This document shows positions 1-45,356 of a stretch of 45,356 bases of DNA, in pieces. The stretch is from NCBI GenBank assembly GCA_964195965.1, contig CAXMRF010000005.1, forward strand, positions 1-45,356. The letters run 5' to 3'. A program made the translations under genes and the position numbers. Origin of the DNA: an uncultured Nitrosomonadaceae bacterium (GTDB lineage Bacteria; Chloroflexota; Anaerolineae; Anaerolineales; UBA11858). The notes beneath the pieces were generated by a model. That model did not search any database, was not told the origin of the DNA, and saw only the letters and a program-made list of their open reading frames with translations. Positions within the stretch are counted from its first letter, which is position 1; each line of letters opens with the position of its first letter.

Positions 1-83
1 TAAAGAAGCAAAGAAAAAGCGGTTATTGATATCCCAGCTGCCAGGAGCTGATTTAAGGTCTGGATAACACTTAAAAGGTTCAT
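1..83 (-). CDS. 5' end of a membrane protein (partial, runs off window start)
   Basis: ATG at 83 overlaps the GNAT stop (ATGA); reads MNLLSVIQTLNQLLAAGISITAFSLLL, hydrophobic, no stop before the window edge; not in the ORF track. Confidence 0.6.
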   Translation of the reverse strand, partial: MNLLSVIQTLNQLLAAGISITAFSLLL

Positions 84-616
84 ATGAATGAGGAAAAGAA
101 AATTGCAATTTCCTGATCACGATAATATTGGTCGTTATATCCTGAAAATTCAAAACCCAGGTGATAAGAAAATTGGATGGCTGGGTAGTTTTTTGGCTGC
201 ATTTCCATCGTTATCCGGTGGATACCTTTTCTTCCACACCAATCCTGGGCCGCCAGAACCAGTGCACTGCCAATACCGTTTTTCCGATGGACTCGGTCAA
301 CTGCCAGGTCTTCTATCCAGGCACTGTCTGGCGCCAGACCCAGCTGAACACTGATATACCCCCGGACAGCCTCGCCTTGTTCGGCCAACAGGAGCAAATT
401 CCGTTTTGTCCAATTATCCATTATCTTCCGGGAATTCCGGGGATAGTTTACGTGAACTTCCCGCGGCAATCTGACTTCCCGGAAAGTAACCTGGGTTTGA
501 ATTTCTGTCAAATCCAAAGTCATTTGCCAAACATGCCCGGTTGCATAGTTATGATCCAGGGAGACTATCTTGGAAATATCTGTAGACATCGCAGGACGGA
601 TATTTATTTTAGCCAT
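80..616 (-). CDS. GNAT family N-acetyltransferase (streptothricin acetyltransferase-like)
   Basis: Acetyl-CoA motif LAVDRVHRKNGIGSAL; C-terminal NYPAIQFSYHLGF. Confidence 0.85.
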   Translation of the reverse strand: MAKINIRPAMSTDISKIVSLDHNYATGHVWQMTLDLTEIQTQVTFREVRLPREVHVNYPRNSRKIMDNWTKRNLLLLAEQGEAVRGYISVQLGLAPDSAWIEDLAVDRVHRKNGIGSALVLAAQDWCGRKGIHRITMEMQPKNYPAIQFSYHLGFEFSGYNDQYYRDQEIAIFFSSFI

Positions 617-630
617 AAGGTTTTCCCAAT

Positions 631-1323
631 TTACTCATCCACCCTCTCAACATATACATCTACAGCACAGGGCTCTTGCTGAATGCCCTGGTTATCAATC
701 ACAATCAACCGCAGGGAATAATTACCAGATTCCAGTTGAGTAGTATCCCAGAACCCTAACATCTCCTCATTTTTAGGAGAATCGCCTGCCTGGATTGTCA
801 ACCAATTACCAGAGTTAGCCTGTGAAATTTCAAATTTATAAAAACCAAAGTCTGCAATATTCACAGTGCCTTCAATTTCAACAATACCCCGCACTACTTC
901 ATTATTTTCGGGATATGTAATCAATAACTCACCAGGTACACATCCTATTGATACAACTTCTGTGCCTGGCAGCGGGGTTTCCTGTCCTGTTGCTAATTCA
1001 GTTTCTGATAAAGGGGCAATTGTCGTTGTGGGAGAGGCCAGTAAATCAATTGTTGCCGTTGGCAGCGGATTCACATTGGGCATAGATGGAATAATATACG
1101 CCACCAGTCCGAATTCTGCGGTTCCCAAAAACAACAGTACCACCAGCAACGCCGCGGATCGGTTGAGAAGCAGCTGGGCACTCTCTTTTTCCAAACCAAA
1201 AGCTGCTGCTTTTAATTCATCCCAGGCAATAGTAAACTTCCAGATTTGCCAGATAGTCATTGATCCAATAATGATATAGATCAAATACTCATATTCTTTC
1301 AGGAATCTTAATATTTCATTCAT
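631..1323 (-). CDS. Hypothetical membrane protein: 2 TM helices, Pro/Thr linker, C-terminal Ig-like beta domain
   Basis: Two hydrophobic N-terminal segments; PLPTAT/SPTTT linker; WDTT..GNYSLRLIVID beta-sandwich pattern flanked by two Cys. Confidence 0.7.
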   Translation of the reverse strand: MNEILRFLKEYEYLIYIIIGSMTIWQIWKFTIAWDELKAAAFGLEKESAQLLLNRSAALLVVLLFLGTAEFGLVAYIIPSMPNVNPLPTATIDLLASPTTTIAPLSETELATGQETPLPGTEVVSIGCVPGELLITYPENNEVVRGIVEIEGTVNIADFGFYKFEISQANSGNWLTIQAGDSPKNEEMLGFWDTTQLESGNYSLRLIVIDNQGIQQEPCAVDVYVERVDE

Positions 1324-1404
1324 TAATTATTCAAGTGACAATTTAGGGGACAAAAATGGCAGGAGACAAGGCCCGGCAGATCTATTCCCGATTGTTAATG
1401 ATGT

Positions 1405-2241
1405 TTACAGCGCTCGTAAAACGCCCCTGATCAATTTCATCATTTTCGGAGCCAGAACCAAACCCGTTTCAATGACCTCTTCGTGAGTAGTTTCTGCTTC
1501 CCCGTACAAATTCGAGCTGTTAGTAATACCAGAAATCCCCAAAACCCGCTGACCACCATGATTGGCAATAATTACCTCTGGCACAGTAGACATACCCACT
1601 GCATCCACACCGGCCCCTAGTAAAAAGCGTAAATCAGCAGGGGTTTCAAAGGTGGGACCAGCCAGGCAGACATATATTCCCTCGTACAAAGTGATGTCCA
1701 ATTCCCTGGCTACTCTCCGGGCAAGCTCAGTTAATTCCTTATCATATGCCTGGCTCATATCAGGGAAACGGGTGCCAAACTCTTCCATATTTGGGCCCCG
1801 CAAAGGATTTATACCAGCCATACCCAGTAGGTTTAAATGATCTGTGATTAACATAGGATTGCCAGGCACAAAATCCTGGTTAACACCGCCGGCCGCATTT
1901 GTAACTAGCAGAATTTTAATGCCAAGACGCTGCATAACACGTATCGGCAGGGTGACCTGGCTCATTTCATAACCTTCATAGAAATGAATCCGGCCGTTCA
2001 TCACCAGCACATCCTGATCTTCAAGTTTACCAATCACCAGCTCACCTGCATGTCCCTCCACAGTCGATAATGGCCAACCGGGAAGGTCATGATAAGGGAT
2101 GATCGTTGGGTCTTCAATAGCTTCCGATAACGGGCCTAAACCAGATCCTAAAATCAATCCAATTTCGGGTTGAACGGATATCCTGGAGCGAATTTCGTCA
2201 GCTATCCGATCCATATCCTCAATAGTATATTTGGTCTTCAT
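1405..2241 (-). CDS. punA: Purine-nucleoside phosphorylase (trimeric type)
   Basis: GLILGSGLG, GHAG, GRIHFYEG, TNAAGG, GPTFET, VGMSTVPE. Confidence 0.95.
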   Translation of the reverse strand: MKTKYTIEDMDRIADEIRSRISVQPEIGLILGSGLGPLSEAIEDPTIIPYHDLPGWPLSTVEGHAGELVIGKLEDQDVLVMNGRIHFYEGYEMSQVTLPIRVMQRLGIKILLVTNAAGGVNQDFVPGNPMLITDHLNLLGMAGINPLRGPNMEEFGTRFPDMSQAYDKELTELARRVARELDITLYEGIYVCLAGPTFETPADLRFLLGAGVDAVGMSTVPEVIIANHGGQRVLGISGITNSSNLYGEAETTHEEVIETGLVLAPKMMKLIRGVLRAL

Positions 2242-2285
2242 TGATTTTATTTTCCCTTTGTGAAACTAGCAAAAAGAACGATCTT

Positions 2286-2294
2286 ATTATAACA
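2286..2294 (-). promoter_or_regulatory. Extended -10 promoter for the nucleoside phosphorylase operon
   Basis: TGtTATAAT on the minus strand about 45 nt upstream of the ATG. Confidence 0.55.
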
Positions 2295-2347
2295 TCAGGC
2301 AGGCAACGACCTTCTTGCACCAGGCAAGAGCAGGAATCGAATACACC

Positions 2348-3379
2348 TCAGGCTAGAATATCTTTAAAAACTTGAATAACTTCCTCAACATCATTGTCAG
2401 TGACCCAAAGATGTAAGACCAGCCTAAACTGCCTTTCTCCAGTTATACCCACCAGGATTTCCCGTTCTTTTAGACTCGCATAAACTTGTTCAGCATTGAG
2501 ATGGAGCTGGGGATCCAGATTTAGATAAACCATATTGGAGGGTGGTTTCTGATCTTCCAAGTTCAGTCCATTGATCTCCCCCAATCCATGAGCCAATTTT
2601 AATGCCCGAAGATGATCTTCCTTCAACAACGGTAAGTGATTTTGCAAAGCGAATAATCCGGCGGCAGCGATCATACCTGCTTGTCTCATGCCTCCACCCA
2701 GCATTTTCCGGGTTTTTCTGGCTCGTCGGACGAACTCCCTATCTCCACATAATATTGAGCCTACTGGAGCGCCCAGGCCCTTGCTCAGGCAAAACATTAC
2801 GGAATCCACCGGTTCCACCAGCACGGCTGGGGCTACATCCAGGGTAGCTGCGGCGTTAAAGAGCCTGGCACCATCAAGGTGGAATTTTAATTGATTTTCC
2901 CGGGCAATTGCTGCAACAGCCCGGGTATATTCCACAGACAGAGCAACCCCGCCACAACGATTATGGGTGTTTTCCAGCGTAATAAGCCTGGTTGGCGGAT
3001 CATGAATATCATCCTTTCGAATCGCGCCCTTGATATCTTCAATTTTCAAGGTGCCATCTTTTTGATTAGGAAGAATATGGGAGTGAATTCCCCCCAGGGC
3101 GGCAATTCCGCCAACTTCGTATAAAAATGTATGGGCTTTGTTCCCCAGGATAATTTCACTGCCGCGGCCACAATGCGTCAAAACAGCTGCTAAGTTTCCC
3201 ATGGTGCCTGATGGGACAAATAAACCAGCCTCTTTCCCCAGCAATCTGGCTGATTCTTCTTCAAGTTTATTTACCGAGGGATCTTCTCCATAAACATCAT
3301 CTCCAACCTCCGCTTTGGCAATTACATCCCACATCTCTGGAGTTGGTTTAGTGACGGTATCGGATCGCAGATCAATCAT
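2348..3379 (-). CDS. ltaE: Low-specificity L-threonine aldolase
   Basis: IDLRSDTVT, GDDVYGEDP, HLDGARLFNA, CLSKGLGAPVGS (PLP Lys); start placed at 3379 (AGGAG 9 nt upstream, overlaps the upstream stop) rather than 3409. Confidence 0.93.
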   Translation of the reverse strand: MIDLRSDTVTKPTPEMWDVIAKAEVGDDVYGEDPSVNKLEEESARLLGKEAGLFVPSGTMGNLAAVLTHCGRGSEIILGNKAHTFLYEVGGIAALGGIHSHILPNQKDGTLKIEDIKGAIRKDDIHDPPTRLITLENTHNRCGGVALSVEYTRAVAAIARENQLKFHLDGARLFNAAATLDVAPAVLVEPVDSVMFCLSKGLGAPVGSILCGDREFVRRARKTRKMLGGGMRQAGMIAAAGLFALQNHLPLLKEDHLRALKLAHGLGEINGLNLEDQKPPSNMVYLNLDPQLHLNAEQVYASLKEREILVGITGERQFRLVLHLWVTDNDVEEVIQVFKDILA

Positions 3380-4319
3380 TTTCAATGACTCCTGGCTCAT
3401 TGGATTCAAGAATTTTCAACAGCTGATCCAAATCCTCTGCCAGGGGAGCTTCAAAGGTTCGTTTCTCTGTTTCACCCGGGATTTTGATTGAGAGTTGGAA
3501 AGCATGTAAAAATTGTCTGTCTACTGGTAGAGATGGGTTATTTCTTCCATACACCGTATCACCTACAACTGAACAACCCAAGAATTTCAGGTGGATGCGA
3601 ATCTGGTGAGTTCGGCCGGTAAGTATTTTGACCTTTAACAAAGTGTGTTTAGGAAATTCCTTTAGGGTGAAAAACTCACTGATGGCTTCTTTTCCATCTT
3701 TTTCTAATACCGGAGCCATGCGCTGCCGATATTTTGGATCCCGCCCAACGGCAACTTCCACCCGTCCTTGTGGTGAGGGCGGACGGCCATCTACCAACGC
3801 CAGATATATTTTTTCAACCAGTCGATCCTGAAACTGGTCCTGGAGAAAGTGGTGGGCGTGGTCATTTTTAGCCAGGAGAATAACACCCGAAGTATCCTGG
3901 TCCAATCGGTGTACAAGCCCGGGTCTTTTCACGCCCCCTACTCCCTCAATTTCCGGCGCGTAACCCAAAACTGCTTGAACCAGAGTACCAGTAGAATGTC
4001 CCAGTCCTGGATGAACTACCATTCCAGCTGGTTTATTTACCGCAAGGAGATCCTCATTTTCAAATAGGATATCCAGGGGAATATCTTCTGGCAGGAGCGT
4101 TGTTTCCTCAGCTTGAGGCATAATGACCTCAACCTCCCTGCCCGGCAAAATAATTTCAGACTTCTTGTAAACGGGAATACCTTCTACAGACACGCCCCCT
4201 GCGGAGATGATTTTTTGGATATAGGAACGGGAAAAGCCTTCCAGGCTTTGCGCTAAAAATTTGTCGAGCCTGATCTCATTTTCACTTTGATTAAAAAGGA
4301 CAATCGGTTCTTCATTCAT
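3372..4319 (-). CDS. rluD: RluA/RluD family 23S rRNA pseudouridine synthase
   Basis: S4 domain RLDKFL; NKPAGMVVHP, VHRLDQDTSG (catalytic Asp), TGRTHQIRIH. Confidence 0.9.
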   Translation of the reverse strand: MNEEPIVLFNQSENEIRLDKFLAQSLEGFSRSYIQKIISAGGVSVEGIPVYKKSEIILPGREVEVIMPQAEETTLLPEDIPLDILFENEDLLAVNKPAGMVVHPGLGHSTGTLVQAVLGYAPEIEGVGGVKRPGLVHRLDQDTSGVILLAKNDHAHHFLQDQFQDRLVEKIYLALVDGRPPSPQGRVEVAVGRDPKYRQRMAPVLEKDGKEAISEFFTLKEFPKHTLLKVKILTGRTHQIRIHLKFLGCSVVGDTVYGRNNPSLPVDRQFLHAFQLSIKIPGETEKRTFEAPLAEDLDQLLKILESNEPGVIEND

Positions 4320-4806
4320 CTTGTGGTTTTCTCTCCTCGACCCACATTCCGATCAATAAAACAACAACACCTAAAGTAATACAGGAATCAGCCACATTAA
4401 AAACAGGGAATTTTCCAATAGAGATAAAATCTGTCACATAACCACGATACAAACGATCAATTAAATTCCCCGCCGCACCTGCTATCTGAAAACTCAGCGC
4501 CAGCCGGAAATAAATATCAACATCCGGTATCATGGGAAAATAAATCAAGATCAAGCCAATAATAACAAATGCCAGGACAATAAACACACTGTTCATTCCC
4601 TGGAAAATGCCAAATGCTGCCCCTGTATTTTGCCAATTGACCACCCTTGCATAAGGGGCCAACCACTCGAAAGGCATCCAAAGTTCGTTAAATGCCAGGT
4701 TGGTCCTCACCCATGATTTTGTCAACTGATCAAGAGCCACCAGGAATAGTGAGATGGGAAGCAAAAAAGCGTAGGCATTAAAATATTTCTTCAAACTTTC
4801 CTCCAC
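4312..4806 (-). CDS. lspA: Lipoprotein signal peptidase II
   Basis: DQLTK, NTGAAFG, GAAGNLIDR, VTDFI, FNVADSCI. Confidence 0.95.
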   Translation of the reverse strand: MEESLKKYFNAYAFLLPISLFLVALDQLTKSWVRTNLAFNELWMPFEWLAPYARVVNWQNTGAAFGIFQGMNSVFIVLAFVIIGLILIYFPMIPDVDIYFRLALSFQIAGAAGNLIDRLYRGYVTDFISIGKFPVFNVADSCITLGVVVLLIGMWVEERKPQDE

Positions 4807-4928
4807 AACAAAATAACTATCCCATTTTACCGTACAATTCGCCCAGAACTCAATCTCATCCTGAGATTAATGGGGGGTGGTCCAAGAGCGAAGCCAGGAG
4901 GTTTTATAGGCTACTGGGCAGAGAACCC

Positions 4929-4958
4929 TTGAGGATACAGGAAATACCATGCTATAAT
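4929..4958 (+). promoter_or_regulatory. Sigma70-type promoter for the HNH gene
   Basis: TTGAGG-N18-TATAAT with TGn extension. Confidence 0.55.
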
Positions 4959-4977
4959 TTTCGAATATAAATTAGAG

Positions 4978-5481
4978 ATGAATGAACCAGTTTTAGTCCT
5001 CAATGGCAATTACGCACCGATTAATGTTTGCACCACTAGAAGTGCGATGTGCCTGATACTGATTGGAAAAGCCAACATGGTCATGGATGGCCGTGGTGTG
5101 GTGAGAACTATTACCAGATCTTATCCAAAACCTTCCATCATTCGATTGCGCCATATGATCAAACGCCCACGACAAAATGTGAAGCTGTCCAAACAAGAGA
5201 TATTCAGAAGAGATCAATTCAAGTGCCAATACTGCGGACAGAAATCCAAAGAGCTTACAGTTGATCACGTTCTCCCTCAGCACATGGGGGGAGAATCCAC
5301 CTGGTCAAACCTGGTGACGGCCTGTACGTCCTGCAATCATAAAAAGGGAGGATTTACTCTGAAACAAGCCGGATTAAAACTTCAAAAAATACCCGCTCAA
5401 CCACCAGGATCCGCCTCATACCTGTTCAGAAAATATCTCAACCGATATCAAGATTGGGAGCCTTTTGTCCAGGGCTGGTGA
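4978..5481 (+). CDS. Stand-alone HNH endonuclease (McrA/HNH_5-like)
   Basis: VLVLN start; RRDQFKCQYCG, TVDHVLP, GG.STW.NLVTACTSCNHKKG. Confidence 0.9.
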   Translation: MNEPVLVLNGNYAPINVCTTRSAMCLILIGKANMVMDGRGVVRTITRSYPKPSIIRLRHMIKRPRQNVKLSKQEIFRRDQFKCQYCGQKSKELTVDHVLPQHMGGESTWSNLVTACTSCNHKKGGFTLKQAGLKLQKIPAQPPGSASYLFRKYLNRYQDWEPFVQGW

Positions 5482-5488
5482 TGAGAAT

Positions 5489-6256
5489 TTAATCCTTTTT
5501 GAACTCAATTTCCATTAAATCTTCTGCCAGAACAACCTTCCCCGGGAAGGTTGTTTTTGCGTCACTGAGCATTGATTCGGGCGTGATGTCATCATAAAAC
5601 CCGTAGTGAACCAAATAAAGAGATTTCGCATTAGCTTTCTTAGCGATTTCTCCTGCTTGAGAAGCAGTAGAATGATGATATACCGATCCGGTTGCTTCAT
5701 GAATCAATACATCAGCATCGGCGGCCAACCTGGCAGTCTGGGGAACAGGTTTGGTATCAGATGAATAAGCGAGAATAAATTTATCACCCTGGTATTCAAT
5801 CCTCAGTCCGAGAGTTGGAATCATATGTTCCACAGGGGATGTGAGAATCCTGAATTCAGGGGAATTAATCACCGGTGTTAATTCCTCCAGGGGCACGGTG
5901 TGGAAATGGATCGGGTAGATACCTTTCCACTCCTGCAAGTCAAATAATTCCATCATTTTTTGTGCCCTGGATATAGCGTGTTCACATCCATGGATATGGA
6001 ATTCCTTTTCCCTGCCCATCAGCCACATATCCATCAGTAAATTAGGCAATCCGGAAACATGATCAGGATGAAAATGGGTGATGATCAAATCACTAAGTTC
6101 ATTAAAAGAAACACCCGCTTCCTTCAAGCGCTGGACTGGTTTGGCAGCGCAGTCTACAAGGATCGAAGATTGATCTCCTTGAATGACCAGGAATGTATTT
6201 TCATGCCCATCGTACGCAAGCACATAGGCGGTACCCAAAAAAATCAATTTTGCCAT
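5489..6256 (-). CDS. MBL-fold hydrolase, ribonuclease Z family
   Basis: FLGT start, THFHPDH, YSSDT, LIHEAT, HST, LVHY. Confidence 0.85.
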   Translation of the reverse strand: MAKLIFLGTAYVLAYDGHENTFLVIQGDQSSILVDCAAKPVQRLKEAGVSFNELSDLIITHFHPDHVSGLPNLLMDMWLMGREKEFHIHGCEHAISRAQKMMELFDLQEWKGIYPIHFHTVPLEELTPVINSPEFRILTSPVEHMIPTLGLRIEYQGDKFILAYSSDTKPVPQTARLAADADVLIHEATGSVYHHSTASQAGEIAKKANAKSLYLVHYGFYDDITPESMLSDAKTTFPGKVVLAEDLMEIEFKKD

Positions 6257-6275
6257 GTCTCAAACCTCCCTCTCC

Positions 6276-7715
6276 TCACCCGTTGAAAAGTGCCAGGGCA
6301 ACCCTGGGCGTAATATAGACTTCAAAAAATGCGGCAATCACCAAGAGCGGAATCACCAGAAATATTATCAACCGGGTCCAATCAGCGAGTGTTCTGATCC
6401 AGGCTTCGCCAATTGTGTAATTATCGTTAGGTATCACCAGGGTCATTCCCAATCGGATAATCAAAGCACCCGTCAGAATGATAGCTGGAATTTCAAAGAT
6501 ACCGTGCGGAAGGACAAACCCCACTAAAAACATCCAGGCAGAACGACCTGTTTGGCCAACAATAGCTGTGAAATATCCAATAATGCTGAAAGGCAGGACC
6601 AAAGTTATGATACCCAGCACCCCAAATGAAAATATACCCAGTAAACTATTTATGGCTATCGCCCGTAGATTATGCAGGAATATTAATCCGATACCCTGGA
6701 TAGAGAAAAAACGAATCGGTCCAAACTCTTCAATCCCCGTTACCAGGCCTTCATCCAAATTTTCCCAATCCAGCAAACTTGGCGGAATGGAGAAGATCTC
6801 CGCCTGCGCTTGACCTACAAATACAGCACCAACAGAAATAATTAATACCAGCAGGAGAGCCCATTTTAATTCTTTGACAATCCCCCAAACGTTGACACGC
6901 CACCAGGTCCAGGCTGTTCCTCTCACCCCAATAAATGCATCTTTAAATACAGACCAGGCCCACTTAAGATCCAGGGTATCCAATTGCTGTCCGAGCAATT
7001 CCTCTCGATTAAAATGGGCGATGCCGGTCCGGATTAATAACCAGGCAATAATAGCCTGACCAATAATTGCCCACCAAAGCACATGGTAGCGGGCCCAGAA
7101 CATGATCATACTCTCCCCCACCAACAGCATAGCCATCGGGATGATAATAAACGAGGCCAACAAATTTGCCGCCCGGACAGAAGTAGTTTGGGAAGATATC
7201 ACCACAGCGCCGCTGACCATCACCAGGGATTGGACGGCTGCGAGGGCGATTACCTGAATTAACAAGGTTAGATTTGGTACCCAGCCAACCTGGCGGTAAA
7301 CACCGACCAGGTAAACAGCAATTCCCAGGAAGCTGGCAATCAGGGGAGGGAAAATAACAGCCATTAACTTGCCCAGATACAGCTGCACATCAGATAAAGG
7401 GCTGCTCAATAAGGGTTCGATGCTTCTGCGCTCTTTCTCCCCCACAAAACTTTCCAGTGCAATCACCAGGGAAACAGATATAGGAAAGAAGCCCACAACC
7501 ATCAATAAAAATGGTATCAATCGATCAGCAATAATTGGCGCACCATATTTGGCAACAAAATCAACCGCCTGCTGGGCAGTAAAATTCATCAATCCTGGGA
7601 AAAAAACTGTCAGAATAATAATCGGGATCATGATTCGCCAATCGCGGAATTGATCCCTGACTTCCCGGCGGGTGATTATGAAAGCTTTTTTAAAATCAGT
7701 CCACATGGAAATCAT
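6276..7715 (-). CDS. ABC-2 type permease fused to a SpoIIM-like (DUF95) membrane domain
   Basis: N-half ESFVGEKERRSIEPLLSSPLS..YLGK; C-half IFLHNLRA, LPHGIFEIPA, AAFFEVYITP; true start may be 7706. Confidence 0.8.
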   Translation of the reverse strand: MISMWTDFKKAFIITRREVRDQFRDWRIMIPIIILTVFFPGLMNFTAQQAVDFVAKYGAPIIADRLIPFLLMVVGFFPISVSLVIALESFVGEKERRSIEPLLSSPLSDVQLYLGKLMAVIFPPLIASFLGIAVYLVGVYRQVGWVPNLTLLIQVIALAAVQSLVMVSGAVVISSQTTSVRAANLLASFIIIPMAMLLVGESMIMFWARYHVLWWAIIGQAIIAWLLIRTGIAHFNREELLGQQLDTLDLKWAWSVFKDAFIGVRGTAWTWWRVNVWGIVKELKWALLLVLIISVGAVFVGQAQAEIFSIPPSLLDWENLDEGLVTGIEEFGPIRFFSIQGIGLIFLHNLRAIAINSLLGIFSFGVLGIITLVLPFSIIGYFTAIVGQTGRSAWMFLVGFVLPHGIFEIPAIILTGALIIRLGMTLVIPNDNYTIGEAWIRTLADWTRLIIFLVIPLLVIAAFFEVYITPRVALALFNG

Positions 7716-8637
7716 CCTCTACAGGTCCCTGGTTGACAGCTTGTAAATAAACAGATTCCAGGCTGCGTTTAATTTCTTCCAGCGTTACCACGTCAAATCC
7801 CGCTTTAATCAGGTTTTTTAATACCTGGGGGTTTGTATTCCTCTCCCCGTCAACCCTGAATTTAAACCAGTCCGGACCCTGTTCGGTAATCTCTATCCCG
7901 GGGAGCACAGGCAGGCTGCGATCCTTCAGGGAATCAGCCAGCTGAATCTGATATTCTCCCGGTCCCAGCAGATGTTCTTTCAATTGGGCCGCCGTCCCAT
8001 TTGCTATGATTTTTCCTGAGTGGATAATTGCAATTGTGTCCGCCAATTCTTCTGCTTCAGCCAGATTATGGGTGCAGATTATGATAGCCCGATCTTCCGA
8101 TCGCAAGGTCTTAATTGAATCCCTTACCAATCTGGCGCTAGCAGGATCCATAGCAGAGGTAGGTTCGTCCAGCAGTAAAACAGGAGGGGAATGGAGCAGG
8201 GATCTGGCAAGAGATAGTTTTTGCCTCATGCCTTTTGAAAACTTGCCAATTCTACGATTCCTGGCATCCAATAAATCAAACTTATCCAACAAATAGTGAA
8301 TGCGGTCCTTCCTCTTCCGGGTGGGCATATCGTAAATTTGACCAAAAAAATCCAGGTACTCTTCCATATGCATTCGATCATATAATCCGTGATCTTCCGT
8401 CAATACACCTACGGCCGCTCTCACATCCCCGGGGTGCGTGCGCACATCATATCCTGCTATCCGGGCAGTGCCGCTGCTGGGACGCAGCACAGTTGTCAGC
8501 ATGCGAACGGTGGTAGTTTTGCCAGCACCATTAGGTCCCAATAAAGCGAGAACTTGACCCGCTTTGATATGCAGGCTTACCTCGTCTACCGCCCGAAGGT
8601 CCTTAAAGTTTTTAGTGAGATTCTCAGTTACGATCAT
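7696..8637 (-). CDS. ABC transporter ATP-binding protein (DrrA/CcmA-like)
   Basis: GPNGAGKTT, FSKGMRQK, LLLDEPT, THNL. Confidence 0.93.
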   Translation of the reverse strand: MIVTENLTKNFKDLRAVDEVSLHIKAGQVLALLGPNGAGKTTTVRMLTTVLRPSSGTARIAGYDVRTHPGDVRAAVGVLTEDHGLYDRMHMEEYLDFFGQIYDMPTRKRKDRIHYLLDKFDLLDARNRRIGKFSKGMRQKLSLARSLLHSPPVLLLDEPTSAMDPASARLVRDSIKTLRSEDRAIIICTHNLAEAEELADTIAIIHSGKIIANGTAAQLKEHLLGPGEYQIQLADSLKDRSLPVLPGIEITEQGPDWFKFRVDGERNTNPQVLKNLIKAGFDVVTLEEIKRSLESVYLQAVNQGPVEDDFHVD

Positions 8638-9446
8638 TTCTGTTCGGGTGCTCCGTCTTTTGTTTTCTTGCCAGGTATCAGCAATAAACTTGCACTAACA
8701 ACCACGATAATCATGGCAGCCTGATTGAGATTAACTCCCCGATATGAGGAAATATCCAGGCGCAAAAATTCCAAACCAATTCTTCCCACGCCGTAGAAAA
8801 TCAGGTAATAAAGGAAAAGGCTGCCTTCTTTCAATTTTCCCAGGTACTTTTTTCCAATCAGGAGCAGAAAAACCATATTCAGCAGGCTCCAAATAGATTC
8901 ATATAAGAACAGCGGGTGGTAGGTTGAAAATTGGGCATAAGCTGACAGTCTGTATTGGGGATCAATAGTTATCGCCCAGGGTAATTCTGAGGGCAAACCA
9001 TACACTTCCTGATTAATAAAATTTCCCCAGCGCCCAAAAGCCTGGGCCAAAGCCAGGCCCGGAGCTATAATATCCAGCCATTCAGCCGCAGAAACGTTCT
9101 TTTTCCTGGCATATAACCATAATGTAAACGATCCTCCCAAAATAGCACCAATAATCCCAATGCCGCCCTTCCAAATTGCAATCGCTTCCAGAAGGTGAGT
9201 CAGGTAATACCGGGTAGTTATGCCGCGAGATACCATGGATTCAGCAGGCGTGAAGATATGCCAGATCCTGGCCCCTATAACAGTTCCGACAAAAATCCAG
9301 GGAAGGGCGTCTAATAAAAAATCAAGGGTTTTTCCGCGACTGGCAGCCAGCCTTGATGTGAGTGTAATCGCAATAAAAACTCCCACTAGAATCACAAGCG
9401 AATAATAGTGAATAGTAAAAGGCCCTATCTGAAAACCTGTTGCCAT
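8634..9446 (-). CDS. lgt: Prolipoprotein diacylglyceryl transferase
   Basis: IGARIWH, IWKGG, LAQAFGRWGNFINQEVYG, HPLFLYES, EFLR. Confidence 0.93.
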   Translation of the reverse strand: MATGFQIGPFTIHYYSLVILVGVFIAITLTSRLAASRGKTLDFLLDALPWIFVGTVIGARIWHIFTPAESMVSRGITTRYYLTHLLEAIAIWKGGIGIIGAILGGSFTLWLYARKKNVSAAEWLDIIAPGLALAQAFGRWGNFINQEVYGLPSELPWAITIDPQYRLSAYAQFSTYHPLFLYESIWSLLNMVFLLLIGKKYLGKLKEGSLFLYYLIFYGVGRIGLEFLRLDISSYRGVNLNQAAMIIVVVSASLLLIPGKKTKDGAPEQK

Positions 9447-9508
9447 TAATTTTCCTTAATTTTGGATGGGTAACTGGAAATTCGTTGCTTTTCCCCGGTT
9501 TACTAATT

Positions 9509-11713
9509 TTATCCAAATTCTTCATCGGATGCGATAAATACTTCCCGCTCAATTCCACTTCCCCTGGACGGCCCCACATAACCCAGCGCTGATAATTCAT
9601 CCATTAAGCGAGCTGCCCGGGGATAACCTATCCGAAGCTTGCGTTGGATCAAAGAAGTGGATGCCCGTTGAGAATCGCGGACAATCCTGAAGGCATCCTT
9701 AATCAAATCGTCATACTCATCCAATTCCGCTTTTTCATCAATAACTTTTTCCCAAGGTGGCAAGACGAGTTCTTCTGGTTCAATATCAGATATCTCTTTC
9801 CAGGCTTTAATTACACGATCCAATTCTTCCGGTGTCACCAAACAGCCCTGGGCGCGAATGGGGCTGCTCGCCTCCGGTGACAGGAAGAGCATATCACCAT
9901 TGCCTAAAAGGGATTCGGCGCCGTTCATATCCAATACCACCCGGGAATCCACGGAGGAAGCAACCGCAAAGGACATTCGGGCTGGGAAATTTGCTTTTAT
10001 CAAACCGGTAACCACATCAGTGCTGGGCCGCTGAGTCGCTACAACCAAATGAATTCCTGTTGCTCTGGCCATCTGGGCCAGGCGCACCAGGCTGAACTCA
10101 GTTTGCGCCGGGGCCATCATCATCAAATCCGCTAATTCATCAATCATCACCACAATACGCGGCATGATTTTTCCATCTTTTTTCCGGCTGATTTTATTAT
10201 TATAGGTATCTATATTCCTTGATCGGGTTTCGTCCAGAACCTGGTAGCGTCGATCCATCTCAGCGACTACCCACTGCAATACGCCCAAAATGCGATCCAG
10301 GTCAGTCTCAACCTGGCCATACAGATGAGGCAGGCCATTAAACCTGATCAACTCGACCATTTTCGGGTCAATCATCACCAGTTTCAACTGCTCCGGTGTA
10401 TTATTCATCACCAGGCAGGTAGTAATGGAAGTAATACAAACCGACTTCCCTGAACCGGTTGTTCCCGCAATTAACAAATGAGGCATACTGGCCAGATCTG
10501 CTGCAACAGGCTCACCAGACACATCACTGCCCAGCGCGATAGCCAGCGGAGAATCAATTTTATAAAACGCGTCGGACTCCATCACAGACCTTAAAGTAAC
10601 CATGAATGATTTTTGGTTGGGCACTTCAATGCCAACATATGATCTTCCTGGTACCGGCGCTTCAATCCGGAGCCGGGTAGCGGATAATGCCAGCGCAAGG
10701 TCTTTTTTAAGCGAGGTAATTCGTGATACCCTGACCCGTTTTCTTTCATCATCGGCGTCATCTTCCGGACCGTTTAAGTATCCGGGCTTAACCGCAAACT
10801 GGGTCACGGTTGGGCCAACTTGAAATCCAATCACCTGGGAAGGGATGCCGAATTCAGCCAGGGTTTTTTCGATCAGCCCGGCAGAAGTGTTGATATGTTT
10901 TTGATTGGGACGGAAGGATTTGCCAGCAGTTAATAGATCAAGCGTTGGCAGGGTATTATCTCTGGGAGGTGAATTAAGGGGTTTTTCTTCCTTAACATCC
11001 ACTTTAAATTGTTTACGAAATTCCGGAGGCACCTTTTGTTTGCGTTTGGATGGAGGAGCTTTATCAGTTTGGCCAACCTCGGTATCTCTAGAAATTTGCC
11101 CATCCAGATGTTGATCCAGGACATCAGGATGGGAAGCGTCCTGTATCAAATCGATTTGCTTCCGGACCCGCTCCGTAAATCCCAGGCCAATTACAACGCC
11201 AATAATAGCAAATATGGCTGCTAACACACCGGTTCCAAGCAAGCCAATCAAGCTGGATACTGCTTCTACTAATCCCCAACCCACCAGGCCGCCATCCAAT
11301 CCTTCCCGCGCCCGGGCCAGGGAATGTCCCCCTACCACCGTAAAGAGGGCGATCAGGGAAAATACTGCCCCTTCAAGCGCAAATATTCTCACCCAGATCA
11401 CAGAATAAGGCTCACCGGCTTGTTTTTTTAACATCCAGATTCCCAGGACAATCCCGGAAATGACTAAAAATATGCTCCCCCAGCCTAATCCCAGCCGGAT
11501 GAAATTTGTCCACCTTAATAAAGCCGAGTCAGCAACCAGGACAGGGAACAGGGTTGCAATCAGCATCATGGCAGAAAATGCCATGAGAAGAATGCCGCTG
11601 ATATCCCAGCTGTAATTCTTCAGACGGTTCCAGATACCCTGAAACGATTTGCTCTGCTCAGCTAATGTATCAAGGATATCTTTAACATTTCGAGGGTCCT
11701 GGTTATTGGCCAC
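9509..11713 (-). CDS. ftsK: DNA translocase FtsK/SpoIIIE
   Basis: N-terminal TMs; PHLLIAGTTGSGKS, IDPKMVEL, IDELADLM, ATQRPS; gamma domain STSLIQRKLRIGYPRAARLMD. Confidence 0.96.
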   Translation of the reverse strand: MANNQDPRNVKDILDTLAEQSKSFQGIWNRLKNYSWDISGILLMAFSAMMLIATLFPVLVADSALLRWTNFIRLGLGWGSIFLVISGIVLGIWMLKKQAGEPYSVIWVRIFALEGAVFSLIALFTVVGGHSLARAREGLDGGLVGWGLVEAVSSLIGLLGTGVLAAIFAIIGVVIGLGFTERVRKQIDLIQDASHPDVLDQHLDGQISRDTEVGQTDKAPPSKRKQKVPPEFRKQFKVDVKEEKPLNSPPRDNTLPTLDLLTAGKSFRPNQKHINTSAGLIEKTLAEFGIPSQVIGFQVGPTVTQFAVKPGYLNGPEDDADDERKRVRVSRITSLKKDLALALSATRLRIEAPVPGRSYVGIEVPNQKSFMVTLRSVMESDAFYKIDSPLAIALGSDVSGEPVAADLASMPHLLIAGTTGSGKSVCITSITTCLVMNNTPEQLKLVMIDPKMVELIRFNGLPHLYGQVETDLDRILGVLQWVVAEMDRRYQVLDETRSRNIDTYNNKISRKKDGKIMPRIVVMIDELADLMMMAPAQTEFSLVRLAQMARATGIHLVVATQRPSTDVVTGLIKANFPARMSFAVASSVDSRVVLDMNGAESLLGNGDMLFLSPEASSPIRAQGCLVTPEELDRVIKAWKEISDIEPEELVLPPWEKVIDEKAELDEYDDLIKDAFRIVRDSQRASTSLIQRKLRIGYPRAARLMDELSALGYVGPSRGSGIEREVFIASDEEFG

Positions 11714-11721
11714 AGATTCTC

Positions 11722-12675
11722 CTAGGAAAGATCCTCGCTGGGGTTAGAATATTGACGGAAAGAAGCCAATCCGATACCAGCTAAAATAAGTATAGCACCA
11801 ATTATTTTTACCGCTGGAGGCTTCTCGTTTAAGAAAAAATATGCCAGGATAGTGGACCCAATCGGTTCACCAAGTAAATTTACGGATACATAACCAGTCG
11901 GTAAATATTTTAACGACCAATTAAAAATGGAGTGGCCCAATAGCTGGGGAATTATGGCTAATAAGAGCAGCCAAAGATAAACCTTTCCCGGATACAGCGG
12001 AGGAACTCCCTCAAAAACAAACATGGCCATTATCAGGAAGATGGCGGATGCGCTGAACACCAGGAAAACATAAGGAGTTAATGAGATCTTGCGCCTTAGA
12101 TGGCGTCCAATCATCAAATAAGAGGCACCTGCAATGGCGCCAACAATTGCCAGAAAATCTCCCAGTAAAGTTTTTGATCCCAGGTTTTTCACCCCGGATA
12201 GACAGCTAATTTCTCCAGGCATCCAGACACACACATCAACGATCGCAATAACTGCTCCGCCCAATAATGCTATGATCATCCCTATAAATGCAATTCTGGG
12301 GGTTTTTTCACCCAGGAATAATGGGGCTAGCAAGGCAACCCAAAGAGGCGTTGTGGTCACCAATACCACCGAGCTGGCTACAGAAGTGTATTCCAGGGAT
12401 GTAATCCAGGAAGCAAAATGGATTGCCAGCAAAAATCCTGCTAAAAGCGCTAATTTAAAATCAGATCGAGTGAGACTTTTTAACTCTTTTCGATGTTTCA
12501 GCAGTGTATAAGGAAGCAGAATCAAAGCAGCCAAACCCAAGCGGAAGGCCGCAATCGTTATAGACGAGGCATATTCCTGGGCAAACCGGATGAATAGGGA
12601 AGCCGTAGATACAGCGGCAATGCCGATCGGCACTATCAAGTAAGGTGCAGCAGGATTTATCGCGTCCTTTTTCAT
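11722..12675 (-). CDS. DMT/EamA family transporter
   Basis: About 10 TMs in two EamA repeats (HFASWITSLEYTSVA; GHSIFNWSL..LGEPI); start moved to ATG 12675. Confidence 0.88.
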   Translation of the reverse strand: MKKDAINPAAPYLIVPIGIAAVSTASLFIRFAQEYASSITIAAFRLGLAALILLPYTLLKHRKELKSLTRSDFKLALLAGFLLAIHFASWITSLEYTSVASSVVLVTTTPLWVALLAPLFLGEKTPRIAFIGMIIALLGGAVIAIVDVCVWMPGEISCLSGVKNLGSKTLLGDFLAIVGAIAGASYLMIGRHLRRKISLTPYVFLVFSASAIFLIMAMFVFEGVPPLYPGKVYLWLLLLAIIPQLLGHSIFNWSLKYLPTGYVSVNLLGEPIGSTILAYFFLNEKPPAVKIIGAILILAGIGLASFRQYSNPSEDLS

Positions 12676-12725
12676 GAAGAAAGTAACCTTTTCAATAAAG
12701 AAAGTTCTCAGGGGGCCGTTTTTTC

Positions 12726-12754
12726 TTGACAAAGAAAAAATCGAGGACTACAAT
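12726..12754 (+). promoter_or_regulatory. Consensus sigma70 promoter for the ferredoxin gene
   Basis: TTGACA-N17-TACAAT. Confidence 0.75.
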
Positions 12755-12835
12755 TCCATCCTAGAGAGCTTATTATACAGTAGCTTGATAGTTAAATAAG
12801 ATATACTCAATTACTAACCTATTTGGAGGAAAGTT

Positions 12836-13246
12836 ATGACTCATGTAATCACATCTTTCTGCATGCACGACGGCAGCTGCATCGAAGTCTGCCCAACAGA
12901 ATGCATTGTGCCCGGAAAACCGGTGGAAGAATGGCCCTCATATTATATTGATCCCGAGTCCTGCATCGACTGTGGAGCCTGTGCTCCCGAGTGCCCCTGG
13001 GATGCAATATTCATGGAAGATGAAGTTCCTTCTGCTTATGAAGCCCGCGGTGATGAGCGCGTAAGCATGCCTGTCGGTACCGAAGGCTATACCGAGGAAC
13101 ATGAATCCGAAGATGTTGATGGCGTGACCTGGGTGTTGAAGGCTACCCGCGTTTTGGATGAAGGCGAAGTTATTGATCTCACCCCCGCGATCCAGCTCAA
13201 TGAGGACTATTACAATGCTGGCCCCGGGTATGAAGCCCTAGATTAG
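12836..13246 (+). CDS. 7Fe-type (FdxA-like) ferredoxin with an acidic C-terminal insertion
   Basis: MTHVIT..C-x5-C-x3-CP and IDPESCIDCGACAPECP; GGAGG RBS. Confidence 0.9.
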   Translation: MTHVITSFCMHDGSCIEVCPTECIVPGKPVEEWPSYYIDPESCIDCGACAPECPWDAIFMEDEVPSAYEARGDERVSMPVGTEGYTEEHESEDVDGVTWVLKATRVLDEGEVIDLTPAIQLNEDYYNAGPGYEALD

Positions 13247-13271
13247 TACTTGTTACGTTTTTTGCCTAAAG

Positions 13272-13302
13272 AAAAAGAAGCCGAGATTCGGCTTCTTTTT
13301 TT
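13272..13302. terminator. Bidirectional intrinsic terminator
   Basis: AAAAAGAAGCCGA-GAT-TCGGCTTCTTTTT between convergent ferredoxin and feoB genes. Confidence 0.9.
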
Positions 13303-13372
13303 ATTAACCAGCAAGATTTCCTTAAGGGTCTGGTTTGATCCATCGGGTTTTTCTTTTCATCCTTAGGTAAGA

Positions 13373-14797
13373 TCAATAACCTGCAATCAAACGCCAAATT
13401 TGGGCAGTAAAGAAGGTAACCACAAAACCCATCGCCAAAGGAATCAGGGTGGCAATTGTAGTCCATTTAGTGCTTCCGGTTTCCTTGTAAATTGTATAGA
13501 TCGTTGTGCTGCAGGGGTTATGGATTAAACTAAACAGCATTAGATTTACCGCAGTTAACAAAGTCCATCCTCCTCCTGAAAGAATCCCCCAGGTTGCCAG
13601 GCTGGAATCGAGTTCAAACATAACGCCCGAACCTGCGCCAACACTAATTTCGCCACTTACTAAAACAGTTAACATCAGGATGGTGGGAATGACAATTTCG
13701 TTGGCTGGGATAGCAACAATATAAGCTACCATGATCACACCATTCAGGCCCAGCAGTATTCCAAACGGATTCAGGAAGTTAATCAAATATTCAGCAATAC
13801 TCACCCCGTTGATTAACAGGTTGGCAGATATCCAGATCACCACACCTGCCGGGAGGGCAAACACCAAAGCACGCCAGAGAACAACCAGCGTCCGGTCAAT
13901 CACCGAGGTGTACAATGTTTGCAGAATGCGGGGGGGGCGATAGGGAGGCAATTCAAGGTTAAATGTTGAGACTTCACCCTTTAATATTGTCCGGGATAAC
14001 GCCCAGGAAACCGCAAAAGTTAACAGTACGCCCAGCAAGGCGATCCCTACTACAGAGAAAGCAGAAATCAATCCCCCAAGATGGGCTGGAACCAATGATC
14101 CAATAAAAATCGTTGCGATAAGGATCTGGGTTGGCCAGCGGCCATTGCAAAGCGCAAAATTATTGGTAATTATTGCGATCAACCGTTCCCGGGGGCTATC
14201 AATAATGCGAGTGGAAATTACGCCTGCAGCATTACAACCAAAACCCATAGTCATACTCAAGGCTTGTTTTCCATGGGCTCCGGATTTCCGAAAGATATGA
14301 TCCAGGTTAAAAGCTACCCGCGGTAAATATCCAAAATCTTCAAGCAAAGTAAATAACGGGAAAAAGATAGCCATGGGGGGAAGCATTACACTCACCACCC
14401 AGGCAGTTGCCAGATAAGCCCCATCAATAAGTACACCACTCAGCCACCAGGGCAATCCTATGCTGGCAGCACCTGATTTTAATAATGGAAGCACCTTATC
14501 GATCAGCAAGGTAAACAGCCAGCTTGAAGGCAGATTTGCTCCGCTGATTGTCAGCCAGAAAACAAAGGTTAACATCAAGATCATCAATGGAAAACCCCAC
14601 ACCCGGCTGGTTACCAAACGGTCAATTGTGCGGTCCATATCAAAGCGTGGTTTTTCATCAGGATAAGTTACCGCCCGGTCTGCTAACCGGGTAGCATCCA
14701 TATAAAGCGTTTCCATGATCTTTTCATGAAAATCGCTGCCAATATCCCAGCGGAGGTCCTGGGCTGATTGAAGAATTTTCTCATAATTTGTATTCAT
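13373..14797 (-). CDS. feoB: FeoB membrane domain (split gene, C-terminal part)
   Basis: [44 protein letters not shown]; own start MNTNY at 14797 with AGGTG RBS. Confidence 0.88.
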
Positions 14798-14846
14798 AAC
14801 GACACCTGTATTTATTAATAAGTAGAAAACAAAAATAGACCAATTG

Positions 14847-15722
14847 TTATTGAGCGAATCCACTTTTCTGGGAGACCCGATTGACGCTAAGGCCTTCCAG
14901 ATCTTCGCGGGTATAACTAAGTCCACCCAACTCACCATCTTCAACGGCTTTGATAATCCTTTGGTCTCCGTCCAGCAGCCGCAGCGCCACCCAACGAGCG
15001 TTAGGTACATTGGGAAACGCCTCTTCGATCTGGGTGACCAATTGAGATACAGCTCGATCCAACTTGGGGTGTTCGTATTTCACCTGATACGGTTTGGCTT
15101 CAGTATCGCCCATAGCGACATCATGAATTGCCGCTAGCAAATCTTCAAACCCTTCGTTATACCGGGCTATGGTGGGCACCACAGGTACGCCAAGATCCCT
15201 CGCTAATCTGCGGTGGTCCACTGTCATACGATGACGGTCTACCTCATCCATTAAGTTAAGACAAACTACCACGCGGCTGGTTATTTCTAAAACCTGCAGA
15301 ACTAAATTTAAATTTCTTTCCAGGCGGGAAGCATCCACAACCACGATGGTGACATCCGGCTGCCCAAAGAGGATAAAATCCCGGGCGATTTCTTCATCCA
15401 GGCTGGTAGCCAGTAAAGAATACGTGCCAGGCAAGTCAACCATTTTGTAGCGTTGATCCGCATACTCAAAACCACCTTCAGCCCGTGTGACGGTTTTACC
15501 CGGCCAGTTGCCGGTATGCTGGCGCAGTCCTGTCAGGGCATTAAATACTGTGCTTTTTCCAGTATTGGGATTTCCAGCCAGAGCAACAACAAAATCCCAG
15601 CTTTCCATATCAACGCCCAGCTTTTTAAGATTCGCTGCATGATGAACCGGGCAGGTTGCGCAATCCGCCTGGTTTTGCGCCTCGCTTAATTTTTTCCCGG
15701 ATTTAGTTTTTTTATTTTCCAT
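14847..15722 (-). CDS. feoB: FeoB GTPase domain (split gene, N-terminal part)
   Basis: [37 protein letters not shown]; start at 15722 with AAGGGA RBS. Confidence 0.9.
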
Positions 15723-15778
15723 TTGTTTATTCCCTTGATTCAAGATCAATCCAAACCGGATTTGACCCGATAATTTAC

Positions 15779-16804
15779 TTACTCTTCCAGAGGAGCAACC
15801 TGGATAAGCCTGGCTTGAGTATTCCTGAAGGCAATTACTGATCCTCTAATCCGATAGGCCGTAGGATCTCCTCCAGGATTTACCATCTCCACCTCAATTA
15901 CTGTCCCCGGTATAATCCCCAGATCGAATAGTCTTCTTCGTTCAACTCCCCGGCTCAGGGAAGATATCCCGGTTACCACACCTGATTGACCAGGTTGGAG
16001 TGTATCCAGGGGAACCCCATCAATATGCTGGACATGGTTCTCTTTAACTAACGGAATCACAGAGATATTGGCCGCAACAATGGGAGCCAGGACATGTTCC
16101 TGGTCATCACTCCAAAAGCGAACCCGGTTGGCGGTTCTCTCGTCAACTTCCACAATCATCTGGGGATGTAAATCTTCGGCCACAATCTGAGCATAAAGCA
16201 CTTCGGGTTCATCTTCGATATGCACGATTCTAGCCGGAGTTTGCAAATCTAAATCTGATAACGGCATTCCACCATGCGTTACCAAAACTCCTTTACGCGT
16301 GGGGATTGGATCACCATGGGGATCGTGAGTAGGGTGTCCGAGACTTGCTGCTAAACGGTTCACCTCTTCTTTCGAGAGTTTGTGCTCCAACCGTTCTGCC
16401 TGTTGATGCCAATCCTTTTCTTTATATCCAGTGGCATCAGCCAGATATCTCTCCCACAATCGGTGGGCACGCACAATTTGGGTTGCGGTCTTTTTACCTG
16501 CTTCTGTTAAACTGAAGCTGTTTTCATTTAATTCCAGCAACCCTCTGGATTGAGTAAGGGCCAAAATTTCAGAGGCATGGCCCAGGCTGGTTGAAAGCGC
16601 GCCAGCAAGGCTTTCCAAAGTGGCAGTTTTCTGATTCCGCTCACATTTAAAAATATATTTCAGGGTATCTTCAATCAGCACTTTTTCAGTCAGCTCTTGC
16701 CGTTTTTGCAAACGCCAGATCAAACCTGTTTGAGGCCAGAACAGCAATCCAACCACAATCATGACTCCTGTTCCGATCAATAAAGCATACAAGGGATTAA
16801 TCAT
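15779..16804 (-). CDS. Membrane-anchored DtxR-family protein with two FeoA/SH3-like domains
   Basis: N-terminal TM; EDTLK, RAHRLWERYL, AERLEH, DPHGDPIP; C-terminal FeoA RRLFDLGIIPG..GDPTAYRIRG. Confidence 0.85.
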   Translation of the reverse strand: MINPLYALLIGTGVMIVVGLLFWPQTGLIWRLQKRQELTEKVLIEDTLKYIFKCERNQKTATLESLAGALSTSLGHASEILALTQSRGLLELNENSFSLTEAGKKTATQIVRAHRLWERYLADATGYKEKDWHQQAERLEHKLSKEEVNRLAASLGHPTHDPHGDPIPTRKGVLVTHGGMPLSDLDLQTPARIVHIEDEPEVLYAQIVAEDLHPQMIVEVDERTANRVRFWSDDQEHVLAPIVAANISVIPLVKENHVQHIDGVPLDTLQPGQSGVVTGISSLSRGVERRRLFDLGIIPGTVIEVEMVNPGGDPTAYRIRGSVIAFRNTQARLIQVAPLEE

Positions 16805-16872
16805 TTTTTACTCCTTACAAGAACCTGTTTCCAACCAATCAATGGGCTTCAGCTGGATCAACTGTTAAATTC

Positions 16873-17550
16873 TTACCCCTTAAGTTCCACCTGAACCTGG
16901 GCGGTAACACTTGTGCCCAGAACAATTTCCTGTTCCTTGTCTTTAATTTTTAAACGGAGATTATCATCATAGGGTGAAAAATCGATCACGGCAAATTCAA
17001 CTCCTGGAATCAACCCTTTCGATTCCAGGAAACGCAGGAATCCCGGGTCATCATCATTAACTGAGTGAATGATTCCCCGCTGGTCTGGGCGCAGATCTTG
17101 CAGATAGCAAGTGTTTTGATCTGGCATTTCCAAACTGCGCGATGGAATGGGTTTTCCATGGAGTCCCCGTTGTGGATCCCCCAGAACCGCTGCAACCCGT
17201 TCTTCAAACTCCTCTGAGATCACATGTTCCAGGCGGTCCGCTTCAGCATAGACCTGGTCCCAGGAATATCCCAAGATTTCATGTAAAAAGAGCTCCAGCA
17301 AACGATGGTGACGAATTGTTTCCAGGGCTGCTTTTCTTCCCTCTTCAGTTAAAGCAACACCCTGGTGTTTAAGATAATCCAGCAGGGGAGGTTGTTCTCC
17401 AGCAAGGCGCTGCACCATATCGGTCACTGAGGCTGGACTCACTTTCAGGACCTCAGCAATCTGACCGGTGCTCACACGATTGGATTCAACAGATAAGTTA
17501 TAGATCACTTTTAAATAATCTTCTACCGTATCTGATAAATGCCTGCTCAT
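16873..17550 (-). CDS. DtxR/MntR family metal-dependent repressor
   Basis: EDYLKVIY, VSPASVTDM, RHHRLLELFL, ADRLEH, HGKPIP, C-terminal FeoA-like domain. Confidence 0.92.
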   Translation of the reverse strand: MSRHLSDTVEDYLKVIYNLSVESNRVSTGQIAEVLKVSPASVTDMVQRLAGEQPPLLDYLKHQGVALTEEGRKAALETIRHHRLLELFLHEILGYSWDQVYAEADRLEHVISEEFEERVAAVLGDPQRGLHGKPIPSRSLEMPDQNTCYLQDLRPDQRGIIHSVNDDDPGFLRFLESKGLIPGVEFAVIDFSPYDDNLRLKIKDKEQEIVLGTSVTAQVQVELKG

Positions 17551-17581
17551 ACTTACTCCAATTTTTGAAATCCTAAATTTT

Positions 17582-17610
17582 ATTTTAGACTAATCTAAAT
17601 AATTTGTCAA
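17582..17610 (-). promoter_or_regulatory. Sigma70 promoter of the dtxR-feo operon with an overlapping DtxR/MntR-type operator
   Basis: TTGACA(17610-17605)-N17-TAAAAT(17587-17582); palindrome TTTAGA-CTAA-TCTAAA at 17584-17599. Confidence 0.8.
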
Positions 17611-17695
17611 GGATCTCATCTCTTGATGCTCACTTCCACGAGAAGATCTAAAGAGAAATAATGCAAAAAACATAAATTTGTTACAATATATTAAG

Positions 17696-17728
17696 AATAT
17701 CAATAATTAATTGAATATTATTGATATT
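17696..17728. promoter_or_regulatory. 12-9-12 inverted repeat, putative operator upstream of the MFS gene
   Basis: AATATCAATAAT-taattgaat-ATTATTGATATT. Confidence 0.55.
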
Positions 17729-17732
17729 TCTG

Positions 17733-17760
17733 TTGACTTATTTGAATTCCATGCTACAAT
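17733..17760 (+). promoter_or_regulatory. Sigma70 promoter for the MFS gene
   Basis: TTGACT-N16-TACAAT with TGn extension. Confidence 0.65.
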
Positions 17761-17801
17761 CTGAACTATTCTTAATACTAATTGGGGCAAAATAGGAAAT
17801 T

Positions 17802-19076
17802 ATGCTAAACAAAATAAAATCCATTTACCATGAATATCCCCGGACATTTTGGCTGATTATGCTGGGTATGTTCATTGACCAATTAGGGGGCGCTTTGATC
17901 TTCCCCTTCTTCGGGTTATACATTACCTCCAAGTACCAGGTTGGCATGACCGAAGTGGGTGTGTTATTTTCGATTATCGCGGTCACAGGTCTGATCGGCA
18001 GCTTGATAGGCGGCGCTCTGGCGGATAAAATTGGCCGCAAAGTCATGATTCTTTTCGGGTTGGTGATTAGTGCTGTCAGCACCCTGTTGCTGGCTTTTGC
18101 TCCCAGCCTGGATTTCATCTACGTCGCCGGATTCATCGTAGGTTTATTTGGGAACATGGCGGGACCGGCTCACCAGGCCATGATTGCAGACGTTCTGCCG
18201 GAAGATAAACGCATTGACGGTTTTGGTATTCTGCGTGTAATTGCCAATCTGGCCGTTGTAATCGGCCCTGCTATTGGTGGTTTCCTGGCTGCCAGATCCT
18301 ATACTCTGTTATTTATCATCGACGTCATCGCCAGTTCAATAACCGCCCTTATCATTTTCGCCCTGGTCCCAGAAACCAAACCACAAACCGTACCCACCGA
18401 GGACCAACAACCAGAACAGGAAGAAAGCCTGGGAAAAACCCTGGCCGGATATCTAAAAGTCACCAAAGATGGCGTTTATATGATTTATATGGCTGCATCC
18501 ATATTTATGGTGCTGGGCTATATGCAAATGAACACGACTCTGCCTGTTTTCTTACGAGATGTGCACGGGCTTCCTGATTCTAATTATGGACTCTTGCTAA
18601 GTCTTAATGCCAGCATGGTTGTCCTGTTGCAATTCTGGATCACCCGTCGGATCAAGGGTTTCGCACCCATGAAAATCATGGCCTGGGGCATGGTCATCTA
18701 CGCAGTGGGTTTCACCATGTACGGCTTTGTATCTGCTATCTGGCTATTTGTTCTCGCCATGGTCATCATCACCACTGCAGAAATGCTGGTCTCTCCCACC
18801 GGGCAGGCCATTGTTGCCAAACTTTCTCCTGAAGATATGCGTGGAAGATATATGGCTGTATTTGGTTTCAGTTGGACCATCCCTATGGCTATTGGACCTC
18901 TCCTTGCCGGCCTGGTCATGGATAATTACAATCCCAATTGGGTCTGGTATGGTAGTGGAATTTTTATGCTTATTTCAGCGAGTATCTTTGCTGGTCTGCA
19001 GCGGAAATTCAGCGATCGCTTTGTCGGAGTAAATGGAGAACCATCCCCTCCCCTGGAAGAAGTGACCGCCCCTTGA
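17802..19076 (+). CDS. MFS transporter (MdtH/DHA1-like)
   Basis: About 12 TMs; motif A GGALADKIGRK; PEDMRGRYM. Confidence 0.9.
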   Translation: MLNKIKSIYHEYPRTFWLIMLGMFIDQLGGALIFPFFGLYITSKYQVGMTEVGVLFSIIAVTGLIGSLIGGALADKIGRKVMILFGLVISAVSTLLLAFAPSLDFIYVAGFIVGLFGNMAGPAHQAMIADVLPEDKRIDGFGILRVIANLAVVIGPAIGGFLAARSYTLLFIIDVIASSITALIIFALVPETKPQTVPTEDQQPEQEESLGKTLAGYLKVTKDGVYMIYMAASIFMVLGYMQMNTTLPVFLRDVHGLPDSNYGLLLSLNASMVVLLQFWITRRIKGFAPMKIMAWGMVIYAVGFTMYGFVSAIWLFVLAMVIITTAEMLVSPTGQAIVAKLSPEDMRGRYMAVFGFSWTIPMAIGPLLAGLVMDNYNPNWVWYGSGIFMLISASIFAGLQRKFSDRFVGVNGEPSPPLEEVTAP

Positions 19077-19080
19077 ACCG

Positions 19081-19109
19081 TTGACCGCCCTTCGTGTTTA
19101 TGGCATAAT
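19081..19109 (+). promoter_or_regulatory. Promoter of the T-box/ileS transcript
   Basis: TTGACC-N17-CATAAT with TGn extension. Confidence 0.6.
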
Positions 19110-19119
19110 CAGCCCAATA

Positions 19120-19415
19120 CAAAGGCAAGGATGAAAACGAGTAAGGCTGAAAAAATCTGCCAGCGAACCCGGAAATGGTGGAAGCCGGGCCAGAAAAATC
19201 AGTCTGAAAATCCTTTCGGAGCCGTGAACTGAACGCCAAAGGCTATTAAGGGATCCGGGTTCACCCCCGTTATCAGGGTGCAAGGCTGAATCATAAATTG
19301 ACTGGAATAAACCAGTCCTGGAGAGTCCTTGCTTGAGGGCCCGCTAACCGCGGGAATCCGGGTGGTACCGCGTGAGTTTTTACTCTCGTCCCGACACAGG
19401 GACGGGAGTTTTTTT
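19120..19415 (+). ncRNA. T-box riboswitch, Ile (AUC) specifier, transcription-termination type
   Basis: Stem I motifs AGTA, AGCGA, GGTGGAAG, GAA; ATC specifier at 19210-19212; CCGTTA F-box; T-box AATCCGGGTGGTACCGCG 19355-19372; terminator ACTCTCGTCCC-gacaca-GGGACGGGAGT plus T-run. Confidence 0.93.
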
Positions 19416-19429
19416 ATTCAGGAGGCAGG

Positions 19430-22400
19430 ATGGCTATAAAAAAGGCGCCAAACGAAGTTGATTTCATCAAACAAGAGCATCAAACCCTGAAATTCTGGGA
19501 CCAGATTGATGCCTTTCAGACCCAACGGGATCTACATAAAGGCGATCCCACCTGGTCATTTATCGATGGGCCCATTACCGCCAATAACCCCATGGGGGTT
19601 CATCACGGGTGGGGGCGGACCTATAAAGACCTCTTTAATCGTTTCTGGACCATGAAAGGGCGGGAACTCCGCTACCAGAATGGTTTTGACTGCCAGGGTT
19701 TATGGGTGGAAGTAGAAGTTGAAAAGGAAAAAGGTTTTAAATCCAAAAAGGATATTGAAAGTTATGGGCTGGCAAAATTTGTCCGGGAATGCAAAGCCCG
19801 GGTGCTTAAATATGCGGCAGTCCAGACCGAACAATCAATCAGGCTGGGATACTGGATGGATTGGAACAAACCTGATCATTTACGCGATCTGGCTGAAAAG
19901 CTCCTCAACGATCCTCTAGAAGAAATCACCGTTCCCGGTCCCAAGGGGCCTGTCACCGATACCGTTGAGCAAATTGTCGGCCGGCTGGGTTTACAGGAAT
20001 TGGGCGGATCTTATTTCACCTTCTCCAATGAAAACAACTACATGATCTGGAAATTTCTCAAGAAAACCTGGGAGAAGGGATGGCTGTACCGGGGCGCTGA
20101 TGTGATGCCCTGGTGCCCGCGCTGCGCCACTGCCATCAGCCAGCACGAAATTGTAACCGACGGCTATGCGGAATTAACACACCAGTCAGTAACCTTAAGA
20201 TTCCCCTTGCGAGATCAGCCTGGCGAATCGCTGCTGGTCTGGACGACAACACCCTGGACGCTTACTTCCAACGTGGCAGCTGCTGTTGGCCCGGAGTTAG
20301 CTTATCTCAAAGTCCAAATCTCTCTTCCTGCCCCGAATGAAGGCCAGGAACATATTGTTTACCTGTCAAAAGGAACCGCTGGCATGCTGCGCGGAGAATA
20401 CAAAATCCTTGGTGAAGTCAAAGGCAAAGATATGGAAGGCTGGACTTATGATGGTCCATTTGATGACTTTCCAGCTGCTTTAAATCCCGGTGGAGTAACT
20501 GAATTAAAGGAACTTCAAGAAGGCATTCAACAAAACGCTGTGGAAGCCCACCGGGTAATCCTCTGGGAAGAGGTCGGTGAAGAAGAAGGGACCGGCATTG
20601 TCCATATCGCTCCTGGATGCGGCGCCGAGGACTTCCAGCTTTCTTTTGAAAATACCCTCCCCAGGATTGCTCCCCTAACCGAAGAAGGTTATTTCGTTGA
20701 CGAATTTGGATGGCTCACTGGCAAACATGTCTCAGAAGTCGCCGAAGATATTTTCCACAACCTGGAAGAAAAAGGTGTCCTGTATCACGTAGAACCATAT
20801 ACTCACCGCTACCCCACCTGCTGGCGCTGTAAAACCGAGCTGGTTTTCAGGCTGGTAGATGAATGGTTTATCAGCATGGGTGAAAATTATGATAAACCCC
20901 GCGAAGAAATCACCGCCGCTGAGAAAGAAGCCAGCCTGCGGTACCAGATTATGGATGTCGTCGATCAAATCCGCTGGATTCCTGATTTTGGTCATGCCCG
21001 CGAATTGGATTGGCTGCGGAATATGCATGACTGGATGATCTCCAAAAAACGTTATTGGGGGCTCGCTCTGCCTATCTGGGTCTGCGGCGATTGTGATCAT
21101 TACCACGTGGTTGGCGACGACGACGAACTGAAAGAACGCGCTATAGAAGGATACGAGGCCTTTAAAGGACATACCCCTCACCGGCCGTATGTTGATGAGG
21201 TTATCCTGGCTTGCGACAAATGCGGCGGCAGAATGACCCGGATCCCCGATGTTGGTAATCCCTGGCTGGATGCAGGCATTGTGCCATTTTCTACCCTCAG
21301 TTACCGGGTTGATCCTGATTTTTGGGAAAAATGGTATCCCGCGCATTGGATCAGCGAATCCTTCCCCGGGCAATTCCGAAACTGGTTCTACAGTCTCCTG
21401 GCTATGGGCACCGTACTGGATAGTTCCCCGCCCTTCCTTGAGAACTTCAGTTATGCCAGTTTACTAGCTGAAGATGGCCGGGAAATGCACAAATCCTGGG
21501 GCAATTCAATTGAATTCAACGAAGCAGCTGACAAAATGGGCGTGGACGTTATGCGCTGGCTGTATTGCTCCCACAAACCCGAAAACAACTTGCTTTTTGG
21601 TTTCCATAAAGCTGAAGAGACCCGGCGGCACTTTATCATTCCATTCTGGAATGTATATTCTTTCTTTACCACTTATGCAGAGATTGACGGCTGGAATCCC
21701 GAGATCAAGGATTTTGATCCTGACACTCCTGAAGGCCCAACACCAGAGACGCAAAATCCTTTGGATCGCTGGATCCTGGGGCGGCTCAACCAGACTGTCG
21801 ATCAGGTAGCTCAAGAGTTCGAAAACTCCAATGCCTACAATGCCACCCTTGTTTTTGAGTCGATGTTGGATGACTTGAGCAACTGGTATGTTCGCCGCTC
21901 TCGCAGACGGTACTGGAAAACCGAGACCGATCAGGATAAGTCCACAGCTTATGCCACGCTCTGGCATGTCTTAGTCAAGATGATCAGAACATTAGCCCCG
22001 GTCCTTCCGTTTCTTACTGAACAGATTTACCAGAACCTGGTCCGCTCGGTATATCCGGAGGCCCGGGAAAGCATTCACCATACTCTCTGGCCGGAAGCGG
22101 ACTTTAAAGCCATCGATCAAAAACTGATTGATCAGATGAAATTGGCCCGGGAAACCGCCAGCCAGGGCTTAAGTGCCCGGAGCAACGCGGGCATCAAGGT
22201 CAGGCAGCCGCTGTCCCAGGTTATAGTTTATGTCAAAGAAGGCCGGGCAGAATTAGATGACGAGCTGATAGAAATCGTGCAGGATGAACTAAACGTTAAA
22301 AGTCTTGTGTTTGTTCAGGATGCAAAATCTTTATTAGCTTATAAAGTGCTTCCCAATAATAAATTATTGGGGCCAAAGTACGGCGCTGATTTCCCGAAAG

Positions 22401-22870
22401 TTTCTGCTGCACTGGCGAAACTGGACCCCAATCAGGTTGCCGCATTGGTTAATGAAGGAAGCCCAATTGCACTTGTTGTTGGAAAGGATGAAGTCAATCT
22501 GGCACCAGAAGAAGTACTGTTGCAAACGGTGGCCGCGGAAGGATTGGCCACCGTGGACAGCAAACTGCTCACAGTAGCTATTGATACAGAAATCACTCCG
22601 GCCCTGCGGGACGAAGGCCTTGCCAGAGAAATCATCCGGCGCATTCAGGATTTCCGCAAACAGGCAGATTTTGATATCTCCGACAGGATCATCCTGGTCT
22701 ACCAGGCGACCCCATCCCTGCAGGTCGCGATCGAAGCTCACCGGGTTTATATTATGGAAGAGACCCTGACTGTTGAAATGTCCCAGGCGGATCCTGCAGC
22801 AGGCATGTTCAGCGGAACCGCCAGTTTTGAGGGAGAAGAGACCACCCTGGGGTTAAAGGTTGTTGAATAA
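19430..22870 (+). CDS. ileS: Isoleucine--tRNA ligase, type 2 (IleRS2)
   Basis: DGPITAN, WTTTPWTL, GTGIVHIAPG, DWMISKKRYWG, LSNWYVRRSRRR, EGLAREIIRRIQ; Ile T-box upstream. Confidence 0.97.
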   Translation: MAIKKAPNEVDFIKQEHQTLKFWDQIDAFQTQRDLHKGDPTWSFIDGPITANNPMGVHHGWGRTYKDLFNRFWTMKGRELRYQNGFDCQGLWVEVEVEKEKGFKSKKDIESYGLAKFVRECKARVLKYAAVQTEQSIRLGYWMDWNKPDHLRDLAEKLLNDPLEEITVPGPKGPVTDTVEQIVGRLGLQELGGSYFTFSNENNYMIWKFLKKTWEKGWLYRGADVMPWCPRCATAISQHEIVTDGYAELTHQSVTLRFPLRDQPGESLLVWTTTPWTLTSNVAAAVGPELAYLKVQISLPAPNEGQEHIVYLSKGTAGMLRGEYKILGEVKGKDMEGWTYDGPFDDFPAALNPGGVTELKELQEGIQQNAVEAHRVILWEEVGEEEGTGIVHIAPGCGAEDFQLSFENTLPRIAPLTEEGYFVDEFGWLTGKHVSEVAEDIFHNLEEKGVLYHVEPYTHRYPTCWRCKTELVFRLVDEWFISMGENYDKPREEITAAEKEASLRYQIMDVVDQIRWIPDFGHARELDWLRNMHDWMISKKRYWGLALPIWVCGDCDHYHVVGDDDELKERAIEGYEAFKGHTPHRPYVDEVILACDKCGGRMTRIPDVGNPWLDAGIVPFSTLSYRVDPDFWEKWYPAHWISESFPGQFRNWFYSLLAMGTVLDSSPPFLENFSYASLLAEDGREMHKSWGNSIEFNEAADKMGVDVMRWLYCSHKPENNLLFGFHKAEETRRHFIIPFWNVYSFFTTYAEIDGWNPEIKDFDPDTPEGPTPETQNPLDRWILGRLNQTVDQVAQEFENSNAYNATLVFESMLDDLSNWYVRRSRRRYWKTETDQDKSTAYATLWHVLVKMIRTLAPVLPFLTEQIYQNLVRSVYPEARESIHHTLWPEADFKAIDQKLIDQMKLARETASQGLSARSNAGIKVRQPLSQVIVYVKEGRAELDDELIEIVQDELNVKSLVFVQDAKSLLAYKVLPNNKLLGPKYGADFPKVSAALAKLDPNQVAALVNEGSPIALVVGKDEVNLAPEEVLLQTVAAEGLATVDSKLLTVAIDTEITPALRDEGLAREIIRRIQDFRKQADFDISDRIILVYQATPSLQVAIEAHRVYIMEETLTVEMSQADPAAGMFSGTASFEGEETTLGLKVVE

Positions 22871-22878
22871 GACCATCA

Positions 22879-22919
22879 TCTCAGGATGCGGATTCATTAA
22901 AGGAACCTACATCCTGAGA
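22879..22919 (+). terminator. Stem-loop after ileS (terminator or 3' stabiliser)
   Basis: TCTCAGGATG...CATCCTGAGA; no adjacent U tract. Confidence 0.55.
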
Positions 22920-22943
22920 GAGTTCCCGCATCCTTTTAAAATT

Positions 22944-22952
22944 TGATATAAT
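22944..22952 (+). promoter_or_regulatory. Extended -10 promoter of the tyrS leader
   Basis: TGaTATAAT, ending 7 nt before the uORF ATG. Confidence 0.75.
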
Positions 22953-22959
22953 CAATCAT

Positions 22960-23010
22960 ATGACCTTGAAAAATAATCACAATCAGGTCCTGGACTATTA
23001 TAGAACCTAG
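22960..23010 (+). CDS. Putative tyrS leader peptide MTLKNNHNQVLDYYRT (leaderless uORF)
   Basis: 16 codons with tandem TAT-TAT at 22996-23001; ATG at the predicted transcription start; directly followed by attenuator-like hairpins. Confidence 0.7.
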   Translation: MTLKNNHNQVLDYYRT

Positions 23011-23080
23011 AAGCGCTGACCCGATAAAACAGATCAGTGCTTCTCCACACGCCCTCTCAATCGGGGGCGTGTTATTATTT
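23009..23080 (+). promoter_or_regulatory. Putative transcription attenuator of tyrS
   Basis: Hairpin 23009-23019/23034-23044; terminator 23047-23056/23063-23072 plus TATTATTT; alternative pairing 23013-23025 with 23060-23070. Confidence 0.7.
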
Positions 23081-23109
23081 AGAAATCAATCAAGAATTGG
23101 GAGAACCCG

Positions 23110-24336
23110 ATGGGTAAAAGAAAGCTGACCATAGATGAAGAAGTAGCTTACTTAATGCAAGGAGCCGATTACGGAGACGAGCAGGTAAAACAGGCCATGG
23201 CAGGGGAATTAAAAGAGCGCCTGATTGAAGCCAAGAAAGAGAATCGCCCCCTTAAAGTCTACTGCGGCTATGATCCTACGGCGCCCGATTTACACCTGGG
23301 CCACACGGTGACGATGCGAAAATTGAGTCAATTCCAGGAACTGGGACATGAAGTGACTTTTTTGATCGGTGACTTTACCTCGTTGATTGGAGATCCATCC
23401 GATAAAGACAAATTACGGCCTCAATTAACCCCCGAACAGGTAGCTAAAAACGGCGATACCTATGCAGAACAATCTTTTAAGGTACTGGATCCTGAAAAAA
23501 CCATAATTCGCCATAACGCGGACTGGTTATCCAAGCTGAATTTTGAAGACCTGATCCGGCTGTGCGCAAACTTTACCGTGGGGCAATTTCTCAGCAGAGA
23601 TAATTTCTCAAAAAGATATCACAATCATGACGCAATTTATATCCATGAGTTCTTTTACGCCATCATGCAAGGATATGACGCCTATATGCTTGATGCGGAT
23701 GTCCAGATTGGCGGCAGCGACCAGCTTTTTAATATAGTCACCGCTTCCCGGAAACTGATGGGCGCCCTGGGGAAGAAGCCCAATATCGGCATTACCATGT
23801 CTATCCTGCCCGGCACCGATGGCGAAATCCGGATGGGCAAATCCCTTGGCAATCACATCCCGATCACCGGTGATTCCAAGGATATGTACGGCAAACTAAT
23901 GAGTATTCCCGACAAAGCCATGGGCATCTTCAGCCGACTGGTGACCCGCTGGACTCCAGATGACATTGAAAAATTTGAAGGGGACCTCGCCAATGGAACA
24001 CTTCATCCCAAAGAGGCCAAGATGGCATTGGCCCGGGAAATTGTATCCATCTATCATGGTTCAGATAAAGCAGAAATCGCGGAAGCTGAATTTGTGCGCG
24101 TGTTCCAGAAAAAAGGCCAACCGGATGAAATGGCTGAATATCCGTTACAGAAAGGGCAAAAAATCCTGGATGTTTTGGAAGATGCCGGGTTGGTCGGAAG
24201 CCGCAGCGAAGCCCGGCGTATGCTTCAGCAGGGTGCTGTCCGTCTGGATGACCAGAAACTGGACGATCCCCATGCTGAGTTTCCCGGCACAGGTGTTCTT
24301 CAGGTTGGCAAGCGCCGTTTTATCAAGATCGTATGA
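23110..24336 (+). CDS. tyrS: Tyrosine--tRNA ligase
   Basis: YCGYDPTAPDLHLGH, IGDPS, QGYD, GGSDQLFN, RMGKSLGN, C-terminal S4 domain. Confidence 0.97.
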   Translation: MGKRKLTIDEEVAYLMQGADYGDEQVKQAMAGELKERLIEAKKENRPLKVYCGYDPTAPDLHLGHTVTMRKLSQFQELGHEVTFLIGDFTSLIGDPSDKDKLRPQLTPEQVAKNGDTYAEQSFKVLDPEKTIIRHNADWLSKLNFEDLIRLCANFTVGQFLSRDNFSKRYHNHDAIYIHEFFYAIMQGYDAYMLDADVQIGGSDQLFNIVTASRKLMGALGKKPNIGITMSILPGTDGEIRMGKSLGNHIPITGDSKDMYGKLMSIPDKAMGIFSRLVTRWTPDDIEKFEGDLANGTLHPKEAKMALAREIVSIYHGSDKAEIAEAEFVRVFQKKGQPDEMAEYPLQKGQKILDVLEDAGLVGSRSEARRMLQQGAVRLDDQKLDDPHAEFPGTGVLQVGKRRFIKIV

Positions 24337-24409
24337 TCTATGCCAGTTGTACAACATAGTATTTGCTGGCTAAAACTATATTTTCATGTGAATAAAGAGG
24401 TAAGCCATT

Positions 24410-25123
24410 ATGTCCCTTCATTTTGCTTTTCTTGTATTAGAAGAACATCCCTATGGACGGGAGATGCTGCGAATCCTGCTGGAAAACGACCTGGTACCCA
24501 GCATGATCATCCAGGAAGTATCAACTGTGGGTGATGAAGAACGTGAAAAATTCCTGATGCGTATGGCAGGCCAGCCAGTGCCGCCACGTCTGACGCAATT
24601 GATCTCAGGGAAGAAGATACCGGTATATTGTGTTTCCAATCATAATGACGATACCTGCCAAGAACTGCTTGCCGCCGATCAACCTGATGTACTTGTATTA
24701 GGCGGAACGCGCATCATTAAGCCTAATATCCTTGGGGTGCCGAGGCAATCTACGGTCAATTCACATCCTGGCTTACTTCCCTGGCTGCGCGGATCAGCTT
24801 CAGTCGGCTGGGCTTTATATAAAGACCTGCCGCAAGGCGCTACTGCTCACTTTGTAAGCCCGGGAATTGATCTCGGCGACATTATTGTCTCAAGGCAGCT
24901 TCCAGTCTATCGCGATGATACATATGAAAGCATTAATTATCGTGTAGCCATTCTGTCGGGAGAATTGATGGCTGAAGCAGTAATTTCCATCGCAAATGGA
25001 GAGGCTCCCGGCACACCTCAAGATCCTGATGCAGGGGAGACCTTCAGGGTCATTCCCGATGACTTATTAGAAGAAGGCAAACAGCGCCTGGCAGAAAACC
25101 GTTATTCACATTTCGCAGATTAA
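24410..25123 (+). CDS. Formyltransferase family protein (single catalytic domain)
   Basis: NSHPGLLPWLRG and HFVSPGIDLGDI catalytic N/H/D motifs; no Fmt C-terminal domain. Confidence 0.82.
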   Translation: MSLHFAFLVLEEHPYGREMLRILLENDLVPSMIIQEVSTVGDEEREKFLMRMAGQPVPPRLTQLISGKKIPVYCVSNHNDDTCQELLAADQPDVLVLGGTRIIKPNILGVPRQSTVNSHPGLLPWLRGSASVGWALYKDLPQGATAHFVSPGIDLGDIIVSRQLPVYRDDTYESINYRVAILSGELMAEAVISIANGEAPGTPQDPDAGETFRVIPDDLLEEGKQRLAENRYSHFAD

Positions 25124-25209
25124 AAAATACTGATTATCACCCCGCCTCCTGGATAATCCTGGAGAATTGAGACCCGCTTACCTTAATTAGAATCAAAAAA
25201 GGCCATCCC

Positions 25210-26496
25210 ATGAATCGAAGCACGGACATCAATTACGCTCAACACCTTGATCAAAGCGATCCCCTGGCTCATTTTCAGGATCGATTTGTGATTAACGATC
25301 CGGATCTAATTTATCTGGATGGCAATTCCCTGGGCAGGCTTCCCAAAGCAACAATTCCCCATCTTCAAGATTTGATAGAAAATCAGTGGGGAAATCAGCT
25401 CATCGAGGGCTGGAACCAGGGCTGGTTCGAAAAACCAACCCAGCTGGGATCAAAAATAGCCCAGTTAATTGGCGCACAACCAGATGAGGTTGTGGTTTGT
25501 GATACCACAACTGTCAACCTTTTTAAGCTGGCGGCGGCGGCCTTAAAATACCAGGAGGGAAAGAAGTTCCTGATTAGCGATGAATTTAATTTTCCAACTG
25601 ACCTGTATGCGTTCCAGGGTGTGATAGACCTGCTCGATAAAGGACATCAATTAAAACTAATTCGATCCGGGGATTCCATATCAATTTCGGAGGAAAGTAT
25701 TCAGGAAGCTATCACGGAGGATACCGCGCTGGTTGCTCTCACCCAGGTAGCATTTAAAAGCGCTTTTATGTACAACATCCAGGAAGTTACGGCCCTGGCA
25801 CACAACGCCGGCGCTCTGACACTCTGGGATCTCTGCCATTCTGCGGGTGCAGTACCCCTCAAATTGAATGAATGGGGAGTAGACCTTGCGGTGGGCTGCA
25901 CCTATAAGTATATTAACGGCGGACCAGGCTCTCCAGCTTTTTTATATGTTCAAAAGGATTTACAGAAAAAATTATTCCCCCCCATCTGGGGTTGGTTTGC
26001 GGACCAGGCACCCTTTGCCTTTAACCTGGACTTTGTTCCTGCGGAAAACATCTCCCGCTTCCAGATCAGCACACCTCATATTTTGTCCATGGCCGGCATT
26101 GAACCAGCCCTTGAAATTCTATTGGAAGCAGGGATTGACCGGCTGCGGAAAAAAAGCATAGAACAAACAGAGTATCTGATCTATCTGGCCCAGGAAAATC
26201 TGGTCCCCCTTGGGTTTAAAGTGGGATCACCCCTGGATGCAAGCCAGCGCGGATCTCATGTCTCCTTGCGGCATCAGGAAGCTTATCGAATTTGCCGGGC
26301 ATTAATTGATCCACAACCAGAAGATACAAATCTAAAAGTGATCCCTGATTTTCGCGCTCCTGATAATATCCGCCTGGGGATTGCGCCATTATATACCAGT
26401 TTTACGGATATCAACCGGGCATTAAACCGCCTGCAGAACATCCTTGAAGAAGGAATTTATAAACGATATTCCAATAAACAACTTAAGGTTACCTGA
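25210..26496 (+). CDS. kynU: Kynureninase
   Basis: YLDGNSLG, NFPTDLY, WDLCHSAG, GCTYKYINGGPG, GWF, RGSHVS, DFRAPD.IR. Confidence 0.95.
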   Translation: MNRSTDINYAQHLDQSDPLAHFQDRFVINDPDLIYLDGNSLGRLPKATIPHLQDLIENQWGNQLIEGWNQGWFEKPTQLGSKIAQLIGAQPDEVVVCDTTTVNLFKLAAAALKYQEGKKFLISDEFNFPTDLYAFQGVIDLLDKGHQLKLIRSGDSISISEESIQEAITEDTALVALTQVAFKSAFMYNIQEVTALAHNAGALTLWDLCHSAGAVPLKLNEWGVDLAVGCTYKYINGGPGSPAFLYVQKDLQKKLFPPIWGWFADQAPFAFNLDFVPAENISRFQISTPHILSMAGIEPALEILLEAGIDRLRKKSIEQTEYLIYLAQENLVPLGFKVGSPLDASQRGSHVSLRHQEAYRICRALIDPQPEDTNLKVIPDFRAPDNIRLGIAPLYTSFTDINRALNRLQNILEEGIYKRYSNKQLKVT

Positions 26497-26567
26497 TAAA
26501 CAATCTTAGGACGAAGCCATTTCGGCCGCATATTTCCTGGCTAGTTTTTCGTTAACATTCAACAGGA

Positions 26568-26601
26568 AAACCAAGCCTGGCCTCCCGGCCAGGCTTGGTT
26601 T
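26568..26601. terminator. Bidirectional terminator hairpin
   Basis: Perfect 15-bp stem AAACCAAGCCTGGCC-TCCC-GGCCAGGCTTGGTTT between convergent genes. Confidence 0.88.
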
Positions 26602-26626
26602 GAGATCTTACCTTATATAGCTTCAA

Positions 26627-27502
26627 CTATTGATAGCTGACGGTGCCATTATCATAGATCATCTGCCTCCGCCTGTAAGCCCAGCACATATAGGAAATCG
26701 ACACAAAATAACTTGCTGGAAGCCGGTGCAGATTCTTGATTTTTGTGCCCAGCAGGGTAGTTTTCCCATGGAAACCCATCGGGCCAATATCAAGCTGGTT
26801 CGCCTGGTCTGTGATTTCTTCTTCCAGTGCAGCCAGGGCAAGGTCGGGGTTGGTATCATCCAATTGCCTTCTCAAGACTTCCTTTGAAGCCAAATAAGAT
26901 GAACCCCGATCGCCTCCGATGGCTATACCCAGCGCGCCTGGCGCACAACCTTTCCCCTGGGCTTTGACCACAGCGTCGAGGGTTACTTTTCGGACCCCAT
27001 CCAAATCTCTCCCTGCTGATAGTGAAGTATCTGGCAGTTTATATTGTGTACTGACATTCTCACATCCCCCACCCTTCAGGATTAATTCAATCCCCACTTT
27101 GAGATCATCAATCTCTTCAAAATGAATCGTGGGATAGAATTCATCCCCACTGTTATTCCCGGTATTCTTCCCTGTAAGGGTATTCACAGCATTCGGTCTC
27201 AGATAAGCCTTGTCTGTCGCCTGGATGACGGCATCCTTGATCTGCCGGGTCAATTTCCGGGTGCTCCAACCTTGAGGGTAGGTAACAAAAAACAACGGCG
27301 TTCCTGTATCCTGGCAGATAGGAGTTGAGTTTTCCCGGGCCATTTCAACATTCTGCAAGATGGTATCCAGCGCACCCCGGGCAGCAGAGCCATCAATTTC
27401 CTGCTCTCTTGATTTACGGAGCGTTTCCTCTACATCCGCTGGTAGATCCGTGGACGTTAATCGCACCAATTCCAGGATTTGAGCAGTTAAATCAGGCTGC
27501 AT
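26627..27502 (-). CDS. Fe-S hydro-lyase alpha subunit (class I fumarate hydratase/tartrate dehydratase family)
   Basis: PICQDTG, LRPN, KGGGCEN, GCAP, IGPMG, CWAYRR; start at ATG 27502 after GGAGG. Confidence 0.9.
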   Translation of the reverse strand: MQPDLTAQILELVRLTSTDLPADVEETLRKSREQEIDGSAARGALDTILQNVEMARENSTPICQDTGTPLFFVTYPQGWSTRKLTRQIKDAVIQATDKAYLRPNAVNTLTGKNTGNNSGDEFYPTIHFEEIDDLKVGIELILKGGGCENVSTQYKLPDTSLSAGRDLDGVRKVTLDAVVKAQGKGCAPGALGIAIGGDRGSSYLASKEVLRRQLDDTNPDLALAALEEEITDQANQLDIGPMGFHGKTTLLGTKIKNLHRLPASYFVSISYMCWAYRRRQMIYDNGTVSYQ

Positions 27503-27651
27503 AATTTCCTCCAATTCCGATTTTATTCTAACGTTACCCTATTATAGAATACTCTATCTCAAAACTGGATTACAGTATGAGAAATAATCCAGTGAGGATA
27601 TCTTAAGTCACATCCTCAAAAACGCTCCCGTTCACTTGAAAAATGAAATTA

Positions 27652-27660
27652 TGCTATACT
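27652..27660 (+). promoter_or_regulatory. Extended -10 promoter of the 8-gene operon
   Basis: TGcTATACT 11 nt before ATG 27672. Confidence 0.6.
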
Positions 27661-27671
27661 AAAACTGAGTT

Positions 27672-27926
27672 ATGAAAATTCAAGAAAACAGGGAAAATTG
27701 GATCGAAACGCTGTATAAACTGCGGCTTCAAAACCTCACCGCAACCTTCTTGGAAGCTCTGGGGCCTTTGAATCTGCTTGGTGCCCAGCTGGTATATCTC
27801 AGCCAACCGGTTTTGTCTCCAATTTTCTCTAAAGATCAATCTCAAGACATCGCCAGGATTTTAGAGGACCCCTTAGAAACTGCATCATTTATTAAAGCGC
27901 TTAGAGCTTACGAGCCAACAACCTAA
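27672..27926 (+). CDS. Small hypothetical protein
   Basis: 84 aa amphipathic ORF (LEALGPLNLLGAQLVY) between a promoter and the next gene's GGAGG. Confidence 0.7.
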   Translation: MKIQENRENWIETLYKLRLQNLTATFLEALGPLNLLGAQLVYLSQPVLSPIFSKDQSQDIARILEDPLETASFIKALRAYEPTT

Positions 27927-27941
27927 ACGGAGGAGTATTCT

Positions 27942-28724
27942 GTGTCAGCAACAGGCTTCACAGGGATAGTTGTTTTTGTGCTTTTTATGGGCCTGATGAT
28001 TTTCTTCTCGATCATAAATAAAGATCGGGAGGAAAATAATGTCCGCCCGATTCCCGGCTACGACAAAATTAACCAGGAAATCAACGTTGCTGTTGAAGAT
28101 GGCACCCAATTACACATTTCTCTGGGACGGGGAGGCATCACTGGTCCCGAATCTGCGGCTGCCCTGGCAGGATTAAGCCTCTTAAAACAAGTTATTGAAA
28201 AATCTTCTGTCTGCGACCATCCCCCGGTTGTATCTACCGGAAATGCGGTGATTTCCATCTTGGCCCAGGATACGATCCGGGGATCCTCAAAAGCCATTAG
28301 CGTGGGTGACCAACGAAGAAATCCGTCCGGTGAATTGATTGGTGTTACGCCTTTTTCATATGCAGCAGGTGCGTTAACTACAATTCGTAATGATAATGTC
28401 TCAGCCAATATTCATACTGGATGGTTTGGAAATGAGATCACCTGGCTTACAACTGCCGGAGAAAGGCAAAGCAGTTCGACTATCGCGGGCACTGTCCAAC
28501 TACCTGCCCAGGCGGTGATCTATGCCAGCGCTTCAGATCCCTTAATCGGAGAAGAACTTTTTGCTGGCGGGGCTTACCTGGGGGCAGGGAAGATGCATCA
28601 AGCCAGCATCTCCACCCAGGATATTATCCGCTGGATTATCATCGTTATCATCCTGGGAAGTGTTGTGCTGAACATCCTGGGTATTGACTCATTTATTGAA
28701 GATATCCTGGCAGGATCAATGTGA
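27942..28724 (+). CDS. DUF6754-like membrane protein (TM, alpha/beta domain, TM)
   Basis: RPIPG, AVEDG..LHISLG, G.FG.E, LIGEELFAGGAYL, QDIIR; family recognised from memory. Confidence 0.72.
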   Translation: MSATGFTGIVVFVLFMGLMIFFSIINKDREENNVRPIPGYDKINQEINVAVEDGTQLHISLGRGGITGPESAAALAGLSLLKQVIEKSSVCDHPPVVSTGNAVISILAQDTIRGSSKAISVGDQRRNPSGELIGVTPFSYAAGALTTIRNDNVSANIHTGWFGNEITWLTTAGERQSSSTIAGTVQLPAQAVIYASASDPLIGEELFAGGAYLGAGKMHQASISTQDIIRWIIIVIILGSVVLNILGIDSFIEDILAGSM

Positions 28725-29365
28725 ATATAAAAATCAAATCACCGATTTCTACTGCGATTGCTATTGGGGTTGGAATTGTTGTCCTGGCCGGATATTTTAT
28801 TCCTTCAATGAACGACATCCGCTTCATTTTATTAAGAACCGGTCTGGTTCTGTCTGCGGTGGCCCTTTTAGTGGGCATCATCAATCTTCTAACAGTTCAT
28901 ATCAAGAAATTGGGCGCTGAAAACGCGAACTCCGGTTATAGTTTAATCCTTGTGATCGCCTTGTTGGTCACCCTGGTCGTTGGGATTATTGATATGGTTC
29001 AAACCTATCTGGTCGGTCAGCCAAATTTCCAGATGACCAACTGGGTATTCACTTACATCCAGATGCCCATTGAAACCAGCCTGCTTGCTGTAACTACCGT
29101 CAGCCTGATTTATGCTGCTGCAAGCATCTTGCGTAAAAGAATGGACGTGTTCTCTATTACATTCTTTTTTGTCATATTGCTGGTTCTTTTGGGATCATTC
29201 TCAATACCCCCGGCCACTCTACCTTTCCTGCATGTGATCCGGGATTGGATCCTGCGCGTTCCCGCATTGGGTGGAGCGCGAGGGCTTTTATTGGGTATTG
29301 CTCTGGGAACAATTACAACCGGGATCAGGATCCTCTTGGGAACTGATCGGCCATATAGTGATTAA
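28721..29365 (+). CDS. Hypothetical polytopic membrane protein
   Basis: About 6 TMs; C-terminal VPALGGARGLLLGIALG...RILLG.DRPY; GTGA overlap with the upstream gene. Confidence 0.8.
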   Translation: MNIKIKSPISTAIAIGVGIVVLAGYFIPSMNDIRFILLRTGLVLSAVALLVGIINLLTVHIKKLGAENANSGYSLILVIALLVTLVVGIIDMVQTYLVGQPNFQMTNWVFTYIQMPIETSLLAVTTVSLIYAAASILRKRMDVFSITFFFVILLVLLGSFSIPPATLPFLHVIRDWILRVPALGGARGLLLGIALGTITTGIRILLGTDRPYSD

Positions 29366-29367
29366 TC

Positions 29368-31920
29368 ATGACTGATATTCTTTGCCCAACTTGCGGACGA
29401 CCTAATTCTGAAAATCACAGCAGTTGTGATTTTTGTGGTGGTCCTCTTGGTAGTGAAGATATCACATCAGTTCAAAATTCTTCGTTGCGTGATGATTTGT
29501 TCTCCAATGAAAATCCAAACGAACCTCTGGAGCCGAGAGAGTCAATGGATGAGGCTTCTCGATTAGACAGTTTGTTTTCACCAGATCCCCCTCCTCTAGA
29601 TTCCCAAAAAGAACCCGGGGACCAACCTCCAGAATCCTTGAACGATGTCTCCCGCCTGGATGATCTTATCCCTGCACCAGAATCAACAGAAGCACTCCCG
29701 GAAGAAGAAATCCAAACCGGTGAATCTCTGGATGACTCATCTCTTCGTGACGATATCTTGGGTAGCGACGATCCACTTCAAGAACCCAAACCACAAAACC
29801 ATTTTCCCCTGGATAACCTCTTTCCAGATGATATAAGCGCTCCTGAGCTTCCATCACAAGACCCATTACCAGACTCTCCTCCAGAAGATGACCAACTTCA
29901 GGAAAAGAGCTCAATGGAAACTCCTGGGGAGGACTGGGATTTTTTGACAGAGCCTTCATCCAGTAGTGGTTTACCCCAAGAAAATTCACCCGCTGAAGAA
30001 CCCCAAGGGGATTGGGATTTTCTGACTCCTGATCCTTCATCTGAAGAAACTCCACCTCAAGACCTGGATGATCCAATCCCGGATTTCGGTTCTCCGGGCT
30101 TTTCGGAGGATTCCGGTTGGCTTGATATGCTTCAAGATCCCGAAACCAGAGAGGAATTGGCTTCAGAAACATCATCGGATATTAAGAAGGAAAAAAACCA
30201 AACGGACTGGCTTGATAAAATTAAAAGGCTTGATAAAAGCACCGAACACGTAGATGAAGACTCTTCATTTCCTGATTGGCTCTCTGTTTCAGAAAAACCG
30301 GCAGAAGAGCCCGAGCCTGAACCCACACCTGAACCAGTTCCAGAAATTCAACCCGAACCTGCCTCCTCTGATCTTCCGGCATGGCTCCAGATGGATGGTG
30401 ACGATGAATCACTGAATGAATTCCTGCGGAGAAAAGACCTCACCAATGAGGAATACAAACCCAAGATTAACAAAGAACCCACCGGGGAATTAGTCACCCT
30501 GGAAGACGATGATGAACCGGCTGCGGATCTGAGTGATTCACAACACATTAAATTTCCATCCTGGGCAGGTAACGAAAGTAAAAAGGAAGAAATTCCAGAA
30601 GACCTTCAATTCCTGGCGGGGTACGATCCGGACTCACCTCCCCCAGATGGTGTTGATGCATTGCAAATCGAGGAAGAAGAATATTTTGATGATTTGTTCA
30701 ATGAAGAGCTCCCAGACTGGTTGACCTCAGCTTCATCTGAAGGAGTCATAAAACCGACAAGTGAAGCCTTGAGCCAGGGCGATTTGCCTGGATGGGTTGA
30801 GGCAATGCGTCCTGTAGTCGAGTCATCTGATCTCGCTGAAGAAGAGGACTACATGGAAAATTATGGCCCTCTGGCTGGTATCCCCAGCGTCCTTCCAGCG
30901 GAAGCTGAAATTGCTCTTGATCTGGAAAAAGCCGCCAAAAAACCATTAGATTTGATCACCTCTAAATCCAATCAGGAATATGTCAACTTATTAAAGAAGT
31001 TAATTGGTGAAGAAAATAAAGCAAAAACAATCCTAAGACCTGCCCCAGTACAAACTCAACGGGTCCTGCGCTGGTTGATTGCTATTATCATGCTTGTTAC
31101 AACCGCCGGAACAGTCATCTTTGGCGGAAATATTGAGACTGAACCTCCCACCCAGGCCCAGATACAAAATACAGGGTACGGGGCTCTTTATGACCAAATT
31201 GAAAAGTTGTATGATAGTCAACCAGTCCTGATTGCTTTTGATTACCAACCGGCCGCAGCAGGTGAACTGCATGCCGCAGCTGCTGGTGTTGTTGACCATC
31301 TGATGGAGCAGGGCACATACCTGTCGTTTGTATCCACGCAGCCAACGGGTCCAGCCCTGGCAGAAAATTTCCTGGAAACAACCCAGGAAGCACACCGATA
31401 TCAGCACACCCAGCAATATATCAACCTGGGCTATCTGCCTGGTGAGTCCGCAGGATTATTAAGTTTTGTGATCGCTCCGAAAAAAATCATCCCATTGGCA
31501 TTTGACGGCAGTAATGCCTGGGGATCTCCCCCCCTTGTTAATGTAGACTCGATCAATGATTTCGAGATGATCCTGGTAATTACGGACGATCCTGATATTG
31601 CAAAAATATGGATCGAACAGGTCGGCACCATTTTGGATGACACACCCTTAACGATGGTGGTTAGCGCTCAAGTAGAACCATTGATTCAGCCCTATTTCCG
31701 ATCGTCCCCTCAATTGCTTTCCGGGTATGTTTCAGGGATTATAGACAGTATGATTTACGAACAGATTCTAGGACGGCCTAACCTAGCAACTGAAACTTGG
31801 CTTCCATTTAACCTGGGTATTGTTATTGCTGTTGGAACGATTTTTATTGGCGGATTGGCAAATGGAGTGCTCTCCATATTTTCCAGGCACAGGTCCAAAC
31901 TCATAGGAGATACTAAGTGA
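29368..31920 (+). CDS. Zinc-ribbon protein with long acidic low-complexity region and C-terminal TM-domain-TM module
   Basis: CPTC-x10-CDFC; about 480 aa D/E/P/S-rich region; TMs near aa 570 and 815; YINLGYLPG, PYF..QL..G. Confidence 0.82.
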   Translation: MTDILCPTCGRPNSENHSSCDFCGGPLGSEDITSVQNSSLRDDLFSNENPNEPLEPRESMDEASRLDSLFSPDPPPLDSQKEPGDQPPESLNDVSRLDDLIPAPESTEALPEEEIQTGESLDDSSLRDDILGSDDPLQEPKPQNHFPLDNLFPDDISAPELPSQDPLPDSPPEDDQLQEKSSMETPGEDWDFLTEPSSSSGLPQENSPAEEPQGDWDFLTPDPSSEETPPQDLDDPIPDFGSPGFSEDSGWLDMLQDPETREELASETSSDIKKEKNQTDWLDKIKRLDKSTEHVDEDSSFPDWLSVSEKPAEEPEPEPTPEPVPEIQPEPASSDLPAWLQMDGDDESLNEFLRRKDLTNEEYKPKINKEPTGELVTLEDDDEPAADLSDSQHIKFPSWAGNESKKEEIPEDLQFLAGYDPDSPPPDGVDALQIEEEEYFDDLFNEELPDWLTSASSEGVIKPTSEALSQGDLPGWVEAMRPVVESSDLAEEEDYMENYGPLAGIPSVLPAEAEIALDLEKAAKKPLDLITSKSNQEYVNLLKKLIGEENKAKTILRPAPVQTQRVLRWLIAIIMLVTTAGTVIFGGNIETEPPTQAQIQNTGYGALYDQIEKLYDSQPVLIAFDYQPAAAGELHAAAAGVVDHLMEQGTYLSFVSTQPTGPALAENFLETTQEAHRYQHTQQYINLGYLPGESAGLLSFVIAPKKIIPLAFDGSNAWGSPPLVNVDSINDFEMILVITDDPDIAKIWIEQVGTILDDTPLTMVVSAQVEPLIQPYFRSSPQLLSGYVSGIIDSMIYEQILGRPNLATETWLPFNLGIVIAVGTIFIGGLANGVLSIFSRHRSKLIGDTK
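29539..29760 (+). repeat. Three degenerate ~30-aa coding repeats
   Basis: ESMDEASRLDSLF (29539), ESLNDVSRLDDLI (29632), ESLDDSSLRDDIL (29722); spacing 93 and 90 nt. Confidence 0.7.
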
Positions 31921-32621
31921 ACATGGGCAACCTGTTGGATTTTATTGGACTGGCATTAGGTTTTCTCTTCACTATCCTGATATTTAGCTATTTATTAGGA
32001 GATAATCCTTTTTTCCGGTTGGCGATCCACATATTTATCGGTGTCTCGGCAGCTTACGTTGCCATAATTACGATTAATAATGTGTTGATTCCCCGTATGA
32101 TTATCCCGCTCATTCAAGGCTCCCAGGGAGAACGGTTATTATCCATTTTATTATTCATCCCCAGCCTGTTCCTGTTTCTTAAAGTAACTCCTCTCCGTAA
32201 AGCGGGTAATTGGTCAGTGGCAATCCTGGTTGGGATTGGTGCAGCAGCAGCTATTGGTGGCACTATAACAGGCACATTGTTTCCACAAATACTGGGAACG
32301 ATTAACAGCGTTGATCCCTCAGCATATTCCATCTCTTCTAGCCGATGGGACCAGGCAATTAATGGAATTATTATCGTTCTGGGTACTATTACAACATTGA
32401 TATATTTCCACTTTGGCACCCGGGACAATCCCGGCCACCCCAATGAACGGCAACCGTTTATCGAAAATATTAGCAAAATTGGGAAAATCTTCCTCGCTAT
32501 AACCTTTGGGGCTCTCTATGCCGGAGTTTTACTTTCTTCCCTGGCTGCCCTGGTCGAGCGGCTTTCGTTCTTATGGGAATTCCTGAATAGTATCGGTTTT
32601 CAATTATTTACATCATTTTAG
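31917..32621 (+). CDS. Hypothetical polytopic membrane protein
   Basis: FSYLLGDNPFFRLAIHIFIGVSAAY, YFHF, G..FLAITFGA; about 6 TMs. Confidence 0.8.
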   Translation: MNMGNLLDFIGLALGFLFTILIFSYLLGDNPFFRLAIHIFIGVSAAYVAIITINNVLIPRMIIPLIQGSQGERLLSILLFIPSLFLFLKVTPLRKAGNWSVAILVGIGAAAAIGGTITGTLFPQILGTINSVDPSAYSISSSRWDQAINGIIIVLGTITTLIYFHFGTRDNPGHPNERQPFIENISKIGKIFLAITFGALYAGVLLSSLAALVERLSFLWEFLNSIGFQLFTSF

Positions 32622-32626
32622 GTGAC

Positions 32627-34384
32627 ATGGATACAACTACAGGTTCAGCAAAATCAGTTATAGCAGTAGATATAGGAAGTACCATTACCCGGGTGCAATT
32701 TTATGACGTGGTAAGCGGCAGATACCGTTTCTTGGCTGCTGGATCTGCGCCAACAACCACCGGCGCTCCCACTTTTGATGTCACCGAAGGTATTTGGAGA
32801 GCTCTGGAAGAGCTCCAATATGTCACCGGTAGAAAATTATTAAGTGAGAAGGACGGGGTGATCATACCAAGTACCTCGGACAACCAGGGGGTTGACATAA
32901 TGGTTGCGACCATGTCAGCAGGAAATCCAATCTCTATTGTCGCTGTCGGTTTACTGGATAATGTTTCCCTGCAAAATGCACAGCATCTGGCTCAAACAAC
33001 TTATGGAAAAATCATTGCAGAAATTTCCCTGAATGACCGTCGAACTTCCTCTGAACGGATAAACTTGCTAACCAGTATTCGGCCTGACTTAATCATCATT
33101 ACCGGGGGAACCAACAATGGTGCTTCACACTCTCTGATCAGCATCATGGAAAGCATTGGATTATCTAGTTATTTGCTTGAAGAAAATCAGCGGCCTCATA
33201 TTTTATTCACAGGAAATGAGAAATTACAGCAAGAAGCCAAAGATGGTTTAGGAAAAATTTGCAAACTTCGGATTGCCCCCAATATTCAGCCCATCCTTGG
33301 TAAAGAAAGTATCTATCCTGCTCAAAAAGAGATCAATGAAATTTATATAGATGTGCGAAAAAAACAAACTGGCGGTCTCAGCGAAGCTCTTTCCTGGACA
33401 GAGGGTCAGTTTACATCAACGGCTGCAGCCTTTGGTCGTGTGATACGTTTCCTTAGTGAAAAGTTTGAGCCAGAGAAAGGCGTTCTGGGGGTTGATATCG
33501 GCTCCGATGCTACTGTTCTGGCAGCTTCATTTAACGGTGATGAAACGCTGAGAGTATTTCCTAATCTGGGTGTAGGCTCAGGTTCCTCCGGGGTGCTCGA
33601 AAAATCATCCCTGGAAAAGATAAAGCGCTGGCTTCCCATAGAATTATCTGATCAGGAAATCAGTGACTATATCTACAACAAATCTGCTTATCCAAGTTCA
33701 CTTCCTGTTGAAGTTGAGCACCTTGAAATAGAAATGGCCGTCGCTAAACAAGCTTTGCGCATTGCTGCGGTTCATACAATCCCCGGCTTGCGAAAACAGA
33801 TTGACTCAGGGGGGACATTAATGCCTGCCATGGAGCCTATTATTGGATCCGGAAGAATTTTGACAATGGCGCCAAAACGTTACCAAAGCTTGTCGATCCT
33901 TCTGGATGGACTGCAGCCAACAGGCGTGACAACCTTCGCACTGGATCAAAACGGCTTATTGCCAGGATTGGGAGCAATAGCAGAAATCAATCCCTTATTA
34001 ACCGTTCAGGTGGTTGAATCAAATACTTTACTGAATATAGGCACAATTATTGCACCTACAGGGAATGCCAGGGCTGGAACAACGATACTCCGGGTCCAAA
34101 TCAGTCGGGAAGATGGCAGGTCATTTACCCGAGAGATTAAATACGGATCATTGACTGTTCTTCCAGTGGAGATTGGTGAAAAGGTATCCCTGCATCTTCG
34201 TCCCCTCCATCGTTTTGATGTTGGTATGGGAGGTCCAGGGAAAGCTGGCAAGGTAAATGCCGTTGGCGGCGCATTTGGCATAATTATTGATGCCAGGGGC
34301 CGTCCACTCCAATTTTCTTTTGATCAGGAAAAAAACAGGAAACGAAATGAGGTTTGGAGAAAAACCTACCAAAAATATGAGTGA
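32627..34384 (+). CDS. GlmL/MutL-like ASKHA (actin-fold) ATPase with C-terminal extension
   Basis: AVDIGSTIT (phosphate 1), APTT, MSAG, RPDLIIITGGTNNG, GVDIGSDAT (phosphate 2), GIIIDARGRP. Confidence 0.8.
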   Translation: MDTTTGSAKSVIAVDIGSTITRVQFYDVVSGRYRFLAAGSAPTTTGAPTFDVTEGIWRALEELQYVTGRKLLSEKDGVIIPSTSDNQGVDIMVATMSAGNPISIVAVGLLDNVSLQNAQHLAQTTYGKIIAEISLNDRRTSSERINLLTSIRPDLIIITGGTNNGASHSLISIMESIGLSSYLLEENQRPHILFTGNEKLQQEAKDGLGKICKLRIAPNIQPILGKESIYPAQKEINEIYIDVRKKQTGGLSEALSWTEGQFTSTAAAFGRVIRFLSEKFEPEKGVLGVDIGSDATVLAASFNGDETLRVFPNLGVGSGSSGVLEKSSLEKIKRWLPIELSDQEISDYIYNKSAYPSSLPVEVEHLEIEMAVAKQALRIAAVHTIPGLRKQIDSGGTLMPAMEPIIGSGRILTMAPKRYQSLSILLDGLQPTGVTTFALDQNGLLPGLGAIAEINPLLTVQVVESNTLLNIGTIIAPTGNARAGTTILRVQISREDGRSFTREIKYGSLTVLPVEIGEKVSLHLRPLHRFDVGMGGPGKAGKVNAVGGAFGIIIDARGRPLQFSFDQEKNRKRNEVWRKTYQKYE

Positions 34385-35478
34385 TTTTCAGGCTATCCCC
34401 TGAAAAAGAAGCTATCAAGATGATAAGTAAAGTCAAACACATTCATGCGCTAACAAGTATTAAGCGAGAACGGTTATTACCGGTATCCGGTCATGTACTC
34501 GTCCGGCGCTTGCAAAAAGTCTCTCCGACGGATGTTATTGTAGTCGCGCCTATGGCACCCCAGTTTATTCTTCTGGATATCGCTGCGGGACTTAATGTCC
34601 CTCCCAGCCGGGCGGATGAGCTGCTGCAGCGCGAAACCGGTGAAGAACTGGTCCAGGGTGATGTAATCGCTGGCCCAGTTGGTTTGTTCAAACGGGTCAT
34701 CCGGGCCCCTCAACCGGGAGTCGTGAAAATCGCAGGAGAAGGCAAATTATTATTTGAGATCAACTCCCCTGATTATGAATTACAGGCCGGGATGGAAGGG
34801 ACCATTACAAATATCATTCCAGAGAGAGGCGCAATTATTGAAACCAAGGGGGCGCTTATCCAGGGAGTTTGGGGAAACGGCAAGATTACCTATGGCGTAC
34901 TCCAGCCAGTCAGCAATGAAATGCTGCAGGAACTGGTACCAGAACAGCTTAATATTGGATTCAGGGGCGCAATTATTTCAGCCGGATACTGCAGTAACCC
35001 TGAAGTGTTAACGGTTGCCGGCAATGTTCCGATCAAAGGTTTGATCCTTGGCAGTATGTCTTCTGCGTTAGTTCCCCTCGCAAAATCTGTAGATTATCCT
35101 GTCATGGTCATTGATGGGTTTAGGGAAAAACCCATGAATCGAGCCGCTGAACAAATTTTGATTGCCAATAAAGACAAGAATATTGCTCTGAACGCGCAAA
35201 TTTATGATTCTTATACAGGAAATTTCCCTGAAATTATCATATCCCTATCTGCAGTTTCAGAGCCAGAATTACCTATTGAAACCGAAACACTCAAAGCGGG
35301 TAAAACGGTTATTATAATAAATGGACCCGAAGCCCCTCAAATAGGGAAAATTGATACAATACTTTCTGGGAAACAAATTTTACCAAGTGGTATAAAAACC
35401 CGGGTCGCCGAAGTGAGCTATGGAAGCGAAAAACAAGCAACCATACCACTCATAAACCTGGAAATTATCAATGAGTAA
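34381..35478 (+). CDS. Hypothetical soluble protein with barrel-sandwich-hybrid-like repeats and a C-terminal KOW/SH3-like domain
   Basis: RERLLP..GHVLV, GEELVQGDVIA..IRAPQPGVV, LIQGVWGNG, LKAGKTVIIINGP; start may be 34420. Confidence 0.72.
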   Translation: MIFRLSPEKEAIKMISKVKHIHALTSIKRERLLPVSGHVLVRRLQKVSPTDVIVVAPMAPQFILLDIAAGLNVPPSRADELLQRETGEELVQGDVIAGPVGLFKRVIRAPQPGVVKIAGEGKLLFEINSPDYELQAGMEGTITNIIPERGAIIETKGALIQGVWGNGKITYGVLQPVSNEMLQELVPEQLNIGFRGAIISAGYCSNPEVLTVAGNVPIKGLILGSMSSALVPLAKSVDYPVMVIDGFREKPMNRAAEQILIANKDKNIALNAQIYDSYTGNFPEIIISLSAVSEPELPIETETLKAGKTVIIINGPEAPQIGKIDTILSGKQILPSGIKTRVAEVSYGSEKQATIPLINLEIINE

Positions 35479-35531
35479 ATTATTAACCAATTTACTTCCG
35501 ATCTGACAGGGTAAATTGAGGAGAGAGAACT

Positions 35532-36125
35532 ATGGGCATGTTGAATGATTTTGAAGATCTTGAATTCGAGGACGCAGGTGAAGAAGAGTCCTTAACAACC
35601 AGCAAGGGTTCGAATCGAACCTTCCTGATTGTTGCAGGCGTTTTGGGAGGTATCCTCCTGATTGCGTTGCTGGCTATTGCAGCGTATGCTGTTCTGTATT
35701 TGCCAGGTCGTGATACTGGCCAACAGACTCAGGTCGCGGAAATTAATGCGACCAATACAGCAGTTGCAGAAGAAGCCCAGCTGACGGCAATCGCAAAACA
35801 AGTGACAATGACCCCCACTTTTACTGCAACGCTGCCGCCTACTGAAACACCTACCCTGATCCCCAGCAGCACCTCAACACCAGTGTTGGCGCCAACCAAT
35901 ACGCCGGATCCCGTTGACGATCCATCTGCAACGGAAACTGTTGCCGCATTATTAACCCAACAAGCGGATGGAGGTGGGCTAGATGCAACCCCGGTCCCCA
36001 CGGCAACTGCACTTCCTGACACGGGTTTTGCAGATGAATTTGGCGTTCCAGGACTACTGCTGATTGCAGGTGCATTATTAGTGATAATCATACTCAGCAG
36101 ACGTCTGAGAATCACAACCAGTTAG
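35532..36125 (+). CDS. Thr/Pro-rich surface protein with an N-terminal TM and a C-terminal LPXTG-type sorting signal
   Basis: Acidic N-tail, TM, PT-rich linker, LPDTG plus hydrophobic helix plus RRLR. Confidence 0.8.
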   Translation: MGMLNDFEDLEFEDAGEEESLTTSKGSNRTFLIVAGVLGGILLIALLAIAAYAVLYLPGRDTGQQTQVAEINATNTAVAEEAQLTAIAKQVTMTPTFTATLPPTETPTLIPSSTSTPVLAPTNTPDPVDDPSATETVAALLTQQADGGGLDATPVPTATALPDTGFADEFGVPGLLLIAGALLVIIILSRRLRITTS

Positions 36126-36163
36126 TTAATTAATATTTAAATCCTGTCAAACCAGGTTAAAAA

Positions 36164-36204
36164 AGACAACCACAGCAATATCTCTCTTCTTGCTGTGGTT
36201 GTTT
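36164..36204. terminator. Bidirectional terminator hairpin
   Basis: ACAACCACAGCAA-N11-TTGCTGTGGTTGT with A-run/T-run flanks between convergent genes. Confidence 0.8.
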
Positions 36205-36224
36205 GATATTAATTAATATTTGAA

Positions 36225-37685
36225 TCAGGTGATACTTTCAGCTACTTCCTCTCCATAATCCAGCAAGGCACTCACCATTTCTTGGGTTCTCCCTTCAGAA
36301 TAAACACGCAAAACCGGTTCAGTACCTGAAGGCCTAATAAGCAGCCAAGAATCATCAGCCATGATATATTTTACGCCGTCAATCGTGAGCAGTTCCAAAA
36401 CTTTAACTCCCCCAATTTCCTCTGGTTGATTGTCGAGCAAAAATTGAACCATGCGTTTTTTCTCAATGGGGTATTTTAATCTCTGATCTTTTCTTTCATA
36501 ATAAGCAGGTCCGACATCATCCAGCAATTCATTAACCAATGTATTAAGTGATTTTCCATAGACGGCCACCATTTCGATTAGAAGCAGTCCCATCAGAACT
36601 CCATCACCTTCAGGAATATTTCCCTGGAAGGATATACCCCCGGATTCTTCACCCCCGATCAGGACATTCTCGCTAATCATATAATCCGCAATATGGTTAA
36701 AACCAACCGGGGTTTCATATACGGGCAAATCGTATTTGGCAGCCAGTCGGTCAATCATCCGGGTAGTCGAAACAGTTCTAACCGCAGGCCCTCTCAATCC
36801 GCGTTGTTCAACGAGATAACGTAATGCCAGCGACATGATTTTGTGAGGATCTACAAAGTTACCCCTTTCATCCATCGCTCCTATTCGATCCGCATCCCCA
36901 TCTAAAGCCAAGCCCAAATTACCCATACCGGTACAGATAGCTCCGGCAAGAGCGCCCAGTTGAGAACCAATTGGTTCGGGATGTGCGCCGCCAAATCCCG
37001 GATTCATCTCGCCGCGGATTTCTGTAACCTCACAGCCTGTGCCAGTTAGAATTCCCTTGATCATTCCCCGGCCGGAACCGTGCATCGAATCAACCACAAC
37101 ACGGGGAGGGTTGGCAGCGATGGCATCAAAATCAATCAAAGTTCTCAGATGTTGAAAATAGTCTGGCACCGGATTGAAATTGATGATTAGCTCCTTTTGA
37201 ACCGCTTCGTCCCATTCCATTAAATTTGGCCCCCGGCCTCTTTCTTGATTGTCATTTAAATAAATCTCAACCTGATGAGATTGATCAGGGGAAGCAGAGC
37301 AGCCATTGGCGGCCTTTAGCTTTACCCCATTGTAACGGGGAGCATTATGAGATGCCGTAATCACAACACCGGCAATAGCGTTAAGGTTTTTAACCGCATA
37401 GGATATAGATGGCGTTGATGAATCGGCCTGAGCCAAATAGACAGTATATCCGTTGGCAGCCATCACCCGGGCAACCTCCCTGGCAAACCTATCTGACAGG
37501 AATCGGGTATCAAAACCCACCACAATTCGATTTGGATCTGGATTAACATTTCCAGAACCATTACTATGCCAATGGCCGGAATGAATTGCATCCGCAATCG
37601 CCTGGGTTACCAGGCGGAGATTATGAAAAGTAAATGTATCTGAGATGACTGCTCGCCAGCCATCCGTGCCGAAATTAATAGGCAT
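36225..37685 (-). CDS. Phosphoglucomutase/phosphomannomutase family protein
   Basis: FGTDGWR, ITASHN, DGDADR, GGEESGG, RPSGTEP. Confidence 0.95.
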   Translation of the reverse strand: MPINFGTDGWRAVISDTFTFHNLRLVTQAIADAIHSGHWHSNGSGNVNPDPNRIVVGFDTRFLSDRFAREVARVMAANGYTVYLAQADSSTPSISYAVKNLNAIAGVVITASHNAPRYNGVKLKAANGCSASPDQSHQVEIYLNDNQERGRGPNLMEWDEAVQKELIINFNPVPDYFQHLRTLIDFDAIAANPPRVVVDSMHGSGRGMIKGILTGTGCEVTEIRGEMNPGFGGAHPEPIGSQLGALAGAICTGMGNLGLALDGDADRIGAMDERGNFVDPHKIMSLALRYLVEQRGLRGPAVRTVSTTRMIDRLAAKYDLPVYETPVGFNHIADYMISENVLIGGEESGGISFQGNIPEGDGVLMGLLLIEMVAVYGKSLNTLVNELLDDVGPAYYERKDQRLKYPIEKKRMVQFLLDNQPEEIGGVKVLELLTIDGVKYIMADDSWLLIRPSGTEPVLRVYSEGRTQEMVSALLDYGEEVAESIT

Positions 37686-37720
37686 ACTTCTTGCTCCTCT
37701 ATTTTGAGTAGTTAAACGTA

Positions 37721-37747
37721 CCCTATTTTATCATTGATAAAATAGGG
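37721..37747. promoter_or_regulatory. Perfect 13-1-13 palindrome in a divergent intergenic region
   Basis: CCCTATTTTATCA-T-TGATAAAATAGGG. Confidence 0.7.
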
Positions 37748-37854
37748 CGATAGGTTCTTGTATTCACCATGATCAGGTTATTCCATCCCAAAAGGGTTAG
37801 GGCAGAACGCCCTTTGCGTGTTTTGATGTGTTAAAATTACCTTGTAGATAAACT

Positions 37855-39492
37855 ATGGATTCCAAAGCAATTTTTTCCTTCCTGCATGACCATTTTCTCT
37901 TCAAATATCTGAGTGATGACGAACTCGCCCAGATATTGCCTCTATTTAACCCGATCTCCCTGGAAGAAGGCGAAGTCCTCTACCGGGCAGGCTTTCCAAG
38001 CAGGAATTTTTTCCTGGTTGTATCTGGAAAAGTTTTAATTAAGGATGAAACCCATCCAAAAATTCTGATCAATCCCCAGGGGCATTTTGGCGAACAAAAA
38101 TTGCACAAAAATGGCTTTCGGAAAGATACTGCCCTGGCGACAGAAAAAACCACCTTGCTGGCCGTAAATAAACGCGGCTTTTTGGCCATCCTATCAGCCC
38201 ATCCTTCAATCAAAACCAGGTTGTCTGCCATGAAAATGAGCGCAAACATCCTGCAAAAACACGAATTCCCCTGGATTGGCGATGAAGAGGTGGTTCGCTT
38301 CATTGACCGCAAACATATTAATGTACTTTATGTTCAATTGTTACTGCCGATCATTTTCCTGATTCTCTCTACTGTGGGCGCATTTCTTCTCGGTCTAAAT
38401 TTGGGTTTATTTTTAGCGATAACTATTTTTATCTCCAGTTTGTGGGGGATTTGGCTTTGGCTTGACTGGCTAAATGATTTTTACTTGGTCACCAGCGAAA
38501 GGGCAGCCTGGGTAGAAAAAGTGCTCTGGCTCCATGATCAGCGCCGGGAAGTACCACTCCAATCTATCCTGTCTGTGAATATCGCCTCCAACCAGATCCA
38601 GCGCATTTTTGGATATGGAGATGTCATTGTCCGAACTTACACCGGCAATATTCCCATGCGCAATACAGCCCACCCGGAGGTGCTGCTGGATTTAATCGCC
38701 GATGCCCAGGAAACTGCCAAATCCCGGGCCCAGGAAACGGAAAAATATAATATTAACGAGGTCATCCGCAGCCGTTTAGGGTTGGCTGGGGAATCCAATC
38801 CCATGGATGATGAAGAGGATTTTACTGATCTGCAAATGGAAGGCGGCCCCCTGCTCACGGAAACAATCACCCCGATTCAAGAGTTCTTGAATCTCTTTCG
38901 GGCCCGATATGAACTCAACGGAATTATTACCTATCGAAAACACATCTTTATTCTTTTTAAAAATTCCTGGTGGTTGTGGTTATTTTTCATTCTATTGTTA
39001 ATATCCTTTTTTGCTCGAATGGTCCATTTGATACCAATGCCATCCCTGTCCATTTTAGCAATCCTGCTAGGTATTAATGTTCTCGCCCTGGCTTATGCGT
39101 TTGCAGATTGGGCCAATGACCTATTCCAGATCACAGACAAACAAATCATTGACCTGGATCGAAAACCTTTTGGCAGGGAAACCAAACGATCGGCCCTATT
39201 GGAAAATATCCTGAGCCTGGATTACCAAAGAGAAAATATTATCCAAAGGATCTTTGATTATGGTACTGTTGCCATCAACGTTGGAGATATCCAGCTGGAT
39301 TTCGAATATGTCGCCCAACCCATATCCGTCCAAAATGAGATTTTTGAGCGCTATAATGCTGTAATTAAACAAAATGAACTTGCTGAATCAAGGCGTCGGC
39401 GGGACGATATGGTAGAATTTTTAGCGGCTTATCATGAAGAAAGTAATAACGATCCTACGCTGTTGGATGGTGAAGAAACCCAACAGCTTTAA
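37855..39492 (+). CDS. Membrane protein with a cyclic-nucleotide-binding domain and two bacterial PH (bPH_2-like) domains
   Basis: GEVLYRAG..FFLVVSGKV..GHFGE..RKDTA; two repeats W.ND.Y/F.VT/IT..R..L..I.S....QRIF.YG.V each preceded by TMs. Confidence 0.8.
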   Translation: MDSKAIFSFLHDHFLFKYLSDDELAQILPLFNPISLEEGEVLYRAGFPSRNFFLVVSGKVLIKDETHPKILINPQGHFGEQKLHKNGFRKDTALATEKTTLLAVNKRGFLAILSAHPSIKTRLSAMKMSANILQKHEFPWIGDEEVVRFIDRKHINVLYVQLLLPIIFLILSTVGAFLLGLNLGLFLAITIFISSLWGIWLWLDWLNDFYLVTSERAAWVEKVLWLHDQRREVPLQSILSVNIASNQIQRIFGYGDVIVRTYTGNIPMRNTAHPEVLLDLIADAQETAKSRAQETEKYNINEVIRSRLGLAGESNPMDDEEDFTDLQMEGGPLLTETITPIQEFLNLFRARYELNGIITYRKHIFILFKNSWWLWLFFILLLISFFARMVHLIPMPSLSILAILLGINVLALAYAFADWANDLFQITDKQIIDLDRKPFGRETKRSALLENILSLDYQRENIIQRIFDYGTVAINVGDIQLDFEYVAQPISVQNEIFERYNAVIKQNELAESRRRRDDMVEFLAAYHEESNNDPTLLDGEETQQL

Positions 39493-39512
39493 TTTATTGG
39501 AGTTTGTAAATA

Positions 39513-40013
39513 ATGCCTGCAAGAGATATTGTTTGTGTCCCCCATCCAGCACTGCGGAAAAAAGCAGTCAAAGTCACTGATTTTGGTCCTGATCTCCAGG
39601 ACTTTGTAGATGATATGATCATCACTTTGCGCGAGAATTTTGGCGCTGGTTTAGCTGCTCCACAGGTAAATGTATCCCAACAAGTTATCCTGGTGGAATA
39701 TGGCAGCGATGAAGATGAAAACATACCGCCAACTTTATATATAACCATTAATCCCAAAATCACTCGCTTTTCAAAGGATCTGGCAATCGGCGCGGAAGGC
39801 TGTTTATCCATCCCGGGGTTAATGGGTGAAATAGAAAGGCCGGAAGGAATCACGGTAGAAGGCCTGAATCGTTTTGGCAAACCTCTAAAAATGAAACTTA
39901 ATGGCTGGGTTGCCCGAATTTTCCAACACGAAATTGACCATCTCAATGGTATTCTTTTCACCGACCTGACAACCGAGGTCTGGGAAACTGATGAAAATTA
40001 CAATCCAGTCTGA
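39513..40013 (+). CDS. def: Peptide deformylase
   Basis: GAGLAAPQV, EGCLSIPG, QHEIDHLNG. Confidence 0.97.
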   Translation: MPARDIVCVPHPALRKKAVKVTDFGPDLQDFVDDMIITLRENFGAGLAAPQVNVSQQVILVEYGSDEDENIPPTLYITINPKITRFSKDLAIGAEGCLSIPGLMGEIERPEGITVEGLNRFGKPLKMKLNGWVARIFQHEIDHLNGILFTDLTTEVWETDENYNPV

Positions 40014-40018
40014 TCCAT

Positions 40019-41218
40019 ATGTTCCTCACTCACTTATCCCTTACAGATTTTCGAATATTCTCTCGCTTTGACCAGGATGTTCCGCGCAACGCAGTTATAC
40101 TGGTTGGCGGTAATGCTCAGGGAAAGACCAGTTTATTGGAAGCGGTCTATTATCTGTCTACCCTGGATTCCTTTCAAGCATCAAATTCAGCCGAATTAAT
40201 CAATTTTTCTGCTCTCCAAAAGGACCTGGCCGTTTGCAGAATTGTGGCGGATTTCCGAAAACAGGAAACTGATCATCATCTTGAAATCCGTCTTATCAAG
40301 GACACTTCCTCCAATGGAACTTCCAGTATTCGCAAGGAAGTTCTTCTAGATGGCACTCAATATAAAATCAATGCCGTAATCGGGAAGTTCAATGCCGTAT
40401 TATTTCTGCCCCACATGCTGCAGATAATTACCGGCTCTCCTATTCGTCGACGACATTATTTGAACCTGACCCTGGCTCAGGTGGATCCAAAATATACAGA
40501 ATCGCTTACAGAATACAATAAAGCCCTGGCTCAGCGGAATGCCTTGTTAAAACAGCTTAACGAACGAGCCGGAGATACGGATCAACTTTCCTTCTGGGAC
40601 GAGAAAATCACCCAGGCAGGATCCTATCTTATATACTCCCGCATCCAGGCCATCAAAGAGCTGGGATATGTATCCGCTTCGATCCATCAAGAACTTACCC
40701 GCGGTGAAGAAATACTGAGAATGAATTATTTACCTTCCTATGATCCAATAACTTCCCCACCCGGGCAAATAGAACTGCCGTTGGAGAATTCTCTTGATCG
40801 ATCCGGGTTGGGATTACAAGAAATCCAGAGCGGTTACAGAGAAAAATTGCTTTCCCGCCGATCGGATGATATTTTCCGGGGAGTGACTTCAATAGGACCG
40901 CATAGAGATGAATTGCGCTTTCTCAGCAACGGAATTGATTTAGGAAATTTTGGTTCCCGGGGGCAACTGCGAACAGCGCTGCTGTCCATCAAGCTGGCCG
41001 AGGTCAATTGGTTAAAAGACAAAAACGGAGATTGGCCGGTTTTATTGCTTGATGAAGTCCTGGCAGAATTGGATGATTATCGCAGGCAGGATTTATTGGA
41101 TCGTTTGGCAAAAACTGAACAATCTCTGTTAACAACGACCGATCTGGATTTATTTTCAGAGGATTTTAAGCAGTCGGCAACCCGTTGGACAATCAAAAGC
41201 GGAGAATTGGCAAATTGA
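40019..41218 (+). CDS. recF: DNA replication/repair protein RecF
   Basis: GGNAQGKTSLLEA, GSP..RR, QRNALLK, GPHRDEL, GSRGQ.R, LLLDEV.AELD. Confidence 0.96.
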   Translation: MFLTHLSLTDFRIFSRFDQDVPRNAVILVGGNAQGKTSLLEAVYYLSTLDSFQASNSAELINFSALQKDLAVCRIVADFRKQETDHHLEIRLIKDTSSNGTSSIRKEVLLDGTQYKINAVIGKFNAVLFLPHMLQIITGSPIRRRHYLNLTLAQVDPKYTESLTEYNKALAQRNALLKQLNERAGDTDQLSFWDEKITQAGSYLIYSRIQAIKELGYVSASIHQELTRGEEILRMNYLPSYDPITSPPGQIELPLENSLDRSGLGLQEIQSGYREKLLSRRSDDIFRGVTSIGPHRDELRFLSNGIDLGNFGSRGQLRTALLSIKLAEVNWLKDKNGDWPVLLLDEVLAELDDYRRQDLLDRLAKTEQSLLTTTDLDLFSEDFKQSATRWTIKSGELAN

Positions 41219-41929
41219 TCAGAGAGGTTTTTTACCGGGAACACCCACGCGGCGGGGATATTTCTCAGGGGTGGATGCTTTCTTTTCAATCGTAATTAAA
41301 TATCGATCTTCAGTCACACCTGGTAATTTTATCTGCCTCAGTTGTTGAATTTCTCCCCCCATTAAACTCACAGCCTGGCCTGCTTTTTGGGCTTCCAGGG
41401 GGCCCTGGTCACCCTTCATGGCCAGCATCTTTCCTCCAATTTTTACAAAAGGAAGCATGTATTCACTCAAGGTAGATAAATGGGCAACCGCCCTGGCAAC
41501 CGCCCAGTCAAAATTCTCGCGATAATGATTATCCCTGGCAAGACGCTCTACACGATCATGGACAACTTCAATTCCCTGGAGTTTTAATCGATCAATAATG
41601 TGCTGACAAAAGTTGGTTTTTTTATTCACAGAATCTACCAACAATACTTCTGTATCGGGCAAGAGAATCTTCAATGGGATGCCCGGGAAACCAGCCCCGG
41701 TTCCAATATCGATCAATTTATTTACTGTTGTATTTTTCATAACCAATAATGGGCTAAAAGAGTCCAGGAAATGCTTAATCCGGATTTTCTCAGGATCATG
41801 AATAGCTGTCAGGCTATAGCGATCATTCCACTTATCCAGCTCCTGTTCATATTCCATTAAAAGAGCAACCTGGTAGGGGCTGAGGGTTATCCCAATTAAT
41901 TCTTGTGTTTTCTTGATCAGTGTATCCAT
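41219..41929 (-). CDS. rsmG: 16S rRNA m7G527 methyltransferase
   Basis: WN...SLTAI, KHFLDS, DIGTGAGFPGIPL, ARAVA, YPRRVGVPGKKPL; start at ATG 41929. Confidence 0.95.
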   Translation of the reverse strand: MDTLIKKTQELIGITLSPYQVALLMEYEQELDKWNDRYSLTAIHDPEKIRIKHFLDSFSPLLVMKNTTVNKLIDIGTGAGFPGIPLKILLPDTEVLLVDSVNKKTNFCQHIIDRLKLQGIEVVHDRVERLARDNHYRENFDWAVARAVAHLSTLSEYMLPFVKIGGKMLAMKGDQGPLEAQKAGQAVSLMGGEIQQLRQIKLPGVTEDRYLITIEKKASTPEKYPRRVGVPGKKPL

Positions 41930-41980
41930 TTGAAGAGAATTATAAAGCAGACTACCAAAAAGGTAAGGCTTCCTTAGCTG

Positions 41981-42021
41981 AAAAAAAATCAGCCTGATAT
42001 CCAAGATGGACATCAGGCTGA
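41981..42021 (-). terminator. Intrinsic terminator after the DUF4349 gene
   Basis: Minus strand TCAGCCTGATGTCCA-TCT-TGGATATCAGGCTGA followed by T8. Confidence 0.88.
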
Positions 42022-42041
42022 GAATTTGGCAAATCTTAAGT

Positions 42042-42983
42042 TTATTTTTTAACTTTCAGCGCTTTTTTTTGCTCTTTTTTTTCTTTTCTTCGTGAGGAAT
42101 ATCCTTTCAGCCATTTCCATATCCAGCGAACAGGGAAGAAAAGGATCAGAACGACCGGTAGAATATACAGCACGATCCAAATAATCATATTAGCAAGTAC
42201 TTTCAGGGTATTGATCAAAGCCTGGATGGCTCTTTTGGCAACGCCTACTGGCTGCCAATTACCAATCTTCAAAGGCTGAACTGCTTCGTTTGCCTGAATG
42301 TTTACAGATATTGCAGATAAGGCAGCTGATTGTTCATAATATTTCATCTGGCCTTTGATCAATTCGATCTGTTCCTGAACTTCCACTAATCTGTTATAGA
42401 CGCTCAGGACATCCTCGGTTTGATAGGCTTGTTCCATGATCTCGGTCAATTGGTTTTCCGCTCTCTGCAGGTTTTTCAATCTGGATTCCAGATCTGTGTA
42501 TTCCTGGGTGATGTCCTGTCCGGAAACATTCTCGTTGAGAATTTCACCGGCACCAGATTTAATCGCTGCCAAGGCCTGATCCAATTTTTCTGCAGGAACC
42601 CGAATGGTAATGTTTGCCTGGGGAACTTCCAGGCCTCCATCTGTTTGGGTCCTATACAAATTTGATGAAACAACAAATCCGCCCAAGTCTGCGGCGAGTT
42701 TAGTAATGGCATCGATTGACTCACCAGGTTTTTCAACAACAATAGACAGGGAAGCATTCTTGATCACCATGCGAACCTGGGATACCTGGGTCTGCAATCC
42801 TTCTTCCGAGTAGGAAGTGGATGAGATCGCGTTGTCTTCTTCTCCGTAATAGGAATCTGATACACCTTTGGCCAGTGGACCGGCACTTTCCATCATTAAC
42901 TCTGGTTCAAATTGAGAAATGCCGCCGGCACAGGAAGTCAACAGGATGGCAATAAGGAACAGGATAATCAATTTTTTTCTCAT
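42042..42983 (-). CDS. DUF4349 domain lipoprotein
   Basis: Lipobox LLTSC; RMVIKNASLSI, GGFV, ITIRVP, QDITQEYTDLESRL, C-terminal TM; start at ATG 42983 after GAAGGAG. Confidence 0.85.
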   Translation of the reverse strand: MRKKLIILFLIAILLTSCAGGISQFEPELMMESAGPLAKGVSDSYYGEEDNAISSTSYSEEGLQTQVSQVRMVIKNASLSIVVEKPGESIDAITKLAADLGGFVVSSNLYRTQTDGGLEVPQANITIRVPAEKLDQALAAIKSGAGEILNENVSGQDITQEYTDLESRLKNLQRAENQLTEIMEQAYQTEDVLSVYNRLVEVQEQIELIKGQMKYYEQSAALSAISVNIQANEAVQPLKIGNWQPVGVAKRAIQALINTLKVLANMIIWIVLYILPVVLILFFPVRWIWKWLKGYSSRRKEKKEQKKALKVKK

Positions 42984-43047
42984 GATTAATTCTCCTTCTA
43001 CTAAGTTCATTTCATCCTAATGACGTCCAACCAGGCAATAAAGTTCC

Positions 43048-43776
43048 CTACCAGCCTAAATCCAGTCGCTGAATATATTCAATGGGAAGCCCTGCCTGGG
43101 TCATTCTCGCTTGAACTTCTGCAATATCATAGGGAACTCGGTGCTGTGTCCAGCTATGTTCTTCAGTATCATAAATCGTGAAGGCCGCCCGGGGATCATG
43201 ATCGCGGGGTTGTCCAACAGATCCCGGATTTACGATGCTATTCTCCGGCAGCTTAGTCGTATCCCCCGGATAAACAAAGGTGACGTTTGCCAGCTCTTTT
43301 CTGCCCTTTACATAATAGAGTACAGGGAGATGGGAGTGGCCAACAAAACAATAAGGTGTAGAAAAGTACTCAAAATTTGCAGTTGCCGTATATACGTCCA
43401 TGATATATTCCCAGACCGGGTCTCTCGGACTGGCATGGACCAGGGTAACCTGATCTACTTCTGCCTGAGGAGATAAACTCTGCAGATATTGGCGGTGAAC
43501 AGGATTGAGCTGATCAGTTGTCCACTCAAGAACTACCTGGGCGGAGAGATTGAATTTTCCTTTTTCTGTTAATCCAATCACGGCACTATCATGATTTCCA
43601 CGCAAGCAAATCAAATTAGGAAGGTCCCTGATAATAGATATACAATCATTGGGATCAGGACCATATCCAATAATATCTCCCAGACACCAAATTGCTCCTA
43701 CCGATCCGGCGGCTTCAAGTACAGCCTCCAGGGCGGTGCGATTGCTATGAATGTCAGACATAACTAATACTTTCAT
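43048..43776 (-). CDS. Metallophosphoesterase (calcineurin-like)
   Basis: SDIHSN, GDIIGYG, GNHD, HASP, GHSH, NPGSVGQPRD. Confidence 0.92.
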   Translation of the reverse strand: MKVLVMSDIHSNRTALEAVLEAAGSVGAIWCLGDIIGYGPDPNDCISIIRDLPNLICLRGNHDSAVIGLTEKGKFNLSAQVVLEWTTDQLNPVHRQYLQSLSPQAEVDQVTLVHASPRDPVWEYIMDVYTATANFEYFSTPYCFVGHSHLPVLYYVKGRKELANVTFVYPGDTTKLPENSIVNPGSVGQPRDHDPRAAFTIYDTEEHSWTQHRVPYDIAEVQARMTQAGLPIEYIQRLDLGW

Positions 43777-43974
43777 TTAAGGTCTAGCCTTTCTGCCACA
43801 CATCACTTCCTTTCAGGCAACTGTAATTTTCATTATCATACTGGAAACCATGGTTCCAGTAAAGCATATTCTTCCTTATTTATTGAATTTAAGACAATTT
43901 TGCAGGTTGGCGTATTCACTATAACCGAATCATGACTGATTTTCTGGCAAAATAAGGAAAATAACCAGAGGAAT

Positions 43975-43990
43975 TGGCACTTTTCTTGCA
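43975..43990 (+). promoter_or_regulatory. Sigma54 (-24/-12) promoter
   Basis: TGGCAC-ttttc-TTGCA, exact consensus spacing, 67 nt upstream of ATG 44058. Confidence 0.65.
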
Positions 43991-44057
43991 ATTTAAAACT
44001 AATAGGAAATTAAAGGGGCTATCTTTCCCTACTTAAAGGTAAAATGTACCCAGTATT

Positions 44058-45356
44058 ATGGCAACTTCACGAGGAATCTTACTAGTGTTTTTTGGTCTGT
44101 TAATCAGCGCTTGTACAAAACAAGCGCATACAGCGCCGTATATAAACTTCTCCAATGTGGGAGTCAATCAGGATACAGATCCAACTCTGGATCCTTACAT
44201 CCCTCCCACCCGGATGCCTGATCAGCCCATCTTGACACCTACACCAAGTCCTCCTAAACCTCTGCCCACTTTACGCACTGAGGATCTCTACTATGCTGTC
44301 CAATGGGGCGATACAGTGAAATCAATTGCCTATAAATTTAACCTGCAGGCACAGCAAATCATTGAAGTCAACCAAATAACCGACCCCGGTTTAATTTATA
44401 CCGGGCAGCTCTTGCTTCTACCAGCGCCAAAAATCGGTGAGCTGGGACCAGGTTATAAAATCATTCCTGACTCGGAGCTTGTCCGGGGTCCATATACTGT
44501 GCGGTTTCAAATTGAAGCTTATATTAACAATCAATCTGGCTATCTGAGGGAATATGATGAGGAAGTTGACGGCGACCTCCAGACCGGCGCAGAAATCGTT
44601 TCCAGGGTTTCCCAGGATTATTCGGTAAATCCCCGTTTGCTGTTGGCAATTATCGAACATCAAACTCAATGGCTTACCGGACACAACAACAAAGAAAATC
44701 CTTATCCACTTGATTATATGGAAGTTGGGTATGAGGGTTTGTACAGACAATTAGCCTGGGCTGCAGATGAGCTTAATCGGGGATATTATCTTTGGAAAGT
44801 AAAGGGAATTGGAGCCTGGGCCTGCCAGGACGGGATAAACGTTCCAATTAATCCCACGATAAATGCCGGATCTGCTGGTGTCCAGCAGCTATTTTCCCGT
44901 TTACTGCCCTACCGGAAATGGCTCAGCGCTGTAACAGAAGAAGGTTTTGTCACCACATATACAAACCTTTTTGGATACCCTTTTGATTTTAATTACACAC
45001 CCCTGGTCCCTCATGATATTGTCCAACCCATTCTTCAGCTGCCATTTGAGGATGGTGTCCCCTGGTTGTTTACCGGTGGACCTCACGGTGGATGGGATAC
45101 CGGATCTGCCTGGGCAGCCATTGATTTTGCGCCAGCTGAAAAAGGTGTCGGATGCAGTAATAGCGATGATTGGGTTGTAGCAGTTGCCGATGGTCCTATT
45201 GTCAGGTCTGATCATGGCGCTGTGATGCAAAGTATTGATGGAGATTTCTACGATCAAACCGGCTGGGCGATTCTCTATATGCATATAGAAACCAGGGATC
45301 GGGTCGAGCTAGGCTCCCGGCTGGAAGCGGGCGACCGAATCGGTCATCCTTCCTGT
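44058..45356 (+). CDS. LysM plus M23 (LasA-like) peptidase lipoprotein, partial (runs off window end)
   Basis: Not in the ORF track because there is no stop; MATSRGILLVFFGLLISAC lipobox, PT linker, LysM YAVQWGDTVKSIA..NQI.DP..IYTGQ.L, YSVNPRLLLAIIE, GGPHGGW..AAIDF, YMHI, GDRIGHPSC. Confidence 0.88.
   Translation, partial: MATSRGILLVFFGLLISACTKQAHTAPYINFSNVGVNQDTDPTLDPYIPPTRMPDQPILTPTPSPPKPLPTLRTEDLYYAVQWGDTVKSIAYKFNLQAQQIIEVNQITDPGLIYTGQLLLLPAPKIGELGPGYKIIPDSELVRGPYTVRFQIEAYINNQSGYLREYDEEVDGDLQTGAEIVSRVSQDYSVNPRLLLAIIEHQTQWLTGHNNKENPYPLDYMEVGYEGLYRQLAWAADELNRGYYLWKVKGIGAWACQDGINVPINPTINAGSAGVQQLFSRLLPYRKWLSAVTEEGFVTTYTNLFGYPFDFNYTPLVPHDIVQPILQLPFEDGVPWLFTGGPHGGWDTGSAWAAIDFAPAEKGVGCSNSDDWVVAVADGPIVRSDHGAVMQSIDGDFYDQTGWAILYMHIETRDRVELGSRLEAGDRIGHPSC

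What the first reader, a model, noticed from the sequence alone, without database searches (positions are those of the whole stretch)
22944..23110. Leaderless Tyr-Tyr uORF and attenuator controlling tyrS
Seen: an extended -10 (TGaTATAAT) ends 7 nt before an ATG, which puts the ATG at the expected +1. It opens MTLKNNHNQVLDYYRT*, whose only Tyr codons are a tandem pair ending two sense codons before the stop. Downstream are an 11-bp hairpin (23009-19/23034-44), a 10-bp terminator (23047-56/23063-72, weak U tract) and a mutually exclusive antiterminator GCGCU-GA-CCCGAU (23013-25) : AUCGGG-GGCGU (23060-70). Inference: a ribosome stalled at YY covers to about 23014, breaks hairpin 1 and frees CCCGAU to invade the terminator (read-through), while a ribosome at the stop covers CCCGAU and allows termination. 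Known precedents are E. coli pheM-pheST attenuation and leaderless regulatory uORFs in mycobacteria; tyrS is typically T-box controlled in Firmicutes. I do not recall a described Tyr leader-peptide attenuator for tyrS.
Basis: partly seen in the sequence, partly recalled or inferred. Interest (0 to 1): 0.88.

Follow-up and report, generated by a model that had tools for sequence, protein, structure and literature searches.

The report
Tyrosine-sensing leader peptide before tyrS
A tiny upstream gene with two adjacent tyrosine codons, followed by a transcription stop signal, sits before the tyrosyl-tRNA synthetase gene and recurs across a whole bacterial order, so it most likely raises enzyme production when charged tyrosine tRNA runs short.

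Summary
The window is from an Anaerolineales (Chloroflexota) MAG.

Supported by comparison:
- Of 104 distinct tyrS upstream regions, 70 have a terminator-like hairpin. 57 of those 70 have tandem Tyr codons in the last 9 codons of an ORF ending just before it. The next most frequent tandem is Leu, at 13.
- 38 of the 57 have a TATAAT-like hexamer 4-10 nt before the in-frame start codon (6-8 nt in 36), which indicates leaderless transcripts.
- The peptides share little apart from YY.

So a Tyr-codon leader-peptide attenuator of tyrS is well supported. I found no description of one in six literature searches.

- The CCCGAU:AUCGGG helix is chance level.
- It does not covary in the genus.
- A ribosome stalled at YY would leave hairpin 1 essentially intact.

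Other families do have a clear, covarying antiterminator, in which the segment just after the stop codon pairs with the terminator apex. In the window's genus a stable hairpin running from the stop codon to the terminator takes its place. How that hairpin switches termination is unresolved.

The parts
22883..22937 (+). ileS terminator: hairpin 22883-22934 followed by a U run. It ends the upstream transcription unit, so the tyrS leader has its own promoter.
   Evidence: MFE -21.6 kcal/mol, z = -4.0. A comparable hairpin plus T run follows ileS in relatives.
22944..22952 (+). Extended -10 promoter element TGaTATAAT (hexamer 22947-22952). It lies 7 nt before the ATG, so the transcript should begin at or next to the A of the ATG (leaderless).
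   Evidence: Columns are invariant or nearly invariant in the genus alignment. In 38 of 57 YY loci a TATAAT-like hexamer lies 4-10 nt before the in-frame start: perfect TATAAT in 37, spacing 6-8 nt in 36. The TSS was not mapped.
22960..23010 (+). Leader ORF of 16 codons plus TAG: MTLKNNHNQVLDYYRT*.
   Evidence: Homologous short ORFs of 8-26 codons occur in 38 loci, with variable sequence apart from YY.
22996..23001 (+). Tandem Tyr codons TAT TAT, the proposed sensor.
   Evidence: tandem YY in 57 of 70 loci with a terminator, against 13 for the next most frequent tandem (LL); both synonymous codons are used (TAT 121, TAC 33).
23009..23044 (+). Hairpin H1: 11 bp with a 14-nt loop. It starts at the A of the TAG stop codon and ends 2 nt before T.
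   Evidence: (-15.4 kcal/mol). Relatives L024, L047 and L070 have hairpins of different sequence in the same position.
23047..23081 (+). Intrinsic terminator T: stem 23047-56/23063-72, loop 23057-62, then an interrupted U tract TATTATTTA.
   Evidence: -18.0 kcal/mol; 98.3% of cells paired in the genus.
23070..23078 (+). TGtTATTAT, a second extended -10-like motif overlapping the 3' arm and tail of T. It is a possible basal tyrS promoter (P2), with an expected start near 23085.
   Evidence: present at the same place in 16 of 17 loci of the genus group and 1 of 40 others. Promoter function is an inference.
23099..23103 (+). Shine-Dalgarno GGGAG of tyrS, 6 nt before the ATG.
   Evidence: GGGAG is conserved in the alignment.
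23110..24336 (+). tyrS, the regulated gene (TyrRS, 408 aa).

Best explanation
Region 22944-23110 is the leader of tyrS. It is the local form of a tyrosine-codon leader-peptide transcription attenuator that is conserved before tyrS in the order Anaerolineales.

Proposed sequence of events:
1. An extended -10 promoter starts the RNA at or next to the AUG, so the transcript is leaderless.
2. A ribosome translates a 16-codon ORF whose only conserved feature is YY, two codons before the stop.
3. When Tyr-tRNATyr is plentiful, the ribosome runs to the UAG. There it covers the whole 5' arm of hairpin H1, and RNA polymerase terminates at T, 37 nt before tyrS.
4. When Tyr-tRNATyr is scarce, the ribosome waits at YY with its front edge at the foot of an intact H1. 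More polymerases then read through into tyrS.

What is shown by comparison: the ORF, YY, the promoter spacing, H1 and T, and their linkage to tyrS.

What is shown in other families: a real antiterminator. The segment just 3' of the stop codon pairs with the terminator apex. It is free when the ribosome sits at YY and about half covered when the ribosome sits at the stop.

What is inferred, at roughly one in three odds: in the window's genus, folded H1 plays the antiterminator's part even though it shares no nucleotides with T. It ends 0-4 nt from T, so the two helices may not both be able to close at their bases inside the polymerase. On that reading, termination needs a ribosome at the stop codon to hold H1 open.

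A second -10-like motif inside T may give basal tyrS transcription.
For: Anatomy and fold.

Organism: the closest tyrS loci are Anaerolineales MAGs.

Conservation of YY:
- 104 distinct tyrS upstream regions were examined, the window included.
- 70 have a terminator-like hairpin within 170 nt of tyrS.
- 57 of those 70 have YY in the last 9 residues of an ORF ending at most 60 nt before it.
- Other tandems: LL 13, II 11, SS 7, all others 6 or fewer.

Leaderless form: in 38 of 57 a TATAAT-like hexamer lies 4-10 nt (6-8 nt in 36) before the in-frame ATG or GTG. The ORFs are 8-26 codons, with TAT 121 and TAC 33.

Long-ORF form: in 18 of 57 the YY sits in the C-terminal tail of a full-length upstream gene.

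Distribution in further genomes: 5 of 10 in the same order, 0 of 3 in the same class, 0 of 25 in the same phylum.

Antiterminator outside the genus:
- Own-locus duplex -15.6 kcal/mol, cross-locus -12.3, and 0 of 1000 permutations as low.
- Contiguous helices of 5-13 bp with 27 distinct target sequences. Examples are CUGCGG:CCGCAG, CUGUGG:CCACAG, GCUGUG:CACAGC and CUCGCGG:CCGCGAG.
- A ribosome at the last Tyr codon masks 0% of that strand in 33 of 33 loci.
- A ribosome at the stop codon masks 50% on average.

H1 and T in the genus: 96.7% of cells paired, and a covariation score of 0.095 against 0.068 in shuffles (3 of 500 as high).

H1 geometry: the first pair lies 7-15 nt (median 11) from the last Tyr codon, and the gap to T is 0-4 nt (median 2).

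No T-box: none before tyrS here. None on the tyrS strand in 40 other Chloroflexota loci.
Against: - There are no expression data. No RNA run holds the stretch, so the TSS, the 3' end at T and any response to tyrosine are untested.
- In the window and its genus no alternative pairing that would exclude T rises above chance. T forms in every constrained fold. The switch step therefore rests on elimination and on analogy with other families.
- The adjacency idea has a weakness. In antiterminator-type loci a small hairpin also abuts T (for example L080; seen), and there termination is expected.
- Exceptions exist inside the genus: L009 has HH instead of YY, L017 and L019 have a single Tyr, and L016 and L021 have no leader.
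- 13 of the 70 loci with a terminator lack YY, and 34 of 104 have no terminator-like hairpin by my crude scan.
- The loci are related, so the counts overstate independent support.
- The U tract of T is interrupted and overlaps a promoter-like motif. tyrS could therefore be transcribed mainly from there.
Confidence: 0.75

Rival explanations
1. A ribosome stalled at YY breaks H1 and frees CCCGAU and GCGCU (23013-25) to pair with AUCGGG-GGCGU (23060-70). That pairing is a classical antiterminator that competes with T.
For: The complementarity is in the sequence. Its topology matches the real antiterminators of other families: a strand just after the stop codon pairing with the terminator loop and 3' arm. 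The GCGCU:GGCGU part is invariant in the genus (helix 1, 96.3% paired).
Against: - A 6-bp helix is chance level: 59% of 200 shuffles reach it.
- No own-versus-cross signal in the genus: 1229 of 2000 permutations are as low and 905 of 1000.
- The loop part is unpaired in 4 of 11, 11 of 16 and 12 of 16 sequences.
- Its duplex energy is -11.4 kcal/mol, against H1 at -15.4 and T at -18.0, both of which it must displace.
- A stalled ribosome covers at most 3-4 of the 11 H1 pairs (plus the recalled footprint size).
- T is in the MFE of every masked state.
Confidence: 0.07
2. The ORF and the two hairpins form an independent small transcription unit, a micro-peptide or small RNA with its own terminator. 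tyrS is transcribed from the -10-like motif inside T. On this reading YY is conserved for the peptide's sake and tyrS is not attenuated.
For: TGtTATTAT overlaps T at a fixed distance from tyrS in 16 of 17 loci of the genus group. T forms in all modelled states. No antiterminator is detectable here.
Against: - Apart from YY the peptides are unrelated and only 8-26 residues long.
- The element is always directly before tyrS, whatever lies upstream.
- In 18 loci the YY is the tail of an ordinary upstream gene.
- 40 loci outside the genus show a significant antiterminator, and 39 of those 40 have no promoter-like motif after T.
Confidence: 0.08
3. In the hairpin-type loci the output is translational, or the sign is inverted. 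On this reading, when a ribosome at the stop codon opens H1, the freed 3' arm does one of two things. It pairs with the tyrS Shine-Dalgarno region, or it pairs with the 3' arm of T (GUGCUUCU:GGGGGCGU).
For: Both pairings are possible in at least 85% of genus sequences at every column. The H1 3' arm plus spacer versus the SD region gives -8.8 kcal/mol on average. Leaderless Cys uORFs in mycobacteria act translationally (preprint 10.1101/834739, passages read).
Against: - Own versus cross is not significant: 292 of 2000 for the SD pairing.
- The pyrimidine-rich arm is complementary to any SD.
- The H1-3':T3 helix has 5 G-U pairs out of 8 and only about -4.7 kcal/mol, against -18 for T.
- An inverted sign would lower TyrRS when Tyr-tRNA is short, the opposite of the logic in the antiterminator-type relatives.
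Confidence: 0.08

Closest known systems
E. coli pheM-pheST leader-peptide attenuator (recalled from general knowledge, not checked in a call)
   Same: An aminoacyl-tRNA synthetase gene is controlled by a short upstream ORF rich in codons for its own amino acid, followed by an intrinsic terminator. Ribosome stalling favours read-through.
   Different: - Tyr instead of Phe, with only 2-5 sensor codons.
- Leaderless rather than SD-led.
- Chloroflexota rather than Gammaproteobacteria.
- In the window's genus there is no recognisable 2:3 antiterminator.
- In other families the antiterminator pairs with the terminator apex rather than only with its 5' arm.
Classical amino-acid operon leaders (trp, his, leu, thr, ilv; Rfam leader families)
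   Same: Principle and parts: leader ORF, cognate codons, terminator. In the relatives of other families there is also a ribosome-position-dependent antiterminator.
   Different: No Rfam family matches: best E-value 0.3 in 22500-23500. The regulated gene is a synthetase. Many loci lack a 1:2 anti-antiterminator, so the ribosome at the stop codon itself appears to be what blocks the antiterminator.
Leaderless poly-Cys short ORFs of mycobacteria (preprint 10.1101/834739; passages read)
   Same: A leaderless short ORF with consecutive codons for one amino acid, acting in cis on the downstream gene through ribosome occupancy.
   Different: According to the passages read, that system acts on translation: the Cys tract pairs with the SD region and transcription continues. 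Here a terminator with a U tract follows the ORF, and no ORF:SD pairing was found.
T-box leader of tyrS in Firmicutes (Henkin et al. 1992; seen only as a reference-list entry, otherwise recalled)
   Same: Same gene, same physiological signal (a shortage of charged tRNATyr) and same output (read-through of a leader terminator).
   Different: A T-box binds the tRNA directly and needs no translation. The tyrS leader here has no T-box. The ileS leader 3.7 kb upstream in the same window does: RF00230, 91.6 bits, E = 7e-21.
E. coli rph-pyrE attenuator (recalled)
   Same: For the 18 long-ORF loci: the end of a full-length upstream gene serves as the 'leader', and its translation decides termination before the next gene.
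   Different: There the signal is UTP-dependent coupling of polymerase and ribosome. Here it would be hungry Tyr codons placed 3-5 codons before the stop.

Membership tests
Ribosome-mediated (leader-peptide) transcription attenuator | A short translated ORF lies between the promoter and the regulated gene. | tested here: met
   A 16-codon ORF at 22960-23010, with TATAAT 7 nt before the ATG. The same arrangement occurs in 38 of 57 loci. Translation itself was not shown.
Ribosome-mediated (leader-peptide) transcription attenuator | [quoted passage not shown] | tested here: met
   Tandem Tyr in 57 of 70 loci with a terminator. The next most frequent tandem (Leu) is in 13.
Ribosome-mediated (leader-peptide) transcription attenuator | An intrinsic terminator lies between the ORF and the gene. 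| tested here: met
   The U tract is interrupted (TATTATTTA). Termination was not measured.
Ribosome-mediated (leader-peptide) transcription attenuator | An antiterminator that excludes the terminator and depends on ribosome position. | tested here: inconclusive
   Not found above chance in the window or its genus. Clearly present in the loci of other families.
Ribosome-mediated (leader-peptide) transcription attenuator | Read-through rises when the cognate charged tRNA is limiting. | not testable with these tools
   No RNA run holds the stretch and the organism is uncultured.
T-box leader (RF00230) | Match to the T-box covariance model (Stem I with specifier loop, and the T-box sequence in the antiterminator). 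| tested here: not met
   No T-box match in 22500-23500 at E up to 10. The model does detect the ileS leader at 19119-19396.
Leaderless regulatory uORF | The transcription start coincides with the start codon. | not testable with these tools
   Only the promoter spacing speaks for it: 7 nt here, and 6-8 nt in 36 of 38 loci.

The most novel reading that the evidence does not exclude
The hairpin-type loci, the window among them, use a switching principle not described for attenuators. The antiterminator (H1) shares no nucleotide with the terminator. It blocks the terminator only by abutting it, 0-4 nt away, so that both stems cannot close at their bases in the polymerase exit channel. The ribosome decides the outcome by unwinding H1 when it reaches the stop codon. 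In this scheme termination is translation-dependent, and an untranslated leader reads through. This is the opposite of the super-attenuation seen in classical leaders.
Probability: 0.25. Interest if true: 0.8.

Novelty: new variant of a known kind. Interest (0 to 1): 0.62.

Why it matters
Synthetase genes are known to be controlled in three ways: by T-boxes, by autoregulation and, for pheST, by a leader peptide. I found no tyrosine-specific leader peptide, and none for tyrS, in the literature searches I ran.

Four points make this element useful:
- It is order-wide, so it can serve as a marker for annotating Anaerolineales genomes.
- It shows that Chloroflexota use a T-box (ileS) and a leader peptide (tyrS) side by side in one genome.
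- It extends leaderless regulatory ORFs beyond Actinobacteria, and to transcription termination.
- It offers three natural variants of one device: the short leaderless ORF, the sensor codons grafted onto the tail of a real protein gene, and the hairpin-for-antiterminator swap. These make the mechanism experimentally tractable.

If the hairpin type works as inferred, it would add a new way for a ribosome to control a terminator.

Tried and rejected
- **Hungry-codon frameshift into H1 and T.** The +1 frame is open through T in the window. However, it is closed before T in 5 of 17 loci of the genus group, and the +2 frame is closed in 5 of 17. Rejected.
- **H1 loop pairing with the T loop and 3' arm.** Not significant: 605 of 2000 permutations as low.
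- **T 5' arm end plus loop pairing with the SD region.** Not significant: 965 of 2000.
- **T loop alone pairing with the SD region.** Not significant: 253 of 2000.
- **5' part of the ORF pairing with T.** Not significant: 490 of 2000.
- **Unbiased scan of the genus alignment for conserved helices.** It found only T, H1, the G-U-rich H1-3':T3 helix, and pyrimidine-run pairings with GGGGG or GGGAG.
- **TATTAT as a -10 box rather than Tyr codons.** Rejected. TAC is used 33 times out of 154 Tyr codons. In the 38 leaderless loci the pair is also in frame with a start codon placed at leaderless distance from a -10 hexamer. A stop follows 1-5 codons later.
- **Other leaderless leader peptides in this genome.** A scan for a TAnAAT hexamer, 5-8 nt, ATG or GTG, an ORF of 5-45 codons, then a terminator gave 11 hits. 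Only the tyrS leader is convincing. The MFFCW hit on C13 lies inside a membrane-protein gene.
- **Expression.** No RNA holder is listed for 22600-23600. Read laying was not used, because only assembled contigs were on offer and they cannot show RNA ends.
- **Upstream long ORF (L022, 193 aa).** It gives only a sub-threshold bacterial PH-domain hit.
- **TyrRS tree.** The tree (FastTree, midpoint root, no support values examined) places the hairpin type in at least two clades among antiterminator-type loci. I treat it as rough.
- **Caveat on classes.** The H1 and AT classes were defined after seeing the energies: local fold at most -11 kcal/mol and duplex above -13 kcal/mol. Per-class counts are therefore partly circular. 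The split by TyrRS identity (at least 71%, or below) used is not.
- **Rows dropped.**
  - L101, because its upstream stretch was too short.
  - 5 duplicate upstream regions.
  - L086, because of runs of N.
  - L121 and L142, because no start codon was found.
- **Supplementary files** of papers were not opened.
Full report
**What is there.** The 239-nt spacer between ileS (19430-22870) and tyrS (23110-24336) holds these elements, in order.
- The ileS terminator: hairpin 22883-22934 plus a U run.
- TGATATAAT at 22944-52, then seven bases, then ATG at 22960.
- The ORF MTLKNNHNQVLDYYRT with a TAG stop at 23008-10.
- An 11-bp hairpin H1 (23009-19/23034-44).
- A 10-bp G+C-rich hairpin T (23047-56/23063-72), followed by TATTATTTA.
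- GGGAG, then the tyrS ATG.

H1 and T are both in the minimum-free-energy fold: -49.4 kcal/mol, z = -5.1, and 0 of 200 shuffles as stable. The terminator scan finds T. No Rfam family matches the leader.

**Whose genome.** The closest tyrS loci in the species collection are MAGs labelled Anaerolineales, Anaerolineae or Chloroflexota. The window's assembly is a 2.2-Mb MAG that is 92% complete.

**Conservation.** I collected tyrS loci from 40 relatives and 80 named records. After removing duplicates and one short record, 105 distinct upstream regions remained. 104 were scanned; one was set aside for runs of N.
- 70 have a terminator-like hairpin within 170 nt of tyrS.
- In 57 of those 70, an ORF ending at most 60 nt before the hairpin has tandem Tyr in its last nine residues.
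- The same count for every other amino acid gives Leu 13, Ile 11, Ser 7, and 6 or fewer for the rest.
- The Leu and Ile counts may partly be TATTATTAT read in the other frames. I did not check this.
- The 57 include the window itself, and the loci are kin, so these are not 57 independent events.

The peptides differ almost completely apart from YY. Examples are MFSEKPQNLTGYYYPL, MKNYRKYYYER, MMTCVYYYYYSQP and MKWNNYYQ. Both Tyr codons are used, TAT 121 times and TAC 33 times. That fits a coding constraint and not a -10-like DNA motif.

In 38 of the 57, a TATAAT-like hexamer lies 4-10 nt before the in-frame ATG or GTG. It is a perfect TATAAT in 37, and the spacing is 6-8 nt in 36. The ORFs are 8-26 codons long. 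The leaderless reading therefore rests on a conserved geometry, though no TSS has been mapped.

In 18 of the 57 there is no short ORF. Instead a full-length upstream gene ends ...YY(Y)xRx*, directly before the same kind of terminator. In L022 that gene encodes a 193-residue membrane protein with only a sub-threshold bacterial PH-domain hit.

**Distribution.** In a further sample, 5 of 10 same-order genomes have the element. 0 of 3 same-class and 0 of 25 other Chloroflexota tyrS upstream regions do. None of 40 loci without the element carries a T-box on the tyrS strand at E up to 0.001.

**The switch in other families.** I split the 57 by TyrRS identity to the window, a criterion independent of RNA features.
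- In the 40 loci below 71% identity, the segment between the stop codon and T is complementary to the terminator apex of its own locus.
- That pairing is far stronger than with the apex of other loci: -15.6 against -12.3 kcal/mol. Own is lower than cross in 31 of 40, and 0 of 1000 permutations are as low.
- The longest contiguous helices are 5-13 bp and change together from locus to locus. Examples are CUGCGG:CCGCAG, CUGUGG:CCACAG, GCUGUG:CACAGC, CUCGGC:GCCGAG, CUCGCGG:CCGCGAG and CAUCUGC:GCAGAUG. There are 27 distinct targets in 33 loci.
- I assume a ribosome hides about 13 nt from the first base of its A-site codon (recalled general knowledge). A ribosome with the last Tyr codon in the A site then hides none of this strand in 33 of 33 loci.
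- A ribosome at the stop codon hides half of it on average, and at least half in 19 of 33.

This is a classical logic with a clean sign: stall means read-through. Many of these loci lack a convincing anti-antiterminator. The ribosome parked at the stop codon therefore seems to be what prevents antitermination.

**The switch in the window's genus.** In the 17 loci at 71% identity or above, the same test is negative.
- Own duplex -8.0 kcal/mol, cross -8.4, shuffled -10.0, with 905 of 1000 permutations as low.
- On the MAFFT alignment, 76.5% of its cells pair against 78.1% in shuffles. The three loop pairs are unpaired in 4 of 11, 11 of 16 and 12 of 16 sequences.
- In the window itself the 6-bp CCCGAU:AUCGGG helix is matched or beaten in 59% of 200 dinucleotide shuffles.
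- Constrained folds that mask the RNA up to 23011 (ribosome at YY) or up to 23023 (ribosome at the stop) keep T in the optimum. Forbidding T leaves nothing better than a few weak pairs.

By contrast, H1 and T are kept in 96.7% of cells, with a little covariation (score 0.095 against 0.068; 3 of 500 shuffles as high). Hairpins of unrelated sequence occupy the same place in L024, L047 and L070.

Across the 24 loci with such a hairpin, its first pair lies 7-15 nt (median 11) from the first base of the last Tyr codon. Its last pair lies 0-4 nt (median 2) before T. These classes were defined after seeing the energies, so those figures are descriptive.

**What this implies.**
- A ribosome waiting at YY reaches only the foot of H1. 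In the window that is at most 3-4 of 11 pairs.
- A ribosome at UAG covers the whole 5' arm.
- The only state-specific difference in the RNA is therefore H1 folded (starved, or no ribosome) against H1 open (ribosome at the stop).
- No other free RNA segment shows a signal: not the H1 loop, the 5' end of the ORF, or the SD region.

The antiterminator-type relatives fix the sign, so I infer that folded H1 stands in for the antiterminator. How it would hinder a terminator with which it shares no nucleotide is not visible in the sequence. Mutual exclusion of the two stem bases, separated by 0-4 nt, inside the polymerase is my best guess, at about one in three. A point against it is that small hairpins also abut T in some antiterminator-type loci.

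**Rejected alternatives.** The other alternatives I tested and rejected are listed under Tried and rejected.

**An extra feature of the genus.** The 3' arm and tail of T read TGtTATTAT, an extended -10-like motif. It lies 29-33 nt before the tyrS ATG in 16 of 17 genus loci, against 1 of 40 elsewhere. This may explain why the tail is nearly invariant and why the U tract is interrupted. It suggests a basal promoter for this essential gene, and it keeps alive the rival that tyrS is mostly transcribed from there.

**Comparison with what is known.**
- The device works like the pheM-pheST and amino-acid operon leaders (recalled).
- It resembles the leaderless poly-Cys ORFs of mycobacteria in its start. 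Those act on translation, according to the passages I read (10.1101/834739).
- It is not a T-box, although the same window has one before ileS at 19119-19396 (91.6 bits against a gathering score of 93, E = 7e-21).
- Searches for tyrS with leader peptide or attenuator terms returned nothing that describes a Tyr leader peptide for tyrS (listings). The same holds for searches combining Chloroflexi with those terms.
- The 2005 Actinobacteria survey mentions tyrS only in its reference list (passages).
- The 2016 leader-gene survey treats Chloroflexi as too sparsely sampled (passages).
- Subscription journals and supplements were not searched, so 'not described' holds only for these searches.

**Verdict.** This is a real, conserved and apparently undescribed regulatory element of a known general kind. 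The hairpin-type switch is the open and most interesting question.

Noticed in passing
window 19119-19396 (+): A T-box leader lies directly before ileS (RF00230, 91.6 bits, just under the gathering score of 93, E = 7e-21), followed by a terminator with a T run. So ileS and tyrS, adjacent genes, use two different tRNA-charging sensors.
   Followed up: partly
window 23070-23078 (+): TGtTATTAT, an extended -10-like motif, is embedded in the 3' arm and tail of the terminator. It is present in 16 of 17 loci of the genus group and 1 of 40 others. It may be a basal tyrS promoter.
   Followed up: partly
L022:840-1421 and 17 other loci (for example L025, L036-L038, L040-L042): In 18 loci the tandem Tyr codons are the C-terminal tail (YY(Y)xRx*) of a full-length upstream membrane-protein gene, which has only a sub-threshold bPH_6 hit. 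In L119 and L120 a similar upstream ORF end runs straight into tyrS with no terminator and a single Tyr (my reading of the output; not aligned).
   Followed up: partly
L009 (tyrS upstream; rows): A same-genus relative keeps H1 and T, but the ORF ends FFHHSKL*, with CAT CAT where its sister L003 has TAT TAT. It also has no start codon at leaderless distance. This may be a decayed or retuned leader.
   Followed up: no
L003 (tyrS upstream; rows): A two-ORF arrangement. A short first ORF (MVKHYTRK*) overlaps, through ATGA, the start of the YY-containing ORF. This suggests translational coupling instead of a leaderless start.
   Followed up: no
window 22963-22969 with 22983-22988, and the same place in relatives: A small hairpin may form inside the leader ORF, between bases 4-10 and the bases just before YY. 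It changes on both sides in L018 (UUCUGA/UCAGAA) and L005 (UUCAGU/ACUGGA). It could be a pause or synchronising hairpin. I read this by eye only.
   Followed up: no
stop codons of the 57 leader ORFs (rows): Read by eye from the rows, hairpin-type loci end in TAG in 23 of 24 cases (L022 uses TGA). Antiterminator-type loci use TAG in 4 of 33. This may simply reflect pairing of the stop codon in the foot of H1, or it may reflect a need for slow termination.
   Followed up: no
L059:99-362 (-): A T-box (98.4 bits) lies on the strand opposite to tyrS in Thermanaerothrix daxensis. It belongs to a divergent neighbouring gene, not to tyrS.
   Followed up: no

What the first reader, a model, noticed from the sequence alone, without database searches (positions are those of the whole stretch)
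27652..36125. Orphan GlmL-like ATPase in an 8-gene uncharacterised membrane/envelope operon
Seen: one promoter, eight co-directional genes with GTGA overlaps or short gaps (2-53 nt), and one terminator. They encode a small protein, a DUF6754-like TM-domain-TM protein, two ~6-TM proteins, a zinc-ribbon/acidic scaffold, an actin-fold ATPase, a soluble barrel-sandwich/KOW protein and an LPDTG surface protein. Known: GlmL/MutL proteins are regarded as reactivases encoded with B12 mutases (glmS/glmE, oraSE). No mutase, B12-binding domain or cobalamin riboswitch is visible in this window, and the protein is 585 aa with an extra C-terminal domain. Inference: this is an undescribed ATP-driven trans-membrane complex (novel transporter/secretion system or cell-shape/polar machine) carrying a misleading family name.
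Basis: partly seen in the sequence, partly recalled or inferred. Interest (0 to 1): 0.85.

Follow-up and report, generated by a model that had tools for sequence, protein, structure and literature searches.

The report
Chloroflexota membrane-linked GlmL-like ATPase cassette
A block of eight genes found across the Chloroflexota encodes an actin-fold ATPase, wrongly named after a vitamin-B12 enzyme helper, together with a tightly bound partner protein and several unknown membrane proteins, and no described system matches it.

Summary
Eight co-directional, tightly packed genes lie at 27672-36125 and end in a strong hairpin. The "one promoter" is not above chance.

The PF13941 protein is not a mutase helper:
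- It scores 99.8 bits against a GlmL cut-off of 475.
- It carries an extra C-terminal domain that all 11 mutase-linked short-form rows lack.
- The 7 distinct short forms sit across a fully supported tree branch.
- The genome has no glmE. In 301 Chloroflexota genomes glmE passes cut-off in 7 and PF13941 in 133.

The cassette g1-g6 is syntenic in 12 close and 20 phylum-wide loci. The most conserved unit is smaller: a zinc-ribbon protein, the ATPase and g7, which has barrel-sandwich, swivelling and KOW domains. Seven loci from other families have only this trio, without the membrane genes. A complex model supports ATPase-g7 binding (score 0.89, best control 0.02).

The zinc-ribbon scaffold carries arrays of an LPDWL motif, 6 to 65 copies in 16 of 19 orthologues.

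Function is unknown. My best guess is an Hsp70- or reactivase-like remodelling module docked on a membrane platform. Transporter, secretion and cytoskeletal readings are not supported but not excluded. No paper on it was found.

The parts
27631..27660 (+). Promoter-like site TTCACT-18-TATACT with a TG extension, 12 nt before the g1 ATG
   Evidence: Sites of this kind are not more frequent than in shuffles (19 against 17.2 +/- 3.6), so this is weak.
27672..27926 (+). g1: small protein of 84 aa with one hydrophobic segment and no Pfam family
   Evidence: phmmer finds it in 5 of 20 phylum-wide loci. Small ORFs at the same position in 12 loci align with it, with L27 and L77 invariant and P32, Q39, P46 nearly invariant.
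27942..28724 (+). g2: DUF6754. TM helix, Rossmann-like alpha/beta domain, TM helix. The domain is probably cytoplasmic, by the basic residues after TM1
   Evidence: Pfam E 1.6e-26. AlphaFold2 pLDDT 88.6, pTM 0.81. Only generic Rossmann matches: Sir2 Z 10.8, KtrC Z 10.2, on a flat list. Alignment. Topology is inferred.
28721..29365 (+). g3: polytopic membrane protein with 5-6 hydrophobic segments and no family
   Evidence: Found in 18 of 20 phylum-wide loci. R187, G188, G192 and R203 are invariant.
29368..31920 (+). g4: scaffold. CxxC-x13-CxxC zinc ribbon (residues 6-27), acidic and proline-rich disordered part with 6 xxW[LVMIF] motifs (about residues 28-560), then TM, a conserved domain of about 230 aa, and a second TM (residues 561-850)
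   Evidence: The C-terminal module aligns in 18 orthologues with E83, W198, Q201 and Y226 invariant. It has no Pfam or PDB relative. An outside location for this domain is inferred from topology.
31917..32621 (+). g5: polytopic membrane protein with about 6 hydrophobic segments and no family
   Evidence: Found in 20 of 20 phylum-wide loci. Not related to g3 by hhalign (probability 1.4%).
32627..34384 (+). g6: long-form GlmL-like actin-fold (ASKHA) ATPase. PF13941 region at residues 11-465, plus a C-terminal domain at 466-585 with the motif IIDARGRPL
   Evidence: D290, G292, G160, G161, D555, R557, P560 and W577 are invariant in 21 sequences.
34381..35478 (+). g7: adaptor with three domains: barrel-sandwich hybrid, swivelling beta/beta/alpha, KOW. 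Probable true start at 34420
   Evidence: AlphaFold2 pLDDT 85.5. Fold matches. KOW found in 5 of 16 and RnfC_N in 4 of 16 members. Predicted to bind g6 with score 0.89 against 0.02 for the best control. The family has 3733 clusters.
35532..36125 (+). g8: acidic N-tail, TM, Pro/Thr-rich stretch, then an LPDTG sorting-signal-like C-terminus
   Evidence: LPxTG-like motif, hydrophobic stretch and R-x-L-R kept in 8 of 8 aligned sequences. Sortases lie on C34 and C57. Detected in only 4 of 20 phylum-wide loci.
36164..36204 (.). Hairpin between the convergent g8 and phosphoglucomutase genes, flanked by an A-run and a T-rich stretch. Terminator-like in both directions
   Evidence: -23.3 kcal/mol, z -6.6.

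Best explanation
This is a vertically inherited Chloroflexota cassette for a membrane-associated ATPase machine. It has no connection to B12 mutases.

The working core is the long-form GlmL-like actin-fold ATPase (g6) bound one-to-one to the three-domain adaptor g7. A zinc-ribbon protein is encoded beside them. Its long acidic disordered region usually carries many LPDWL motifs, and it is tied to the membrane. The tie is its own TM-domain-TM module, as in this window. In two of the five soluble forms examined the protein instead ends in a basic-aromatic tail, which I take (inferred) as a possible peripheral anchor.

In the window's lineage this core is co-encoded with a membrane platform:
- g1, a small protein.
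- DUF6754 (g2), whose Rossmann-like domain probably faces the cytoplasm.
- Two polytopic proteins, g3 and g5.
- g8, a sortase-type surface protein.

Most likely mechanism (inferred, not shown): g6-g7 cycles with ATP like Hsp70 or the B12-enzyme reactivases, which are the nearest relatives of the fold. It would do conformational work on partner proteins. The motif array would concentrate g6-g7 under the membrane platform, coupling cytoplasmic ATP use to an envelope process on the outer face (g4 outer domain, g8).

Shown: gene anatomy, conservation, separation from GlmL, and a predicted g6-g7 interface.
Inferred: topology, ATP use, what the motifs bind, and any envelope role.
For: Not a mutase helper:
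- NCBIfam GlmL 99.8 bits against a cut-off of 475, and TIGR01319 62.4 against 204.
- No glmE in the genome.
- In 301 genomes glmE passes cut-off in 7 and PF13941 in 133.
- Short forms of 443-483 aa sit beside B12-binding plus MutE, or beside ornithine aminomutase.
- All 48 long-form rows reach the C-terminal domain. The 11 short rows stop at about model position 455-463, except one truncated at a contig end that stops at 304.
- The 7 distinct short forms are one side of a branch with support 100 and length 1.55.
- 21% identity to a true GlmL.

Synteny:
- All detectable genes are in the same order in 12 of 12 close loci.
- In 20 phylum-wide loci: g2 in 19, g3 in 18, g5 in 20, g6 in 20, g7 in 13.
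- By my hand tally, 58 of 80 DUF6754 places lie 2.9-8.4 kb from a PF13941 place on the same contig and strand.

Core trio:
- 7 of 7 loci from families f29, f32, f38, f41 and f48 have g6-g7.
- In 5 of them a soluble zinc-ribbon-like protein lies directly upstream. Four were confirmed by Pfam and one (L065) is positional only.
- g7 is found in 169 of 301 genomes. By hand tally, 79 of the 150 listed places adjoin a PF13941 place.
- Where g7 is unlinked, one copy lies elsewhere in 5 of 5 genomes checked.

Binding: complex score 0.89, best control 0.02. That mark was reached by 58 of 80 solved complexes and 2 of 110 mismatched pairs. The three runs agree in at least 90% of contacts and partner pLDDT is 87. 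The interface holds the invariant or nearly invariant g6 P356 and P360 and g7 G246, G337, P356 and N359.

Nucleotide motifs are conserved.

Motif arrays: 6-65 copies in 16 of 19 scaffold orthologues. In the own genome only g4 has 3 or more strict copies.

Membrane-tail motifs...RKGWFGRKK on long g6 forms and KRGGWRR[LI] on two soluble scaffolds.
Against: - No assay, no expression data and no structure of the membrane parts.
- No sequence or profile match of g6 to Hsp70 or any solved protein. The best is PilM at E 0.03.
- The g6 C-terminal domain was not folded, so likening it to a substrate-binding domain is pure analogy.
- The motif array is not universal. Counts are 0, 1 and 2 copies in L046, L058 and L059. 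The four f17 loci have a g4 of only 283-298 aa with no zinc ribbon or disordered part.
- The membrane genes are missing from several families, so the membrane link may be secondary.
- The complex model used my own shallow alignments of 21 and 16 rows, so its calibration holds only roughly.
- Range outside Chloroflexota is untested. One Atlas row at 0.95 points to Fidelibacterota.
- B12-dependent acyl-CoA mutases exist elsewhere in the genome.
Confidence: 0.45

Rival explanations
1. g6 is a membrane-tethered, polymer-forming actin-like protein, working like FtsA, MreB with RodZ/MreC/MreD, or MamK with the acidic repetitive MamJ. The scaffold and membrane proteins would position it for a cell-shape, septum or filament function.
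For: - g6 has the actin fold.
- Long forms in f19, f35, f56 and f66 end in a basic-aromatic tail, reminiscent of the FtsA membrane-targeting helix (the FtsA feature is recalled).
- The partner set of an acidic repetitive scaffold, bitopic and polytopic proteins resembles MreB/RodZ/MreCD and MamK/MamJ in outline (recalled).
- The nearest solved sequence is PilM, at an insignificant E 0.03.
Against: - PF13941 belongs to the enzyme and chaperone side of the superfamily. Passages of PMC5597319 list glutamate mutase among non-polymerising members.
- The genome already has FtsA and MreB.
- No polymer contact was tested.
- g7 covers a large face of g6 in the model, with 138-160 contacts.
Confidence: 0.2
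2. The membrane proteins g3 and g5 form a channel or transporter. DUF6754 acts as a membrane-tethered nucleotide-sensing gate of the KTN/RCK type, and g6-g7 energises or regulates it.
For: - Two conserved polytopic proteins.
- The DUF6754 domain resembles KtrC and KtrA (Z 10.2 and 10.0) and has a Gly-rich loop after its first strand.
- One weak ABC-2 hit for g3.
Against: - The fold list is flat, with 209 chains at Z of 8 or more, so the KTN likeness is generic Rossmann.
- The ABC-2 hit is 16.9 bits against a cut-off of 26.9 and is seen in 1 of 20 orthologues.
- No known transporter family or ABC ATPase is present.
- The g6-g7 pair persists in families without g2, g3 and g5.
Confidence: 0.12
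3. g6 is an ATP-dependent enzyme or kinase of the hydantoinase-like branch. It acts on a small molecule or lipid-linked envelope precursor, and g7 is an accessory subunit.
For: - The actin-fold (ASKHA) superfamily includes many kinases and ATP-dependent hydrolases, and Pfam relates MutL to the hydantoinase branch (recalled).
- The g7 middle domain has the swivelling fold used by phosphotransfer enzymes: PTS enzyme I Z 11.4, rifampin phosphotransferase Z 10.8.
Against: - g7 has no invariant His, Cys, Ser or Thr. Its invariant residues are A97, G140, G167, G220, G246, V310 and N359, so a phospho-carrier role is unlikely.
- No metabolic genes are conserved beside the cassette.
Confidence: 0.12
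4. g6 is after all a reactivase for a B12 enzyme encoded elsewhere, such as the acyl-CoA mutases on contigs C140 and C157.
For: - PF13941 membership.
- B12-binding domains and two acyl-CoA mutase genes are in the genome.
Against: - Never adjacent to a mutase in the 39 long-form loci examined.
- Constant linkage to membrane genes or g7 instead.
- A separate clade with an extra domain.
- Acyl-CoA mutases use G-protein chaperones (recalled).
Confidence: 0.03

Closest known systems
GlmL/MutL accessory protein of glutamate mutase, and the Or-4 protein of ornithine aminomutase (PF13941; NF040745, NF040744, TIGR01319)
   Same: Same Pfam domain over residues 11-465, E 3.4e-65. Shared DxGST, GGT(D/N)xG, VDxG and IG(T/S)G motifs.
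   Different: 21% identity. Far below all three NCBIfam cut-offs. Extra C-terminal domain of about 120 aa. Separate clade. Never next to a mutase. Always with g7 and usually with membrane genes.
Hsp70/DnaK and the diol or glycerol dehydratase reactivases (DdrA/GdrA, EutA): ATP-driven actin-fold remodellers
   Same: Actin-fold ATPase plus an added domain. The reactivase large subunit combines the ATPase with a swivelling domain (recalled from SCOP). Here the swivelling domain is supplied by the bound partner g7.
   Different: No sequence match to any solved member. DdrA and GdrA are not among the 50 best fold matches of g7. No client enzyme is known. The system is membrane-linked.
FtsA, MreB-RodZ-MreC-MreD and MamK-MamJ
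   Same: An actin-fold protein encoded with bitopic and polytopic membrane proteins and an acidic repetitive adaptor. Some g6 forms have a basic C-terminal tail.
   Different: No family is shared. The genome has its own FtsA and MreB. Polymerisation is unknown.
RnfC/NqrA N-terminal barrel-sandwich domain, and NusG/Spt5 KOW domains
   Same: The g7 N-terminal domain matches RnfC (Z 8.3) and NqrA (Z 7.2). RnfC_N is found in 4 of 16 members. The C-terminal domain matches KOW (Z about 8), found in 5 of 16 members.
   Different: No flavin, NADH or Fe-S modules and no Rnf or Nqr membrane subunits. The domain combination barrel-sandwich, swivelling, KOW has no Pfam model.
KtrA/TrkA (KTN/RCK) and other Rossmann-like nucleotide-binding domains
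   Same: The DUF6754 soluble domain is a three-layer alpha/beta fold with a Gly-rich first loop.
   Different: Anchored by a TM helix at each end. Matches are generic. No K+ transporter subunit is present.

Membership tests
GlmL / methylaspartate mutase accessory protein (NF040745; TIGR01319) | Score at or above the curated cut-off | tested here: not met
   99.8 bits against 475. Or-4 66.5 against 600. TIGR01319 62.4 against 204.05.
GlmL / methylaspartate mutase accessory protein (NF040745; TIGR01319) | Encoded with glmS/glmE or another B12 aminomutase | tested here: not met
   No PF06368 in the genome. No mutase in 39 long-form loci. Control short forms do sit beside B12-binding plus MutE, or beside ornithine aminomutase. 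glmE passes cut-off in 7 of 301 genomes and PF13941 in 133 of 301.
GlmL / methylaspartate mutase accessory protein (NF040745; TIGR01319) | About 440-480 aa with no added domain | tested here: not met
   g6 is 585 aa. The C-terminal domain is present in all 48 long-form rows and absent from the 11 short rows.
Pfam PF13941 (MutL) domain | Domain match above the gathering score | tested here: met
   221 bits against 27, covering model positions 1-448 of 450.
Actin-fold (ASKHA) ATPase superfamily | Conserved phosphate-binding and adenosine motifs | tested here: met
   DIGS at residues 15-18. GG at 160-161, invariant. D290-x-G292, invariant. G409 nearly invariant. All in 21 sequences and aligned to the same motifs of a true GlmL. 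The motif names are recalled.
Actin-fold (ASKHA) ATPase superfamily | ATP binding or hydrolysis | not testable with these tools
   Needs purified protein.
Polymer-forming actin-like proteins (FtsA, MreB, ParM, MamK) | Family match or filament formation | tested here: inconclusive
   g6 has no Pfam hit to these families. PilM at E 0.03 is the only hint. Filament formation is not testable here.
DUF6754 (PF20539) | Match above the gathering score | tested here: met
   93.5 bits against 27.
ABC-2 type transporter permease (PF01061) | Match above the gathering score and a partner ABC ATPase | tested here: not met
   16.9 bits against 26.9, in 1 of 20 orthologues. The cassette has no ABC ATPase.
Phosphohistidine swivelling domain of PEP-utilising enzymes | Swivelling fold with a conserved phospho-accepting His | tested here: not met
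   The fold is shared (2wqd Z 11.4, rmsd 2.3, 105 aligned). No invariant His in 16 sequences.
Sortase substrate (g8) | LPXTG-like motif, then a hydrophobic stretch and a basic tail, with a sortase in the genome | tested here: met
   LPDTG plus a hydrophobic stretch plus RRLR. P162, G165, R190, L192 and R193 are invariant in 8 sequences. Sortase matches on C34 and C57. Cleavage was not tested.
Known anti-phage defence systems (PADLOC) | Any model match | tested here: not met
   0 families for all 8 proteins at E up to 0.01.

The most novel reading that the evidence does not exclude
A phylum-wide and so far undescribed kind of bacterial machine. An Hsp70-like actin-fold ATPase with its obligate three-domain adaptor is gathered under the membrane by a zinc-ribbon scaffold. 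The scaffold displays up to 65 copies of an LPDWL short linear motif, a bacterial counterpart of the multivalent motif arrays of eukaryotic endocytic adaptors. The assembly would drive an envelope-assembly or signalling step through a dedicated set of four new membrane protein families.
Probability: 0.3. Interest if true: 0.8.

Novelty: categorically new. Interest (0 to 1): 0.62.

Why it matters
Chloroflexota are abundant in soils, sediments and wastewater, and their cell envelope and cell biology are poorly understood.

- **Scale.** g7 is found in 169 of 301 sampled genomes and PF13941 passes cut-off in 133 of 301. The cassette is inherited vertically, so it is probably a housekeeping function. 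No component has a studied relative.
- **Annotation.** Databases name the ATPase "glutamate mutase L". This would mislead metabolic reconstructions into inferring glutamate fermentation or B12 chemistry.
- **Testability.** The predicted g6-g7 pair, the conserved C-terminal domain of g6 and the LPDWL arrays are concrete targets for binding, ATPase, polymerisation and localisation tests.
- **Family definition.** Five of the eight proteins could seed new protein families. The g7 family alone has 3733 clusters at 50% identity.

Tried and rejected
- **Literature.**
  - 'DUF6754': 0 papers.
  - 'PF13941': 0 papers.
  - 'GlmL' + 'actin': 333 papers. The 15 listed looked unrelated to GlmL, probably 'g/ml'-type matches.
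  - 'GlmL' + 'glutamate mutase': 1 paper, on mesaconase. I saw the listing only.
  - 'Chloroflexi' / 'actin-like' / 'glutamate mutase': 21 papers. I read two passages of PMC5597319.
  - 'PDWL': 70 papers, none relevant among the 15 listed.
  - Supplements were not consulted.
- **Paralogy inside the cassette.**
  - The g4 C-module against DUF6754: hhalign probability 2.5%, BLASTP nothing.
  - g3 against g5: probability 1.4%.
  - Rejected.
- **Solved relatives by sequence.**
  - None for g6 or for the g4 C-module.
  - For g7, the top hit (a lysozyme, E 1.3e-07, from the Gly/Trp-rich loop) looks spurious. The KOW hits are marginal (NusG 5.7e-4) and NqrA is weak (E 0.15).
- **Folds.**
  - The DUF6754 model had no Foldseek match at E of 0.001 or below, and its VIA list is flat.
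- **Defence.** No PADLOC match.
- **Fusions.** No longer proteins related to g6 or g7 were found. The tool itself calls this weak evidence.
- **ABC-2 idea.** Rejected.
- **Phospho-carrier idea for g7.** Rejected, as there is no conserved His.
- **Promoter.** Not above chance.
- **Expression.** No RNA holder was listed. One run guessed to be RNA holds 0.27 of the sampled words. I did not lay reads.
- **Atlas.**
  - The first call gave feature hits only and had no structure model.
  - A second call, for the g6 C-domain, was answered with an error saying the machine was closed or at its limit.
- **Range outside Chloroflexota.**
  - The one genome-contig scan returned only 12 close relatives.
  - Genome searches are bound to the phylum.
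  - Among the 14 control genomes, DUF6754 matched in none, and PF13941 matched in 2 archaea below cut-off.
- **Hand tallies.**
  - I made the counts 58 of 80 and 79 of 150 by reading the tables, not by script.
  - Rows whose PF13941 place was among the 54 unlisted matches were counted as not adjacent, so both figures are lower bounds.
  - 19 g7 matches were not listed and not tallied.
  - The positional g4 equivalents in L050, L052 and L053 fell in the cut part of the output and were not seen.

Full report
**What is there**

The region holds eight ORFs on the + strand: g1 27672-27926 (84 aa), g2 27942-28724 (260 aa), g3 28721-29365 (214 aa), g4 29368-31920 (850 aa), g5 31917-32621 (234 aa), g6 32627-34384 (585 aa), g7 34381-35478 (365 aa) and g8 35532-36125 (197 aa). 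Three junctions are 4-nt overlaps at GTG starts. The others are gaps of 15, 2, 5 and 53 nt.

A 15-bp hairpin follows g8, between it and a convergent phosphoglucomutase gene. It folds at -23.3 kcal/mol, z -6.6 against shuffles. The promoter-like site at 27631-27660 is one of 19 such sites, against 17.2 +/- 3.6 expected, so it carries no weight.

The flanking genes are unrelated housekeeping genes: tyrosyl-tRNA synthetase, a formyltransferase, a kynureninase-like enzyme, a class I fumarase alpha subunit, phosphoglucomutase and a cNMP-binding protein. The window is contig C5 of a 2.2-Mb, 92%-complete assembly. Its nearest public relatives are Anaerolineales MAGs.

**The proteins**

Pfam finds DUF6754 in g2 (E 1.6e-26) and PF13941 MutL in g6 (E 3.4e-65, residues 11-465). 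Otherwise there are only sub-threshold hints: a zinc ribbon in g4, KOW in g7 and ABC-2 in g3. NCBIfam places g6 far below every GlmL cut-off.

- **g4.** It starts with a CxxC-x13-CxxC ribbon. It continues with about 530 acidic, proline-rich residues (20% Asp+Glu, 10% Pro). It ends in a TM helix, a conserved domain of about 230 aa and a second TM helix. That module has no Pfam or PDB relative.
- **g3 and g5.** Each has 5-6 hydrophobic segments. Neither matches a family, and they do not match each other.
- **g8.** It has an acidic N-tail, a TM helix, a Pro/Thr-rich stretch and an LPDTG-hydrophobic-RRLR end. These features are kept in 8 of 8 aligned relatives. The genome has two sortase matches.
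- **g2 (DUF6754).** The AlphaFold2 model (pLDDT 88.6, pTM 0.81) shows a Rossmann-like domain held between two TM helices. Its fold matches are generic: Sir2 Z 10.8 and KtrC Z 10.2, with 209 chains at Z of 8 or more. The basic residues after TM1 suggest that the domain faces the cytoplasm (inference).
- **g7.** The model (pLDDT 85.5) has three domains.
  - A barrel-sandwich hybrid matching RnfC (Z 8.3) and NqrA (Z 7.2).
  - A swivelling beta/beta/alpha domain matching PTS enzyme I (Z 11.4, rmsd 2.3, 105 aligned), rifampin phosphotransferase (Z 10.8) and the aconitase X small subunit (Z 10.3).
  - A KOW domain (Z about 8).
  - By sequence, KOW appears in 5 of 16 members and RnfC_N in 4 of 16.
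  - No His is invariant, so g7 is unlikely to be a phospho-carrier.

**Not a mutase helper**

- The genome has no glmE, and the window has no Rfam match.
- B12-binding domains and two acyl-CoA mutases lie on other contigs.
- In 301 Chloroflexota genomes PF13941 passes its cut-off in 133. The matches fall into two classes.
  - Matches at E below 1e-130 are mostly in ORFs of about 455-486 aa.
  - Matches at about 1e-20 to 1e-79 are in ORFs of about 580-850 aa.
- Loci of the first class hold B12-binding plus MutE, or ornithine aminomutase, next to the gene.
- glmE passes cut-off in only 7 of 301 genomes.
- With an HMM of the long form, all 48 long-form rows score 332-750 bits and extend through the C-terminal domain. 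The 11 short rows score 108-167 bits and stop at about model position 455-463, except one truncated at a contig end, which stops at 304.
- In a quick maximum-likelihood tree of 50 distinct sequences, the 7 short forms are one side of a branch (SH-aLRT 100, length 1.55). Long forms group largely by taxonomic family. This was the quick tree; the careful search did not finish.
- g6 is 21% identical to a true Chloroflexota GlmL over 484 residues and shares its nucleotide-binding motifs.
- Public sources nevertheless name close homologues 'glutamate mutase L'.

**Conservation of the cassette**

- All 12 close loci keep every detectable gene in order.
- In 20 loci chosen across the phylum, phmmer with the window proteins finds g2 in 19, g3 in 18, g4 in 13, g5 in 20, g6 in 20, g7 in 13, g1 in 5 and g8 in 4, always in the same order.
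- Positional equivalents fill some gaps.
  - Small ORFs before g2 in 12 loci align with g1.
  - A protein with two TM segments about 240 residues apart stands between g3 and g5 in four further loci that I could read. Part of that output was cut, so three loci were not seen.
- DUF6754 is found in 80 of 301 genomes. By my hand tally:
  - 58 of these 80 lie 2.9-8.4 kb from a PF13941 place on the same contig and strand.
  - 19 have the PF13941 match on another contig of a fragmented assembly.
  - 3 have no PF13941 match.

**The smaller, more conserved core**

- Seven loci from families without DUF6754 (f29, f32, f38, f41, f48) have g6 followed by g7 and none of g2, g3 or g5.
- In five of them the gene directly upstream is a soluble protein of 495-1184 aa. 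Four have a confirmed zinc ribbon. One, L065, is positional only.
- The g7 profile finds one match in each of 169 of 301 genomes. By hand tally, 79 of the 150 listed places adjoin a PF13941 place.
- In the 7 of 20 loci where g7 does not follow g6 (f19, f35, f56, f66), a single g7 lies elsewhere in 5 of 5 genomes checked.
- In the three of these that I examined, g7 lies next to a REC-GAF-HisKA-HATPase kinase in two (L078, L080) and next to or near a REC protein in all three.
- In those lineages g6 carries a C-terminal extension ending in a conserved ...RKGWFGRKK-like tail.
- The g7 family has 3733 clusters at E of 0.001 or below among 1.84 billion representatives, and no Pfam model.

**g6 and g7 are predicted to bind**

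- The complex model scores 0.89 in the median of three runs, against 0.02 for the best of three controls. That mark was reached by 58 of 80 solved complexes and 2 of 110 mismatched pairs.
- The runs agree in at least 90% of contacts and the partner's pLDDT is 87.
- The calibration holds only roughly here, because my own alignments were used.
- The confident interface joins g6 residues 342-366 to the KOW and swivelling domains of g7. It contains the conserved g6 P356 and P360 and g7 G246, G337, P356 and N359.

**A motif array**

- Nearly every Trp in the disordered part of g4 and its orthologues sits in the context (D/E/A)(L/V/I)P(D/E/A/S)W(L/M)(R/Q/K).
- Copy numbers are 6 in the window, 16, 27, 30, 24, 23 and 65 in other TM-anchored forms, and 6-14 in the five soluble forms. 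Sixteen of 19 orthologues have 6 or more.
- L046, L058 and L059 have 0, 1 and 2.
- The four f17 loci have a g4 of only 283-298 aa, which is just the TM-domain-TM module.
- In the own genome a stricter pattern occurs 52 times in 884,048 residues of open frames. g4 is the only frame with three or more.
- Two soluble scaffolds end in KRGGWRR[LI], like the g6 tails.
- I found nothing in print on this motif.

**How it most likely works**

Shown:
- A conserved cassette.
- A distinct long-form ATPase with intact nucleotide motifs.
- A predicted tight partner.
- A repetitive scaffold tied to the membrane.
- Four further membrane protein families.

Inferred:
- g6-g7 is an ATP-driven remodelling or switching module, working like Hsp70 or the B12-enzyme reactivases, which are the nearest relatives of the fold.
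- The scaffold concentrates it at the membrane.
- In lineages with g1-g5 it acts on or through that membrane platform, with the g4 outer domain and g8 on the far side.

I put about 0.9 on 'a real, conserved system unrelated to B12 mutases' and about 0.3-0.35 on the chaperone-like mechanism. The rivals are a membrane-tethered actin-like polymer, a gated transporter, an ATP-dependent enzyme and a reactivase acting on a distant mutase. They are listed with their evidence.

**Comparison and novelty**

g6 is a member of the PF13941 domain family but fails every test for GlmL proper. No component matches a transporter, secretion, cytoskeletal or defence family. I found no paper on DUF6754, PF13941 long forms or the motif. 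I therefore rate the system as a new kind, with two caveats: function is unknown, and its range outside Chloroflexota was not testable here. One Atlas lead points to Fidelibacterota.

Noticed in passing
window 26627-27514 (-): A class I fumarate hydratase alpha subunit (PF05681, E 1.4e-72) lies divergently upstream of the cassette. Enzymes of this class can act as mesaconase in the methylaspartate pathway (listing of PMC4682846). With no glmE in the genome I take this as coincidence.
   Followed up: partly
L078 4291-6947, L079 5822-6937, L080 8327-11214: In genomes where g7 is unlinked from g6, it lies next to a REC-GAF-HisKA-HATPase hybrid kinase in L078 and L080. A REC-domain protein lies directly beside g7 in L079 and just beyond the kinase in L078 and L080. 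The L079 REC protein has a weak Roadblock-like (MAPKK1_Int) hit, E 0.0014, below cut-off.
   Followed up: partly
L044, L045, L048-L052 (C-terminal ends of g6); L065 and L072 (ends of the soluble zinc-ribbon proteins): A shared basic-aromatic C-terminal tail...K(K/R)RGWF(G/R)RKK on g6 and KRGGWRR[LI] on scaffolds. It may be a peripheral membrane anchor. Some g6 extensions also hold PEWL or PDWL motifs.
   Followed up: no
genomes of family f40 (for example G074, G119, G146, G197): Proteins match only the C-terminal two-thirds of the g7 profile (about positions 100-350), and one search lists no PF13941 match in the four named genomes. This may be a g7-like protein with a different partner.
   Followed up: no
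G000:C57:4185-4646: The second sortase match of the window's genome has an in-frame TAG. It may be a pseudogene, a sequencing error or two ORFs.
   Followed up: no
window 37855-39492 (+): A 545-aa protein with a cyclic-nucleotide-binding domain and a bacterial PH domain (bPH_2) lies downstream of the convergent phosphoglucomutase gene.
   Followed up: no
G274:C6, G290:C24, G107:C43: The DUF6754 matches in three genomes span one stop codon each (TAA, TAA, TGA). This is probably the match running over the short g1/g2 or g2/g3 junction rather than a broken gene.
   Followed up: no
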